From an uncultured Acidobacteriota bacterium (lineage in GTDB: Bacteria > Acidobacteriota > Blastocatellia > RBC074), in NCBI GenBank assembly GCA_963796275.1, contig CAWCKY010000006.1, positions 2,112,001-2,176,000 of the forward strand: a stretch of 64,000 nt of DNA, given 5' to 3'. Numbering within the stretch: the first letter of the stretch is position 1; each line of letters begins with the position of its first letter. Below are positions 1-64,000 of this stretch, one piece after another. Position numbers and translations under genes: made by a program. Below the pieces are notes generated by a model that searched no databases, was not told the origin of the DNA, and saw only the letters and a program-made list of their open reading frames with translations.

Positions 1-1460
1 TACTTGATGCTGCCGAGCGTCCAGGCGGCGGCAAAGAGCGACGCTTGACGCGCATCCACCTGCGGCGGCAGTTCGTCTGGCTCCGGTTGAATCTCGGGCC
101 CGGTTGCGCCGGAGCTGAAGCGCGGTCTGAGTGTCACCGGTGTGATTGACAGTGGCTTGCCGCCGGATAAATGCTTCGCTTTCTGCACGGTAGCCCCTTG
201 CGCTTCGAGATTTTCCACCAGCGTGAGATGGTCGCTGGCATGCACCTGCGGGCTGACCGCATAACAAAGCAGCTCGGCCTCTTCGGAGGGCAGCGGGCTG
301 CGGTTGATCTCGGTGAACCAAAGATTAGTCCCCGCGCCGACAGGAACGTCGGGGTCATACTGCCGTAGAGTTTCGCGGGCGAGGCTCACCCAGCGCGCGC
401 TCGTGACTTTCTCAGCGACATGGAAGATCAGCCACGAAGCGATACGCGGCTTGACGCGGCGCACTCCCGCGAGCAATCGCTGCAGTTCCGCGGGGGCCAT
501 GTCGGAAAGAAAGAGAGCCGCTTCGAGTTGGGCGTCTAGAGCGAGAGCCTCAGCCGCAGCGCGTTCAAGCTTAGACTCGAAATCGTCCTGTGAAATGTGC
601 AGATCCACACGCAGATGCGACAGGCCGAGCGCACGCAGCCGCGCCAGCTCAAGTTCGGTCAACGCCCGTCCGTTACTGGCAACCCCCAGCCCGATGCGCG
701 GCAACTTCCGCGGCGTATGCGCTTCAATGAAAAGCTCGATTTCGTTTGACTCTGAATATGAAATCGAAGCGGGCTCCCGCGCGTTGTCCATGAGCGTTAG
801 CGTGACGCGCTGCGAAAACCGCTCGCCTTTCATCACTTCGACCGGGAAAGGCAGTTCGAGCGGCGTGCCGTAAGTTTTGAATGACGAGTCCGTCCAGTTA
901 CGCTGGTCTTCCATCTCGAATGTTTCGCCTTCCATGCGCACTGTGGCATAAATACCAGGCAGAATTTCGTGGGTGATTGCGCGGATATCCTTGAAGGGCT
1001 GGTGCGGCGCAATCTCAGCGGGGAAGATTCCCGGCTCTATCTCCCCGTTCGTATGAATGACTTCACACGACTGCCCGGCACACTCGGTGATCGGATGCAG
1101 AATGCAGAAGCCGATCCGATTGTAATGAAACGTCGAGCGCGCAACCCCGTCGAAACTGAAGACCACCGTGCCATCGGGCTCGCCCGTAATCGTCCCGCGC
1201 CAGTGAAAATCAATCTCGCCTTCCTGGTGCTCGCAGTCGAATTCAATCCGAAACGAATCGCGCTCAATCTCCGATGCGAGATGCGAAACGCGTGACGGCA
1301 TCGTTCCCCAGTTGCGGTCGCGCACGCCTATGTATACGCGGCGCAGCACTTCATAGCGGCCCAGGCGTATATAGCGCAGCCCGCCACTTTCAAACCGCAT
1401 GGAGAGCGGCCCGGCTCGCAATTCAAATTCCTGCCCTGTTGCATGCGTTTCGACGTCCAT
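1..1460 (-). CDS. apnL: D-apionate lactonase-like protein (ApnL family), 3' end runs off the window
   Basis: Missing from the ORF track because no stop lies in the window. Hand translation from ATG 1460 (GAGGAG RBS) gives MDVETHATGQEFELRAGPLSMRFESGGLRYIRLGRYEVLRRVYIGVRDRNWGT; the same frame at the left edge reads LPPQVDARQASLFAAAWTLGSIK. Both are ApnL-like motifs and the apiose gene context fits. Confidence 0.75.
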   Translation of the reverse strand, partial: MDVETHATGQEFELRAGPLSMRFESGGLRYIRLGRYEVLRRVYIGVRDRNWGTMPSRVSHLASEIERDSFRIEFDCEHQEGEIDFHWRGTITGEPDGTVVFSFDGVARSTFHYNRIGFCILHPITECAGQSCEVIHTNGEIEPGIFPAEIAPHQPFKDIRAITHEILPGIYATVRMEGETFEMEDQRNWTDSSFKTYGTPLELPFPVEVMKGERFSQRVTLTLMDNAREPASISYSESNEIELFIEAHTPRKLPRIGLGVASNGRALTELELARLRALGLSHLRVDLHISQDDFESKLERAAAEALALDAQLEAALFLSDMAPAELQRLLAGVRRVKPRIASWLIFHVAEKVTSARWVSLARETLRQYDPDVPVGAGTNLWFTEINRSPLPSEEAELLCYAVSPQVHASDHLTLVENLEAQGATVQKAKHLSGGKPLSITPVTLRPRFSSGATGPEIQPEPDELPPQVDARQASLFAAAWTLGSIK

Positions 1461-1751
1461 CTCTCGACTCCTCTCCAGCAGTGTTCTACGCCTGTTGCTT
1501 TTCAGTGATATTATTATCTTGTTAGTCTATTCTTCAAGACGACGATGGGTTGTATGAACAACCTAGCCAATTTCAATCAAAGAAGGGCAATCAGTGACGC
1601 TTTGGACACTCGACAAACCTGTGGAGCACGTTTGCGGTCGCCCAAACAAGATCAGGGCCGTCAAATCGAATGGCTCGGCGGGGCGGTTCAACAGATCGCC
1701 GAGCCGAAGGCCGATCGGATTATGCGGGTAGAAGAGAAAGTGGGAAAGCGA

Positions 1752-2696
1752 TCAGCGAACACCGTACTGTCGCTTGTATTGCAGTGGCGTCATCTGCGCC
1801 AGCTTGCGAAATGTGAGGCCGAAGTAGCTCTGGTCGCAAAAGCCTACCTCCTGACTGATCTCCGCCACTGGCTTATCGGTGGTCGCCAGCAGCGCCTGCG
1901 CCTTGGCAATGCGAAAATGGTTGAGATAACTGATGAATGACTGTCCGGTCACCTGTTTGAAGAGCCGCATAAAGTGCGACTCGCTCATGCCCATCACGCC
2001 GGCGGCTGTCACCACCGAGAGCGGCTCGCGGTAATTGGCTTCCAGATAATCGAAGAGCGGCCGCAGTTGCTCGATCGCGCGCTGCCGGCGGTTGAACGTC
2101 TCCACTGCGCCGCGGTGGCCGGCGAAATGGTTTACCAGCAACACCAGGATCATCTTCAGATAAGTTCTGACCGCGAGCCGCGCGCGCGTAGTTGAGGCCG
2201 GCAGCTCGTCGTGGATGCGATTGATCATGCCGAAGACTTCCGCCGGCACGCCCGCTCGCCCAGGGATGACGTGAGGGAATGTGGCGTCCTGCATCAGAAA
2301 AGGCGTCAAATACTCGACGTCTTCGCCACCTGGATCGTTGGCGCGGATGATCTCCGGCAGGAAGTAAAGCGCCGCCGCTTTAACCTTGCCCGGCTTGCTG
2401 CATTGCGGGGGCAGATACATTGTGTGGTATTGCGTGCTGCTGATCACGACCAGGTCACCCGCGCGCATCGTAAAGACCCGATCCTGAACCCGGCATATCA
2501 GTTCGCCCGCCAGCAGGTAGAATATCTCGAAGTAATCATGGCGGTTCATTCGAATGTGACGCCGCTTGTCGTAGATGTAAAAGCGCGCGTCAATCGGACA
2601 CGCGTGGTCGAAAAGCCAGAGGTGTATCCCTTCCGCGTTGATCTGTGGATCGATGAGGGAGAAGGCGTTCTCCCAATGCAGCCTGTTAGCAGCCAT
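1752..2696 (-). CDS. AraC family transcriptional regulator (N-terminal cupin, C-terminal double HTH); start may extend to 2780
   Basis: HDYFEIFY cupin region; SESHFMRLFKQVTG and ISQEVGFCDQSYFGLTFRK AraC signatures; divergent from the TBDR operon. Confidence 0.92.
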   Translation of the reverse strand: MAANRLHWENAFSLIDPQINAEGIHLWLFDHACPIDARFYIYDKRRHIRMNRHDYFEIFYLLAGELICRVQDRVFTMRAGDLVVISSTQYHTMYLPPQCSKPGKVKAAALYFLPEIIRANDPGGEDVEYLTPFLMQDATFPHVIPGRAGVPAEVFGMINRIHDELPASTTRARLAVRTYLKMILVLLVNHFAGHRGAVETFNRRQRAIEQLRPLFDYLEANYREPLSVVTAAGVMGMSESHFMRLFKQVTGQSFISYLNHFRIAKAQALLATTDKPVAEISQEVGFCDQSYFGLTFRKLAQMTPLQYKRQYGVR

Positions 2697-2916
2697 AATC
2701 GAGAAAGATAGTTCTCTTATAAATTTAGATGCTATCTTTATAGAAGTCCATCCCGCGCTGTCATTATTCTGCGCCTGCATTCATTACCATACCGGAATTT
2801 TAGCGATCGCTGACAATCAGGCGATACCTCTCCATCCACCCCAGGCACGCGATCCGTTCGCATAACTGGGGTGGACGGCATCTCATCAGCTCCGTCCTGG
2901 GTCCGAAGGAGGACAT

Positions 2917-5900
2917 ATGAATAGCCATCAGCTTCGTCGAACTAACATAGTGCTAGTGTTCCTATCGCTCCTGTTATGCGGAGAATCGCAGGCGCAACTC
3001 GTCACGGGAAGCATCAGCGGAAGCGTGACCGATGCGTCTGGCGGTGCGGTCGCCGGCGCGAAGGTCACGGTCATCAACGAGCGTACGGGGGAAGCGCGTG
3101 CCGCGCAGTCGAACGACGCGGGCGCATTCAACTTTCCGGCACTGCAGCCCGGCGCATATACGATCAAGGTCGAACGCCAGGGCTTCCGCGGCTTGGAGCG
3201 AAAGAACCTGATCCTGACCGCAAACGACAAAATCTCGATCGGCGAGCTTGAGTTGCAGGTCGGGCAGGTTTCAGAGACCGTGCAGGTCACCGCCGAAGGC
3301 TCGATCGTGAAGACCGCCAGTTCGGAGAACTCGGCGCTGCTTTCGGCCACGCAGCTTGATCTGACGCAGGCAAAAGGGCGCGACGTGGTTTCGCTGCTGC
3401 GCGTGCTGCCGGGCGTCTCCTACCAGGCGGGGCAGACCGGCGGCACGTTCGACAGCGATTCGCTGGGCGGTACCTTCGGCACCTTCACGCCCAATATCTC
3501 CGGCACTCGATCGCGCTGGAACACCTTCACGCTCGATGGACAGACCGGGTCGGACGCCGACATCGTCGAGGCCTTCAACGGCTCGACCAGCATGGATGCC
3601 ATCGAGGAGGTCAAAGTCCTGTTCAACAATTATCAGGCCGAGTTCGGGCGCAACACGGGCGGAACTGTGAACATCGTGTCAAAGTCGGGCACGCGCGATT
3701 TTCACGGCAGTCTCTATTGGTACAAACGTCACGAGCAGTTCAACGCCAACGACTTCTTTAACAACCGCACAGGGCTGGCCAAACCGCTCTACCGATACAA
3801 CACGCTCGGCGGCACCATCGGCGGCCCGATTTTCATCCCTAACAAGTTCAACAAGAACCGCGACAGGCTGTTCTTCTTCTACTCGCGCGAAGATTGGCGC
3901 GTGCGCGAGCCGCGCATCCCGAGGCAGGTGACGATGCCGACTGAGGCGGAGCGCAACGGCGATTTCTCGCAGACGGTTGATTTGGGCAATCAGCGAATCT
4001 GGGTGCGCGACCCGCTGCTGAGCGGACTGTGCCAGGGGACACCCGCTAATCCAGCTGCTGGAGTGAACTACCAGGCGGCTTGCTTTCCCCGTAATGTCGT
4101 CCCGGCCGATCGCATCAACAAAAACGGCCAGGCGATCTTAAACCTGTTCCCGCTGCCCAACCGGCTCGACCGCGGCTTGACCCTGGGCAACTACAATTAC
4201 GTCTTCCAGGAGATCACTGAACTGCCCAAGAAGCAGAACCTGCTCAAGGTGGACTATAAGCCAACCGATAAAGACACTATCTCGGTTCGCGGGAGGACGT
4301 GGTGGGCTGACCGGCGCGGCTACGAAGGACTGGCGGCATTCAACTCGAATTGGGATCAACTGCTCCACCACTACCTTTTCACAGAAGACAGCTTGCAGGG
4401 CAGTTACACGCGGATCATCAGCCCCACGCTGGTCAACGAATTTGCCGCCACCTACCGCCTGCTGGGCGAGATCGGCGCGGCGCGCGGCGACAGTGACTTC
4501 GATCCGGTGGTTCGCGCCAAACGCGGGATCACCCTGAGCCAGTTCGATCCAAGTTTGAACCCGCTGGGCTTCATCCCCAACGCGTTCTTCGACGGCGTGC
4601 CTGGCACGGCTCCGACGATCACCTACGACGGGCGCACTCCGATAGACGCGGGCGACACCCGGTTCACATTCGTCAACAACCTGAGTTGGACGAAGGGCAG
4701 TCACGCTTTCAAGTTCGGCACGTACATCGAACGCAACCTGGCCAGCGAAGGCCCGCGCTCGAACTTCGGCGGGAGCTTCAATTTCGGGCGCGATATCAAC
4801 AACCCCCTCGAATCGGGGTATGCCTTTGCCAATGCTCTGCTCGGCAACTTCCAGTCCTACACCGAGTCGAGCGCGCGGACGGCCGGGCGGGGCAAGAATT
4901 ACCTCTTCGACTTTTTCGCCCAGGACACGTGGAAGCTCGGGCGTTTGACGCTCGATTACGGTATGCGCTTCTCGTATTTCTCGCCGTGGCGGCTGCGCGA
5001 CAAGGAGGGTGCGGTGTTCGCGCTCGATCGCTACGACAGATCGAAAGCGCCGGTACTTTACCTGCCCGGCTGTAACGTCGATACGACACCTTGCCCGAAC
5101 GCCGAATTACGGGCGCGCAACCCGCTCAATAACGAACTGCTGCCGCGCTACTTCATCGGCGCGTATGTGCCGAACACGGGCGACGTGATCAACGGAATGG
5201 TGCTGGCGACAGACGAGAGTTATCCGGACGGATTCATCAAGCAAGAGCCTCTTCAATTGGGACCACGCTTCGGTTTCGCCTACGACATGTTCGGAGACGG
5301 CAAGACCGCCATTCGCGGCGGTTTTGGAGTTACGAAGCAGACTATCCCTTCATCGGGCAACTTCCTTGGCGGGTTGAACAGTAATCCGCCGCTGCAGTTC
5401 AATCCGCAGGTTTTCTACAGAAATCTCGACACTTTCTTGGATTCGGCCACGGTGCGCTTCCCCGGCGGTGTGCTCGCACACGAATTGGACAACAAAACAC
5501 CGAGCGTCTACAACTACTCGCTCAGCATCCAGCGCGACATCGGCTTCAATACGGTAGTCGAGGTCTCTTACGTCGGCAACGTCGGGCGGCATTTGATCAT
5601 GCAGCGGAACCTCAACGCCGTGCCTTACGGAGCGCGCTTCCTGCGGCAGAACGCCGACCAAACCGCACAGGGGCGTGCGCTGAACGACAATTTCTTCCGC
5701 CCGTTCCCGGGCTTTGGAGACATCACTTACGTCGAGAATTCCGGCACTTCCAATTACAATGCGCTACAAACGTCATTGAACCGCCGCTTCTCGCGCGGGT
5801 TCCAGTTTGGCCTGGCCTATACGTGGTCGAAGACGATGGATTACGGCAGCACCGACCGCAGTGGGTTGCCGATGTATCGGCCTTACGGCGTGTGGTCTTA

Positions 5901-6483
5901 CGGCGAGGCGTCGTTTGATCAGACGCACGTCTTCATCTTCAACTACACGTGGGATTTGCCGAAGGCGAGCAGGGTTTTGGACAATCGGTTCACGCGCGTC
6001 ATTTTCGATAATTGGCAGCTATCGGGCGTGACGGCGTTCGTGAGTGGGACGCCGCTGGGCGTGGGCTTCTCGACAACCGACAACGCCGACATCACGGGCG
6101 GCGGCGACGGCGCGCGCCCCAACATGATCGCAAAGGCACCACTCGACGGCGGCGAACGCAGCTTCGACAAGTGGTTTAACACAGCAGCGTTTGCCCGTCC
6201 GGCTCGGGGCGACTTCGGCAATGCTCCGCGAAACCTTGTGCGAGGACCGGGGTCGAACAACTGGGATGTGTCGGTGTTCAAAAACGTGCCGGTCAAAGGC
6301 GAGGCGCGATACTTCCAATTCCGCTGGGAGATATACAATCTGTTCAACCACACCCAATTTCAGAGCGTGGACACGGGAGCGCGGTTCGATCCGGCGGGCA
6401 ATCAGGTCAACACGCGATTCGGGCAGGTGACGGCGACGCGGCCTCCGCGCGTCATGCAGTTCGCGCTCAGTTTCAAGTTCTGA
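2917..6483 (+). CDS. TonB-dependent receptor with carboxypeptidase regulatory-like N-domain (acidobacterial Oar type)
   Basis: Signal peptide, GSISGSVTDASG, YQAEFGR, VSKSGT..FHGS, GPRFGFAYD, C-terminal aromatic residue (FKF); AGGAGG RBS. Confidence 0.93.
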   Translation: MNSHQLRRTNIVLVFLSLLLCGESQAQLVTGSISGSVTDASGGAVAGAKVTVINERTGEARAAQSNDAGAFNFPALQPGAYTIKVERQGFRGLERKNLILTANDKISIGELELQVGQVSETVQVTAEGSIVKTASSENSALLSATQLDLTQAKGRDVVSLLRVLPGVSYQAGQTGGTFDSDSLGGTFGTFTPNISGTRSRWNTFTLDGQTGSDADIVEAFNGSTSMDAIEEVKVLFNNYQAEFGRNTGGTVNIVSKSGTRDFHGSLYWYKRHEQFNANDFFNNRTGLAKPLYRYNTLGGTIGGPIFIPNKFNKNRDRLFFFYSREDWRVREPRIPRQVTMPTEAERNGDFSQTVDLGNQRIWVRDPLLSGLCQGTPANPAAGVNYQAACFPRNVVPADRINKNGQAILNLFPLPNRLDRGLTLGNYNYVFQEITELPKKQNLLKVDYKPTDKDTISVRGRTWWADRRGYEGLAAFNSNWDQLLHHYLFTEDSLQGSYTRIISPTLVNEFAATYRLLGEIGAARGDSDFDPVVRAKRGITLSQFDPSLNPLGFIPNAFFDGVPGTAPTITYDGRTPIDAGDTRFTFVNNLSWTKGSHAFKFGTYIERNLASEGPRSNFGGSFNFGRDINNPLESGYAFANALLGNFQSYTESSARTAGRGKNYLFDFFAQDTWKLGRLTLDYGMRFSYFSPWRLRDKEGAVFALDRYDRSKAPVLYLPGCNVDTTPCPNAELRARNPLNNELLPRYFIGAYVPNTGDVINGMVLATDESYPDGFIKQEPLQLGPRFGFAYDMFGDGKTAIRGGFGVTKQTIPSSGNFLGGLNSNPPLQFNPQVFYRNLDTFLDSATVRFPGGVLAHELDNKTPSVYNYSLSIQRDIGFNTVVEVSYVGNVGRHLIMQRNLNAVPYGARFLRQNADQTAQGRALNDNFFRPFPGFGDITYVENSGTSNYNALQTSLNRRFSRGFQFGLAYTWSKTMDYGSTDRSGLPMYRPYGVWSYGEASFDQTHVFIFNYTWDLPKASRVLDNRFTRVIFDNWQLSGVTAFVSGTPLGVGFSTTDNADITGGGDGARPNMIAKAPLDGGERSFDKWFNTAAFARPARGDFGNAPRNLVRGPGSNNWDVSVFKNVPVKGEARYFQFRWEIYNLFNHTQFQSVDTGARFDPAGNQVNTRFGQVTATRPPRVMQFALSFKF

Positions 6484-6549
6484 TCTGTCATCATCCGTCA
6501 AATCCGTGTACCATCGCGTATTCGAATTATGCATCCAGAGTAAATCTCA

Positions 6550-7815
6550 ATGCTCAATGACCGAGTCATCGCTACTTATCGAATCGAGACTGCGCACTCG
6601 CTCGATTTCGCCGCAGAAGTAATGGCGGGCGAGCAATCTTGCGGCACGTTCGTGCGCGTGCCGGGAGAGACAGTCGAGTTGCGCCGGCGCCACGCCGCGC
6701 GCGTCGAACGCATCACCGAACTCGAAGAGGTTGATGAGCCGGCGCTTCCTTTTTCAAAGCCGCCGAAAGATCACACCGGCAGATTCAAGCGCGCCGAGGT
6801 CGTCCTCTCGTTCCCTCTGGAAAACATGGGCGCGTCGCTGCCGAACTTGCTGGCGACAGTCTCCGGCAACCTCTACGAGTTGCGCGAATTTTCCGGTCTG
6901 AAGCTGATCGACCTGGAACTGCCTGTCGCGTTCGGCCAGAAGTATCAAGGCCCGCAATTCGGGATCGCAGGCACACGTCAATTGTCGGGAGTGGAAGGCC
7001 GCCCGCTCATCGGCACGATCATCAAACCGAGCGTCGGCCTTTCCCCCGAACAAACGGCCGAACTGGTAAGAACGCTGATCGAAGCAGGACTCGATTTCAT
7101 CAAGGATGACGAGTTGATGGCCGACCCGCCGCATTCGCCTTTTGGGAAACGAGTCGCCGCCGTGATGCGCGTCATCAATAATCACGCGGACAGGACGGGC
7201 AGGAAAGCGATGTACGCCTTCAACGTGACGGATGAAATTGACGCGATGTTGCGGCATCACGACCAGGTCCTCGAATCGGGCGGGACGTGCGTTATGGTGA
7301 GTTTGAACCACACGGGCGCACCGGCTGTCGCTCATCTGCGCAGATACTCCCAATTGCCGATTCACGGCCACCGTAACGGCTGGGGGATGCTGACGCGCTC
7401 GCCCTACCTCGGCCTGGAATTTAAGGCTTATCAGAAGATCTGGCGGTTGGCTGGAGTTGATCATCTGCACTGCAACGGCCTGCGCAACAAATTCTGGGAG
7501 CCGGATGACTCGGTCATCGCGAGCGCGCGCGCCTGTCTGATGCCGTTGTTTGAAGCGAACCCTTACGTCGCGATGCCCGTGCTCGCGTCGGCGCAGTGGG
7601 CGGGGCAGACGGTGGATTCATACCGGGCGCTCGGTACGGTGGATGTGATGTACGTCTGCGGCGGCGGCATCGTCGCGCATCCGGCGGGCATCGCGGCGGG
7701 CGTCGCCAGCGTCAGGCAAGGCTGGGAGGCGGCGCTGGCCGGGAAGACTTTGGAAGAGTTCGCTACAGATCATGTTGAGTTGCGCCAGGCATTAGAGAAG
7801 TTCGGCGGCAGCTAA
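6550..7815 (+). CDS. RuBisCO-like protein (form IV), probable 3-oxo-isoapionate-4-phosphate transcarboxylase/hydrolase or decarboxylase (OiaT/OiaX)
   Basis: [17 protein letters not shown] carbamylation motif, [15 protein letters not shown]. The K177-equivalent lysine is absent. Flanked by apiose genes. Confidence 0.88.
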
Positions 7816-7849
7816 AAACCTAATCTACAACCTATTGAGAGAGAGGGGC

Positions 7850-9286
7850 ATGCTAACCATCATTCGAGCTCTGCTTCTGATTGCAGTCGTCGCGACCGCG
7901 TCAATAACTGTTTTCAGTCAGCAGCAAAAACCTCAACGGTTGAAGGTCAGCGAAAATAAACGTTTCATCGTCAAAGCCGACAACTCGCAGTTCTTCTACC
8001 TCGGCGACACGGCGTGGGAACTCTTTCACCGCCTCAACCGCGAAGAGGCTGATCGTTATTTGAAGAACCGCGCCGACAAGGGCTTCACAGTCATTCAAGC
8101 GGTCGCGCTAGCAGAACTTGACGGGCTGAACACGCCGAACCCGTTCGGCCATCGCCCGTTCTCGGACAACGACCCGACCAGGCCGGATGTGAAGGACGGC
8201 GCGGCGAACGATTACTGGGATCACGTGGATTACATCGTCAGGAAGGCTGAATCGCTGGGTCTTTACATCGGATTCCTGCCGACCTGGGGCGACAAGTGGA
8301 ACCGCGGTCGGGGAGCCGGGCCGGAGTTGTTCAATGTGCAGAATGCTGAAAGCTATGGCGAATGGCTCGGGCAGCGTTATCGTGAAGCGCCGAACATCAT
8401 CTGGATTCTGGGCGGCGATCGTTCGCTCGAAACCGAGACGCACAAAGAAATGATGCGCGCGATGGCTCGCGGTTTGCGCAAAGGCGACGGCGGCGCGCAC
8501 CTGCAGACGCTGCACCCGCGCGGCGGCGAGGGGTCGTCGGCGCATTTTCACAACGACGACTGGCTCGATTTCGACATGCGGCAGAACGGCCACGTTACCG
8601 AATTCAACCCGCGCTACGAGCAGACGCGGGTCGATTACGACCGCACGCCGATCAAGCCTGTAATTGACGGTGAGCCGATTTACGAGGATCATCCGATCTC
8701 GTTCCGCGCGAAAGAGCTCGGGCATTCGGTGGCGGCTGACGTGCGAAGGCCGATGTACTGGAACCTTTTCACCGGCGCGTTCGGCCACACTTATGGCCAC
8801 CACTCGGTCTGGCAGATGTGGCAGCCGGGGCGACAACCGATCAACAACCCGCTGATGCCGTGGTACGAAGCGATCGACCAGCCGGGCGCGGCGCAGATGC
8901 AGTACGGGCGTCGTCTAATGGAATCGCGGCCGTTTCTGACGCGCGTGCCCGACGATTCGGTCATCGTCGCGGCCGACCCCCCAAGTTCGGTTCCCGGCGC
9001 GGGCTTGAAACGCTACGTCGCCACGCGTGATTCCGAAGGCAGCTACGCAATGGTATACGTTCCAGCGGGGCGGCCGTTCAAAGTGAGGATGGACAAGATC
9101 AACGGCGCACAGGTGAAGGCGTGGTGGTTCAACCCGCGCGACGGCAAGGCGACCTTAATCGGCGAATTCCCGAACTCCGGCGAACGCGAATTCGCCCCGC
9201 CGACAAAGGGCGAGAATCTCGACTGGGTGCTCGTGCTGGACAACGCGGCAAAGAACTTCCCGCCGCCGGGCGTGGCCAAGAGATGA
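7850..9286 (+). CDS. Glycoside hydrolase family 140 (DUF4038, apiosidase-like), secreted
   Basis: Signal peptide; [46 protein letters not shown]; C-terminal [14 protein letters not shown] module; ATG 7850 follows GAGAGGGG. Confidence 0.88.
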
Positions 9287-10656
9287 TCAGTGAAAGATTG
9301 CTTCTCAGTTTTTACGGTGACGACCTCACCGGCTCGTGCGACGCGATGGAGGCGCTGGCGCTTGGCGGTGTGCGCACGGCTCTGTTTCTGGAGCCACCGA
9401 CCCGGGAGTTGTTGCGCGAAGGCTTCCCCGACTTGCAGGCCGTGGGCGTCGCGGGGGTGAGCCGGATAATGACCCCCGCGCAAATGGATGAGGCACTGCC
9501 TGATCTCTTCACGCGGATGAAGCGCCTGGACGCAGGCGTCTTTCACTATAAAGTCTGCTCGACATTCGACTCTTCGCCAAAGGTCGGCAGCATCGGTCGC
9601 GCGATTGACATCGGGCGGCGAGTCTTCAATTCGCGCTTCACGCCGCTGCTGGTGGGCGCGCCCGCGCTCAAGCGCTATTGCCTGTTCGGCAATCTGTTCG
9701 CGACTGTCGGAGACGAAATCTTTCGCCTGGATCGCCATCCGACGATGAATCGCCATCCGGTGACGCCGATGCTTGAGAGCGACCTGCGGCTTCACCTGTC
9801 GCGGCAGACCGAAAAGTCGATTGCGCTGCTCGACATCCTCAATCTCACCGGTTCGCAGGCCGAGGTTGATCGAAACATCTCTCGCGTGCTGGAAAGCCGG
9901 CCCGAGATCGTGATCTTCGACACACTGGACGATGCGCGATTGGAGGAGGCGGGTCGCCTCATCTGGTCGCAGTGCGGCGATGCGACGCTCTTCGTCGCTG
10001 GATCGTCGGGAGTCGAATATGCACTCGTCGCTTACTGGCAAACGGCAGGCGTGCTCCCCGGGAGCATCGACTTGAACCACGCAGCCACTGTGGCGAAGCA
10101 GATCATCGTTATGTCAGGCAGTTGCTCGCCCGTGACCGGATGGCAGATCGAGTGGGCAGTTGAAAATGGTTTTGGCGGTATCGAACTCAACGCCGCCCGG
10201 TTGGCAAACTATGATCTTTGCGCAGCGGAGCGCGCAGACGTAAAGCGAAAGGCGTTGGACGTTCTGGCGAGCGGCCGCAGCGTCGTTCTCTTCTCAGCGC
10301 TCGGCCCCGACGACCCGAAGATCGAGGCCACGGTTCGTGAGATGTGCGCGGCGGGATGCGACCCGCAAGTCGCGCGTGAACGGCTGGCCGAGCAGCAAGG
10401 GATAATTTTGCGCGAACTGCTCGAAATGACAGGATTGCGACGAGCCGTGATCGCGGGTGGTGACACGTCCGGCCACGCGGCACGGCAATTGGGCATTTAC
10501 GCGCTCGAACTGCTCGCGCCGATTGCGCCCGGCTCGCCGCTTTGCCGCGCGTTGTCGAGCGACTCGCGCTTCGACGGTCTTGAGATCGCGCTCAAAGGCG
10601 GGCAGGGCGGCAAGGCGGATTACTTCGGAAGAATTCTGACTGGGGTTGGACACTGA
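9283..10656 (+). CDS. oiaK: Four-carbon acid sugar kinase family (DUF1537), probable 3-oxo-isoapionate kinase
   Basis: [53 protein letters not shown]; ATG overlaps the GH140 stop (ATGA). Confidence 0.82.
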
Positions 10657-11700
10657 ATGGCAGACCTTCGTTTCGCAATCATCGGCACGGGCTTCTGGTC
10701 GCAGTTTCAGCTCGCCGCGTGGCGCGAGCTCGATGGCGTGGAGTGCGTTGCGCTATGCAATCGGACGCGCTCCCGGTCTGAAGAACTGGCCCGCCGCTTC
10801 GGAGTCCCGGCGGTCTATGAAGACGCGCGAGAGATGCTCCGCCGCGAAAAGCTCGATTTCGTCGACATCATCACGGACGTGGATACGCACAGCCGGTTCG
10901 TTCATCTCGCCGCCGAACACAAGCTGCCGGTGATTTGCCAGAAACCGATGGCGCCGTCTCTGGCCGAAGCCGCGGCTATGACAAAAGTCTGCCGCGAGGC
11001 CGGCGTCGGATTCTTCATCCACGAGAACTGGCGCTGGCAGGCGCCGATTCGCGAGTTGAAGAAGCTGTTGGACAGCGGCGCGATCGGCACCGTCTTCCGC
11101 GCGCGCATCCACTTCTGTTCGAGCTTTCCGGTCTTTGACAATCAACCCTTTCTCAAAGACCTTGGGCAGTTCATCCTGACCGACATCGGCAGCCACATCC
11201 TGGACACGGCGCGATTTCTCCTGGGCGAGGCAGAAACGCTGGCATGCCAGGTGCACCGCGTTCATCCTGATATTAAAGGCGAGGACGTGGCCACCGTGAT
11301 GATGAAGATGGAGAGCGGCGCGACGGTGGTCTGCGAGATGAGCTACGCGAGCCGTCTCGAACACGAACGCTTCCCCGAAACCTATGTTTACGTCGAAGGC
11401 GAAGAGGGGTCGATCGAGCTGGGGCCGGATTACTGGGTTCGCATGACCACGGCTGTTGGCACGCACGCGCGGCGCTACCCGCCACCGCGCTATGGGTGGG
11501 CCGATCCGGCTTACGACCTGGTGCAGGCGAGCATCGTCCCGTGCAACGCCGACCTGCTGCTGGCCTTGCAGGGGAAAACGATCGCCGAGACGACCGGCGA
11601 AGATAACTTGAAGACCATCCGACTCGTCTTCGCCTGCTACGATGCGGCGCGAAACCAACAGATCATTGATTTAAAGAGCGGGCCGAGGGAGAAAGAATGA
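10657..11700 (+). CDS. apsD: Gfo/Idh/MocA oxidoreductase, probable D-apiose dehydrogenase
   Basis: IIGTGFWS Rossmann motif, ICQKPMA, HENWRWQ, FDNQPFL, DIGSHILDTARFL; abuts the kinase gene. Confidence 0.75.
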   Translation: MADLRFAIIGTGFWSQFQLAAWRELDGVECVALCNRTRSRSEELARRFGVPAVYEDAREMLRREKLDFVDIITDVDTHSRFVHLAAEHKLPVICQKPMAPSLAEAAAMTKVCREAGVGFFIHENWRWQAPIRELKKLLDSGAIGTVFRARIHFCSSFPVFDNQPFLKDLGQFILTDIGSHILDTARFLLGEAETLACQVHRVHPDIKGEDVATVMMKMESGATVVCEMSYASRLEHERFPETYVYVEGEEGSIELGPDYWVRMTTAVGTHARRYPPPRYGWADPAYDLVQASIVPCNADLLLALQGKTIAETTGEDNLKTIRLVFACYDAARNQQIIDLKSGPREKE

Positions 11701-12551
11701 TTTCAATTGCCTTGATGGGCGCGGGCGGCAAGATGGGTTGCCGCATCACCGACAGGTTGAAGGATTCGGAATACCGGATGTTTTACGTAGAAGTCGGCGG
11801 GGTTGGAATTGCGAATTTGGCCGAGCGTGGAATTGCGCCCACGCCGCAGGATCAGGCGCTGGTCAAGGCCGACGCAGTGATCCTCGCTCTGCCCGACAAC
11901 CTGATCGAACACATCTCTGCCGAGATCGTGCCTAAGCTGAAGGGCGGCGCGCTGGTCATTTGCCTCGATCCCGCCGCACCGCTGGCGGGCAAAGTGCGAC
12001 ACCGCGACGACCTGGCTTACTTCGTCACACATCCGTGTCACCCCTCCGTCTTCAACTATGATGCGACGCCCGAGGAGCGCCGCGATTTCTTCGGCGGCAT
12101 TGCGGCAAAGCAGAACATCGTGTGCGCGCTGATGCTCGGCGACGAAGACGATTATGTGCGTGGCGAGGAGATCGCGAAGAAGATGTACTCACCCGTCATC
12201 AGATCGCACCGCGTGACGGTTGAGCAGATGGCGATCCTCGAACCGGCGTTATCGGAGACGACGGCGCAGACCTGTTTGCAGGTCGTGCGAGAAGCGATGG
12301 ACGAGGCGATCCGGCGCGGCGTGCCAGCCGAAGCTGCGCGCGACTTCATCCTCGGACACATCAACATCCAACTGGCGATCTTCTTCGGCGAATTGAACAT
12401 TCAATTTTCAGACGGGGCGAAGAAGGCTATGGCGCGTGCCCGCGACCAGATCATCAAACCGGATTGGAAAAGAGTCTTCGAGCCTGAGAACATCCGCGAG
12501 TGTCTGGAAGCGATCACCCGCTCACCTCAATCATCGAAAGGAGATCAATAA
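11697..12551 (+). CDS. apnO: D-apionate oxidoisomerase-like protein
   Basis: IALMGAGGKMG, LDPAAPLAG, THPCHP, EQMAILEPALSET, ARDFILGH match the ApnO family; ATGA overlap. Confidence 0.82.
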   Translation: MISIALMGAGGKMGCRITDRLKDSEYRMFYVEVGGVGIANLAERGIAPTPQDQALVKADAVILALPDNLIEHISAEIVPKLKGGALVICLDPAAPLAGKVRHRDDLAYFVTHPCHPSVFNYDATPEERRDFFGGIAAKQNIVCALMLGDEDDYVRGEEIAKKMYSPVIRSHRVTVEQMAILEPALSETTAQTCLQVVREAMDEAIRRGVPAEAARDFILGHINIQLAIFFGELNIQFSDGAKKAMARARDQIIKPDWKRVFEPENIRECLEAITRSPQSSKGDQ

Positions 12552-13565
12552 ATGAACCGCCTGATCATAACCGCGGCGGGGCTCGTCATTGCCGCTATCT
12601 TCTCGTCCTGCAATTCCGCGCCGTCAGGACCGAAGCAGATTACCGTCGGCGTCTCGTTCGAGACTTTGCAGACCGAATATTGGGTTGCGGGGTTCGAGGC
12701 GATTAAGTCCGAGCTCAAAGAACGCAACATTCAGGTGCTCGAAGCCATCGCCGACGGGGACGCCAACCGTCAGCTCGAACAGATCAACAACTTCATCGTG
12801 CGCAAGGTTGACGGCATCATCGCCGTGCCCAAAGACGCGAAGACGATCATCCCGATGATCAAGGCGGCCAATGCCGCCAACATCCCGATCGTGCTCTACA
12901 ACCGCCCCGCCGACCAGACCGAGGCGAAGTCGGTCGCCGTAGTTGCCGACAACTACGCGATCACGAAGGCAACTGTCGAATATATGTGCGAGCAGGCGAA
13001 GCGGTCGAGCAAGAGGTACAAGGCCGCTATCCTGATCGGCGATCTCGGCGACATCAATGCAGTCGGGCGGCGCGACGGGTTTGAGAACGCAGTGAAAGCC
13101 TACGGGGACGTAATTGAAGTCGTCGCGCGCATCCCGACGGAATGGAATGGCGAGAAGGCGCGCGCCGGCGTAACCAACGCGCTGCAAGCCAATCCCGACA
13201 TCAACTTCATCTTCACCTCGTCGGACTTCATGCTGCCGCCGATCATCCAGGCGCTCAAAGAAGCGGGCAAATACAAGAAGATCGGCGAGGAAGGACACGT
13301 CCTGCTAGGCGGTTTCGACGGCGACGCTACCGCGTACCAGATGCTCGTTGACGGCTACCTCGACGCCGATGGCGTGCAGGACGTCTATTTCGAGAGCGAG
13401 GCGGCGGTGCAGGCGGTGCTGGACATGAGTGCCGGCAAAGAGGTGCCTGCGAAAATACTCGACCAGGGCTTTGTGATTCATCAAAGCAATTTGAAGGAGA
13501 TGGCTGGCAAGATGTGGGGCGCGCAGGCGAAGAAGCAGGTGGCCGGAAACGCCGGAAACAATTGA
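12552..13565 (+). CDS. Sugar ABC transporter substrate-binding lipoprotein (RbsB-like)
   Basis: Lipobox-like IFSSC; QINNFIVRKVDGII, IPIVLYNR, GGFDGD periplasmic-binding motifs. Confidence 0.9.
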   Translation: MNRLIITAAGLVIAAIFSSCNSAPSGPKQITVGVSFETLQTEYWVAGFEAIKSELKERNIQVLEAIADGDANRQLEQINNFIVRKVDGIIAVPKDAKTIIPMIKAANAANIPIVLYNRPADQTEAKSVAVVADNYAITKATVEYMCEQAKRSSKRYKAAILIGDLGDINAVGRRDGFENAVKAYGDVIEVVARIPTEWNGEKARAGVTNALQANPDINFIFTSSDFMLPPIIQALKEAGKYKKIGEEGHVLLGGFDGDATAYQMLVDGYLDADGVQDVYFESEAAVQAVLDMSAGKEVPAKILDQGFVIHQSNLKEMAGKMWGAQAKKQVAGNAGNN

Positions 13566-14587
13566 TGGAAGATTCCGCGAAACAACGACGAGATGGTTGG
13601 GCGTTCGTCTTTGAAGCAAAGGGGATGCGCAATCCGTTTGTGTCCGAATTATCCGTCTTCTACCTGGCGATTCTTTACTTTCTAGCGCTCACGCCGTTCA
13701 CGCCCGGGCTAGCCTCGGCGGAGAACGCGGCCAACATCTTTTCGAATCTGCTGCCGCTGCTTATTGTCGCCCTCGGACAGACGGTTGTGCTGATCGCCGG
13801 CGGGATCGATCTGTCTGTGACTTCAACTATCGCTCTGTCGAGCGTGATTGGCGCGATGGTGATGAGCGGCGACCAGGGCTGGATGGGAGGAAGCCGCTGG
13901 GCGACGCCTGCGGCTATCGTCGCGATGCTGCTGGCGGGCGCCGTGATCGGGTTACTCAATGGAGCGGCGATCACGCTTCTCCGAATGCCGGCGTTCATCG
14001 TCACGCTGACGACGATGATGTTCGCAAGCGGGCTGGCCGTCTGGCTGACGAAATCGAAGACGATCTACAACCTACCGCCGACATTTAATGCCATCGGGAA
14101 AGGCTCGTTCTTCATCGTCCCGTACGCGTTCGTCGTAGCGACGCTCGTCGCACTGTCTTTGCATGTTGCGCTGAGGCAGACACTGTTCGGGAGGTGGCTT
14201 TACGCGATCGGGCACAACGCAAAAGCGGCGGAGGTTTCCGGCGTGCCGGTCGGGCGGACAACCCGGTTGGCATACGTCATCAGTGGTCTGTGCGCGGCGG
14301 TGACTTCGATTCTCTACACCGGACGAATAGAGACCGGTTCGCCAATCTTGGGGCAGCGCATTCTGCTGGACGTGATCGGCGCGGCTGTCATCGGCGGGAC
14401 GTCGTTGTTCGGCGGCAAGGGCAAAGTCATCTGGACGGTCTCAGGCGTGCTCTTCATCACACTGATTGACAACAGCCTGAACATGCTCGGTCTCTCGTAC
14501 TTTTTCATCATGATGGTCAAGGGCGCGGTGATCCTGCTGGCTGCGCTGCTCGATGCGTGGAGGAACCGATTGCTCGCGGGGCGTTAA
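13565..14587 (+). CDS. Sugar ABC transporter permease (RbsC-like)
   Basis: GGIDLSV, PAFIVTL, FGRWLYAIGHN, AAVIGGTSLFGGKG; TGATG coupling to the binding-protein gene. Confidence 0.92.
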   Translation: MEDSAKQRRDGWAFVFEAKGMRNPFVSELSVFYLAILYFLALTPFTPGLASAENAANIFSNLLPLLIVALGQTVVLIAGGIDLSVTSTIALSSVIGAMVMSGDQGWMGGSRWATPAAIVAMLLAGAVIGLLNGAAITLLRMPAFIVTLTTMMFASGLAVWLTKSKTIYNLPPTFNAIGKGSFFIVPYAFVVATLVALSLHVALRQTLFGRWLYAIGHNAKAAEVSGVPVGRTTRLAYVISGLCAAVTSILYTGRIETGSPILGQRILLDVIGAAVIGGTSLFGGKGKVIWTVSGVLFITLIDNSLNMLGLSYFFIMMVKGAVILLAALLDAWRNRLLAGR

Positions 14588-14640
14588 GCCGTGGGGCGGG
14601 ATTGCATCTGATGCCGCTGGTGAATTCGTTTTGGACAGCA

Positions 14641-14726
14641 AATCAGTACCGCGAGCGGTAGCGAGCGTGGCTCTCGCAAAGGATTTACGCCGGAAGTCAC
14701 GCTCGCTACCGCTCGCGGTACTGATT
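14641..14726. repeat. REP/REPIN-like palindrome: 29-bp perfect inverted repeat with 28-nt loop
   Basis: AATCAGTACCGCGAGCGGTAGCGAGCGTG at 14641-14669 and its exact reverse complement at 14698-14726. Confidence 0.85.
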
Positions 14727-14770
14727 CGTATCGCATCTCGCCCTATCTCAATAAGCGATTCGACAAGGTC

Positions 14771-16315
14771 ATGGGCGGAACGATCCTCGAATACGATAAG
14801 ATCGAAAAGAGTTTCTTTGGTGTGCGTGTGCTGCGCGGCGTGAGTTTCACCCTCGCGGAAGGCCACATTCTCGGACTGGTGGGAGAGAACGGCGCAGGCA
14901 AATCCACGCTGATGAACATTCTCGGCGGAGTGATCCCGCTCGATGCTGGGCGAATGCTGCTGGGCGGAGAAGAGTATTCACCCCGCGCCGGCCCCGCGGA
15001 GGCGCGCGCACGTGGCGTCGCCTTCATCCATCAGGAATTGAATTTGTTCACGAATCTGAGCGTCGCCGAGAACATCTTCATCACCGATTTTCCAAAGCAT
15101 CGGAAGTGGCTGATCAATCGCCGCGAAATGAAGGCCAGAACTCGGTCGCTCCTGGAATCGCTCGACCTGAGCGTCGCGCCGGAGGCGTTGGTCGAAAATC
15201 TCTCGCCCGGCGAACGACAACTGGTCGAGATCGCCAAGGCAATGAGCAGTTCGCCGAAGATCATCATCCTCGACGAGCCGACGACTTCGCTCACCGCGCG
15301 CGAGACCGAGCGGTTGTTCACGATACTTGAACGGCTACGGGCGCAGGGCGTCTCGATGATCTATATCTCGCACAACCTCGGCGACGTGCTGCGGGTGTGC
15401 GACGACGTGGTCGTGCTGCGCGACGGCGAGGTAGTCGGGGCGGGACGCAAAAGCGAATTCACGGAGGAGCGGATGATCGCGCTGATGGTCGGGCGGACGC
15501 TCGATCAGCTTTTCCCGGAGCGAGCGGGCGCTGTTTCGCGAGAAATCGCGCTTGAGGTCAACGGTCTCACGCAGACCGGCGTAATCGAAGACATCAGCTT
15601 TCGTTTGCATAAAGGCGAGGTGGTGGGCGTCGCGGGATTGATGGGCGCGGGGCGCACGGAGTTGGCGCGGGTGCTGTTCGGACTTGTGCCCGCGGAGCAC
15701 GGCGAGGTATTTATCGACGGCAAACCGGCGCCGCCCACGCCGCGCGGCAGAATTCAAAGCGGCATGGCCTTCCTCACCGAAGACCGGCGGGCAGAGGGGC
15801 TGATGATGGAGGCGGGCATCGCCGACAACATCGCGCTCGCATCGCTGCCATCATTCCAGCATCAAGGCGTGCGCGCGATCACAGGTTTGCTCAACCAGAC
15901 GGAGATTGCGAGCGCAGTCGGCCGCGTCGCACAAAAGGTGCAAATCAAGGGAGCGTCGAACATGCGCCAGGCGGTGAAGACCTTGAGCGGCGGCAACCAG
16001 CAGAAGGTCGTGCTGTCGCGGTGGCTGCTCGGTAAACCTTCCGTCTTCATCCTCGATGAACCGACGCGCGGGGTTGACGTCGGCGCCAGGTCGGAGATTT
16101 ACCGGATCATCAATGATCTGGCGGCGAAGGGGGCGGGCGTGCTTCTGATCTCTTCGGAGATCGAAGAATTGATCGGCCTCTGCGATCGCATTTTGGTGAT
16201 GGCCTGGGGCAGGATCGCCGACTGCGTCGAGCGCGCCGATTTCGACCGTGAACGGATTTTGCGCTCGGCGCTCGGCAAAGCTGACCAGACAAAAAATTGT
16301 GGGACGGAAATATAG
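14771..16315 (+). CDS. Sugar ABC transporter ATP-binding protein (RbsA-like, two ABC domains)
   Basis: GENGAGKST, ILDEPT, LSGGNQQKV, DEPTRGVDVGA. Confidence 0.95.
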   Translation: MGGTILEYDKIEKSFFGVRVLRGVSFTLAEGHILGLVGENGAGKSTLMNILGGVIPLDAGRMLLGGEEYSPRAGPAEARARGVAFIHQELNLFTNLSVAENIFITDFPKHRKWLINRREMKARTRSLLESLDLSVAPEALVENLSPGERQLVEIAKAMSSSPKIIILDEPTTSLTARETERLFTILERLRAQGVSMIYISHNLGDVLRVCDDVVVLRDGEVVGAGRKSEFTEERMIALMVGRTLDQLFPERAGAVSREIALEVNGLTQTGVIEDISFRLHKGEVVGVAGLMGAGRTELARVLFGLVPAEHGEVFIDGKPAPPTPRGRIQSGMAFLTEDRRAEGLMMEAGIADNIALASLPSFQHQGVRAITGLLNQTEIASAVGRVAQKVQIKGASNMRQAVKTLSGGNQQKVVLSRWLLGKPSVFILDEPTRGVDVGARSEIYRIINDLAAKGAGVLLISSEIEELIGLCDRILVMAWGRIADCVERADFDRERILRSALGKADQTKNCGTEI

Positions 16316-16346
16316 AAATCCGCCATCGTGCGGTATAGAGGGGCTC

Positions 16347-17318
16347 GTGACTAAAGCGCGTGACATCATTGAAATGTTTCTGCTCCCGCGGGCGTCGCTG
16401 ATACTCTTTGCCGCGGTCTTCGCGGCGTTCGGCCTTCTGTCCCCGAAATTCCTCGAGGCGCCGAATCTGGTCAATCTTCTGATCCAGTCATCTTCAATCG
16501 CCATTACCGCCATCGGGATGACGTTCGTGCTGCTGACAGCGGGAATCGATCTTTCAGTCGGTTCGGTCATGTTCATCACGGCGATCGTGGCGGGGAAAAT
16601 GGTTTTGAGCGGGCAGCCGCTCCCATTGGCTATCGCGGTTGTCCTGCTCGCCGGCATCGCCTGTGGCGCGGTCAATGGCCTGCTCGTTACGCGGCTCGCA
16701 ATCCCGGCCTTCATCGTGACGCTGGGTACGCTTTATCTGGGCCGTGGATTCGGGCTGTGGATGACCGAGACGCGGGCAATGAATCTGCCGGAGAACCTGC
16801 TCCAGATCGGAGCGGCGCGCGTCTTCGGGGCGCCGATTCCGATTCTCATATTCCTGGTCGTGTTGGTGGTCGCACACGTCGTGCTGGCCGAGACGCCGTT
16901 CGGACGGCAGATTTACGCGACCGGCAATGACCGCGAGGCTGCCCAAAAGGCGGGGATTAACACAACGCGCATCATTTTTCTGGTATATGTCGTGAGCGGT
17001 GTGTGTGCGGCCATCGGCGGTTTGGTCTCTGTGGCGCAACTTGGCGCGGTCTCGCCGACATTCGGCAATAGCCGAGAGTTCGCGGCGGTGGCGGCAGCGG
17101 TGCTCGGCGGGACGAGCCTGTTCGGAGGAAGGGGTAAAGTCTTTCCCGGCACGGTCCTGGGCGCGATTCTGCTACAGACGGTCGATAACGGACTGGTCAT
17201 CATCAACGCCGACCCGTACCTCTACCCGATGGTATTGAGTTCGATCATATTTCTGGCAGTGCTCACCGACAGTTTGCGTCATGGTTTGTGGCGGAAGCCT
17301 CGCCGTCAGCCTCGGTGA
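16347..17318 (+). CDS. Sugar ABC transporter permease (second RbsC-like); start uncertain
   Basis: AGIDLSVGS, PAFIVTLG, FGRQIYATG, AAVLGGTSLFGGRG; GTG 16347 follows GAGGGG. Confidence 0.9.
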   Translation: MTKARDIIEMFLLPRASLILFAAVFAAFGLLSPKFLEAPNLVNLLIQSSSIAITAIGMTFVLLTAGIDLSVGSVMFITAIVAGKMVLSGQPLPLAIAVVLLAGIACGAVNGLLVTRLAIPAFIVTLGTLYLGRGFGLWMTETRAMNLPENLLQIGAARVFGAPIPILIFLVVLVVAHVVLAETPFGRQIYATGNDREAAQKAGINTTRIIFLVYVVSGVCAAIGGLVSVAQLGAVSPTFGNSREFAAVAAAVLGGTSLFGGRGKVFPGTVLGAILLQTVDNGLVIINADPYLYPMVLSSIIFLAVLTDSLRHGLWRKPRRQPR

Positions 17319-17357
17319 CCAGACTCGGTGAAATGCTGAAAGGAGCTATGCTTCGTT

Positions 17358-19958
17358 ATGGTTCACCTAAACATCCGGCTCTTCAAATTAACGCTTGTTC
17401 TGACCGCGGTCGGGTTGGTCGGAACGGTCGCGACTCATTCGTCAGTTTCCTCTGCAAATGGTACTCAGGCCCCGGCTCTGGCTCCCGCGCAAGAAGGCAT
17501 CGAATTTTTTGAGAAGAAGATTCGGCCGGTACTGACCGACAATTGCTATCAATGTCACAGCGCACAAGCCGGAACGCCGCAAGGTGGGTTGTTGCTCGAT
17601 TCGCGCGAAGCGATGCGCAAAGGCGGCGTTTCGGGTCAGGCCGCAATTATCCCGGGCGATCCGGATAACAGTTTGCTCATCCGCGCTATTCGCTACACCG
17701 ACCCGAATCTGCAGATGCCGCCCGGTGGCAAGCTGCCTGACCGGGTCATCCGGGATTTCGAAGAGTGGGTGAAGATGGGCGCGCCCGATCCGCGCGGCGC
17801 GAACGCTCCGAACGCTATGTGGCAGGCTTATGACTTCGACGAGGCGAAGAAGTTCTGGTCGTTCCAGCCCGTCAAAGACCGCCAGCCGCCACGGGTTGAA
17901 AACGAAGCCTGGGTCAGAACACCGGTTGATCGCTTCATCCGCGCTAAACTGGAAGAGAAAAAATTGAAGCCCGTGGCCGATGCCGACCGCCGCACGCTGA
18001 TTCGCCGCGCGACGTTCGATTTGACCGGCCTGCCGCCGACGCCGCGCGAGATCGATGGCTTCCTGACCGATCAGTCGCCGAACGCTTTTGAGAAAGTGGT
18101 TGACCGACTGCTCGCCTCGTCCGCCTACGGCGAACGTTGGGGCCGTCATTGGCTGGACCTGGTGCGCTATGCCGACACCGCCGGCTGTAATTCTGATTTC
18201 CCCGTGCCGCAGGCTTACAAGTACCGCAACTACGTCATCAGGGCATTCAACGAAGACAAGCCCTACGACGAGTTCATCCGCGAGCAGATCGCCGGCGATC
18301 TGCTGCCGCACAAAGACGAGGCTGACAGATTCGAGAAGATCGTCGCTACCGGCTACATTGCCATCTCGCGTCGCTTCGGGTCGCGTGACACCGATCACAA
18401 CCTGGCGATTGACGATACGATTGACAATGTCGGCAAAGCCTTCCTGGGTTTGACGACAAGCTGCGCGCGCTGCCACGACCACAAGTTCGACCCGATTCCG
18501 ACCAAAGACTATTACGCGCTCTATGGCATCTTCGCCAGCACGCGCTACCCGTTCCCCGGCACCGAGATATACCCGCATCCGCATAGCCTCGTCCCGCTCA
18601 CTAACGGCAATGGATCCGAGCGTCTCGAAAAGTACCAGAAAGAGGCCGGCGAACTTGAATTGAAGAAGGAAGCTTTGCAGGTTGAACGCGGCTACGCGCG
18701 CGGCAGACAGCGACAGAAGGAGACCGGGCCCGAAGTCGTGACTAAAGCGGCGGGCAAGACCGTTAAGACCGATCAGATCGGACGCATCATCGCAATCGGC
18801 AAGCTGATCGAGGAAGACCACGACGACCGCAACCTGAAGATCGCCGAGGCTTCCACACGCACCGTCGAACAGATCGAGGAGGAACTCAAGCTAATCAAGC
18901 TGCGGCTGGCTGAATTGGGTGAAGCTCCAAAGCTCGACAAAGCTTATGCCGTCGCCGAAGGCGCACCTGCCGACGCGCGCATCCATCGCAAAGGCGACAA
19001 CAAGAACCTGGGCGAGATTGCGCCGCGCGGATTCCTGACGATTCTCGGCGGCCAGCATCTGCCCGATGGTTACAAGGGCAGCGGACGGCTTGAATTGGCG
19101 AAATGGCTTAGCAGCGCCGAGAACCCGCTTACCAGCCGCGTGATAGTCAATCGCGTCTGGCTTTATCATTTCGGCAAAGGTCTCGTGCAGACGCCGAACG
19201 ACTGGGGCAAGCGGGGAGCAGCTCCAACTCATGCGGAACTTCTGGATTACCTCGCCGCACGCTTCGTCGCCGGAGGCTGGTCAATCAAGCGTCTGCACCG
19301 CGAGTTGATGCTCTCGCGCGTCTATCAATTGGGCAGCGGCGAGAACGCGGCGAACGCCGGGCTGGACGCGGCCAACAATTACCTCTGGCGCTTCAACCGG
19401 CGCCGGCTCGACGCCGAAGAGATTCGAGACGCTATGCTCGCGGTGAGCGGCGCGCTCGAACAGGACGCCGGCGGCCCGCACCCGTTCCCGCCCGAAAGCC
19501 TCTGGCGCTATAGCCAACACAACCCGTTCGTCGCCGTATACGAGCACAATGGGCGCGGCATTTATCTGATGCAGCAGCGCATCCGCGCGCACCCTCAGCT
19601 TTCAATCTTCGACGGAGCCGACACCAATACTCCCACAGGCGAACGTGTCTTGAGCACCACGCCTTTGCAAGCCCTGTTCATGATGAACAACCCATTTGCG
19701 CATAAACAAGCCGACAACTTGGCGGTCCGCGTGGGACTGGCTTTTGCCGATGACACCAGGCGCATTGATTACGCTTACCGTCTGGCTCTCGGTCGCCCGC
19801 CCACGCCAGCGGAGAGCAAGAGAGGGTTGGAATACTTGCGCGACATCCGCCCCGATCTGACGGCGATTGGGGTCGAGGAAGAGGCGCAGACGCGAGCGGC
19901 TCTGGCGAGCTATTTGCGGGTGTTAGTCAGCAGCAGTGAGTTCATCTTTGTGGATTGA
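17358..19958 (+). CDS. PSCyt1-PSCyt2(DUF1549)-PSD1(DUF1553) planctomycete-type cytochrome c domain protein
   Basis: Signal peptide; FFEKKIRPVL..CYQCH, YGERWGRHWLDLVRYADT, CARCHDHKFDPI, NPLTSRVIVNRVW, RRLDAEEIRD. Confidence 0.93.
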   Translation: MVHLNIRLFKLTLVLTAVGLVGTVATHSSVSSANGTQAPALAPAQEGIEFFEKKIRPVLTDNCYQCHSAQAGTPQGGLLLDSREAMRKGGVSGQAAIIPGDPDNSLLIRAIRYTDPNLQMPPGGKLPDRVIRDFEEWVKMGAPDPRGANAPNAMWQAYDFDEAKKFWSFQPVKDRQPPRVENEAWVRTPVDRFIRAKLEEKKLKPVADADRRTLIRRATFDLTGLPPTPREIDGFLTDQSPNAFEKVVDRLLASSAYGERWGRHWLDLVRYADTAGCNSDFPVPQAYKYRNYVIRAFNEDKPYDEFIREQIAGDLLPHKDEADRFEKIVATGYIAISRRFGSRDTDHNLAIDDTIDNVGKAFLGLTTSCARCHDHKFDPIPTKDYYALYGIFASTRYPFPGTEIYPHPHSLVPLTNGNGSERLEKYQKEAGELELKKEALQVERGYARGRQRQKETGPEVVTKAAGKTVKTDQIGRIIAIGKLIEEDHDDRNLKIAEASTRTVEQIEEELKLIKLRLAELGEAPKLDKAYAVAEGAPADARIHRKGDNKNLGEIAPRGFLTILGGQHLPDGYKGSGRLELAKWLSSAENPLTSRVIVNRVWLYHFGKGLVQTPNDWGKRGAAPTHAELLDYLAARFVAGGWSIKRLHRELMLSRVYQLGSGENAANAGLDAANNYLWRFNRRRLDAEEIRDAMLAVSGALEQDAGGPHPFPPESLWRYSQHNPFVAVYEHNGRGIYLMQQRIRAHPQLSIFDGADTNTPTGERVLSTTPLQALFMMNNPFAHKQADNLAVRVGLAFADDTRRIDYAYRLALGRPPTPAESKRGLEYLRDIRPDLTAIGVEEEAQTRAALASYLRVLVSSSEFIFVD

Positions 19959-19967
19959 GAGGTCTAT

Positions 19968-21326
19968 ATGACGCAGACCAATGTTTCACGTCGTCAAATG
20001 GTGCGCTCGCTTGTGGGCGGCTCGCTCCTGCTACCCGGCATTCTTTCAGAATTGATAGCGCAGGACGCCAACCCGCTTGCGCCGCAGGCACCGCACTTTC
20101 CGGGCAAGGCCAGGCGTGTGATCTTCATGCCGATGTCCGGCGCGGTTTCGCAGATGGACACCTTCGACCCGAAGCCGAAGCTGGTTGAAGCGGCAGAGAA
20201 GAAGGCCTTGGGCGCAAATAACCGCCCGCTGCTCCGACCGCTGTGGGACTTCAAGCCGAACCGTAAATGCGGCACCGAAGTCAGCGACCTCTTCCCGCAC
20301 ATGCGCGATGTGATGGATGAGGTCTGTCTGATCCGCTCGATGAAGTGCGATCACAACGAACATTTCCAGGCGACGCTCGGCGTCCACACCGGCTCAATCA
20401 CCTTCAAGCGTCCCAGCATTGGCTCGTGGGTGAGTTACGGGTTGGGGACTGAGAATCAAAACTTACCTTCGTTCATCGTCCTCGCGCCTTACCTGCCTTA
20501 TGCGGGCGGGCAGGTGTGGAGCTCCGACTTCCTGCCGGCTGTGCATCAGGGCGTGCGCGTCATCCCCGGCGCCGAGCCGATCCAGGATTTAATGCGCCGC
20601 TCGCCATCGGATCACATTCAACAGCGCGAGTTGGGGTTGCTGGCCGACCTCAATCGACAACACCTGATCAATCGTGAGAACGAATCGGTGCTCGCCGCGC
20701 GGATCAAATCCTTCGAGACGGCTTACGGGATGCAGCGCGAGATGCCCGAAGCGCTCGACCTGTCGAAAGAGACCGATGCGACCCTCAAGCTTTATGGATT
20801 GGAGCGCGGGAGCAGTAAGGGATTCGCGTGGCAGTGCCTGGTGGCGCGGCGCCTGGCCGAACGCGGCGTGCGATTCATCGAGCTGATCGATACCGGCTCA
20901 TCGAATAACTGGGACGCGCACGGCAATCTGAAATCTTATGAAGGGCTGGCGCGCAATGTGGATCAGCCGATGGCCGGTTTGTTGAAAGATTTGAAGTCAC
21001 GCGGTCTGCTCGAAGACACATTAGTAGTGTGGACGACCGAGTACGGTCGCACGCCATGGATTGACCAACCGGACGGGCGCGGCCATCATAACTTCGTTTA
21101 TTCATCGTGGATGGCTGGCGGGGGCGTCAAACCCGGGATCGTCTACGGCCGGTCAGATGAATACGGCGACCAGGTGGCCGAAAACGAAGTCCACGTCCAC
21201 GACTTTCATGCGACGATCCTGCATTTGCTCGGCTTCGACCACACGCGGCTGACCTATCGCTACGGCGGGCGCGATTTCCGCCTGACCGACGTTCACGGCA
21301 ACATCGTCAACGGCATTTTGGCCTGA
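19968..21326 (+). CDS. DUF1501 domain protein with twin-arginine leader
   Basis: SRRQMV; SQMDTFDPKP, RPSIGSWVSYGLG.EN.NLP.F, CLVARRLAERGVRF, WDAH, RDFRLTDVHG. Confidence 0.92.
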   Translation: MTQTNVSRRQMVRSLVGGSLLLPGILSELIAQDANPLAPQAPHFPGKARRVIFMPMSGAVSQMDTFDPKPKLVEAAEKKALGANNRPLLRPLWDFKPNRKCGTEVSDLFPHMRDVMDEVCLIRSMKCDHNEHFQATLGVHTGSITFKRPSIGSWVSYGLGTENQNLPSFIVLAPYLPYAGGQVWSSDFLPAVHQGVRVIPGAEPIQDLMRRSPSDHIQQRELGLLADLNRQHLINRENESVLAARIKSFETAYGMQREMPEALDLSKETDATLKLYGLERGSSKGFAWQCLVARRLAERGVRFIELIDTGSSNNWDAHGNLKSYEGLARNVDQPMAGLLKDLKSRGLLEDTLVVWTTEYGRTPWIDQPDGRGHHNFVYSSWMAGGGVKPGIVYGRSDEYGDQVAENEVHVHDFHATILHLLGFDHTRLTYRYGGRDFRLTDVHGNIVNGILA

Positions 21327-21338
21327 AAGGAGCCTCCT

Positions 21339-22268
21339 ATGTCATCTCACCTATCACGACGCGAGTTCCTGCAATCAGCGACGCTGGCCACAGCGTCTTT
21401 CAGCTCAAGCAAAGCCGGCGATGGGCCGGGCGATGGGCCGGCCGGTCCAGTTGTTATTGATACCCACCTGCATTGCTTTGCGGGCGTAGACGACGCGCGC
21501 TTTCCTTATCATCCGCGCGCGCCATACCGTCCGCCCGCCGCGGCTACGCCGGAGCATCTGTTGAAATGCATGGACGGCGCGGGCGTCAATCATGCCATCG
21601 TCGTGCACCCGGAGCCGTATCAGGACGATCACCGGTACCTCGAGCATTGCCTGCAAGTCGGCAAAGGCCGTTTGAAAGGAACCTGTCTGGTCTTCGCCGA
21701 TCAGCCTATGTCAGTCAAGCAACTGGATGGCCTCGCGAAGCGCGGCGATATCGTGGCGGCGCGGATTCACGCGTACGCGCCCGACCGATTGCCGCCGTTC
21801 GGCAAGCCGGAGCTGCGCGCGCTGTGGAAGAAAGCGAGCGATCTGGGAATGGCCGTGCAGCTTCATTTCGAGCCGCGCTATGCGCCGGGTTTCGAACCTT
21901 ACATCCGCGAATTTGCGCATACCAAAGTGATCATCGATCACCTCGGGCGACCGTTTCAGGGAACGCCCGAAGAGCATGCGGTCGTCGTGCGCTGGTCGCG
22001 CTTCGACAATACGGTGATGAAGCTCGCCGCCCTGCCGCGACCGACCGAATACCCGCATCGTGATCCAGGCTCGGTCATCAAACTGTTGTGTGACGCATAT
22101 GGAGCCGACCGGATGATCTACGGCGGGGGCTTTGGCCCGACAGCCTCGCCCGCTACCTACCGCGCCGCGCGCGAACGTGTACAGTCATATTTATCGCACA
22201 TGAAGCAGGAAGAGCAGGCCAAGGTCCTGGGTCAAACCGCCGTCAGACTCTTCGGGTTTTCGCGTTGA
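21339..22268 (+). CDS. Amidohydrolase_2 family protein (lactonase-like) with Tat leader
   Basis: SRREFL; IDTHLH metal motif, IIDHLGRP, YGADRMIYG. Confidence 0.85.
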   Translation: MSSHLSRREFLQSATLATASFSSSKAGDGPGDGPAGPVVIDTHLHCFAGVDDARFPYHPRAPYRPPAAATPEHLLKCMDGAGVNHAIVVHPEPYQDDHRYLEHCLQVGKGRLKGTCLVFADQPMSVKQLDGLAKRGDIVAARIHAYAPDRLPPFGKPELRALWKKASDLGMAVQLHFEPRYAPGFEPYIREFAHTKVIIDHLGRPFQGTPEEHAVVVRWSRFDNTVMKLAALPRPTEYPHRDPGSVIKLLCDAYGADRMIYGGGFGPTASPATYRAARERVQSYLSHMKQEEQAKVLGQTAVRLFGFSR

Positions 22269-22567
22269 GAGCTTTGGTTCTACACCCCTCGATCGTTTCA
22301 AGAAAAGATGACGCTCTTCTGGCATCGCCATTTCGCCACCAACCTGAAGAAAGTTCGTGCCTTTTATCGCTCTTCCAGCGTGGCGGAATAGGGCGTATAG
22401 TATGCAGCCATAAATCAGAACGAAATATTCTGGCGCGTCTTTTTGTAACACCGTGAGCTCGTCTCATTGATTTCCGTGCGAGCTTTTCACGTCGCACTCT
22501 TAGGGAGAGTGCGCCAATTCCATCAAGGTAGTTTAGAAGCAAATTACGTCTGACCATTGGAGGTGAT

Positions 22568-25500
22568 ATGCGATTGACTATTGCATCGCTTTTGCTGCTG
22601 GCATGTCCGTCAACTGTATGGCCGCAAGCAGTATCCGCAACGCTGCTGGGCGCCGTCACCGACGCGACCGGCGCCGCGATTCCCAAGGCCGAGATCATGG
22701 TGACGGAAACGGCCACCGGGGTGACTCGCAACGCGCAGACCAACGAACAGGGAATCTACACAATTCCTTATCTAGCTCCGGGGATTTACCGGGTAGAGAT
22801 CGAGGCCAAAAGTTTCAAGAAATTCGTGCTCGAGGGCCTCGAGCTGCGGGCGACCACCTCGACGCGCGCGGATGCGAAGCTCGAGCCGGGACAGGTGGCG
22901 GAAGTTATGGAAATTCGCTCCGGGAGTCCGTTGCTGCAGACCGACCGTTCGGAAGTTTCGCGAAGTTTCAATCGCAAGGCCGTTACCGAACTGCCGCTGG
23001 TGGATCGTAGCTTTCAGTCGCTGGTAGGCCTGATGCCCGGCGTGGCGCCGCCTAGCGTGGACTTTACGCGCGCCGAAGATCCGCAGGGCACCACTTTCTT
23101 CCGGGCCAACGGACAGGGGAATTCGGCGAACAATACGCAGGTGGACGGCGTCGACAATACGAATCCTACCCTGGGGTTGAGCATCTACATCCCGTCGGCC
23201 GAGGTAGTCCAGGAGGTGAATGTCACGACGTCAAACTACAACGCCGAATTCGGTAGAGCGGGCGGCGCCATGCTTAACGTCATCACGCGCGGGGGAACCA
23301 ACGATTTGCATGGTTCGCTGTTTGAATTTCATCGCAACCGATCCTTGCGCGCGCGCAATATGTTCAATGTGTCGCCGCAGCCGAAGCCGAATTTTGTGCG
23401 GAACGAGTTCGGCGGCGTGCTCGGCGGCCCCATCATTCGCAACAAAACGTTCTTTTTCGGCGGATTTCAGGGCCGAACGCTGCGACAGTCCAACACCGTC
23501 ACGACGACGGTTCCGGTGGAAGCCTGGCGGCGCGGGAATTTCAGCGGCGTCCCTGAGCTTGCGATCTATGACCCGGCGACGGGAACGGAGAACGGAGTCG
23601 GCCGCCAACCGTTCGCCGATAACCAAATTCCTGAGGAGCGCATTCACCCGATTGCAAACAAGCTGCTTCCCTTGATTCCGCTGCCGAACCAGCCAGGATT
23701 CCGGGACAACTTGATCGTGAATGTTCCGTTCCGTTATAACGGGTACTCCTACGACGGCCGCGTCGATCACATCTTCGGCGAACGCACTCGCGGATTCGTC
23801 AAATTCAACTACTCCGATTACCGCGTCGAAACCGAAGCCGCGTTTCCCGCGGCGATCGGAGAGGGGACGAAGAGCACGCCATATACAGTAACGACGGTCT
23901 TGAATTTGACCCACAGTTTCAGCCCGACCCTGGTCGCCGAATTCCGCGGCGGTTATAACCGTTACTTCGCCGAGGTGAACGGTCTCAATATGACCGATGT
24001 GACAAATCAGACGCTCGGGATTCAGAACCCGAATCCGGTATCCCATATCGTCGCAAGGGATGGCTCGCATCAACATTGCGGGTGGAATGCAAGGCATGGG
24101 GACCCCGGTCTTCTATCCGTTGATCAACGCCGACAACCTGTTCAATTTCGTCAACACCTGGAACAAACAGGCCGGCAGGCACGCGATCAAATGGGGCATT
24201 GACCTTCATCGCAACCGAATGGACCGCTTTCAGCCGCAGGGTCTGAATTTCGGCCCGCGCGGGTTGTTTGTCTTCAATCCGGGCGTGACGGCGTTGAACG
24301 GCGGGCCGGAGTTGGGCCAGTTCGGCTCCTTTGGAAATTCCTTCGCCGCCTTTCTGCTCGGCGCGCCGGATCAAACCAGCCGAACGTTCATGCCGATCAC
24401 GCCGACAAACCGGCAGACGCAGTTCTTCACGTTTTTCCATGACTCTTTCCAGGTCTCGCGCAAATTGACCTTGGATCTGGGGCTCCGCTGGGAGCTGTAC
24501 ACGACGGTCAAACCGCGTTACCGGGGCGGCGCGTCCAACTACGATCCGTCGACCGACAGCCTGTTGATCGCCGGCTATGGCGAGAACGATCTGGGAAATA
24601 ACGTCAAGACGGACTGGAACAACTTCGCTCCCAGGTTCGGTTTCTCTTATCGGATCGGCGACCGCAGCGTTATTCGTGGCGGTTACGGCCTCAGCTACTA
24701 CACCGGCCGGTTCGGGTTTACGGGCGGAACGCTCTCAACCCAGTTTCCGGTGATTTACAACATCCAGGACGGTGTGGAGAACGACTTTATGAAGAACGGG
24801 AATTTCGAAGCGCTCCCGCCCGTGCCCGATATTCCACTGCCTGAAAACGGCGTTATTACTCCTGACCCGAACCAGGCATTCTTCACGATCCCGAGAGACA
24901 ACCCCATTCCCTTCGTGCACAGTTATAACCTGACTTACCAGCGCGAGGTAGGCTGGAACATGGCCTGGGACATCGGGTATGTCGGTTCCCTGGGTCGCAG
25001 GCTGCCCTTTCAGCAGCAGCTGAACGCGGCGCCGCCGGGGGCCGGCGCCGCGGGACGCCCGTTCAACGTGTTGTTCGAGCGCACCGCCAACGTGGATATG
25101 CGGGCCCACGGCTTGAACAACAACTACAACTCGCTCCAGACCAACATCACAAAGCGCTTTTCGCAAGGGCTGCAGTTCACCGCCGCATATACCTTCAGCA
25201 AAACCATGGGAACGGGAGACGATCAGGGCGGATTCATTGTTCAGACAGACATCCGCCGCAACTACGGCCCAACGGGGTATGACCGAACCCATATGTTCGT
25301 CGCCAGCCATACCTTTGAACTGCCCTTCGGAGCGGGGAAACCGTTACTGCGGTCCGGGCCTGGTCGCCACATACTCGGCGGTTGGCAGTTGAACGGCGTC
25401 TTCCGGTGGGTGAGCGGTGCGCCGTTTACACCGATAGCGGACGCGACAGCCTGCAACTGTCCGGGCAACGGAAACTATGCCACGGTGGTCGCCCCCGCGC

Positions 25501-25817
25501 GATATCTTCGTGGGACCGGGCGCGGGGAGCTCTGGGTCGATCGAAGTTCTTTCCAAGCGCCGGCCGCCAACACCTTCGGTACAGCGGGCCGCAACAGTTT
25601 GCGAGGCCCAGGGTTCAAAAATTATGACCTGTCATTGTTCCGCAACTTGCGCCTCAGCGAGCGCATACGTCTCGAATTGCGCGGCGAAGTCTATAACCTC
25701 ACCAATTCGCCGCGGTGGGGAAATCCAGTGAGTAGCATCAATGACGCAAACTTCGGCCAAATCCTAAGCGCCGGCGGCGAACGCGAACTGCAAGTGGCTG
25801 TGCGGCTGACATTTTAG
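22568..25817 (+). pseudogene. TonB-dependent receptor split by a +1 frameshift near 24039 (pseudogene or sequencing indel)
   Basis: ORFs 22568-24202 and 24060-25817 are the N- and C-halves of one TBDR. Deleting T24039 restores NPNPDPISSQGMARINI. Confidence 0.85.
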
Positions 25818-25904
25818 AGTGGGCAACAAAATCATCCAGGGACAGAAGGCCGGTAGACACGTTCAATTTTGCGTCTCTACCGGCTCTGAAATACGAATAT
25901 GGGC

Positions 25905-26295
25905 ACGCGGTCTTCCTTTCCACATGCGATTTTTGACCCCCTTAAGGCGTAGCTCCGAACATGGATATCTCGTTTGGAGTTCCGCGTTTACGCGGTCTTC
26001 AGCTTTTCGATCGATTTTCAGACCGCCTGAAGGCGGAACTCCAAACAGGATTTCGTTTGGAGTTCCGCGTTTACGCGGTCTTTTTCTTTTCGCATGATTC
26101 CCTGAACGCCTGAATGCGGAACGCCGAACATGGATATCTCGTTTGGAGTTCCGCGTTTACGCGGTCTTCAGCTTTTCGATCGATTTTCAGACCGCCTGAA
26201 GGCGGAACTCCAAACAGGATTTCGCTTGGAGTTCGGCGTTTACGCGGTCTTCCTTTTCGCATGCGATTTTTGACCGCCCCGAGGGCGGAACTCCA
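25905..26295. repeat. BIME-like array of REP doublets containing a 169-bp tandem duplication
   Basis: GTTTGGAGTTCCGCGTTTACGCGGTCT at about 25972, 26055, 26141 and 26224, alternating with inverted GACCGCCTGAAGGCGGAACTCCAAAC-like arms at about 25935, 26021, 26105, 26190 and 26272. Confidence 0.85.
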
Positions 26296-26445
26296 TGTAT
26301 TTTCTCCGAACGAACAGCATCAACTTTTTTTTCGTCAGCCTTGGCGGATTCGCTTCGCTTTGTCGCTATTTGATGTGACGGAGGGTTGCTTGAACCTTAT
26401 GCATATTAAACAATCACAGACCCGGCAAGACAACGGAGGCGAGCG

Positions 26446-29400
26446 ATGAACAAAGATTGGGAAAATATCGATCAGCTTTTTCATCAGGCGCTGGAGTATC
26501 CGAATGAAGCGCGCGCGGAGTTCATAACGCGCGCCACGCAGAACGACACGGCGTTGCGCGGCGAACTGCAGGCTCTGCTCGATGCCCACGAAGCGAATCG
26601 CAGTTTCCTCGAGACGCCCGTGATGCGTGTCGATCTCTCACCCCAGTTTGGCCGCTGGCAGACGCAGATTGTAGAAGCGGTGGCTCCTCCATTCGATAAT
26701 CGGAATGCCGGGCAGATGATCGGGCGCTTGCTAGATGGGAAATACCGTTTAGAGGAATTATGCGGCCGTGGCGGGATGGGGGCCGTATACCGCGCGCTGC
26801 ACGTCGGGACGGGGCGCCGGGTGGCCGTCAAGGTGATCGCCCCGGAATTGGCGGGGAACCCTGAATTCATCGAGCGGTTCCGGCGCGAGGCCAAGACAAT
26901 CGGCCGGTTGCGGCATCCCAATATCGTCAATGTGACCGACTTCGGCATCACGGGCGAGAATGAGCAAACCCTGGCCTATCTGGTGATGGAACACCTGGAA
27001 GGCTGTACGCTGGCGGCCAAGCTCAAAGACAAACGCCCGCTGCCTCTCGCTGATGCGTTGGATATTCTAAACCAGACCTGTGCTGCTATTGATGAAGCGC
27101 ATCGATTGGGGATTCTGCATCGCGATCTCAAACCGGAGAACATATGGCTCGAACCGGTGGGAGCCGGCGGCTGTAACGTGAAGGTGCTGGATTTCGGCAT
27201 CGCCCAGTTGCACGACCTGCTCGCGCTCGAAGAACCGGAGCCATTGCCGGTAATCAGCACAACGAGCCAGAGGGCGACGCCACAATTACAGCCATCCTCC
27301 ATCACCGAAGACGAGACGCTGCGGCTCAACCTGACTTTGCCGCAATTGACGCGATTAGGCACGGTGCTGGGCACGCCGAAATATATGTCGCCCGAACAAT
27401 GCCGGGGCGAAGAACTCGACAACGCCTCGGACATCTACAGCCTGGGCGTGATCGCATATCAGATGCTGTGCGGGGAGGTACCCTTCGCCGGAACCGCTGC
27501 GGAATTGCTGCGACAGCATCGTGAAGTTGCGCCCGTCCCTTTGAGGAAAAAGCGGGGCAATCTGCCCGCCACGCTCGATGCCGTCGTTTGTCAAGCGCTG
27601 GCCAAAGACCCTTCAGCCCGGCCTGCGACGGCAGGCGCGTTCGCCTTCCTGTTGAGCTTGCAGCCTACTGGCAATGACTGGCTGCGCCGGCAGGCCGATG
27701 CCATCACCCGGCAGCACAGATTCAAACTGGCCGAGTTGGCCGTGCGCATACAATGGCGGAGCTGGTTGGTGATCGGCTTGCTCCTGATGGCTACGGTGAA
27801 ATTGCCGGGGCTGCGCCCGCTACAGGCTGGTTTGGTCTTTGGATCTCTCTGGGTGCTGATTTCCGCCATTACGTTATGGAAGCAGAGCTCAATCACAGCG
27901 GCATACACGCTCTTCCTTGAAGAGACGCGGAAAATGGCTGATACGGAGATCAGCACTCGCAACATCGTCGGTGCTATAAGGCAACGCAGGGGAGCTCTGG
28001 CCCGGGCGACATGGGTCGAATTGGCTGGCCTCGCGCGCAAACTAAGTTCGTTCAAGCCGGCTGAAATCAGACGCTGGGCTGATTCTCTGCTGATCGTTCC
28101 GCCTTTGATGCAGGAAGAGCTGAGCGTTGATGAGGCAACGCGGCGGTCGGCCAAACTGATCGCGCCGCTGCGCCAAAAGCTGGTTTATCCTTTCTTCAGG
28201 CGCTTGGTGGCTTTCGCGCTCGTATTGACCACAGGGCAGGTGATGTTGGTGATTTGGGGCAACACGCTTGATGGCGGGAGAAGGGAATTGGAAGAGACGG
28301 TCATCATCAGGCTTCCGTTGATGCTGGCACTCTGCTTCACCGCTTTTAACTTCGCCCTGAAAAGTTCTATCGAGCAAGCCGTACTTTACCTCACCGCCCG
28401 GCAAGCATTAGGCGAGATCACGGCGGAGGCGGCCGGGCTACCTCTCCGCCAGGACACGGAAGTCGGAACTCATGGTTGGTGGCTCGCTTTCAAGACCTAT
28501 GCGCCGACCTGCGCATTATTGCTGCTGCTTATCCACTTGCACCTCCTGAAATTTTCCACGATGAGCGTTGCCATCAATTCAGGCCAGATCTACACCGTCA
28601 AAGCATTGCAAGCAGCTGGTGTTCCGCTCCCATTCTGGTCGCTGCCGGGCACTCCGCCCACAGGCGTTCGACGCTGGGTGCGGAGAGCCTTGCTCCCGTT
28701 TGGGCGGCACAGATTCCAACCTTACGGCCCGCATATCATCGAATCTTGGGCGATGAGCAAATTCCTGCTTGAAAAAGGTGTGAACGTCAATACCCGGCTA
28801 TTACTGGGTGGAAGCTGGACGCCGCCGAGGGTTGGCGATGTCACTATGACACCTTTGCATTTTGCATTGACGTATGGTCGGGTTGAGATCGCTCGCAGGA
28901 TGCTTGCGCACGGCGCTGACATACGCGCGCAGGATTCCATTGGACGCAGCCCATTGACCATCGCCATTACGTATTGCCCGGCCGCCATCGAACTGCTGCT
29001 CGATTCCGGTGCAGAGATCAATGAGCAGACCCGCTTCGGTGCGCCATTGCTGGCAGCGGCGCGATATCAATGGCTTTATCCTTCTCGGGGGATGAGGAGA
29101 ACTATGCAGGAGAGCGAGAACGCCGTCAAAATCCTGATGGAAAAGGGCGCTGATCCGAATACGCGCGATAGCGAAGGGCGCAATGCATTGATGGTCATGT
29201 CAATGGAAAATCGGTCTGATACCAGGTTTGGGATCCCGCCGGGGGAAATAAAAGTAAATCTAGTTTGGGTTAGCGGCATGCCCGAATTTAGGCGAGTAGT
29301 GCCAGGTGGTGTGCCAGATCTGCCCCCTGACAAGGTCTTACAGTTGATCGGCGAAGCATTGTTACAGGCCGGGTGTGACGTCAACGCAGCCGATAGCAAT

Positions 29401-29592
29401 GGGCGTACGCCGCTGATGTATGCTGCGGGTTACAATAGGCTTACCGCAGTCCGCCTGTTGATGGAAGCGGGCGCCAACATCAAGGCCAAGGATAAAAGCG
29501 GAATGACCGCGCTGGACCTGGCAAAGCAGTTAGGGAACCAAGATGTCATCAGGCTGCTTCAGCCAGCTCAGCGTTCAGCCGGAAACCGTTAA
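26446..29592 (+). CDS. Hanks-type Ser/Thr protein kinase with multiple TM segments and C-terminal ankyrin repeats
   Basis: GRGGMG, VAVK, HRDLKPEN, DFG, GTPKYMSPEQ; central hydrophobic helices; TPLHFA, GRSPL, GADPNTRDSEGRNAL, GRTPLMYAA, GMTALDLA. Confidence 0.93.
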   Translation: MNKDWENIDQLFHQALEYPNEARAEFITRATQNDTALRGELQALLDAHEANRSFLETPVMRVDLSPQFGRWQTQIVEAVAPPFDNRNAGQMIGRLLDGKYRLEELCGRGGMGAVYRALHVGTGRRVAVKVIAPELAGNPEFIERFRREAKTIGRLRHPNIVNVTDFGITGENEQTLAYLVMEHLEGCTLAAKLKDKRPLPLADALDILNQTCAAIDEAHRLGILHRDLKPENIWLEPVGAGGCNVKVLDFGIAQLHDLLALEEPEPLPVISTTSQRATPQLQPSSITEDETLRLNLTLPQLTRLGTVLGTPKYMSPEQCRGEELDNASDIYSLGVIAYQMLCGEVPFAGTAAELLRQHREVAPVPLRKKRGNLPATLDAVVCQALAKDPSARPATAGAFAFLLSLQPTGNDWLRRQADAITRQHRFKLAELAVRIQWRSWLVIGLLLMATVKLPGLRPLQAGLVFGSLWVLISAITLWKQSSITAAYTLFLEETRKMADTEISTRNIVGAIRQRRGALARATWVELAGLARKLSSFKPAEIRRWADSLLIVPPLMQEELSVDEATRRSAKLIAPLRQKLVYPFFRRLVAFALVLTTGQVMLVIWGNTLDGGRRELEETVIIRLPLMLALCFTAFNFALKSSIEQAVLYLTARQALGEITAEAAGLPLRQDTEVGTHGWWLAFKTYAPTCALLLLLIHLHLLKFSTMSVAINSGQIYTVKALQAAGVPLPFWSLPGTPPTGVRRWVRRALLPFGRHRFQPYGPHIIESWAMSKFLLEKGVNVNTRLLLGGSWTPPRVGDVTMTPLHFALTYGRVEIARRMLAHGADIRAQDSIGRSPLTIAITYCPAAIELLLDSGAEINEQTRFGAPLLAAARYQWLYPSRGMRRTMQESENAVKILMEKGADPNTRDSEGRNALMVMSMENRSDTRFGIPPGEIKVNLVWVSGMPEFRRVVPGGVPDLPPDKVLQLIGEALLQAGCDVNAADSNGRTPLMYAAGYNRLTAVRLLMEAGANIKAKDKSGMTALDLAKQLGNQDVIRLLQPAQRSAGNR

Positions 29593-29671
29593 AAAGCAAA
29601 GACGTCGTCATCTTCTCGGTTGTAAGCAGCACAGGCAAAACACACTCACACTCGGGCCACAACAGATCGAG

Positions 29672-30583
29672 TTACTTGATCGTCAATATCGAAATCTCGG
29701 GTGGAACACCGAAACGAACGGGCATGATGCTCGTGCCGATGCCTGGCGTCACGAACAAATGGCGCCCACCTTCAATGATATGGCCAATGGCATAAGAGCG
29801 ATCTGAAATCACAGGTCGCCCGATAAATGGCAGCCATATCTGTCCACCGTGCGTATGTCCCGCAATCGTCAGCGCGATTCGCTTGGGAATTGCCGGAAAT
29901 AGATCGGGGTTGTGCGTAAACGCGATGGCCGGAGCGTCATCGGTAATTTGCTTCAACGTCGCCGCAATCTTCGGACGGCCCGTCCATTGATCAGCGAATC
30001 CTACCAGCCAAAATGAGCTTCCCTGGTGTTCAATTTTAACCGCCTGATCATCGAGAACTCGGATACCTTCTTTTTCAAAAGATTGCCGGACGCGTCCGTA
30101 GTCATACCAAGAGTCGTGATTTCCTAAAGTGGCGAACACGCCGGCTCTGGCCCTCAGCCTTTTTAATTCAGTGGCAATCTCTTCCGGCTCCGCAATTTGC
30201 CAGCCCAGCGCGGTTTCAACGAAGTCACCGGGCATTAGAATCAAATCGGCTTCAGTAGAATTGGCTTGCTCAACAATTCGGCGCAACCTGCCGAGCGTGA
30301 TATGCGGCGGGCCGACGTGCAGGTCTGAAAACACCGTCACACGCAGATCGCGGAACTCGCCGGGCCAGGCGGGCAATGAGATAGCTGTCGTTCGTACCAC
30401 CAGGCGCATCGGTTCAATGACGAACCCGTAGAGCAACACACCGTTTATCAACGAAGAGAAAATAATGATGCTGCGCTACTGTCGCCATTTGGTGAGCCAT
30501 TGACGCCATCTGCTTATCGGTCGATCTGTCGGCCCCAGTACTAACGGAGAAATTTGCCTGATTGCGCGAGTTGTAACTGACAT
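29672..30583 (-). CDS. YkuE-like metallophosphoesterase whose N-terminal part is interrupted by an in-frame TAG at 30476-30478
   Basis: SDLH, GDF, LGNHD, HNPD, GHTHGGQ. The in-frame ATG at 30583 reads MSVTTRAI...RWRQWLTKWRQ*RSIIIFSSLING. Confidence 0.8.
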
Positions 30584-30590
30584 CAGCCGC

Positions 30591-30677
30591 GAACCACGGA
30601 GATCGCTGAGCTTTGATCGGAAATATCCAGTAATCATTGCTACCCTCTTTAATAAATGTCCGCGATCTCAGTGGTTC
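30591..30677. repeat. Imperfect 19-bp inverted repeat (REP-like)
   Basis: GAACCACGGAGATCGCTGA / TCCGCGATCTCAGTGGTTC, 2 mismatches. Confidence 0.55.
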
Positions 30678-30729
30678 ATTCCGAGTCTCAATCTTGGAAA
30701 CGCTTTTTAATTCCTTCCGATCCGGACAA

Positions 30730-33135
30730 TTATTCGTACCGAAGCGAGATCATTGGGTCAACCTTCGTCGCCCGCTGCGCCGGAATCCAGCAGGCCAGCA
30801 GGGCAACTAAGATCAACAACAGAGCAATCGCCATGAACGTCAGCGGGTCTGTCGCGCTTACTCCGAACAACAGCTCGGTCATCAGGCGTGTCAAGCCAAT
30901 CGCTCCCGCCAGGCCGATGGCGACACCGGCCACCGTCAATTTCAGTCCTTGGGTCACGATCAGCCACAACACATCGCGCCTTTGTGCGCCCAGCGCCATG
31001 CGAATGCCGAATTCGCGTGTGCGTTGTGTAACGCTGTATGACATCACGCCGTAAATGCCGACCGCGGCCAGCAACAGCGCAACGGTTGCAAAGAGGCTGA
31101 ATAGCATGGCGATCAAACGCGGCTGCCAGACGGAGCGTGAGACTATCTCCTCCATCGTCAATACCTGCGTCAACGGAAGGCTGGGATCGAGTGCCTTGAG
31201 TTCGCGGCGCAAGGCGGCGGTCAGATCGGCAGAACTTATCGTGCTGCGCAACGCGAGTGTCAGATCGTCAAGTGTTATCTCGCTGTGTGGCAGGTAGACG
31301 CTCGATCGCCTTACCAAATCGAGCCGCTCCTGTTTCACGCCGGCCGCTACGCCGATGATGGTATGCCAGGGCTCGTTTTGTTCGGGTGGGCCAAAGCGAA
31401 CGCGCTTGCCGAGCGGGCTTTCATTCGGCCAGTATTCACGCGCCAGTCGCTCGTCGATGATGGTCACCTTCTGTGAATTGCGCGTGTCCCCGTCAGTGAA
31501 ATCGCGCCCCGCCCGCAGCGGGATGCCCATGGCGCGTAGATAATTGGGCGTGATTACATTGTGAAATATCATCGGCGCCTGCCCCACGGAAAGGACCGAA
31601 TGGCCTTCGACCGTCAGGCTTCTCCCCCACCAATTCTGCAAGGGCAGATTTGATGTTGCGCCCACAGCCTGTACGCCAGGCAACGCACCGGCGCGCTCGA
31701 GCAGTCGCTTGTAAAAGGCCTCAACCTTCTCCGGCGTGTCATAGCGCGCGCTCGGCAAGTCTACGCGGGCCGTCAGGAGGTGCTCCGGATTAAAGCCGGG
31801 ATCAATCCGTTGCAATTGTATGAAGCTGCGCATCATCAATCCCGCGCCGATCAGTAGCACCAGCGAGAGCGCCACTTCTGCCACTACAAGCAGACTGCGC
31901 AGGTTCTGGCGCCCGGCACCTGATCCGCTGCGGCCTCCTTCCTTGAGCGTTCCGTTGAGATCGACCTGCGACGCTTGCAACGCGGGAGCCATGCCGAAAG
32001 TCACGCTGGTGAGCAGCGTGACGGCCATCGTAAAGCAGATGACGCGCCAATCCAGGTTGAACTTCATCCAGAACGGGAAATCTATCGGTATCGCGGCGAG
32101 CACCAGATCCCGCCCCCACCACGCCAGCGCAAGGCCGAACCCACCACCCAATAGGCCGAGCAATAAACACTCGACCAGCATTTGTCGGATGAGCCGCGTA
32201 CGTCCAGCACCCAATGCCGCCCGTACAGCGGTCTCGAGCTGGCGGGTGCTCGCGCGTGCCGTCAGCAGGTTGGCCACATTAGCGCAGGCGATCAGCAATA
32301 CCATCCCGACTACACCGAGCAACAGCGGTAGCGATGTTTGATAATCGCTCGTCAGGGCTTCCCGCATCGCGGTCAGTCGCACGCCCATGCCTTCGTTAGT
32401 GATCGGGTTCTGTTCCTCGATACGGCGGGCGACGGCAGTCATATCGGCATTTGCTTGCTCCAGCGTGATGCCGGGTTTGAGCCGCGCCACCGCGCTCAGT
32501 CCGTGATCGTTGCGGGTCCACATCTGAGTATTGAGTGCCAGCGGCACCCATAGCTCCGCGTTGTCCGGGAACTTGAATTGCGGTGGCATGACGCCGATCA
32601 CCACACGCGCACGATTGTGAAGGTTGATCTTCTGGCCGATGATTTCAGGTTTTGCGCCGAAGCGTGTGGTCCAAAGACTGTAACCGAGAATGACGACGCC
32701 ATCTTGCCCCGGTTGATCTTCGGTGGCGGTGAAGCTACGCCCCAAGAGAGGCGGAATGCCCAAAATCTCAAACGTGTTAAAAGAGATTTGAGAACCCTGC
32801 AATTGCACCGGGTCGGTGCCGCCAGTCAACGTAAAGTCGTCTCCCCCATAGGCGGCAATGCCCGTAAAAACTCGATTTTGCTCGCGCCAATCAACAAAGT
32901 TGGGAAACGATACGCCAAACGAACCGCTGCGTTTTGATGAAAACTCGTCCAGCATCACCAATCGGGCGGCATCATCATAGGGTAACGGCCGCAACAAAAT
33001 TCCGTTGATGAAGCTGAAGATCGTACTGGTCGCGCCAATGCCGAGCGCCAGCGTCAACATGGTAATAAAAGTAAAGCCGGGGTTTCTCAGCATCAGCCGC
33101 CCACCGTACCGCATATCTTGCCAAAAGGTTTGCAT
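30730..33135 (-). CDS. ADOP-type duplicated MacB/FtsX ABC permease
   Basis: [64 protein letters not shown]. Confidence 0.93.
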   Translation of the reverse strand: MQTFWQDMRYGGRLMLRNPGFTFITMLTLALGIGATSTIFSFINGILLRPLPYDDAARLVMLDEFSSKRSGSFGVSFPNFVDWREQNRVFTGIAAYGGDDFTLTGGTDPVQLQGSQISFNTFEILGIPPLLGRSFTATEDQPGQDGVVILGYSLWTTRFGAKPEIIGQKINLHNRARVVIGVMPPQFKFPDNAELWVPLALNTQMWTRNDHGLSAVARLKPGITLEQANADMTAVARRIEEQNPITNEGMGVRLTAMREALTSDYQTSLPLLLGVVGMVLLIACANVANLLTARASTRQLETAVRAALGAGRTRLIRQMLVECLLLGLLGGGFGLALAWWGRDLVLAAIPIDFPFWMKFNLDWRVICFTMAVTLLTSVTFGMAPALQASQVDLNGTLKEGGRSGSGAGRQNLRSLLVVAEVALSLVLLIGAGLMMRSFIQLQRIDPGFNPEHLLTARVDLPSARYDTPEKVEAFYKRLLERAGALPGVQAVGATSNLPLQNWWGRSLTVEGHSVLSVGQAPMIFHNVITPNYLRAMGIPLRAGRDFTDGDTRNSQKVTIIDERLAREYWPNESPLGKRVRFGPPEQNEPWHTIIGVAAGVKQERLDLVRRSSVYLPHSEITLDDLTLALRSTISSADLTAALRRELKALDPSLPLTQVLTMEEIVSRSVWQPRLIAMLFSLFATVALLLAAVGIYGVMSYSVTQRTREFGIRMALGAQRRDVLWLIVTQGLKLTVAGVAIGLAGAIGLTRLMTELLFGVSATDPLTFMAIALLLILVALLACWIPAQRATKVDPMISLRYE

Positions 33136-33290
33136 AATCTCCCTCAAAATCGATTTCTTATTGCGTTTAACTTAAAAGTATCCGTAATAGCATCCTAACT
33201 GCGCATTTCTTTAACAATATGGGAAATTGGACGCATTCTCTGGCGCAGAGTTTTCTTGCGAACTGTAAAATAACGGCGTCGCAGCGGCAT

Positions 33291-35738
33291 CTATTCACAC
33301 CGCAATGCGATCATCGGGTCCACTTTTGTCGCTCGCCATGCCGGTATCCAGCATGCCGCCAACGCCACGAACGCCAGCAACAGTGCGATCGCGATAAACG
33401 TCAGCGGGTCGGTCGCGTCCACACCGAAAAGCAAACTCACCATCAAACGTGTCGCCGCAATCGCTGCCACCAACCCGAGGACGATACCGATTCCAGCCAA
33501 CGACATCCCCTGCCGTACGATCATCCGCAGCACGTCGCGCTTCTGGGCGCCCAGCGCGACGCGGATGCCGATCTCGCTCGTGCGTTGCGCCACTGTGTAA
33601 GACATCACGCCATAGATGCCCACGCTGGCCAGCAGCAGCGCGATTACGGCGAAGAGGCCGAGCATCAGCATGGCGAAGCGTCGCCGCGCCAGCGATTCCG
33701 AGAGCCAATGTTCCATCGTCTTTACATCGTAAAGCGGAAGGTTCGGATCCAGCGCCCGCGCTTCCCGCGTGACGGCGGCTGCCAGGCTCAGCGGGCCGGC
33801 GGTGGTGCGCACAGCAATGGACAACGAACCGGCGCCGCTCTGCAGGTGCGGCGTATAGAGAGCGACGCGTGAATCGGTCTCCAGCGCGTACTGCTTGACG
33901 TTCCCCACCACACCGACGACGGTCATCCATGGCGCGGTTGAATCGGCACCGCCATACTTCAACCGCTTGCCGATGGGGTCAACGTTGGGCCAGTACGTGC
34001 GTGCCATGTTCTCGTCAACGATCACGACACGCGCCGACTCTTTCGTATCCTGCCCGGTGAAGAACCGCCCGCTGATGAGCGGGATCTTCATCGTATCGAA
34101 ATAATCAGCGCTGGCGGTGCGCAGATCGGATTGGATCATCCCCTGACCCGAAGACGCGTCATATCCTTCAATCGTGATACTGCCCCAGCCGACGCCGCCA
34201 AGCGGTAAAACACTAACACCACCGGCCGCTTCGACACCCGGCAATCGTCGGACGCGCTCCCAAAATTGCTGGTAAAAATTCATGCGGCGAGGTTCATCCG
34301 AGTAAGCAGGGCCGATCAGAACCAGCCGCATCGTGAGAAGGTTTCGGGACGCGAAGCCGGGATCGACCTGCTGCACGCGGATGAAGCTGCGGATCAACAG
34401 GCCCGCGCCGATCAATAAAACCAGAGACAAAGCGATTTCGGTCACGACCAGCAAATTCCGCAAACGATGATGACCGCCGATCAGGCTGCGCCCGCCTTCT
34501 TTGAGAGTCTCGCTCAAATTCACCCGCGAACTGCGGAGCGCCGGAGCCAGTCCGAATAAAATGCCCGTCAGCACGGCGACGGCAGTGGTGAACGCCAACA
34601 CACGATCGTCTATGCCGATGGAGGCCAGGCGCGGGATGTCGCCCGGATTGAGCCAGCGCAACAGCCCTAATCCCCAAACCGCCAGCAGCAGGCCGAACGC
34701 GCCGCCTATCAACGAGAGCAGCGTGCTTTCGGTCAACAGCTGCCGCATCACGCGCCAGCGGCCCGCACCGAGCGCCGTGCGGATCGCCATCTCTCTTTCA
34801 CGCGTCGCCGCGCGCGCAAGCAGCAGGTTGGCCACGTTGGCGCAGGCGATCAATAACACACAGCCTACCGCACAGAGCAGAATGTAGAGCGCCAGCCGAA
34901 CATCGCCTACCACCTGTTCCAGCAGCGGGCGGATGCTGTAACTGAAGCGGCGGTTCTGCGGATAGCTATTGGGGAATTGTTGTTCCAAACGGCGGACGGC
35001 CAGATTCATTTCGGTCTGCGCCTGGGCGAAGGTCGCGCCCGGTTTCAATCGCGCCAGAACGTTGTAATTCTCGTCGCCGTGGTTGGTCATCTGCTTTGGG
35101 CTAAGCGGTAAGGGGAGCAACAACTCCGCCTGCGTCACCGCGCCCACCGTCGGCATGACATCGTGGCCGAGGGAAAAATCGGGCGGCATCACGCCTACGA
35201 CGAGGTGGTCGCGACTGTTTATCGTGAGCGTCTGGCCCAACGCCTTCGGATCGCCGCCGAACCGGCGCTGCCAGAGGGAATAACTGAGGATCACGGTCGG
35301 CGTTTTATCTTGCGCATCTTCTTCGGGCAGGAAGACGCGTCCCAGCATCGCCTGCGCGCCGAGCAGTGAAAATACGGCGGAAGAAGCGCGCACCGCGCCC
35401 AACCGCTCGGGTTCAGCTCCGCCCGTCAGAATGACATTGCCCCCGTGAGCCAGGGCAAGTTGTTCGAAGACGCTGTTTTCGGATTTGAGCGCGGAGAACT
35501 GTCCCGGCGAGGGCCAATCGAGCGCGACGTTCGCGCCTGGTGAATGCGTCCAGATGAGCGCCAGCCGCTCGGAATTTCGGTAGGGCAGGGGATTGAGCAA
35601 TAGTCCGTTGACGATGCTGAAGATCGCGGTATTCGCACCGATGCCCAGCGCCAGCGCGATGATGGCTATCAAGGTGAAACCGGGATATTTGAACAACATG
35701 CGCGCGCCGAAGCGCAGGTCTTGCCATAAGGTCTGCAT
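33291..35738 (-). CDS. ADOP-type duplicated MacB/FtsX ABC permease
   Basis: Same motif set; [11 protein letters not shown] start with AGGAGAG RBS. Confidence 0.93.
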
Positions 35739-35751
35739 TCGCACTCTCCTT

Positions 35752-38172
35752 TCAGTCACATCTCAGCGCGACCATCGGATCCACCTTCGTCGCTCGCCGC
35801 GCCGGAATCCAGCAGGCGATCAAGGCTACCATCAATAACGCAAAGGCGATCACGCTGAAGGTCATCGCATCTGCCGGATGCACGCCGAACAGCATACTTT
35901 CCAGCAAACGTGTCAAAGCAAGCGCCGCCACCAGGCCCAATCCGATCCCGATCAGCGCCAGCATCAAGCCCTGCTTGAGAATCAGCGCCAGCACATCACG
36001 AGTCTGTGCACCCAAGGCAATCCGAATGCCGAGTTCGTGCGTGCGTTGCCTGACCGCATACGAGATCACGCCGTAGATGCCGATCGCCGCCAGCAACAAT
36101 GCGAGCGCCGCAAAGCTCGCCAGCAAGACCAGCGTCAGTCTGCGCTGCGCCAGCGAATAGCCGAGCAATTGATCCATCGTAAAGATCGAATAGACCGGTA
36201 TGTCACGGTCGATCGCACGAATCGCCTCTTCGACCGCGGTCGCGATCGCGGCCGCATCGCGTTCGGCGCGCACGGCCAGTCCCAAATATTCATAGGGCAT
36301 CTGCGAATAGAGCAGGTACATCTGCATCGGAGTGGCGCGGTCTACGCCGTCCATCTTGACGTCATTCACGACGCCGATCACCTCCCGCCAGGGCTCATCG
36401 CCTTCGGGAAGGTCTGGTTTGATGCGCTTGCCGATGGGGTCATCGTTCGGCCAAATGCGGCGTGCCAGCGCTTCGTTGATCACTGTAACCGGCGCGGATT
36501 CCGGCGTGTCGGCGGGGCTGAACAATCGTCCGCGCAGCAGTCGCATGCCCATCGTCTCGAAGTAATTCGGACTCACACGGATGCGATCCGATTCCGGCAT
36601 ATCGGCGCGCGAGGGGACCGGTTTGTCGGCGGCCATAAAAACTCCACCCCAATTCGAGCCGTTTATCGGAAACGAGCGCGTCAGTGCGGCGGAACGTACG
36701 CCCGGCAAGGCGTTTATCCGGGCCAGACCTTCGTCATAAAAAACGCGCATTGTTTGTGGATTGTATTTTCCCTCCGGCAGATTCAGCTCCATCGTCAACA
36801 GGTTGTCGGCATCGAAGCCGAGATCGACGTGCAGCAGGTTGAACATCGATCGGACCAGCAATCCTGCGCCCACCAGCAACACGAGCGACAAGCCGACTTC
36901 GGCAATCACCAGGGCTTTGCGCGTCCCTTCGCGCGCCGCCCCCGTCGTCAGACGTCCGCCGTCTTTCAGCGAGGTCTGTAAATCGGTATTCGAGGCTTGT
37001 AAGGCAGGCAGCAGCCCGCACAACAGACTGGTCAGCGCGGCGACGCCGATCGTGAAGAGCAGCACGGCGTTATCCAATCCGACGCGGCTGAGTTGTGGAA
37101 TCTGGGGCGGTGCCAATTCCAACAAGCCATCCAACATCCAACGCCCTATCAACAATCCGCACGCGCCGCCCAACCCGGCGATCAACAGGCTTTCGCTGAG
37201 CAACTGGCGGACGATGCGCCAGCGCCCCGCGCCCAATGCCATGCGCACCGCGAGTTCTTTCTGCCGCTCAGCCGCGCGCACCAGCAACAGATTGGCGACG
37301 TTAATGCAGGCGATCAGCAGGATAAAACCGACTGCGCCGAGTAGGACCCACAGAGATTGGCGCACGCTCTCCGACATCACATCCTGCAACCGCTCGACCT
37401 GAGCGCTCCTGCCTTCATTGACGTTTGGATATTCGCGCGCCAGTTGTTGACCGATCGCACCCATTTCGCTGTTCGCCTGCTCCACAGTCACGCCGGGCTT
37501 CAAACGCGCTACAGCATAGAAGTCAAAGGCATGGTTCCCACGACCTGCGTGGGCGGAATCTGGCGAGAGAACGAGACCCAGCGGGGTGTACACATCCGCC
37601 GCTTCGAAGTATTCGAAACTAGGCGGCAGCACACCTATTACCGTGTATATCTCGTCGGTCAGCCGCAGGGTTTTCCCGATGACATCCGCCCCACCGCCCA
37701 GACGTCCTTGCCAGAAGCCGTGACTGACAATGACCGTACGCGCGGCGCCATAGCGATCGTCGGCTTCGGTGAACATGCGGCCGCGTTGCGGGTTGATGCC
37801 GAGCAAGGGAAAGAAATTCCAGTTGACCGTGTATCCAAGAACACGCTCTGATCTGTCTCCGCCCGTCAGAGTAAAAGATTGCAACCATCCCACCGCCATT
37901 CCTTCAAACGATTGCGCACGCGCCCTCCAATCAGCATAGTTCGGGTGCGACGCTGACTGTCGCTCGCCCGCCGGCAATTTTTCCGACAACAGCACCAGCC
38001 GCTCCGATTCGATATACGGCAGCGGACGTAGCAGCAGCGCGTGCACCACACTGAAGATGGCCGTGTTCGCGCCGATGCCCAATGCCAGCGTCAGTATGGC
38101 AATCAAAGTGAATCCAGGTCGCTTCCATAATATTCGCGAACCGTAGCGCAGGTCTTGCCATAGATTATTCAT
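35752..38172 (-). CDS. ADOP-type duplicated MacB/FtsX ABC permease
   Basis: Same motif set; [11 protein letters not shown] start. Confidence 0.93.
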
Positions 38173-38364
38173 ACACATTGAATAATCAAACGCTGAGCCA
38201 GTATTGGAGCAAAGCTAAATGGCTGAATTGCTTGGGTTAGAGAGAGGGGCTGGGGGCTCTGACTCTTATGTCGTGCGATTTTGGGACTACTCCGTCCCGG
38301 AAGCGGGAAATTGGGGACAGCAAACTGCATCATCCAAAGTGCAGTCGAATGTCGCCTGCGACAA

Positions 38365-38730
38365 CTACTTCGTTGGCAGCCCTGGGATCTCCATAACTGG
38401 CCGAATTTCAACGGCGCCTACTCTTGCCCCTGGAATCCGTGCGGCTATGCTCATCGCTTCTTCGATATCTTTCGCATCAATAAGGAAGTAGCCACCCAGC
38501 TGTTCACGCGTCTCCGCGAATGGACCGTCGGTTACAAGCCGATTGCCTGCGCGCACGCGGACGGTCGTTGCCGTCGACGTTGGTTGCAATCGGGCGGCGG
38601 ACAAGTATTGCCCGCCCAAGTTGATCTCATTCGCAAGTTTTACGGACTCCTTAACCATCTGCTGGCGTTCGTCTTCAGCTACCTTTTCCCAGATATGCTG
38701 GTCAATGTAAATTAGCAACAAATATCTCAT
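38365..38730 (-). CDS. YciI/DGPF domain protein
   Basis: MRYLLLIY, VTDGPFAETREQLGGYFLID, VEIRPV. Confidence 0.92.
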   Translation of the reverse strand: MRYLLLIYIDQHIWEKVAEDERQQMVKESVKLANEINLGGQYLSAARLQPTSTATTVRVRAGNRLVTDGPFAETREQLGGYFLIDAKDIEEAMSIAARIPGARVGAVEIRPVMEIPGLPTK

Positions 38731-38766
38731 CTTTTAATCTCTAATCAGTAAGTTGAGCGGGTATGC

Positions 38767-39243
38767 CTACTCTATATAACGCGCCAGCTTCTCAAGTGAT
38801 GACCGTGTGCCGGCGTCATTATCCTCGGGTTTGATGCCTGGCGGTATGTTCTCAAATACGATGGTCACTTCTGTTCCGCCGTCTTTATCCTCAAAGGTGG
38901 CAACCATGGTAATCTCACCGGAGAAGGCTGGATCCATCGTGTCAAAGGTAATCGCCTGGACGATTCTGGTCGAGGGCGTGAGCTCCACGAATCGTGACGT
39001 GAATCGGTCTTCAAGCTCCGAAGTTTTGCCGCGGTAATGTTGTTCTGATGAGGGATAGAAAAGCGACATCCGATACCCTCCACCCACGCGAGCGTCGAAT
39101 TCGTGGACCTTTCCGGTCATCTCATCAGGCGAAAGCCAGACAGCCAGAGCAGCAGGATCGGTAAACGCTCGATAAAGAGCTGCCCGCGAGGCCTTGATGA
39201 CTCTCGAAGTCCGCGTGCTGGAAGCTGAGTTCACTTCTGCCAT
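38767..39243 (-). CDS. SRPBCC/AHSA1-like protein
   Basis: SRVIKA....YRAFTDP.AL..W, DARVGGGYRMS, IPPGI.PEDN..G..SSLEKLA. Confidence 0.88.
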   Translation of the reverse strand: MAEVNSASSTRTSRVIKASRAALYRAFTDPAALAVWLSPDEMTGKVHEFDARVGGGYRMSLFYPSSEQHYRGKTSELEDRFTSRFVELTPSTRIVQAITFDTMDPAFSGEITMVATFEDKDGGTEVTIVFENIPPGIKPEDNDAGTRSSLEKLARYIE

Positions 39244-39296
39244 CAATCTATCCTTCAGAATACTTTCAGAAATACTTTCGCGCGATCTGGAGATGT

Positions 39297-41147
39297 TCAA
39301 CGGCTCGCGAGGGACAGCCGGAACGCGGCCATCTCCTCGCCGTTGCGAACGAGTACGAGGTCGCCGATCAGCACCGGATGGTTCCAGGTCTTTCCCTCTA
39401 TCGCTTTGAATCGTGCGATCTCCGTGAACTGATCGGGTGTCGCACTGACCAGCGCCAGCTCACCATCCTCCGACAGCACCAGCATAACGTCCTGGTCGGG
39501 TAACAGAATAATCTGGCCGTGTCCATATCGTCCGCCTTTCCACTTGCGCTTGCCGTCCGTGAGATCGATGCACGCCAGGATGCTGCCGTCGAAGCCGAAT
39601 GCGTGCCCCTTGTGAACGACGAAATCGTTGTAGTAAGGCTTCAGCCCATTCGAAGTCCAGCGCTCCTCGACGCTCCATCCATCGGCTCCGCGCGCAATAG
39701 CGATGCGACGCATGCCGACCTCGACGCCGAATCCAGAGCCGCTGCCGATCAGGATGTCGCGGCCCGCGATCACGGCCGGCTGCACGATCCCGTCGCTCTT
39801 CCACGCGTGCTTCCAGAGTAACTTACCGTCATCCGGGGCGACGCCGATCGCGCCTTCTCCATTCAGCAGCAGGACCTGCGCGACTCCGTCGATAGTTGAG
39901 AGATGCGGCGAGCTGTAACCCCCGCCGCCGGTCGGTCCAAACCATCGCGGGTTGCCGGTGGCGACGTCATAGGCCGCGAGGTCACCTGCGGCGGCGACGA
40001 TGACGACGTCGCCGACCACCAGCGGTGAGCTCGCAAAGCCCCAACTCGGGATTTTCGTCTTGGTGTCCGACGCCGCGTTGCGCGACCAGACGACGGAACC
40101 GTTGCGGGCGTCGAGCGCGTTCAGGATTCCCGTCGCGCCGAATGTGTGGACGCGACCATTGCTGAGGGTAGGCGTGGCGCGCGGACCGGCGCCGGCATTA
40201 GACTCCCAGAACCGGGCCGGGTCGCGGTGTCTCCATACCGGGTCGCCGGTGGTCAGGTTATAGCAGGAGACGATCTCCTCCTCGCCGCGCTGCTCCTGGG
40301 TGTAGAGGAGATTCCCGCGGACAGCGAACGACGACCAGCCCGGTCCTATCGTCCGGCGCCATAGCTCGACCGGCGGCGACTTCGACCAGTCGGTCTCGAC
40401 CCGCACACCGCGAATGATGTCGTTGCGCTCAGGCCCGCGAAAGCCGGGCCAATCGACGCGCGGTCTCGCTGCTGCCGGATCGGCGGGGAGCGGGGTCGAT
40501 TTTTCATTGCTGACTGTCGCGAGGTCGCGCTTGGCCGGGGTCTCGGCGGCTGCTGTAACCGGCGTGGGACTCGGAGTGGCGATGGGCGCCGGCGGTTCGT
40601 CGGTGGCCTGGGCCAGGAGTCGCTCCTCGGGAGTCTTCGTCCACCGCCAGTGTAGATCAGAATCTCCTTCGCCGGTCATGCCGCCGGTCCGTATAAACGC
40701 CAACAATCCGCACGAGAGCAGGATGGCAGATGCTATCGAAGCCCGTCGCAGTTTGCTCGAGAGGCGAAGGCTCGCCACCGCCGATGCTACCAACGCGATG
40801 CTAAGGATCGGGATGGCGAATATGGGAAGCATCATCCCCATCATGCCGTTCGCAATCGACGCGTGAACGATGTGGGATGTCGCGTACAGCGCGATTACTA
40901 TCAGAACGATGGCGCCCAGCCGCTCGGACCAGGGTGCACGGCTGAAGAAAAGCCACCAGACGAGAACGATCAACCCGCCTGCCAGTCCGCCAATTATAAT
41001 ATTTGCATTGGAAAAGATGAGGGGGGCGACAAACATCGCCAACAACTGTAGCGTCACGGCGAGCACGCCGGGCCAAACCCGCAACAGCTTCTGAGAACCA
41101 GGGGGATCGGTCTGATTTATAGCTATGCCTATTATGCTGATAATCAT
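39297..41147 (-). CDS. Membrane-anchored PQQ-like beta-propeller protein
   Basis: About five N-terminal TM helices, Pro/Ala linker, DWPGFRGP.R, IGPGWSS, GPRATPT, GKTWNHP. Confidence 0.88.
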   Translation of the reverse strand: MIISIIGIAINQTDPPGSQKLLRVWPGVLAVTLQLLAMFVAPLIFSNANIIIGGLAGGLIVLVWWLFFSRAPWSERLGAIVLIVIALYATSHIVHASIANGMMGMMLPIFAIPILSIALVASAVASLRLSSKLRRASIASAILLSCGLLAFIRTGGMTGEGDSDLHWRWTKTPEERLLAQATDEPPAPIATPSPTPVTAAAETPAKRDLATVSNEKSTPLPADPAAARPRVDWPGFRGPERNDIIRGVRVETDWSKSPPVELWRRTIGPGWSSFAVRGNLLYTQEQRGEEEIVSCYNLTTGDPVWRHRDPARFWESNAGAGPRATPTLSNGRVHTFGATGILNALDARNGSVVWSRNAASDTKTKIPSWGFASSPLVVGDVVIVAAAGDLAAYDVATGNPRWFGPTGGGGYSSPHLSTIDGVAQVLLLNGEGAIGVAPDDGKLLWKHAWKSDGIVQPAVIAGRDILIGSGSGFGVEVGMRRIAIARGADGWSVEERWTSNGLKPYYNDFVVHKGHAFGFDGSILACIDLTDGKRKWKGGRYGHGQIILLPDQDVMLVLSEDGELALVSATPDQFTEIARFKAIEGKTWNHPVLIGDLVLVRNGEEMAAFRLSLASR

Positions 41148-41290
41148 ACCGATCTATACTCTACCAATAACCCTTTTGTTCCCAAGTTTGTCGGCGGCGC
41201 CCCCCATTTCAAAGATGGTCATAACTCATCGAATCTTAAATTAGAGGAGTGTGCAAATTAAAGCTGGTTATTATCAACAGTTTTCTGATT

Positions 41291-41440
41291 GGCTCCGGAG
41301 GAGCCCGATGTATATAGCCTTCGATTACCCAAGTCTCACAAGCTGCAGAGGAGCGACATACAGGCATTCATATGTCGCTCCTCCAGAGTTTATGAGATGT
41401 GGGAAAACGAGATATATAGATATCCCGCGCCTCTGGCGCT
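41291..41440. repeat. Nested REP-like palindromic element
   Basis: 13-bp perfect IR GAGGAGCGACATA (41348-41360) / TATGTCGCTCCTC (41371-41383), enclosed by degenerate outer arms; a related half-copy lies at 49621-49690. Confidence 0.6.
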
Positions 41441-41523
41441 CAGGAACAATAACATTGATTCACTGATCTTATTGCACACTCTTCAACTAATAATCGATGA
41501 ATCAAGGTGCGTTTGATATCCCC

Positions 41524-42000
41524 TCAGGCGATATTGCCACAGGCAGTCTCGGCCCGTTTATTTATCTCTTCCGGAGTCAAATCTTCTATATGCGTGGCGA
41601 ATGACCATTGATGTCCGAACGGGTCTGCCACAACACCATAGCGATCGCCCCAGAACATATCCGTCAACGGCATCTTCACCTGGGCGCCGGCAGCCACGGC
41701 TTGATTGAAAAATGCATCGACGTCTTCTACATAGAGGTGCATCGTGACCGGAGATCCGCCGGTACTTAGCGGCCCGAGACAACCCATACCCGGAACTTCA
41801 TCCGCGAGAAAGAGACGCGAGTCTCCGATGACGAGTTCCGCGTGCAAAACGGATTTGCCATCCGGCCCGGTTAAGCGGCTGGTTTCTCGAGCCTTGAACG
41901 CTTTTCGATAAAATTCGATAGCTTGATTCGCACCTTTCACTATCAGATGAGGGGTTATCGTATGGTAGCCCTCGGGGATTGCAGTTGGTTGATTCTTCAT
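41524..42000 (-). CDS. VOC/glyoxalase family protein (PhnB-like)
   Basis: IPEGYHTITPHL, AIEFYRKAF, HAELVIGDS, DMFWGDRYG...DPFGHQW. Confidence 0.92.
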   Translation of the reverse strand: MKNQPTAIPEGYHTITPHLIVKGANQAIEFYRKAFKARETSRLTGPDGKSVLHAELVIGDSRLFLADEVPGMGCLGPLSTGGSPVTMHLYVEDVDAFFNQAVAAGAQVKMPLTDMFWGDRYGVVADPFGHQWSFATHIEDLTPEEINKRAETACGNIA

Positions 42001-42122
42001 GTTTTGTTTCCTTTCACAGAGTTGTTGTTATTTCAGCAGTTATTGCAGGTCGAATCGATCGAAAGCATTATCGTGAAACGGCTCGTTTTCATTGAATCAT
42101 CGCCGCACCACAGTTAGCGCGC

Positions 42123-42572
42123 TTAAACCGCGGCTGAAAGTCGAGTACTGGGAGCTTCGTTCCGACGTCCCGCAGCTTTGCGGTACGTCGCCGCCCGCCC
42201 ACGGCCGTAAGCGATAGCAGCCGCGAGTATCCCGACTGTTGCAGGTATCCCCGCAAACGCGGTCCCACCGCCGATCAAGGTGATCGCTGTCGCTCCGATC
42301 ATGATGATGACCAATCCCACGGCGGCCAGCGGCGTCAAGACCGGTCGTATGCGCAATAGCCACGGCAGGATCAAGCCGATCGCGCCGAGCGCCTCGGCCA
42401 CGCCGATAAATCGCACGAACAATCCCGGCAGCGCCACCGGCCCTTGGAGCGACTCGAGGGGCAGGACGAGCTTTATTCCACCGGCCCAGAGAAAGAGCAG
42501 CGCAAGCGACCATTGAATGGTCCAAAGGGCATAATTCTTTATTCTGGTTTCTTTGTATTGATTTGAGTTCAT
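42123..42572 (-). CDS. DoxX family membrane protein
   Basis: ALWTIQ..LALLF..AG..KL, RFIGVAE.LGA.GLILP, LTPLAA.GL..IM.GA; AGGAG RBS. Confidence 0.88.
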   Translation of the reverse strand: MNSNQYKETRIKNYALWTIQWSLALLFLWAGGIKLVLPLESLQGPVALPGLFVRFIGVAEALGAIGLILPWLLRIRPVLTPLAAVGLVIIMIGATAITLIGGGTAFAGIPATVGILAAAIAYGRGRAATYRKAAGRRNEAPSTRLSAAV

Positions 42573-42634
42573 TGTCTTATCTCCTGTTGGTTCTAGCGAA
42601 AAGTTTAGATTGATCATCTTGTTTCCGTCAGTTA

Positions 42635-42661
42635 ATCGAATGGCAGGCGGCCTAATCGACA
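42635..42661 (-). promoter_or_regulatory. ECF42-like promoter TGTCGA-N17-CGAT
   Basis: Minus strand reads TGTCGAttaggccgcctgccattCGAT, about 63 nt upstream of doxX and heading a cluster that ends in a DGPF gene. Confidence 0.5.
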
Positions 42662-42884
42662 TTTCGGTAGAAAAAATTTGTCGAAAAGTGTTCCCGTCGC
42701 AATGTTTATTACCGAGCAGTTGTGGAAAACGGCCGAGTGAAGATCAGTTGAGAGATTCGGATAGGCGAGCCGCGTGTCTAACGTGCCCTAAAACCGTTGT
42801 CGTTAAAAACGTATTTTCTTTGTCGCGTAGCGACGGCGTGAATTTAGACGTGATGTATTTGAGTAAATAATGAACCGACTATGT

Positions 42885-42923
42885 GTCTGCCCCGGGTTCG
42901 CGCTGCTTCGCGCCGGGGCAGAC
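42885..42923. repeat. GC-rich hairpin, REP-like or terminator
   Basis: GTCTGCCCCGG (42885-42895) / CCGGGGCAGAC (42913-42923). Confidence 0.5.
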
Positions 42924-43057
42924 CTGTGTGTCAGATGGCTATATGTTGGGCTCAAATCATTATGATTTAAGCGGGCCCCACCCGATGAAGATACGGATTG
43001 GTAAGGCAGGGCTGATAAATATCATTGAATATCGCGCCTCGATTTCGCGTCTTCTTT

Positions 43058-44563
43058 TCAGGTTTGACGGCCGAGTTCGTAAAGAAACTCGACGTACGAA
43101 CGCGTCGCGCCGTCAAGCCCCTGCACTTTGGGATTGGCCGATTCGATAACGTAGAATTCATCCGGCGCGTGCGCTCCGCCGCCGTGGCCCAAACCGAAAT
43201 GTCCCGCGGGCAGCCGCAGCGGATCGCCGGTGAAGACATACCCGGGCCATGAGCCAGCTAGCCGCGGCATGATGATCGGATCGATTCCCGCCCGCCGATA
43301 TACGGCCGCCTGCGCTCGCACCAGTCCAGAGTCCGCGGCCGTGCTGGTGGGGTCATATCCGCCCGTCATATTCACTTCAATGTCGCCGAAGCCGTGTTTT
43401 GCCAGATGCGCTTTGAGCGCTGAGAGCGCTTCAGCCGCGGTCATATCCGGCACTAACCGCAGATCCAGCTTCGCCACCGCTTTATGAGGCAGAATGGTCT
43501 TGCCTCCCGGACCGGTATAGCCGCCGACCAGACCTTCAATATTGACTGTCGGCTTGGAGACCAACATTTCGAGCGATTCGCGCCAGCTCACATCGCGGAT
43601 CCAGCGATCCACGCCGAGCTGCTTCTTCGTCGCCGCTTCGTCGATCCGGCCCGCAGCCACGGCGATCATTTTCTTCTCCGCATCCGAAAGCGGGCGCGCC
43701 TTGTCGGCGAAGCGTTCAATCGCGGGAGTATTTCCGTCGGCCGAGACGAGCGTGTTGAGCGCCTTCACGAGATGCCATGCCGGACTATCCAATCGGGCCT
43801 TGTTGCTTGAGTGAGTATCACGCTTCGGGCCACGCCCCCAGCGCTCGCCGGTTGCCACCAGCTCGAGCTCTATAATCCCTTTTGCGCCCAGATTGATGGT
43901 GACTTCGCCTTTCGGATCCTGTGATGGAAAAGGCATGAACACGCCGCTACAGCGCTTAAACGCTGAGAGAACTTCAGGCCGCTTGATCACCTGCAGAAAA
44001 TGCGGCGATCCGATCTCTTCCTCTCCTTCCGCCACAAACACCAGATTGACCGGCAGCTTCTTGCCCGCGCCGCGGATGGCATTGAGCGCAGCCAGGAAGG
44101 TGGCTTCCGGCCCTTTCTGATTGACGGCCCCCCGTCCGATCATCACTTTGCCGAGGCCCGGTTTATCAACCAGCGCCGCTTCAAAAGGTGGAGATGACCA
44201 CTCGGCGGGATCGACCTGCTTCACGTCATACATAAAGTAAATGCCCAGCGTGGCCGGAGCGCCTGCGTCCAACGTGGCAAATATCCCCGGTTGTCCATCG
44301 GTCGGTATTTTAGCCACCTGAGAGAACCCTGCTTCGCGCAGCATTTCCATAGTCATATCACAACCCTCTGTCATGCCGCGGTTCTCGGCTGCGATCGAAG
44401 GCTGCCGGATCCATTGTTGGAGGCGCCGCACGGTCTCATCATGCCGTTTTTCAATCTGCGACCATATCGGCTGCATTTCGGAATCATCTGCTTGCTTATG
44501 CTGCGGCATCGTGACGGATACTGCGCCAAGGGCAGCGGTTTTAACAAAGTCTCTTCGATTCAT
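43058..44563 (-). CDS. M20/M25/M40 family metallo-hydrolase with Tat signal
   Basis: MNRRDFVK; YFMYDV.Q, GRGAVNQKGP, EGEEEIGS, HAPDEF. Confidence 0.92.
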   Translation of the reverse strand: MNRRDFVKTAALGAVSVTMPQHKQADDSEMQPIWSQIEKRHDETVRRLQQWIRQPSIAAENRGMTEGCDMTMEMLREAGFSQVAKIPTDGQPGIFATLDAGAPATLGIYFMYDVKQVDPAEWSSPPFEAALVDKPGLGKVMIGRGAVNQKGPEATFLAALNAIRGAGKKLPVNLVFVAEGEEEIGSPHFLQVIKRPEVLSAFKRCSGVFMPFPSQDPKGEVTINLGAKGIIELELVATGERWGRGPKRDTHSSNKARLDSPAWHLVKALNTLVSADGNTPAIERFADKARPLSDAEKKMIAVAAGRIDEAATKKQLGVDRWIRDVSWRESLEMLVSKPTVNIEGLVGGYTGPGGKTILPHKAVAKLDLRLVPDMTAAEALSALKAHLAKHGFGDIEVNMTGGYDPTSTAADSGLVRAQAAVYRRAGIDPIIMPRLAGSWPGYVFTGDPLRLPAGHFGLGHGGGAHAPDEFYVIESANPKVQGLDGATRSYVEFLYELGRQT

Positions 44564-44880
44564 AGGATTTTAGCTTCCTCATCAGAAATGGTCTTCAGTT
44601 TATAGTTATTGTCTCCGGTACCAGCAAACTGGATATGGGAACGGTAACCATTCCAGCAACGGCTCCTGATAGCTTCAATTTGCGATGCTCTGAAGCGGGC
44701 GCATCGCTCACCTGGCGGTCGGACCAGCATGCTCGGCATTAAACTTGAAAATGGCAATTGCTTCCGTCAAATTTTTTGCCGCATCGAGTATTATCCCGGT
44801 GTTTTGCTGAATGTCCTGGATATATGACATTCTTAATACGATATACACATATATACAACATATATAAGATATTTAATGAT

Positions 44881-45666
44881 ATGAAACCTCAATATCTCCA
44901 CAACGCAGCCGCCGTGCTATGGCAGAACTGGGTCCAATCTACGCGCATTGACGAACTGCCGGCGCCTTGCCGGCCCGACGATCGCGCCGCGGGATATGCA
45001 ATTCAGGCAGAACTTGCCAGGCTGTCCGGGCAAGCCGTAGTCGGTTGGAAGATCGCTGCGACCAGTCTGGCCGGGCAATCGCACATTGGCGTGGATGGAC
45101 CTCTTGCGGGACGATTGCTGTCCCAACGAGTCCTGGCGGGCGGCGCCCATATTTCTCTCGCCGGCAATCTGATGCGCGTCGCCGAAGCAGAATTCGCATT
45201 CCGCTTCGGCAAGTCTCTGCCCAAAAGGGAAGCACCTTATCTGATTGAAGAGGTCCTCAAGGCAGTCGAATCGCTGCATCCGTCGATCGAGGTCCCCGAC
45301 TCGCGCTATCACGATTTTTCCAGAGTTGGCGCGCCTCAGTTGATCGCCGATAATGCCTGCGCCTGCTGGTTCATTTTAGGAGCAGCTGCCAGCGCGGATT
45401 GGCGTGAACAGAATCTCCAGAAGCATAAAGTTATGGCCTACCGCAACGGTATGCCGGCCGCCGAGGGCATCGGCGCCAACGTACTCGGTGATCCACGCAT
45501 AGCATTGACCTGGATTGCTAATGAGTTGCGCGAGTTCGGCGACGGATTGCTCGCGGGGGAGGTGGTTACGACAGGTACATGTATTACTCCAATACATGTT
45601 ATGCCAAATGACCGGCTGCGTGTTGATTTTGGCGCATTTGGTATAGTAGAAGCGGTATTCGAATAA
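44881..45666 (+). CDS. 2-keto-4-pentenoate hydratase-like protein (FAH superfamily)
   Basis: GYAIQ, GWKIAATS, EAEFAF, IEVPDSR, IADNA, GANVLGDP..AL.W, VVTTGT. Confidence 0.88.
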   Translation: MKPQYLHNAAAVLWQNWVQSTRIDELPAPCRPDDRAAGYAIQAELARLSGQAVVGWKIAATSLAGQSHIGVDGPLAGRLLSQRVLAGGAHISLAGNLMRVAEAEFAFRFGKSLPKREAPYLIEEVLKAVESLHPSIEVPDSRYHDFSRVGAPQLIADNACACWFILGAAASADWREQNLQKHKVMAYRNGMPAAEGIGANVLGDPRIALTWIANELREFGDGLLAGEVVTTGTCITPIHVMPNDRLRVDFGAFGIVEAVFE

Positions 45667-46088
45667 ATTGGCGACATCAAAATGAAGTAGCAAGTGAATG
45701 GCAATGATTATTTATTGCCTGATGAGTGTAGGTATTGTAATATTATCATTGTAGTAATTTTTACAGTGCGCTCTTACTGATTTTGACCCTCAAACAGAAC
45801 AAACCCCCGAAAACATAGCTCCGGTAATCTGTTACTTATACTTAGCGCGTCCCGCAATCCTACTCTGACCTTGCAGAGGAGGGAGGTCGAAGAGCGGCGA
45901 TATCAGTTGGGAAATCCAGCTACGAAGCGACCGCTGTATAGATAGGTAGTAAGTATGCTTTCTATAGAACAAAAATGATCTCGGATTGTGGCCCTAACGG
46001 ATAAATTCACGCGCGGTTCTTATAAACCCAATTTCACTGCTCCGGGCAATAATGCCTGGGGTTTTCACCTTAACTGGAGGACAAATAC

Positions 46089-47510
46089 GTGAAACATATC
46101 AAATCCATAGTCTTCGGCTTATGCCTGTTGACGATTTTCTCCATCCCCGCATTAGCCCAACAAAAAACACTATATGAGCGCCTGGGCGGCAAAGACGCGA
46201 TCTCAGCGGTGGTTGATGACTTCGCCGGGAACGTGCTCGGTGATCCTCGCATCAACAAGAAATTCGCCAGGACCGATCCGGCGCGTCTGCTCGCCAACCT
46301 CAAAGATTTCGTCTGCTTCGCGACTGGTGGCCCGTGCCAGTATACCGGTCTCGATATGAAGACATCTCACAAGAATATGGCGACAACGGCGGGCGAGTTT
46401 AATGCTCTGGTCGAAGACCTGGTCAAGACTCTGGATAAGTTCAAAGTTCCGGATAAAGAGAAGAATGAGCTGCTCGGCGCGTTGGCTGCGTTGAAGGGTG
46501 ACATCGTAGAGAACCCGTCGAATGCGACCGGAACGGAACTGCCCGCCAACTTTAGTCCCGCTCCGCCACTGGGAGCAAAAGCTGCTGCTCCTGTCGCGTC
46601 CACCCAGTCAAAAACACTATTCGATCGCCTGGGCGGCAAAGACGCGATCTCCGCGGTGGTTGATGACTTCGCCAGTAACGTGCTAGCTGATCCTCGCATC
46701 AACAAGAAATTCGCCAGGACCGATCCGAACCGCCTGCTCATCAACCTCAAAGATTTCGTCTGCTTCGCGACTGGTGGCCCGTGCAAATATACCGGTCTCG
46801 ACATGAAGACATCTCATAAGAATATGGGGACAACGGCAGGCGAGTTCAGCGCTCTGGTCGAAGACCTGATCAAGACTCTGACTAAGTTCAAAGTTCCGGA
46901 AAAAGAGAAGGGTGAGCTGCTCGGCGCGTTGGCTGCGTTGAGGGGCGACATCGTCGAGAACGAATCGATCTTTACCGGCACGGAACTGCCCGCCAGCTTT
47001 AACCCCGCTCCGCCACTGGGAGGAGCTCCAACCGCTTCCGCCGCGTCAAAAAACGGAACGCTCTATGATCGTCTCGGTGGGATGCCGGCAATCTCAGCGG
47101 TAGTTGATGACTTCGCCAAGAACGTGCTCGGCGACGCTCGCATCAACAAAAAATTCGCCAGAAGCGACGCGACGCGACTGGTCTCCAATCTCAAAGATTT
47201 CGTGTGCAGCGCTACGGGCGGCCCCTGCCAGTACAATGGTCTGAGCATGAAAAAATCGCATGACAAGATGCGTGTTACGGGCGGCGAGTTCAACGCTCTG
47301 GTCGAAGACCTGGTCAAGTCTCTCGACAAATTCCGGGTCGGGGAAAGAGAGAAGAATGAACTGCTCAGCGCGTTGGCCGGGTTGAAGGGCGACATCGTCA
47401 AGGAGAAGTACGACACGTCCGAGACCGGCACGGAACTGCCCAAGGGCTTCAAACCTGCTCCGCCAATCGGAGTCACAAAAGGTTCGAAGGCGATGAAGAA
47501 GAAGAACTAA
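46089..47510 (+). CDS. Secreted protein with three tandem group I (trHbN-like) truncated haemoglobin domains
   Basis: GTG start with GGAGG RBS; Sec signal ending ALA; three copies of TL[YF][ED][13 protein letters not shown]...TGGPC.Y.G..MK.SH starting at 46167, 46614 and 47058. Confidence 0.92.
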
Positions 47511-47604
47511 GTATAGCCGGAGCTGCCTTACCGCAGATAATCCGGGTCGCGACAACGCATTTGCTGTGTCGTGTGCGGCAGACTCGGATTCCGGCGCAAC
47601 TCGC

Positions 47605-47670
47605 TAACCGGGTTAATGCCGAATTAACCGGCCGTATTCATACAGCCGGTTAAGGCGGCATAATCCGGTT
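47605..47670. terminator. Long imperfect inverted repeat between convergent genes (terminator or REP)
   Basis: AACCGGGTTAATGCCGAATTAACCGGC ... GCCGGTTAAGGCGGCATAATCCGGTT. Confidence 0.45.
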
Positions 47671-47799
47671 CGAGCCGTTTTTGCGCTAATGCCAGAAACG
47701 GTTTGCGCCTTTGCCGCCCTTGTTCGGATGTAACGAGGCCCGGCGGGGAGTAGTGTTTCCTTTCCCAGGTTCTGGGTGATCGTCGCCTATGCCGCGCAT

Positions 47800-49338
47800 T
47801 CATCTGGAATTATTTTTTGTACAGGTGAAATTCTCCGCCTTGCTGCTATCGCCGCTGCCCTTATATTTCGCCACTTCGGGATACGCGCAATGCGGCCGGG
47901 TGAACGCTGTTGAGCCTTTCTCGATACGCGAACCTGCCAGCGCGCCAGGAGCGATGCCTCTCTCCACCCAATCCACCAGGGGCGCAAACCAATCGACGCG
48001 ATCGCAGCCCACGCCGCCCGCGCAATGGAACATGCCGGGAACCATGTAGAGCTTATAGAATTCCTTCGTCTGTTTTTCACCCATCCTCTTAAGCACAGAC
48101 TCGTAATAGTCCACCGACATTTGCGGATTGACGAGAGCATCGGCCCAGCCATGATAGTGAATGATTTTTCCGCCACGTTTTCTGACTTTGGTCATATCGG
48201 GATCGATCGCGTCTATCATCGCGGAAATGCGGGCGAGCCTGGCCGGATCGGTGTCGAAGTTGAATGATTTGTAACTCCAATCCGGGCCGAGCGGTGGCCT
48301 GGCCATGAACCGCATGAAGGTTTCGCCGAATATCAATCCCACGCCCGGCTCCGCTCCGATGCTTCCGATCCACGCGCTGCGGCCGCCGGGCGGTGCGATC
48401 TCTGCGCCCACGGGCTGCCCCGGATAGAGGGGCTTGCCGGCGGAAGTTCTGACGCCGCCGTAGACCTTCTTCAGACCGTCGATTTGACCATTCGTGAAGC
48501 AGTCCTTTCCCTCTTTGTCATCGGTGCATTTCGGCAGATCGGCCGCCGGATCGAAACGGCAGCGGCGCGGGTCTGCGATCAGGCCGTCTTTCAGGCCATC
48601 CACTTCGTCGCATTTGTTATAAACCGCCGCAGCTAGCAGGGGCAGCTTCTCGACCGCGATCCGCCCCGGTTCACTCGTCACCGCCTGCGCGTTCCAGATG
48701 CCCCGCATCTGCTCGCCGGAAATCTTCAGTACCGGGGCGCCGATGATATATCCGTCGAAGTCTTCGGGATAGCGTTGGGCTTCCATCAATCCTTGCCGTC
48801 CGCCAGTCGAGCAGCCCACCCAGTAGGAATACTTCGGTTCGCTGCCGTAATATGCCTTGATGATCTGCCTGGCCAGCGCGGCAGTGTTGTGGACGGCGAG
48901 ATAGGCATAATCGAGCAACTTCCTTTCGGCGTGCTGATTGTTGGGGCCCGGATTGGCAAATGTCGCCAGCGGCTCTTTCGCCGCGTCGTGGCCGGTGTCG
49001 GTCGAGGCCGTGGCGTAGCCTTTCTGCAGCCCTGTATTCATCGGACCGTGGCTGATCTGTCCGGCGTAACCGCCGCCTCCCACCATATAAAAGCGGTTAT
49101 TCCAGTTGGCGGGAAGCTTGACGGCAAATTTCGCTTCTGGCCAGATCGTGCCGCGCACGTCGCAGTGCTCAGGCGCGTTCGCGTTCGCGGCGACCAGCCT
49201 GGCCGATTCGATCTTCACTTCTGAACCGAATGATTTGGCGGCGAGCGCGGAACAGCCCGCCCCATCGGCGCGGCTTGAGGCAGCGCGTGAAGCTAACAGC
49301 ATCAGAATGATGAAAATAACGCGAGTGTTCATGTTCAC
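47800..49338 (-). CDS. Tannase/feruloyl esterase family alpha/beta hydrolase, secreted
   Basis: Signal peptide; STDTGH, GCSTGGRQG, QRYPEDFDG, HGWAD, PGMFHCAGG (CS-D-HC motif). Confidence 0.93.
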   Translation of the reverse strand: MNMNTRVIFIILMLLASRAASSRADGAGCSALAAKSFGSEVKIESARLVAANANAPEHCDVRGTIWPEAKFAVKLPANWNNRFYMVGGGGYAGQISHGPMNTGLQKGYATASTDTGHDAAKEPLATFANPGPNNQHAERKLLDYAYLAVHNTAALARQIIKAYYGSEPKYSYWVGCSTGGRQGLMEAQRYPEDFDGYIIGAPVLKISGEQMRGIWNAQAVTSEPGRIAVEKLPLLAAAVYNKCDEVDGLKDGLIADPRRCRFDPAADLPKCTDDKEGKDCFTNGQIDGLKKVYGGVRTSAGKPLYPGQPVGAEIAPPGGRSAWIGSIGAEPGVGLIFGETFMRFMARPPLGPDWSYKSFNFDTDPARLARISAMIDAIDPDMTKVRKRGGKIIHYHGWADALVNPQMSVDYYESVLKRMGEKQTKEFYKLYMVPGMFHCAGGVGCDRVDWFAPLVDWVERGIAPGALAGSRIEKGSTAFTRPHCAYPEVAKYKGSGDSSKAENFTCTKNNSR

Positions 49339-50161
49339 CTCTATAGCAGGCTCAGCGGCATCGAGTGAAGCGCCGGATGAGCGGGATGTGCCGTGCGCGT
49401 TGATGCTGTCACCTTAAGCCGGTCCCGACGTCGCCAGCTGGACCAGCGACAGCTGCCAACTGTAGGTCCGCGTCGCGGGCACGTGGGATTAATCTTTAGG
49501 TCTTTTGGTTCAACATCGCGCACGAGCGATTGCCTGATTGTTCCGGATCATACATGCCCATCGAGTTTCTTACAAAGGATGAGGCAATGGCGATATCTTC
49601 CGTGGACGTGTGATGCCGTTTATATGCTGCTCCTCCGGAGCTGGGCGCTATTACGAAAAAAATCTATAGACTTATCGCGCCTCTGGCGTTCCCGAATAAA
49701 CGAATCTCCAGCAGCATCAGCAAGTCCCTGCTCCCGCCGAAAGTATGGTTAGTGAGAGTGGCGATGATGTACCATATGGCGCCCGCGTCAGACGATCATA
49801 ATCTACCTGATAAATGAGCGGACGGATGACATGAGACTTGTCTTTGGTATGCATTTAGTGCATAAACGTGTGGTACCCAACTCCTCGAATCAAGCTTATC
49901 ATTCCACCTTCCTTGGGGGTGGCTATTGCATTACTAAAAAGATATAGATCATGGTGTGCGTGTAATCTGGTCTTGGATCGGGCGCGAGGCGATATCGATT
50001 TTCCAACCGAATGTGCCGATTTCGTGTGGGACGGGTGGTGTGGTGAGCCGGAAGCATGACCCGTATGCGAGCGAGACGGGCGAGATGACGCTGGCTTTGA
50101 TCATCGAACGAACTGAATCGAAAGATTCGGCGGTTGAATCAATGATCCCACAGGAGCAAGT

Positions 50162-51229
50162 ATGAAAAGACAGACCATCTTACTGTTGCTCGCGGCGCTT
50201 ATCATGTGTGCCGCGGCCTTCGCCGTTTTCTCGTATGTGAAGAACGGGCGGAGAACGGTCACGATGAGTGACGAGCTGTATGAGATAGCGGCCACCGATT
50301 ATTACCCCACGTTCTCGCGCGCGCACCCTGTGCTCAAACGCGTGCGTCCGGGCGATACGGTCGTCACCAAAACGATTGACGCCGGCGGCCAGGACGAGAG
50401 CGGTGTCCGCCGCGCCTTTGTCAGCAACCCGCTCACCGGGCCTTTTTACATTGAGGGCGCCGAGCCGAACGATGCCCTCATCGTCCGCTTCACTAAGGTG
50501 AAGATGAATCGCTCGTGGGGCTGGACCACCTACCGACTCGGCTTGTTTTCATTGACGCCCGAATCTATCGAAAGTCCCTATACCTATCCGAACCGTTACA
50601 AAGAAGATCTGGTACATCTCGGGCGATCCAATCTGGTGCGATGGGAAATCGATCTTGAAAACCAGACCGTGCGGTTGAAGGAACCCGCGAGCCAGGTCAT
50701 CAAGCTGGAGTTTCCTGCCAGACCGATGGTGGGTTGCGTGGGCGTTGCTCCGGACGGCGACTTCGCTCCGACTTCCGGTCCCTCGGGGAACTACGGCGGC
50801 AATCTCGATTACAACGAGATAGTCGAGGGCTCTGTCGTGATGTTACCGGTTTATCATCCCGGTGCGCTGCTTTTCATCGGTGACGGGCATGCGCTCCAGG
50901 CCGACGGAGAACCGACGGGCACGGGGATCGAAACCTCGATGGACGTCGAGTTCACGGTGGACGTTCGCAAGAAGGCCAGACTGACAGGCCCGCGCGTCGA
51001 AACCGGCGAATATATCATCAGCATCGGCAGCCAGCCGGAATTCGTCAGCACGCTCGATCGCGCCTTGAAAATAGCGACGAGCGATATGGTGAGCTGGTTG
51101 GTGACGGACTATAAACTGGAGCCCTGGGCGGCCCACTTGCTCATCGGCTACCAGGGCGAATACGACGTGGTGACAGCCGCCGGGTCGATGGCGCTGAAGA
51201 TTCACAAGAAGTACCTGCCACCTCGGTAA
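50162..51229 (+). CDS. Acetamidase/formamidase family protein with N-terminal hydrophobic leader
   Basis: NPLTGPFYIEGAEP.D, PMVGCVGVAP, GGNLD, GDGHA.Q.DGE..GTGIE. Confidence 0.9.
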   Translation: MKRQTILLLLAALIMCAAAFAVFSYVKNGRRTVTMSDELYEIAATDYYPTFSRAHPVLKRVRPGDTVVTKTIDAGGQDESGVRRAFVSNPLTGPFYIEGAEPNDALIVRFTKVKMNRSWGWTTYRLGLFSLTPESIESPYTYPNRYKEDLVHLGRSNLVRWEIDLENQTVRLKEPASQVIKLEFPARPMVGCVGVAPDGDFAPTSGPSGNYGGNLDYNEIVEGSVVMLPVYHPGALLFIGDGHALQADGEPTGTGIETSMDVEFTVDVRKKARLTGPRVETGEYIISIGSQPEFVSTLDRALKIATSDMVSWLVTDYKLEPWAAHLLIGYQGEYDVVTAAGSMALKIHKKYLPPR

Positions 51230-51310
51230 TCGGTAGTCGGTAGTCGGTTCGCAGGGTAAGGATGCATCTGGGCTAAAACCGACAACCGACAACCGGCAAC
51301 CGACAACCGA
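51230..51310. repeat. Inverted pair of 7-mer tandem repeats
   Basis: About 3 copies of TCGGTAG at 51230-51249 facing about 5 copies of AACCGAC at 51277-51310. Confidence 0.7.
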
Positions 51311-51324
51311 TTAAGGAGACATCA

Positions 51325-52242
51325 ATGATGAAAACGAGGACTTTGCGAGCGGCTGTCGGCGTCGCGACCTGTCTGGCGATCTGGCTGTTGGTGTTTACTC
51401 AAGCGATGGCGCAGTATCAGGCCTCGCCCTCGGCTACGGCGCAGGCGATTACCGAGAATCCGGTGAAGAAAGCTTTGAAAGAGGGGAAGGTCGTGATCGG
51501 CGCAACCGTGACGGCGGCCAATCCGGATGTCGCGGCAACGCTGGCCGGCGTGGGGTTCGATTTCTTATGGATCGAAATGGAGCACAGCCCGTTGACGCTC
51601 GAAACCGTGCGATCCATGATTTTGACCACCCGCGGCCTGAAAGCTATGCCTTTCACGCGGGTGCCGGTAAATGAACCGTGGATGGCTAAACGAGCGCTCG
51701 ACATAGGCAGCCTCGGTGTGATCTTCCCGTTCACCAGCTCGCGCGAATTGGCCGAACAGGCGGTGAAATCCTGCAAGTATCCGCCGCAAGGCATACGCGG
51801 CTACGGCCCGACGATGGCTGCGTCGCGTTGGGGAATGAGCGGGAGCGATTATGCGAAGTTCGCCAATGAGAATGTTCTGGTGGTGGTCATCATCGAACAG
51901 AAGCAGGCTATTGATAATATCGATGAGATAGCTTCCGTGCCGGGCATCGACGTGCTGTTCATCGGCGCCAACGACCTGTCGTACTCGCTGGGCGTGGGCG
52001 GCAAGACGAATGACCCGATGGTCGAAGCGGCAGTGAGCAAAGTCCTCGCTGCGGGTAAAAAGCATAACGTGCCGGTGGGCTACCCGGCGGGCAACCCCAC
52101 CGAGATCAACAAACGCATCGCGCAAGGCTTCCGCTTTTTTCAGGCCCCCAGCGATTTGAATCTAATGGCGGCCGGCGCCCGCGATCTGCTCTCCCGCATA
52201 CAGCGGGAAGAGGGCGGGGCATCGAAATCAGATTCCAAGTAA
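51325..52242 (+). CDS. HpcH/HpaI aldolase family protein with signal peptide
   Basis: GFDFLWIEMEH, KRALD.G..GVIFP, KYPP.G.RG, IDVLFIG.NDLS.SLG; AMA cleavage-like site. Confidence 0.88.
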   Translation: MMKTRTLRAAVGVATCLAIWLLVFTQAMAQYQASPSATAQAITENPVKKALKEGKVVIGATVTAANPDVAATLAGVGFDFLWIEMEHSPLTLETVRSMILTTRGLKAMPFTRVPVNEPWMAKRALDIGSLGVIFPFTSSRELAEQAVKSCKYPPQGIRGYGPTMAASRWGMSGSDYAKFANENVLVVVIIEQKQAIDNIDEIASVPGIDVLFIGANDLSYSLGVGGKTNDPMVEAAVSKVLAAGKKHNVPVGYPAGNPTEINKRIAQGFRFFQAPSDLNLMAAGARDLLSRIQREEGGASKSDSK

Positions 52243-52340
52243 TAATAACGATCTGCCCCACCGCAACCCGCCTCAATGCTTTATTCGGGGTTGCAGAATT
52301 CGCGAAAACTTTATAAAAAATTTCCGGAGCCCAGCTCAAT

Positions 52341-53510
52341 ATGAAGAGAATCCATCATCTACTTGCCGTATCGCTATGCTGTGTATTGCTATGCTGCCTG
52401 AATATGGCAGCGTTCTCCGGTGCCGATCAGGAGAAGCGACCGCTCAGGCTAGCCGTAGCAGGCCTGAGCCACGGGCATGCCCCGTTAATCCTCGGCCGCA
52501 AGGATCGCGGCGACGTGCAACTCACCGGCATTTACGAAAAGAATCGCGAGGTCGCCGAGCGATACGCCAACCGCTATAAATTAGCGTCGTCGCTCTTTTT
52601 CACCGATCTGGAGAAGATGCTCGACGAGGTAAAACCGCAAGCCGTGGCCGCTTTCGGGACGACTTTCGATCATCTGGCCGTCGTGCAAGCCTGCGCGCCC
52701 CGCGGCATACACGTGATGGTGGAGAAGCCGCTGGCGGCGAGCTTGCAGCACGCACTCGAAATCGAGGCGCTGGCGAAGAAGCACCGCATCCACGTGATCA
52801 CCAATTACGAGACGACCTGGTATGCGAGCAATCAAGCTGTTTACGATTTTGCTCATAAGGAAAAGGCCCTCGGCCCGCTGCGCAAGATCGTCGTGCACGA
52901 CGGGCATCAGGGCCCGCAGGAGATCAAGGTCCCGCCGGAATTCCTTAAATGGCTGAATGATCCGGTATTGAACGGAGGCGGTGCGCTGATGGACTTCGGC
53001 TGTTACGGAGCCAATCTCGCCACCTGGCTGATGAAAGGAGAAGAACCCCTGACCGTCACGGCGGTGACGCAACAATTCAAGCCCGAGATATATCCGAAGG
53101 TCGATGACGAAGCCACGATCGTGCTGGCCTATTGCGATGCGCAGGCGATCATTCAGGCTTCCTGGAACTGGCCGGTCAACCGCAAGGATATGGAAGTGTA
53201 TGGGCGCGACGGCTACGCACATGCGCTGGACGCGCGCAACGTCAGACTGAGAAAACCGGGCGAACAGCAGGAGACCCCTCTCAAGCTGGCGGGGAAATCG
53301 GATCCCCTGGATGATCCCTTCGCTTACTTCGCAGCGGTGGTACGCGGCGATATCCAGATCGGTCAGAATGACTTGTCTTCATTCGCGAATAATATGACTG
53401 TCATGCGGATACTCGATGCGGCCAAGCGATCGGCGGCTACCGGTAAAACGGTGAAGCTGGCGACCGCCCGATGTGCTGGACAGAATGGGCGAGGGACGGC
53501 CAATCAATAG
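52341..53510 (+). CDS. Gfo/Idh/MocA oxidoreductase with N-terminal leader
   Basis: AVAGLSHGH, VMVEKPLA, GGGALMDFGCYG, QASWNWP. Confidence 0.9.
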   Translation: MKRIHHLLAVSLCCVLLCCLNMAAFSGADQEKRPLRLAVAGLSHGHAPLILGRKDRGDVQLTGIYEKNREVAERYANRYKLASSLFFTDLEKMLDEVKPQAVAAFGTTFDHLAVVQACAPRGIHVMVEKPLAASLQHALEIEALAKKHRIHVITNYETTWYASNQAVYDFAHKEKALGPLRKIVVHDGHQGPQEIKVPPEFLKWLNDPVLNGGGALMDFGCYGANLATWLMKGEEPLTVTAVTQQFKPEIYPKVDDEATIVLAYCDAQAIIQASWNWPVNRKDMEVYGRDGYAHALDARNVRLRKPGEQQETPLKLAGKSDPLDDPFAYFAAVVRGDIQIGQNDLSSFANNMTVMRILDAAKRSAATGKTVKLATARCAGQNGRGTANQ

Positions 53511-53535
53511 TCGTCCACGCGATAACGACAAGAGG

Positions 53536-55848
53536 TTAAATCGGAAAGAGCAGATCGCAATTTGCGCCGGATCGGCCCGGCCCATTGGATGAATCATCGT
53601 TGGCGATGACGCCGACCTCTTTGGCGGCGGCTTTGAGCCGGGCAGCGTACTCCTGCCGATCATAGTGAGCCGTGCCATTGCGATTGGTTGTACTGACCCG
53701 GTCGGCTTTCTTCTTCGCCTTTGCATTCGTGATCACATATCCGATCTTTTCGCCGGGGTGTACCTTAACTCCATCGTCGATCAGTTCGCGGGCGGCGAGT
53801 GCGGCTCGCGTTTCGACTTCGTATTCTTTGATCTCGCGGCTCAAGACCTGCTCGATGATCAGCAGGCGAGGGTCGACCTGCCCGCTTTCCAGTTGGGCGA
53901 GGCGAGCCTCGTAGATTGGGCGCGCTTCCTGCCGGCGCTGATGAAGCTCTTCGATGTCGCGCGCCTGAGACATCACGGCGAGCATCTCTTCCTGCGCCTC
54001 TCTGATGAACTGCGGCGTATCGTGTCGCCGGCAAGCCAGGCCGCGAATTTTCATGCTGCCATCGGTGAATACCCCGTAAAATCTCGCCGCCACCGGACGT
54101 GTTGATTTGACCTTCGACGGGGCGAAGACCAGCCAGCGATAAACGCCTTCGATGCTCATCTCGATTCCGGTTGCGCCGGTGATCGTTTCGCAGAGCCTCG
54201 GCAATTCTTCTTCGGTCAGGCCTTCCTTCATTATCCAAAGGCTGTCGGTCAGCGCGTGCAGCATCTCGAAGCCGGCATCTTCGGCTATCTCTTTCGCTCG
54301 CAGCAGCGTCTCCCGCCCCCAGGCCGTCACGGCCTCGTGCGCTTCGATGCGCCCCATCCGCGCGTTTTTATAACCCATATACCCGAAGCAGGTGACCAGC
54401 ATCCATTTGATCGCCGCGCGCCGGGCGTCGTAAATCGCCCGCGTCCGCTCATCCACGCTCTTCATCAACTGTTTGTAAACCCGACGCCGCTCGACCAGCG
54501 GCTCGAGCGTGAGCGGGATCAATCCGCGGCGCTTCTCGCAAATGTTGTAGCCGGCTTCGGGCACGGCGCTGTTCCGGCAGCACGAACAGAGCACGGTTTC
54601 GGGCGAAATGTTGCGCGTGACCATCAATGATGGATACATCGAGGCGAAATCTATCTCGGCTATGTTTTCGTATTCGCCGATCCTCGGTTGAAACGTCAAC
54701 CCGCCTTTGTCCACGGTCAGCAGCTGCAAAGCGGTCTTCGCTTTCTCGGGCTCATTCTTGCGCCAGGGGACCAGGATGCCGTCGTTGATGGCGCGATCCA
54801 TTTGCAGCGACGTCATGGCGGTTCCCGGCGACCGGCGCGCCGTTCTCTGCACGGGCAGCCGCGAGAGCCTGGCCAGCTCCAGCAGCCCCTCCAACCCGGT
54901 TTCGCCGTGCGCGAATGAGCTCTCGCGATCGATGTGCCAGCGCCCGCGGAGCGGATAACTCGGCGGTTTGTAGACGATGTTGCCGTAGCTGAAATAGGTG
55001 CGGCCTTCCGTCTCGATCTTGCGCTCGGTGACGACGCGATCGCGATCGAGCAGCAATTGCAGCTTTTCGCTTTGGGCGACCTGCAGCAATGCGGGAAGCA
55101 GCACCGAGTCGCCGCGCTCGCTCAGGATCAGGTCGGGGTCGTATCGCTCGATCATCCCGTTGAAGGCGGCGATCGCTTGCGCGCCGAGGGCAGGGTGGAG
55201 AACCGTCTCATCGCTCTCCGTCGCAATGAGGATGCGGCTCGCCCTGGTCAACGGGCGCATCCGCTCGCCGCGCATTCGCATCACGCGCAGCGGCGGCAGC
55301 GGGTGATCGATCTTCCACGCCGAGTCGGTTGCGGCGATTTCGATTACGGCGCCGCGCTCGTCGACGCGGGCTTCGAGGCGGCAGAGGGGAAAAAGTTTGG
55401 TCAGATAGAGGTAATGTTGCGGCGTCGGAATATCGAGGTTGTAGAAGCTGATCTCGCGATCCAGATTCGCCGCGATGTCGCGCAGCTTCGACAGGTGCGA
55501 CGAATCGGAGATGTTGAGCTGAATCACCTCGATCTCTTCGCCGCTCCAGAACTCGCGCTTGCGGGCCCAGCACAGTCCGGCGATCAGGTCGCGTTTGCAC
55601 ATATCCGCCGCGAGCTGTTTCAGTCTTCCTCGGTCGCCGTAAGCGTAAACCGGCGGATAGAATTCATCGGTCAACCGGTGCAACCGCCCATCGTCGTCAT
55701 AAACCCACAGAGTCACCCAGGGGCCGAGCTCGTCGATATCGAAGAGCCATCCCTCGATTCGATTGCCGGCGGTGGGCGATCCTTTGAGAAGCTTATTGGG
55801 TACGGGAAAGGGATGATGCGGCTCACTTCTTCGCATTCCGCAACTCAC
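53536..55848 (-). CDS. polB: Family B DNA polymerase, archaeal PolB2-like (degenerate exonuclease, altered motifs B and C); start may be 55836
   Basis: DKGG, EIDFASMYPS (motif A), NISPET.LCSCC, KWMLVTCFGYMGY (motif B), LHALTDSLW (motif C), KIRG...RRHDTP. Confidence 0.9.
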   Translation of the reverse strand: MSCGMRRSEPHHPFPVPNKLLKGSPTAGNRIEGWLFDIDELGPWVTLWVYDDDGRLHRLTDEFYPPVYAYGDRGRLKQLAADMCKRDLIAGLCWARKREFWSGEEIEVIQLNISDSSHLSKLRDIAANLDREISFYNLDIPTPQHYLYLTKLFPLCRLEARVDERGAVIEIAATDSAWKIDHPLPPLRVMRMRGERMRPLTRASRILIATESDETVLHPALGAQAIAAFNGMIERYDPDLILSERGDSVLLPALLQVAQSEKLQLLLDRDRVVTERKIETEGRTYFSYGNIVYKPPSYPLRGRWHIDRESSFAHGETGLEGLLELARLSRLPVQRTARRSPGTAMTSLQMDRAINDGILVPWRKNEPEKAKTALQLLTVDKGGLTFQPRIGEYENIAEIDFASMYPSLMVTRNISPETVLCSCCRNSAVPEAGYNICEKRRGLIPLTLEPLVERRRVYKQLMKSVDERTRAIYDARRAAIKWMLVTCFGYMGYKNARMGRIEAHEAVTAWGRETLLRAKEIAEDAGFEMLHALTDSLWIMKEGLTEEELPRLCETITGATGIEMSIEGVYRWLVFAPSKVKSTRPVAARFYGVFTDGSMKIRGLACRRHDTPQFIREAQEEMLAVMSQARDIEELHQRRQEARPIYEARLAQLESGQVDPRLLIIEQVLSREIKEYEVETRAALAARELIDDGVKVHPGEKIGYVITNAKAKKKADRVSTTNRNGTAHYDRQEYAARLKAAAKEVGVIANDDSSNGPGRSGANCDLLFPI

Positions 55849-56098
55849 TTTCCAATTCGTCCACGCGGGTTCGCAAATGCTTCTCTTCTCTGAGCATTTC
55901 GATCAGCATGGAGATGAAGACCGATTCCATCGGTTCGGGATTGGCCGCCTGCACGGCCGCCTGCACGTGCAGGCGCGCGCGTTCAAACAGCTCATCGAAA
56001 AGCTCCTGATCCCGCTTGCGCAGCGAGCGCCTGAACTGTCCCAAACGTTTTTGCTGTTCGGCCAACACCATACTGAATGGCAGGACCGTTCTTCCCAT
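55823..56098 (-). CDS. Small helical protein resembling the PolB2-associated family (arCOG07300-like)
   Basis: GGAGGTGG RBS; MGRT..PF...L......FRRSLRK.DQE.FDELF..A..H; overlaps the polB start. Confidence 0.75.
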   Translation of the reverse strand: MGRTVLPFSMVLAEQQKRLGQFRRSLRKRDQELFDELFERARLHVQAAVQAANPEPMESVFISMLIEMLREEKHLRTRVDELESELRNAKK

Positions 56099-56138
56099 TA
56101 GCCACCTCCCGATCTCGAGATGTAAGGACAACTCGGGT

Positions 56139-56162
56139 TACGGGGCATATATACGGGGCATA
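56139..56162. promoter_or_regulatory. 11-bp perfect direct repeat, candidate operator
   Basis: TACGGGGCATA-ta-TACGGGGCATA, about 40 nt upstream of the small gene. Confidence 0.35.
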
Positions 56163-56216
56163 AATTGCTAAAGAGTCGCTGTCAACGGTTGGGGCTATGA
56201 CGAACGACGCTCTTCA

Positions 56217-56816
56217 CTATGCGATCAACGAACGACCGCTACTATTTTCGAGCGTAAATGTGCGCTCTCCCTCCAGCCGGATCACCACGTTCGAGGCGCG
56301 GATGAGATCGGTCAGAAAGTGAGCGCGTTGAGGCTGGTCCGGCGTCTCGCTCTGCGCGAGCAGCAATGCCAGCCCTTCCCGCGATAACTCGCGCAAACGC
56401 CACAGCGAACGGTAAAACATGCGAGCCGCGTCGGTATGCGTGACATCTTCGTCGAGGAAGGTCGTGCAGATGCCGGAGACGATGACGACGGAGTAGGTGT
56501 CCTCCAGGGTGTCGGGGAGTTCGAGGCGATGAATCAGTTCATCGAGCTGGTAGGCCGTAAACGCGCGGGTGACCAGGATGCGTCCCAGAACCTCTTCCGG
56601 GTTTTTCTGTTGTGATCTGGCGCACCTGGCGACGATGTAGGGGTCGAACCGGTTGTCGCCGCAAAGGTAGAGAGACGGTTTGTGTTCGCAAGCCAGCTGC
56701 GCGGCCAGGTGTACGCCCAACGCCGAGGCATGGCCGCCGTACACGGTGACCATGCGCGATGGAAGAATCGAAGCGCGCACCGCACGCGGCGCAGAGCTGA
56801 TCGGTAGAGTTCGCAT
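56217..56816 (-). CDS. Inactivated RadA/RecA-fold protein
   Basis: GGAGG RBS; LYLCGDNRFDPY and ILVTRAFTAYQL are RadA-like; Walker A is degenerate (VYGGHAS) and Walker B lacks Asp (VVIVSG). Confidence 0.72.
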   Translation of the reverse strand: MRTLPISSAPRAVRASILPSRMVTVYGGHASALGVHLAAQLACEHKPSLYLCGDNRFDPYIVARCARSQQKNPEEVLGRILVTRAFTAYQLDELIHRLELPDTLEDTYSVVIVSGICTTFLDEDVTHTDAARMFYRSLWRLRELSREGLALLLAQSETPDQPQRAHFLTDLIRASNVVIRLEGERTFTLENSSGRSLIA

Positions 56817-57305
56817 GACAAAACCTCCAACGTAATCGAACTACTCGTGCCTGCGAACCACTTGAACTTCATACCCCGCACGCGACGTCTTAGGAATCGC
56901 CCGTGATTTTTTGCTTGGAAAGTCTGTTTGCCTGATGAGGTGGAAACCGCAAACCGACGGTCAGGGGACATTATCGAAGTTCGCCGAAAATTACAAGCTG
57001 AGAGAGGGCGGCCCGCCCTGTTCTTCACGGTTCGGTAAGGATGAAAAGCCGCAATGAACCGCTCTAAACCTCCGGCTTCAATGACAATTGCATGGAACGC
57101 GCCGATGGCTATATCGAGAATGTAATTTTAAAGGTAATTTTAAAATGAAGGTTGTGTAAAAAGAAAGACAAATAGCATAAACAGCCCGGAGTTCAGAGCG
57201 GGGGACGCGCAATGTCCGGCTTTTGATTCGCCGGTATCGTTTGCAGCCTGCTTTGGTAGTCTATTCCGCCATAGGCGCGGGCCCGATTGCGGGAATCAGC
57301 AGCGT

Positions 57306-57818
57306 TCAGTTTGACCCGGTTTTGTTACTCGGGTCATCGGCCGGATTCACCCAGATGGTCTTGAATGGACCGATGCCGTGAAGTTGGATTATGGTCTCCC
57401 CTTCGGCCCACACGAAGTGTCGCATCTCTCTCGGCATCATCAAGTATGAGCCGGCAGGCAGAGATGTGGCCCCCGCGCGATCGAACTTCTCTCCCATTCC
57501 GGCGTGGAGAGTTCCCGTCATTACGGTGAGGTGCTCGTCTATCGGATGCCAGTGCGGTGGCACTTGCAGGCCATCCCTGAGTTTCAGCCGGATGACGAAT
57601 GGCGCGCCCTCTTTTGCAGGATCTCCCGATAAGACTGCAATCTCCAGCCCCGGCGAGCGCGGCTTCCATTCAACCTTATCCGGTGTGACCTTTTTGCCGT
57701 GCGCTTGAGCTTTATCGGCAGGCGATGCCGAGGTCTGTTGTCTCTGAGCTATGGTAGATGGCGAATAGACCAATTGACTGAGAACAAATAGAAACATGAA
57801 CGCTAGATACTTTTTCAT
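57306..57818 (-). CDS. Secreted cupin domain protein
   Basis: Signal peptide; VLSGDP...G.FVIRL, VPPHWHP.DEH.TV..G, MP..M.HF.W, QLHG.GPF. Confidence 0.88.
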   Translation of the reverse strand: MKKYLAFMFLFVLSQLVYSPSTIAQRQQTSASPADKAQAHGKKVTPDKVEWKPRSPGLEIAVLSGDPAKEGAPFVIRLKLRDGLQVPPHWHPIDEHLTVMTGTLHAGMGEKFDRAGATSLPAGSYLMMPREMRHFVWAEGETIIQLHGIGPFKTIWVNPADDPSNKTGSN

Positions 57819-58776
57819 ATCTTAATCCTTTAGCTATATTCTATTAGATATATTCTATGCGTCGCGACTTCGGCCGAATGCTACCGAATGCTTAGAGAAT
57901 TCCGGCCTCTTCATTTCCTCTTATTTATTGCTCAGGTACCCTATCCCATAATTGGCTCAGGGGTAAGAGCCAATAGGCTGATTTTGTATAAGACCACTTT
58001 ATAGAAAAGTATGATGAATTAGATGAGGGAATTCCGGCTGACTCATGCAGACGCGCGTCTATTCTGGCGCTCAAGCCTGATGACACCTAGTTCTGTCGAA
58101 CTACGAACCGATACGCGAACACAATCCCCCGGGGCTCGATCAGGCGAATGTGGAGCCAGGTCAATTCAGTGGGAGAGTTTGCGAGACTACGTCTATAAGC
58201 TCATCCACGAATTTCGGCCCTTTCGCCTCTATCAAGTCAAGTGTCCACAGAACCGCAGCAGCAATCCGCGGCCACTCACTCTCGATGAAAAAACTAATTA
58301 GCGGCAGATGAGCAAATGATGGAGTGGATAGTGCAATCTGGGTGGATAAGTATTTATGAAATTAGTTGGCGGTAATTGCATTGTTACTCGGTTACTCGAC
58401 ATATCGCGCATGATCGAGACAATTACATTGTGTTATTAACGAGTATTGATAATACAGCCATTTTTCCATTTTATTGATGTTAGTTACCTGGTGTCTAACT
58501 GTTACATTTAACGGTAAGTTGATTGATCAATGAAGTTCATAAGGATAGGCTTTCCCCACGCTATCAAAGCAATAGCTTTTCTCAATATAGCCTTATAATT
58601 AAAACTTTCTGGGATTCTAGAACAGCCGAAATTGGTTACTAGGCTCATTCCTGCATGAGATCACTAAATTCCAATTATTGGGGGATGAGGCATTCAAGTG
58701 GCTAAAACTAACTAGAGACAAAGTGCAAATTACAGCAAATTTCAGATGAGTGAGCATATCTTGGGTAGCGGAGGCT

Positions 58777-58828
58777 TTGGAGTGCGGTTGCTTACCAAAG
58801 CGGTTGCAAGCAAGCAACCGCACTCCAA
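58777..58828. repeat. REP-like 17-bp perfect inverted repeat
   Basis: TTGGAGTGCGGTTGCTT (58777-58793) / AAGCAACCGCACTCCAA (58812-58828). Confidence 0.75.
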
Positions 58829-59072
58829 GGTGCTCTGCAATCCTCAACCCCGCATACTCATCTGAAATCCGCAGTAAAAGAGTATTTTAAAGGAAATGTT
58901 AGTTTAATTCGGCGTTGGCTTTGTTTAATTCTACTTGCTGGTAAAATCGAAATACTTGGGTTATTCGAGTAATAGGTTACAGCGTGGCTGTTTCATAATC
59001 GGAAGCAGAATCCCGCAATCCATCGACTTCACGCCTACCTTGGTAGTGCGCATTAATAAAGAATGAGGAAAT

Positions 59073-62000
59073 ATGAGTTCACATCCTTTTCCGAAGGGGA
59101 ATGTTATTGTTTTGGTGCTCTGCCTGCTGGCGGTGACGCTGAATTTGAGCGCGCAGTCAACGAGCGGTTCAATGAGCGGTACAATTTTGGATAACAGTGG
59201 TGCGGCGATCGCGAATGCGAGGGTCGTCGTGACTGATCAGAGCAAAAAAGTTTCATTTTCCGCCGTCACTGATGGCGAAGGTCGATTCGCGTTCACGCTA
59301 TTACAGCCTGGGCGGTACAACGTTACGGTGGAAAGCGCCGGTTTCCGAAAACTTGAATTGAAAGACGTCGTGCTCAATGCGAACGACAAGCTTTCGGTGG
59401 GCGAGTTGAAAATGGATATCGGAACCCTCGAACAAGTGATAGAGGTGGTATCCGAGGGCCAGCTGCTTAAAACGGAGAGCGGTGAACGTTCGGACGCGCT
59501 CGTCGGCGAGCAACTGCAAAACGTCGCGGTCAACAGCCGGACCTATCTGGCGCTGGCTGCGGTGACGCCGGGCGTCGTCGTCACCGGGAACAATTTTCAG
59601 ACCGCGGGCCACGCCGGGCTCGGCGATATTTCAGCTAACGGCGCGCGCCCCAATCAGAACCAGCTGACGCTCAATGGCGTCGGGAACGTCGATACGGGAA
59701 ATAATGGCGATCAATTGGCGACCATCAGCCTGGATTCCGTGCAGGAATATAAGATTCTCACGAGCAACTACCAGGCCGAGTATGGACGTTCGGCGGGCGC
59801 GCAGATCAACGTCGTGACCAAGAGCGGCACCAGAGAGTTTCATGGCAGCGGCTACCTCTTCCACCGTCACGAAGGGCTCAATGCCAACAATTGGAAGAAC
59901 AACCGTGATAGTCTGGGTCGCAACCTCTACCGGTTCAATAATACCGGGTATACGATTGGCGGGCCGATCAAACTTCCGAAGAAGGTCTTCGGGCCGCTCG
60001 CCAGGTTGGGAGAGGACAAGCTTTTCTTTTTCTGGAGCCAGGAATACCAGCGCCAGTTGCAGCCGCAAGGCAGACGTGACGTAACCGTTCCGACGGCGCT
60101 CGAGCGCATGGGCGATTTTTCGAATAGCGTCGACCTGAATGGTAACAAGGTCTTTATCAAGGACCCGCTGCTGCCGGGCCTCTGTAATGCTACCGATCAG
60201 ACCGCTTGTTTCAGTGATGGAGGCGTGCCCAACAAAATTCCGCAGAGCCGTCTCTATACTCCGGGCCTCGCTATTCTCAACATGTTCCCAATGCCGAACA
60301 ATCTGAGTTCGAGTACCCAGGGCTTCAACTTCACCACTCAGATTCCGAACTCCTATCCGAGGCGCGAAGACCTGCTGCGCATCGATGCCAATTTGAGCGA
60401 CAGGTGGAAGGTCTTTGGCCACATTTTGAATAATTTCGATTCCGTGACGAGTGATTACGGTTCGTTCGTTCTCGGATCGAACACGCCGTTCGGCACCCCG
60501 ATCACCGACATCCGGCCCGGCCGCAGCTATGCGGTAGGTGTGACCACGATCATCAATCCGACGATGACCAACGAATTCACGTGGGGGTACGGCCACAACC
60601 AGATCAACATCGACCCGGTCAATGACGGCCTGACCAGGAGCGCAAACGGACTGAGCGGCCTTCCGGTCCTATTTCCGGGCGCCATCCAGAATGATTTCAT
60701 CCCGCAATTCCAATTCAACGGCACACGGATCAACAATGAGCCGAACTTCGGGACCAACAACGCTCCTTTCTTCAACTACAACACGACCATCGACTTCGTC
60801 GACAACGTCAGCAAGGTCTGGAAACAGCACGTTTTCAAGGCCGGCTTCTACATCCAGCGCAGCCGCAAGGACCAGACCTCTTTTGCGAATGCCAATGGAC
60901 AGATCAATTTCGGCGACAATACCGGCAACCGATTCGATACCGGGTATGGTTTCGCCAATGCCGCGGTTGGAGTCTTCTCTTCCTTTAATCAGGCATCGCA
61001 GTACGCCACCGGCAGGTATCGTTATACCAACCTCGAGTTCTACCTGCAGGACACCTGGAAGGCAACGCGCAGGGTGACGCTCGATTACGGTATGCGCCTC
61101 TACTGGATTCAACCGCAGTTCGATTCAGCTCTCCAGACCGCGACATTTTTACCGGAGCAGTATGATCCGAGCAGAGCCGTCCGCCTCTATCGCCCCGCGT
61201 TCAATGGGGCTGCCATCGATCCCGTTACCGGGGAGATGCGCTTGGCATCCGACATCGGCAAGATCGTGCCCAACTCGGGGGACCTCTTCAATGGCATCGC
61301 GCAGGCGGGCACGGATGTGAGCAAGTACCTGATGGAGAACCGGGGTATCCAATATGGGCCTCGTTTCGGCATCGCATTCGACGTCACCGGCAAACAGAAC
61401 ATCGTGGTGCGAGCCGGAGCGGGAATCTACTACGACCGGTTCCAGGGGAATGAAACATTCGATATGTTGACTAACCCGCCCACTACGTTGGCTCCGACAC
61501 TGGTCAATGATTTCATCACGAACATCAACCCGATCGCAGACGTCAATTCGGGCAGTGTGCTCTTCGCTCCGTTCGGATTACATGCTTTCAGTTTCGAGGG
61601 GAAACTGCCGACCGTCTACAACTACAGCTTCAGCGTGCAAACCAAGTTGCCGTACGAGATGCTGCTGGATGTGGCCTATGTCGGTTCGCTCTCGCGCCAT
61701 CTGCTCCAGCGCTTGAATATCAATGCCATTCCTTACGGAGCGACTTTCTTGGCGCAGAATCAGGATCCGACGAAGGGCGGTGGTACACTCGGCTCGAGCG
61801 CTTTCGACGTCAACTTCCTCCGCCCATATCAGGGCTACGGAGATATCACGCTTCATCAGATGGGCGGCACATCAAACTACAATTCGCTTCAGGTGGGACT
61901 CAACCGCCGTTTCGCCAGGGGATTGTTCTTCGGGACGGCTTACACGTGGAGCAAAGCGCTGACCACGGTGAGCGGCGACGGCGATTTCATCCGGATCGAT

Positions 62001-62663
62001 GGCAACACGCGTCTGGCCAATTATGGTCCGGCCGGCTTCGATCGGCGCCACAATTTCACGTTAAATTACATCTATGAGGTGCCGGGCGTCAGCAGGTATT
62101 TGGGTCGCGCCGATAATTCGGTGACGCGGGCGATCTTCAACGGCTGGCAGATCTCCGGCATCACGAGGTTCCAGAGCGGCGGTCCCTATGCTGTAGGGTT
62201 CAACGTTCCCAACATTAACAACCAGAACATCACCGGTTCGTATACCGAAGGTGCCCGTGTGAATCTGTCTGGCGACCCGATGCAGGGAACATCGGATGAT
62301 CCCTATAATCGTCTGAATCCGGCCGCGTTCTCTGTTCCGGAAGTGGGCAGCATCGGGCTCGGCGCCCCGGTGAACTATCTGACGGGTCCGGGAGTCAACA
62401 GCTGGGATATGTCGTTACAGAAGTCTTTCTCCTTCAAGGAGAAGCTGCGACTTCAGTTACGCGCAGATGCCTTCAATGTTTTCAACCATACCCAATTCGA
62501 TGGGATTAACAGCAATATCACCTTCACCAATCTGACCGATCGAACGCCCACCAACCTCCCGTTCAATGCGGACGGCTCGTTGAGGGACAGGAACGGTTTC
62601 GGTACGGTGGCGAACGCGCGCGACCCGCGCATTATGCAGTTGGTTCTCAGGTTGCAGTTCTAA
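59073..62663 (+). CDS. TonB-dependent receptor (paralogue of 2917-6483)
   Basis: Signal peptide; LNANDKLSVGEL, YQAEYGR, VTKSGTREFHGS, GPRFGIAFD, C-terminal LQF. Confidence 0.93.
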   Translation: MSSHPFPKGNVIVLVLCLLAVTLNLSAQSTSGSMSGTILDNSGAAIANARVVVTDQSKKVSFSAVTDGEGRFAFTLLQPGRYNVTVESAGFRKLELKDVVLNANDKLSVGELKMDIGTLEQVIEVVSEGQLLKTESGERSDALVGEQLQNVAVNSRTYLALAAVTPGVVVTGNNFQTAGHAGLGDISANGARPNQNQLTLNGVGNVDTGNNGDQLATISLDSVQEYKILTSNYQAEYGRSAGAQINVVTKSGTREFHGSGYLFHRHEGLNANNWKNNRDSLGRNLYRFNNTGYTIGGPIKLPKKVFGPLARLGEDKLFFFWSQEYQRQLQPQGRRDVTVPTALERMGDFSNSVDLNGNKVFIKDPLLPGLCNATDQTACFSDGGVPNKIPQSRLYTPGLAILNMFPMPNNLSSSTQGFNFTTQIPNSYPRREDLLRIDANLSDRWKVFGHILNNFDSVTSDYGSFVLGSNTPFGTPITDIRPGRSYAVGVTTIINPTMTNEFTWGYGHNQINIDPVNDGLTRSANGLSGLPVLFPGAIQNDFIPQFQFNGTRINNEPNFGTNNAPFFNYNTTIDFVDNVSKVWKQHVFKAGFYIQRSRKDQTSFANANGQINFGDNTGNRFDTGYGFANAAVGVFSSFNQASQYATGRYRYTNLEFYLQDTWKATRRVTLDYGMRLYWIQPQFDSALQTATFLPEQYDPSRAVRLYRPAFNGAAIDPVTGEMRLASDIGKIVPNSGDLFNGIAQAGTDVSKYLMENRGIQYGPRFGIAFDVTGKQNIVVRAGAGIYYDRFQGNETFDMLTNPPTTLAPTLVNDFITNINPIADVNSGSVLFAPFGLHAFSFEGKLPTVYNYSFSVQTKLPYEMLLDVAYVGSLSRHLLQRLNINAIPYGATFLAQNQDPTKGGGTLGSSAFDVNFLRPYQGYGDITLHQMGGTSNYNSLQVGLNRRFARGLFFGTAYTWSKALTTVSGDGDFIRIDGNTRLANYGPAGFDRRHNFTLNYIYEVPGVSRYLGRADNSVTRAIFNGWQISGITRFQSGGPYAVGFNVPNINNQNITGSYTEGARVNLSGDPMQGTSDDPYNRLNPAAFSVPEVGSIGLGAPVNYLTGPGVNSWDMSLQKSFSFKEKLRLQLRADAFNVFNHTQFDGINSNITFTNLTDRTPTNLPFNADGSLRDRNGFGTVANARDPRIMQLVLRLQF

Positions 62664-63201
62664 ACCAGAGCAGACATCCTGGGAGAGTGAGTTCACCACG
62701 GATTTTCACGATGCGATGGATCGACACGGATTATCCGCGACTTTCCTTCGCATTCGTGACTGTCCGTTGTGAATATTTGCTGAGCGAGTCAAAGCAGTCG
62801 TCTGAATCCACATCATTGCAAAGCTTCCAGCCCTACACGTGCAAAGAATGCATCGTGGTTACAGCTGGATCTGCTCTTGCATCTCTCCCCTTTCCTAGCC
62901 GTCGGGTTTCTTTGGCTTAAAGCTTTTCCTCGAGGACGGAGTCGCAAGAGAGCGACACAAGGTTGAGTTGCGATATATCACCTGCAGCGCGAAATATCGC
63001 CATCCCCGCCATTTGCAGCGGCCCCCTTGAAGAATCTGGTGAGAAGCTGCGTAGTTTGATGTAATATCAGCGTGCATTTACATCTACCAGCCCTCAGTCC
63101 TGCGCAAACAATGAGCCTGCCGTCAAATTACGTCTGGTCGAAACAGCGAAATTTTCTGGCTTTTTAACAAGCAAAATCGATAGAAGGACGTTGGAACCCC
63201 C

Positions 63202-64000
<799 letters not shown>

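What the first reader, a model, noticed from the sequence alone, without database searches (positions are those of the whole stretch)
53536..56816. Archaeal PolB2-type three-gene cassette in a bacterium: candidate mutasome
Seen: three co-oriented genes encoding a RecA/RadA-fold protein with no intact Walker A/B, a 91-aa MGRT...FRR.LR..D...FD.LF helical protein overlapping the next start, and a family-B polymerase unlike E. coli Pol II. Established: archaeal PolB2 (for example the damage-inducible Sulfolobus Dpo2) typically sits with a small conserved gene (arCOG07300) and an inactivated RadA. Bacterial imuA-imuB-dnaE2 uses the same design of a dead RecA-like protein, an accessory and an error-prone polymerase. 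Inference: this is a B-family analogue of the Imu mutasome in a probable acidobacterium. Bacterial homologues may already be catalogued genomically, but I know of no functional study.
Basis: partly seen in the sequence, partly recalled or inferred. Interest (0 to 1): 0.85.

Follow-up and report, generated by a model that had tools for sequence, protein, structure and literature searches.

The report
Bacterial PolB2 translesion polymerase gene cassette
Three neighbouring genes in a soil acidobacterium encode a known, archaea-derived repair DNA polymerase with its two helper proteins, a system already catalogued by computer analyses but never tested in a bacterium.

Summary
Three co-oriented minus-strand genes encode an ATPase-dead RadA-like protein (iRadA, 56217-56816), a 91-aa MGRT protein (PPB2 = arCOG07300 = Pfam DUF8156, 55823-56098) and a family-B polymerase (53536-55836).

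The polymerase falls in a fully supported clade of bacterial PolB2 nested among archaeal cassette-linked PolB2, away from E. coli Pol II. All three proteins match the three genes of a haloarchaeal cassette in the same order. The order iRadA-PPB2-PolB2 holds in 70 of 71 informative loci from many phyla. A three-chain model places PPB2 between PolB2 and iRadA (ipSAE 0.74, best control 0.00).

It is not new. Makarova 2014 described the bacterial operon with lexA, Timinskas 2025 called it a "PolB2 mutasome", and a 2026 survey lists it as bacterial group G2/PolB2.

This locus has three particulars. The upstream lexA found in many relatives is missing, but what looks like its promoter/operator and last 18 nt remain. 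The genome has no DnaE2, so no ImuABC. The polymerase carries a candidate clamp-binding tail.

Function as an SOS-induced, proofreading-less translesion polymerase is inferred, not shown.

The parts
56217..56816 (-). iRadA: 199-aa RadA/Rad51-core protein without the N-terminal domain and without Walker A/B. It carries the family motifs CGDNRFDPY (52-60), RAFTAYQ and DAAR.FYR.
   Evidence: ORF; GGAGG 7 nt before the ATG. Weak RadA/RadB sequence hits. Fold model pLDDT 90.1; first 50 Foldseek hits listed are all Rad51/RadA/Dmc1/paralogue chains. 51-sequence alignment.
55823..56098 (-). PPB2 (arCOG07300 / Pfam DUF8156): 91-aa helical protein with a free N-terminal MGRT arm.
   Evidence: Precomputed PF26485 on the window's own protein. 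ESM Atlas: 30 of 30 hits are DUF8156 clusters, archaeal and bacterial. MGRT invariant in 39 of 39. Model pLDDT 80.5: arm at residues 1-7, then helices. E 9e-15 to the haloarchaeal cassette protein.
53536..55836 (-). PolB2: family-B polymerase, 766 aa from ATG 55836 (770 aa if from GTG 55848; residue numbers below use the 770-aa frame). Motif A is DFASMYPS (D400). Motif C is LTD (L533-T534-D535) in place of DTD. The D(K/R) motif is D380-K381. The exonuclease motifs are degenerate.
   Evidence: PF00136 E 4.7e-35; NF004416 E 7.5e-125. Invariant columns in 45 sequences. Profile alignment to P. abyssi PolB: ExoI D-I-E corresponds to E-I-A, the ExoII Asp position corresponds to Leu, DTD corresponds to LTD. 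Tree.
53539..53556 (-). Last six codons of PolB2 (DLLFPI), which follow an acidic, low-complexity linker. This is a candidate beta-clamp-binding tail.
   Evidence: C-termini of close homologues end in ..LLFPI..LPLFPD..LLFPD or ..LLFPM. More distant PolB2 lack the extension. The likeness to QL[SD]LF / QLSLPL clamp motifs is recalled, not tested.
56968..56998 (-). Promoter/operator-like element: TTGTAA (56996-56991), then ATTTTCGGCGAACTTCGAT (56991-56973) with two TTCG half-sites 10 nt apart, overlapping GATAAT (56975-56970).
   Evidence: Matches the lexA promoter of the related four-gene cassette in L035 (24 of 31 identities, E 0.022). Conserved in 6 lexA-less cassettes. The same repeat lies before lexA genes in 5 genomes. 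Against it: the sigma-70 consensus scan called no promoter here.
56817..56967 (-). About 150-nt leader between the promoter-like element and iRadA. Its last part (56841-56858) matches the final 18 nt, stop codon included, of the lexA gene that occupies this place in relatives.
   Evidence: A blastn alignment (E 1e-23) begins in the lexA tail of L035 and runs on into iRadA. The block GTTCAAGTGG.TTCGC.GGC is invariant in 6 loci. There is no convincing conserved RNA fold (-2.4 kcal/mol).
53510..53529 (-). Weak terminator-like hairpin 7 nt after the PolB2 stop codon.
   Evidence: The region holds 6 such sites against 4.7 expected by chance, so this is not significant on its own.

Best explanation
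This is a chromosomal copy of the bacterial PolB2 operon, with genes in the order iRadA-PPB2-PolB2. Its ancestor came from archaea.

Shown by computation:
- The three proteins belong to the three families of that operon.
- The polymerase keeps the catalytic Asp of motif A and the second Asp of motif C.
- The polymerase has lost the first Asp of motif C and the exonuclease catalytic residues.
- A structure model places the N-terminal arm and the central helices of PPB2 against both the D380-K381 loop of PolB2 and the CGDNRFDPY surface of iRadA.

Inferred:
- The three proteins assemble into a complex. The published models propose PolB2 : iRadA : PPB2 trimer.
- The complex acts as a proofreading-less translesion polymerase or mismatch extender after DNA damage, by analogy with Sulfolobus Dpo2.
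- It is probably tethered to the beta clamp through the PolB2 C-terminal tail.
- Transcription probably starts at a retained lexA-type promoter whose tandem TTTTCG/CTTCG repeats are the likely operator of the genome's single LexA (C3:542138-542737). The cassette would then be SOS-induced, although its own lexA gene has been deleted.
For: Family membership:
- Searches place the three proteins in their families.
- Pairwise homology to the Halalkalicoccus cassette, in the same gene order: E 8e-8, 9e-15 and 4e-104.
- HMMs built from the Blastocatellia proteins find iRadA (E 1e-14 to 2e-24) and PPB2 (E 1e-20 to 9e-29) upstream of PolB2 in all 5 archaeal loci recovered.
- Profile scores separate three groups: cassette-linked PolB2 412-1358 bits, other archaeal PolBs of the same genomes 98-222 bits, E. 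coli Pol II 40.7 bits.
- Tree: the bacterial clade has support 100 and lies inside the PolB2 clade, also at 100.

Synteny:
- All three genes, in this order, in 23 of the 30 loci of the own-class survey (window included); the other 7 are cut by a contig end or are PolB2 fragments.
- 70 of the 71 loci with at least 1000 nt upstream, out of the 80 loci kept.

Active-site pattern:
- D400, K481 and D535 are invariant, and L533 is invariant, in 45 sequences.
- ExoI and ExoII catalytic residues are replaced.

Complex:
- ipSAE 0.74, 0.75 and 0.73 in three runs; best of 3 controls 0.00.
- The mark was reached by 58 of 80 solved complexes and 2 of 110 mismatched pairs.
- The runs agree in at least 89% of contacts; partner pLDDT is at least 86.
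- These counts hold only roughly, because my own alignments and three chains were used.
- No solved relative of PPB2 exists by sequence, so the pass is not recall of a solved complex.

Regulation:
- lexA lies directly upstream in 13 loci of the class survey and in 40 of 70 broader loci.
- The window keeps a lexA-promoter-like element and the lexA tail.
- The operator-like pattern has 38 hits against 11 for the reversed control in 5 genomes.
- It sits before cassette-linked lexA genes and before a fourth, free lexA of G108.

Literature:
- Dpo2 is damage-inducible and is a TLS extender (PMC7390963 and PMC8764526: titles and abstract starts in the search listing).
- Mutasome models are in PMC11791011 (sections 3.1-3.3 read).
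Against: - No experiment exists for any bacterial member. My searches found only computational work.
- The first Asp of the DxD motif is missing. This was long read as inactivation, and activity has been shown only for Sulfolobus Dpo2.
- The sigma-70 scan found no promoter in 53200-57400.
- The promoter homology is short (E 0.022).
- Most other genomic hits of the operator-like pattern lie inside ORFs.
- The recA upstream regions of 3 related genomes lack the repeat. The motif may therefore be a lexA/cassette-specific element, not a general SOS box.
- The complex job scored only PPB2, as a monomer, against PolB2 residues 30-720. The PolB2-iRadA interface and the PPB2 trimer were not scored here.
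- Binding to the clamp was not tested.
Confidence: 0.75

Rival explanations
1. The complex is non-catalytic. PolB2 with LTD in place of DTD would be an inactivated polymerase that serves as a scaffold or regulator, for example at stalled forks or in replication restart. This was proposed for the family in 2014.
For: The first Asp of motif C is replaced in all 45 aligned sequences. The exonuclease catalytic residues are lost. The partner ATPase is dead. Makarova 2014 (PMC4104785, passages read) suggested roles in eliminating stalled forks or in regulating replication.
Against: Motif A D400, motif B K481 and the second Asp D535 are invariant. That is the conservation pattern of an enzyme in use. 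Sulfolobus Dpo2 has the same kind of substitution (IID) and is reported to be active and required for targeted mutagenesis (PMC11791011 abstract and section 3.1; PMC8764526 title and abstract start).
Confidence: 0.12
2. The cassette is a mobile, defence-related or selfish module and not a housekeeping repair system, for instance a DNA-damage or infection sensor coupled to an effector.
For: Distribution is patchy: 26 of 201 genomes of the class, the window's own genome included. Some genomes carry several copies: 3 full cassettes in G108 and 2 in G161. Some relatives fuse a TIR domain to the PolB2 C-terminus: 6 of the best 120 hits, and L016. That TIR domain resembles defence TIRs. All 108 plasmid records with a match are haloarchaeal plasmids.
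Against: PADLOC has no model for iRadA, only a chance-level hit for PPB2, and only an intein-type hit for PolB2. The window's copy has no TIR domain. Its neighbours are metabolic genes: formamidase, aldolase, oxidoreductase, cupin. The ORFs listed for 50-60 kb hold no integrase or transposase. Linkage to lexA or Orc1/Cdc6 points to the DNA-damage response.
Confidence: 0.08
3. The cassette is a decaying remnant of a horizontal transfer and has no current function.
For: The adjacent lexA has been lost, leaving an 18-nt tail. Broken or fragmentary PolB2 copies exist in relatives: L024, L026, L028-L030, and hits with internal stops.
Against: All three ORFs are intact and have ribosome-binding sites. 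The proteins are 72-77% (PolB2), 66-72% (iRadA) and 74-84% (PPB2) identical to those of the nearest species. Dozens of columns are invariant. Interface residues are conserved.
Confidence: 0.04

Closest known systems
Bacterial PolB2 operons (iRadA-PPB2-PolB2, often preceded by lexA), e.g. Leptospirillum ferriphilum LFML04_0990-0993. Sources: Makarova 2014; Timinskas 2025; group G2/PolB2 in the 2026 survey of bacterial DNA polymerases.
   Same: The same three families in the only gene order reported for bacteria. The MGRT arm, the D(K/R) motif, the DxD substitution, the dead exonuclease and the dead ATPase are all present. A candidate clamp motif sits on one partner only.
   Different: No lexA is adjacent here; only a promoter-like element and an 18-nt tail remain. 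This is also the case in 9 other loci of the class survey and in 30 of 70 broader loci. The candidate clamp motif is on PolB2, not on iRadA, which the paper reports as the rarer case.
Sulfolobus/Saccharolobus islandicus Dpo2 (PolB2) with its iRadA and PPB2 neighbours
   Same: Homologous cassette. Proofreading-less B-family polymerase that lacks the first Asp of DxD. Damage-inducible and needed for targeted mutagenesis, according to the cited papers.
   Different: The archaeal host uses PCNA and Orc1-2 regulation, whereas this host would use the beta clamp and LexA. Dpo2 is shorter. I did not fetch or align a Sulfolobus sequence; my archaeal comparisons used haloarchaeal, Hadarchaeota, Bathyarchaeia and Methanosarcinales loci.
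E. coli Pol V mutasome (UmuD'2C-RecA-ATP)
   Same: The same design: an error-prone polymerase, a small oligomeric accessory protein with a functional N-terminal arm, and a RecA/Rad51-fold subunit. SOS control and clamp use are also shared. This parallel is drawn in PMC11791011.
   Different: The Pol V catalytic subunit is Y-family, not B-family. Its RecA is the active recombinase borrowed from the filament, not a dedicated dead paralogue. The accessory proteins are unrelated. The window's genome also has a UmuC-like gene with no adjacent umuD.
ImuA-ImuB-DnaE2 mutasome
   Same: A dead RecA-like protein, an accessory protein and an error-prone polymerase under LexA control.
   Different: The proteins are unrelated: a C-family polymerase and a Y-family-like ImuB. 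The window's genome has a single PF07733 (DnaE) hit, so no DnaE2 was found.
E. coli DNA polymerase II (PolB)
   Same: A family-B polymerase in a bacterium. It is SOS-regulated and binds the clamp through a C-terminal motif (recalled).
   Different: Pol II has an active exonuclease and a DTD motif and works alone. It scores 40.7 bits against the PolB2 profile, against 1358 bits for the window protein. It served as the outgroup of the tree.

Membership tests
PolB2 (archaeal-type family-B polymerase; bacterial group G2/PolB2) | Family-B polymerase domain with motif A, motif B and the second Asp of motif C retained | tested here: met
   PF00136 E 4.7e-35. D400, Y405, K481 and D535 are invariant in 45 sequences.
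PolB2 (archaeal-type family-B polymerase; bacterial group G2/PolB2) | Groups with cassette-linked archaeal PolB2, apart from other archaeal PolBs and from Pol II | tested here: met
   Tree of 45 rows: PolB2 clade of 38 rows, support 100; bacterial subclade of 31 rows, support 100. It was a quick LG+G4 search with SH-aLRT support only, and long outgroup branches were flagged. Profile scores agree. No phage PolB was included.
PolB2 (archaeal-type family-B polymerase; bacterial group G2/PolB2) | First Asp of the DxD (YGDTDS) motif substituted | tested here: met
   L533-T534-D535, invariant in 45 sequences. It aligns to DTD of P. abyssi PolB.
PolB2 (archaeal-type family-B polymerase; bacterial group G2/PolB2) | 3'-5' exonuclease active site lost | tested here: met
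   ExoI D-I-E aligns to E-I-A. The ExoII catalytic Asp position aligns to Leu. The ExoIII region does not align at all. This rests on a profile-to-sequence alignment, not on a structure.
PolB2 (archaeal-type family-B polymerase; bacterial group G2/PolB2) | Conserved D(K/R) motif in the loop before motif A that contacts the PPB2 arm | tested here: met
   D380-K381 are invariant. The haloarchaeal protein has DR at the aligned place. Residues 380-382 are in the modelled PPB2 interface. That this is the paper's motif is inferred from spacing to motif C: 155 residues here, 148 in S. islandicus as given in PMC11791011.
PolB2 (archaeal-type family-B polymerase; bacterial group G2/PolB2) | Error-prone polymerase / TLS extender activity | not testable with these tools
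   Needs biochemistry or genetics.
PPB2 (arCOG07300, Pfam PF26485 DUF8156) | Helical protein of about 90 aa with a conserved N-terminal MGRT arm | tested here: met
   91 aa. MGRT in 39 of 39 homologues. In the broad set, 72 of 73 read (M/V/L)GRT and 1 reads MGKT. Model: arm at 1-7, helices at 8-18, 20-25, 28-52 and 56-90.
PPB2 (arCOG07300, Pfam PF26485 DUF8156) | Sequence membership in the family, archaeal members included | tested here: met
   Precomputed PF26485.1 on the window's own protein. The local Pfam copy lacks that model, so I could not rescore it. BLASTP E 9e-15 to the Halalkalicoccus cassette protein. The profile finds 5 of 5 archaeal neighbours. Atlas: 30 of 30 hits are DUF8156 clusters. 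arCOG07300 itself was not searched, as no arCOG library was available.
PPB2 (arCOG07300, Pfam PF26485 DUF8156) | Homotrimeric coiled-coil state | not tested
iRadA (inactivated RadA/Rad51 paralogue of PolB2 operons) | RadA/Rad51 ATPase-core fold without the N-terminal helical domain | tested here: met
   Foldseek. At 199 aa, the protein aligns to the core of monomeric RadA constructs and of RadB.
iRadA (inactivated RadA/Rad51 paralogue of PolB2 operons) | Walker A Lys/Thr and Walker B Asp replaced | tested here: met
   GGHASALG against GPYASGKT, and VIVSG against VVVDS, in the RadB alignment. No GK[ST] is conserved at that place in 51 sequences.
iRadA (inactivated RadA/Rad51 paralogue of PolB2 operons) | Bound by a beta-alpha motif of PolB2 in the manner of Rad51 oligomerisation | not tested
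   The complex job scored only PPB2. The PolB2-iRadA interface was not reported.
Bacterial PolB2 operon | Co-oriented gene order iRadA-PPB2-PolB2 | tested here: met
   Window. All three genes in this order in 23 of the 30 class-survey loci, window included. 70 of 71 broader loci with at least 1000 nt upstream; L131 has neither partner upstream.
Bacterial PolB2 operon | lexA in the same predicted operon (frequent, not defining) | tested here: not met
   No lexA lies next to the window's cassette. The only LexA_DNA_bind hit in the genome is at C3:542141. A promoter-like element and an 18-nt lexA tail remain.
ImuA-ImuB-DnaE2 mutasome | C-family DnaE2 polymerase with ImuA and ImuB | tested here: not met
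   The polymerase here is family B. The genome has a single PF07733 hit. This is an analogue, not a member.
E. coli-type DNA polymerase II | Pol II orthology with an active DEDD exonuclease and a DTD motif | tested here: not met
   Pol II NCBIfam models score E 2.2e-16 or worse. Pol II is not in the best 60 PDB matches. It scores 40.7 bits against the PolB2 profile.

The most novel reading that the evidence does not exclude
In this Blastocatellia lineage the cassette has been rewired. Its dedicated lexA was deleted, but the operator was kept, so the genome's single LexA would now control it in trans. The clamp-binding tail also sits on the polymerase and not on iRadA. More speculatively, sister cassettes fuse a TIR domain to the PolB2 C-terminus. 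This hints that some bacterial PolB2 complexes couple lesion or replication-stress sensing to NAD-dependent signalling or cell-death effectors. If so, part of the family is a damage- or infection-triggered module and not a plain translesion polymerase.
Probability: 0.12. Interest if true: 0.6.

Novelty: new member of a known kind. Interest (0 to 1): 0.3.

Why it matters
The PolB2 complex is the only proposed multi-subunit B-family translesion polymerase of prokaryotes. Everything known about its bacterial branch is computational.

This locus is a clean member. It sits in a near-complete 9.46-Mb genome and has three intact genes. The genome lacks ImuABC, has one LexA, and carries DinB-like and UmuC-like genes. 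That makes it a reasonable candidate for the first bacterial tests: induction, complex purification, lesion bypass and mutagenesis.

The lexA-less variant offers a natural test of whether the cassette needs its own repressor. The tandem TTTTCG repeat is a concrete candidate operator for LexA of Blastocatellia. My one search for a LexA box in Acidobacteria found nothing in the library.

The finding opens no new category.

Tried and rejected
**General SOS box.**
- A 22-nt weight matrix built from four lexA promoters ranked the window's site 4th in the 9.46-Mb genome.
- The other top hits lie mostly inside ORFs or before unrelated genes.
- recA, umuC-like and dinB-like upstream regions of the own genome gave only one weak match, before recA.
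- The recA upstream regions of 3 related genomes have no such repeat.
- I therefore claim only a lexA/cassette-associated element.

**Structured leader RNA.** The consensus fold of six leaders is weak (-2.4 kcal/mol, no covariation term). Rejected.

**Promoter and terminator scan.** No sigma-70 promoter was called. The terminator-like sites are at chance level.

**Defence system.** PADLOC gave nothing meaningful for the three proteins.

**Pfam and Atlas.**
- The local Pfam copy gave no PPB2 family, and PF26485 is absent from the local library.
- ESM Atlas searched by features only; it holds no structure for either protein.

**Expression.** No RNA holder was listed for the cassette.

**Not done.**
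- I did not search the phage collection or viral contigs.
- I did not include phage PolBs in the tree.
- I did not fold PolB2 alone.
- I did not search PPB2's fold against the PDB.
- I did not test the PPB2 trimer, the PolB2-iRadA interface or clamp binding.

**Supplements.** The supplements of PMC11791011 (operon lists, clamp-motif tables, model scores) were not opened. They may already list this genome or its clade, the TIR fusions and the inteins.

Full report
**What is there**

One search shows three co-oriented ORFs on the minus strand of 53536-56816. They lie between metabolic genes: formamidase, HpcH aldolase and a Gfo/Idh/MocA oxidoreductase on one side, and a cupin on the other.

- The first gene (56217-56816, 199 aa) has GGAGG just before its ATG.
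- The second starts at ATG 56098 behind GGGAGG and encodes 91 aa beginning MGRT.
- The third most likely starts at ATG 55836 (766 aa), because close homologues begin at the equivalent Met. It then overlaps the stop of the second gene by 14 nt.
- The window is C6:2112001-2176000 of a 9.46-Mb genome in 7 contigs, 94.7% complete.
- Source names on close homologues read Blastocatellia/Acidobacteria.

**The three proteins: iRadA**

- Sequence searches give only weak RadA/Rad51/RadB matches.
- The AlphaFold model is confident (pLDDT 90.1).
- The first 50 Foldseek PDB matches listed are all Rad51, RadA, Dmc1 or Rad51-paralogue chains.
- In the HMMER alignment to RadB, the Walker A GKT and the Walker B Asp are replaced.
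- The 51-sequence family alignment conserves other motifs (CGDNRFDPY, RAFTAYQ, DAAR.FYR) but no P-loop.

**The three proteins: PPB2**

- The window's own protein carries the precomputed Pfam label PF26485 DUF8156. The local Pfam copy lacks that model.
- The ESM Atlas returns only DUF8156 clusters, both archaeal and bacterial.
- The model shows a free arm (residues 1-7) followed by helices.
- MGRT is invariant.

**The three proteins: PolB2**

- It has PF00136, and its best NCBIfam model is NF004416, a 'type B DNA-directed DNA polymerase' (E 7.5e-125, below that model's cut-off).
- Archaeal PolBs are the nearest solved structures; Pol II is not among the best 60.
- In 45 aligned homologues, motif A (D400), motif B (K481) and the second Asp of motif C (D535) are invariant.
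- The first Asp of motif C is an invariant Leu.
- Against P. abyssi PolB, the ExoI D-I-E aligns to E-I-A and the ExoII Asp position aligns to Leu. The ExoIII region does not align.

**Link to archaea**

- A tblastn search of the plasmid collection found 108 records, all haloarchaeal, 11 of them covering at least 80% of the query at about 30% identity.
- In Halalkalicoccus jeotgali plasmid 1 the hit is the last gene of the row Cdc6/Cdc18, a 229-aa hypothetical, a 93-aa hypothetical and a type B polymerase.
- The window's three proteins match those three in order: E 8e-8, 9e-15 (both small proteins start MGRT) and 4e-104.
- A scan of one genome per species found 180 relatives among 199 pattern matches.
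- The best 80 come from Blastocatellia, Terriglobia, Thermodesulfobacteriota/Syntrophaceae, Nitrospinota, Leptospiraceae, Chloroflexi, Acidimicrobiia and others, plus Hadarchaeota, Bathyarchaeia and Methanosarcinales.
- Some MAG labels, such as 'Clostridia' or 'Heliobacteriaceae', sit on contigs that the genome tool places in the window's own class, so I treat them as unreliable.
- Profiles built from the Blastocatellia iRadA and PPB2 find both genes, in order, upstream of PolB2 in 70 of the 71 loci with at least 1000 nt upstream, including all 5 archaeal loci. One Spirochaetia locus (L131) has neither. Nine further loci have too little upstream DNA.
- In a tree of 45 rows that I picked (31 bacterial PolB2, 7 archaeal cassette-linked PolB2, 6 other PolBs from the same archaeal genomes, and E. 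coli Pol II as outgroup), the bacterial rows form one clade (SH-aLRT 100). That clade lies inside the PolB2 clade (support 100).
- It was a quick LG+G4 search, and long outgroup branches were flagged.
- The result reproduces the single archaea-to-bacteria transfer reported in PMC11791011 (section 3.1 read).

**Complex**

- One three-chain job was run: PolB2 residues 30-720, iRadA, and PPB2 as the scored partner, each with its alignment.
- It gave ipSAE 0.74, 0.75 and 0.73, against 0.00 for the best of 3 controls.
- The mark was reached by 58 of 80 solved complexes and 2 of 110 mismatched pairs.
- The runs agree in at least 89% of contacts, and the partner's pLDDT is at least 86.
- The tool warns that these counts hold only roughly, because my own alignments and three chains were used.
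- PPB2 residues 2-6 and 39-56 touch PolB2 374-387 (including the invariant D380-K381), 512, 516, 532 and 581-585, and iRadA 52-86 (including CGDNRFDPY).
- This matches the published description of the PPB2 arm lying in a cleft between PolB2 and iRadA next to the D(K/R) motif (PMC11791011, section 3.3.1 read).
- PPB2 has no solved relative, so the pass is not recall of a solved complex.
- The model supports binding but does not show it. The PolB2-iRadA interface and the PPB2 trimer were not scored.

**Regulation**

- In the class survey, PolB2 was found in 26 of 201 genomes, the window's own included. All three genes lie in the same order in 23 of the 30 loci returned.
- lexA lies directly upstream in 13 of these loci, but not in the window or in 9 others.
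- The own genome has one LexA, on another contig.
- The window's upstream DNA aligns with the four-gene cassette of a sister genome from the last 18 nt of lexA into iRadA (E 1e-23). Separately, 31 nt match that cassette's lexA promoter (24 of 31 identities, E 0.022).
- Six lexA-less cassettes share this leader. The simplest reading is an internal deletion of lexA that kept its promoter.
- The promoter-like element holds a tandem repeat (ATTTTCG-N3-ACTTCGAT here). The same repeat stands between the -35 and -10 regions of lexA genes in five genomes.
- A pattern search found 38 hits against 11 for the reversed control.
- The pattern search hit lies upstream of the cassette-linked lexA genes of three of the five genomes (G026, G174 and all three G108 copies) and of a fourth, free lexA in G108; G013's cassette lexA promoter carries the repeat by eye. 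Most other hits lie in ORFs.
- The recA upstream regions of three related genomes lack the repeat, and the sigma-70 scan called nothing here.
- I therefore rate LexA control of this cassette as likely but unproven.

**Other TLS systems in the genome**

- One family-B polymerase, which is this one.
- Two Y-family genes, DinB-like and UmuC-like. The UmuC-like gene has no adjacent umuD.
- One DnaE, and hence no DnaE2 found.

**Clamp**

- The window's PolB2 and its close homologues end with an acidic linker and ..LLFPI, ..LPLFPD or ..LLFPD.
- More distant PolB2 lack the extension, while their iRadA proteins are longer at the C-terminus.
- This fits the published 'either PolB2 or iRadA' pattern of clamp motifs (PMC11791011, section 3.3.3 read).
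- The likeness to QLxLF/QLSLPL motifs is from recall, and binding was not modelled.

**What is known and what is new**

- The association of PolB2, arCOG07300 and inactivated RadA, its presence in bacteria and its link to lexA were published in 2014 (PMC4104785, passages read).
- The names iRadA and PPB2, the heteropentamer models, the MGRT arm, the clamp motifs and the term 'PolB2 mutasome' date from 2025 (PMC11791011).
- A 2026 survey lists bacterial G2/PolB2 (PMC12926913, passages read).
- Experimental work concerns Sulfolobus Dpo2 only (PMC7390963 and PMC8764526: titles and abstract starts seen in the listing).
- Searches for 'PolB2' with RadA/arCOG07300, LexA/iRadA/bacteria, and mutasome returned no bacterial experiment.
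- The finding is therefore a correct recognition of a known system: a new member, with a lexA-less promoter-retaining arrangement as its only local peculiarity.

**Verdict**

- Observation: confirmed.
- Interpretation: supported.
- Novelty: low.
- Membership in the PolB2 operon family: about 0.95.
- Proposed function (an SOS-induced, proofreading-less TLS complex): about 0.75 overall.
- Interest: 0.3.

Noticed in passing
L016 1495-4137 (same place as L081); proteins P0089, P0105, P0115, P0116, P0117, P0120: Some Blastocatellia PolB2 carry a C-terminal TIR domain (880 aa; PF13676 at residues 741-871, E 1.1e-26). The locus still has lexA-iRadA-PPB2 upstream. This applies to 6 of the best 120 homologues. 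No paper in the library holds both 'PolB2' and 'TIR domain', and the main text of PMC11791011 does not mention TIR. The paper's supplements were not seen.
   Followed up: partly
P0113 (1254 aa); L027 / L122: Intein-bearing PolB2 (LAGLIDADG and intein-splicing Pfam domains) in a relative of the same class.
   Followed up: no
Genome G108: C3:275723, C17:93082, C23:42180, and L058 788-1708: One related genome carries three full lexA-iRadA-PPB2-PolB2 cassettes with the same upstream repeat, plus a fourth lexA with no PolB2 match on its contig that also has the repeat upstream.
   Followed up: partly
Own genome C7:300978-301120 (outside the window): recA reads as frameshifted about 40 codons in. 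The Pfam match is split, with a TAG in the first piece. This is probably a 1-nt assembly indel, which suggests the assembly has some homopolymer errors.
   Followed up: partly
Own genome C6:1767320-1767375 (outside the window): The UmuC-like gene has no umuD beside it. It is preceded by a tandem 21-nt repeat GTAAGAAC[CT]TAATTGT that holds a GAAC-N6-GTTC palindrome, possibly a different operator.
   Followed up: no
window 56099-56216: The 118-nt spacer between iRadA and PPB2 holds TTGACA and a tandem ATGCCCCGTA x2. This might be an internal promoter or a regulatory site. The promoter scan called nothing there.
   Followed up: no
Alignment A3 (L011, L012, L034, P0233, P0234, P0239): Some PPB2 proteins have C-terminal extensions ending ..PLFAL.. 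or ..FALVAPNEE... These could be clamp-binding-like motifs on the small subunit and not on PolB2 or iRadA.
   Followed up: no
L131 (Spirochaetia MAG): This is the only locus with ample upstream DNA in which neither iRadA nor PPB2 was detected before PolB2.
   Followed up: no
window 57500-59000: An AT-rich stretch (GC 0.43-0.47, against about 0.55-0.60 around it) lies between the cupin gene and a large TonB-dependent-receptor-like ORF (59073-62663). No long ORF lies in it.
   Followed up: no
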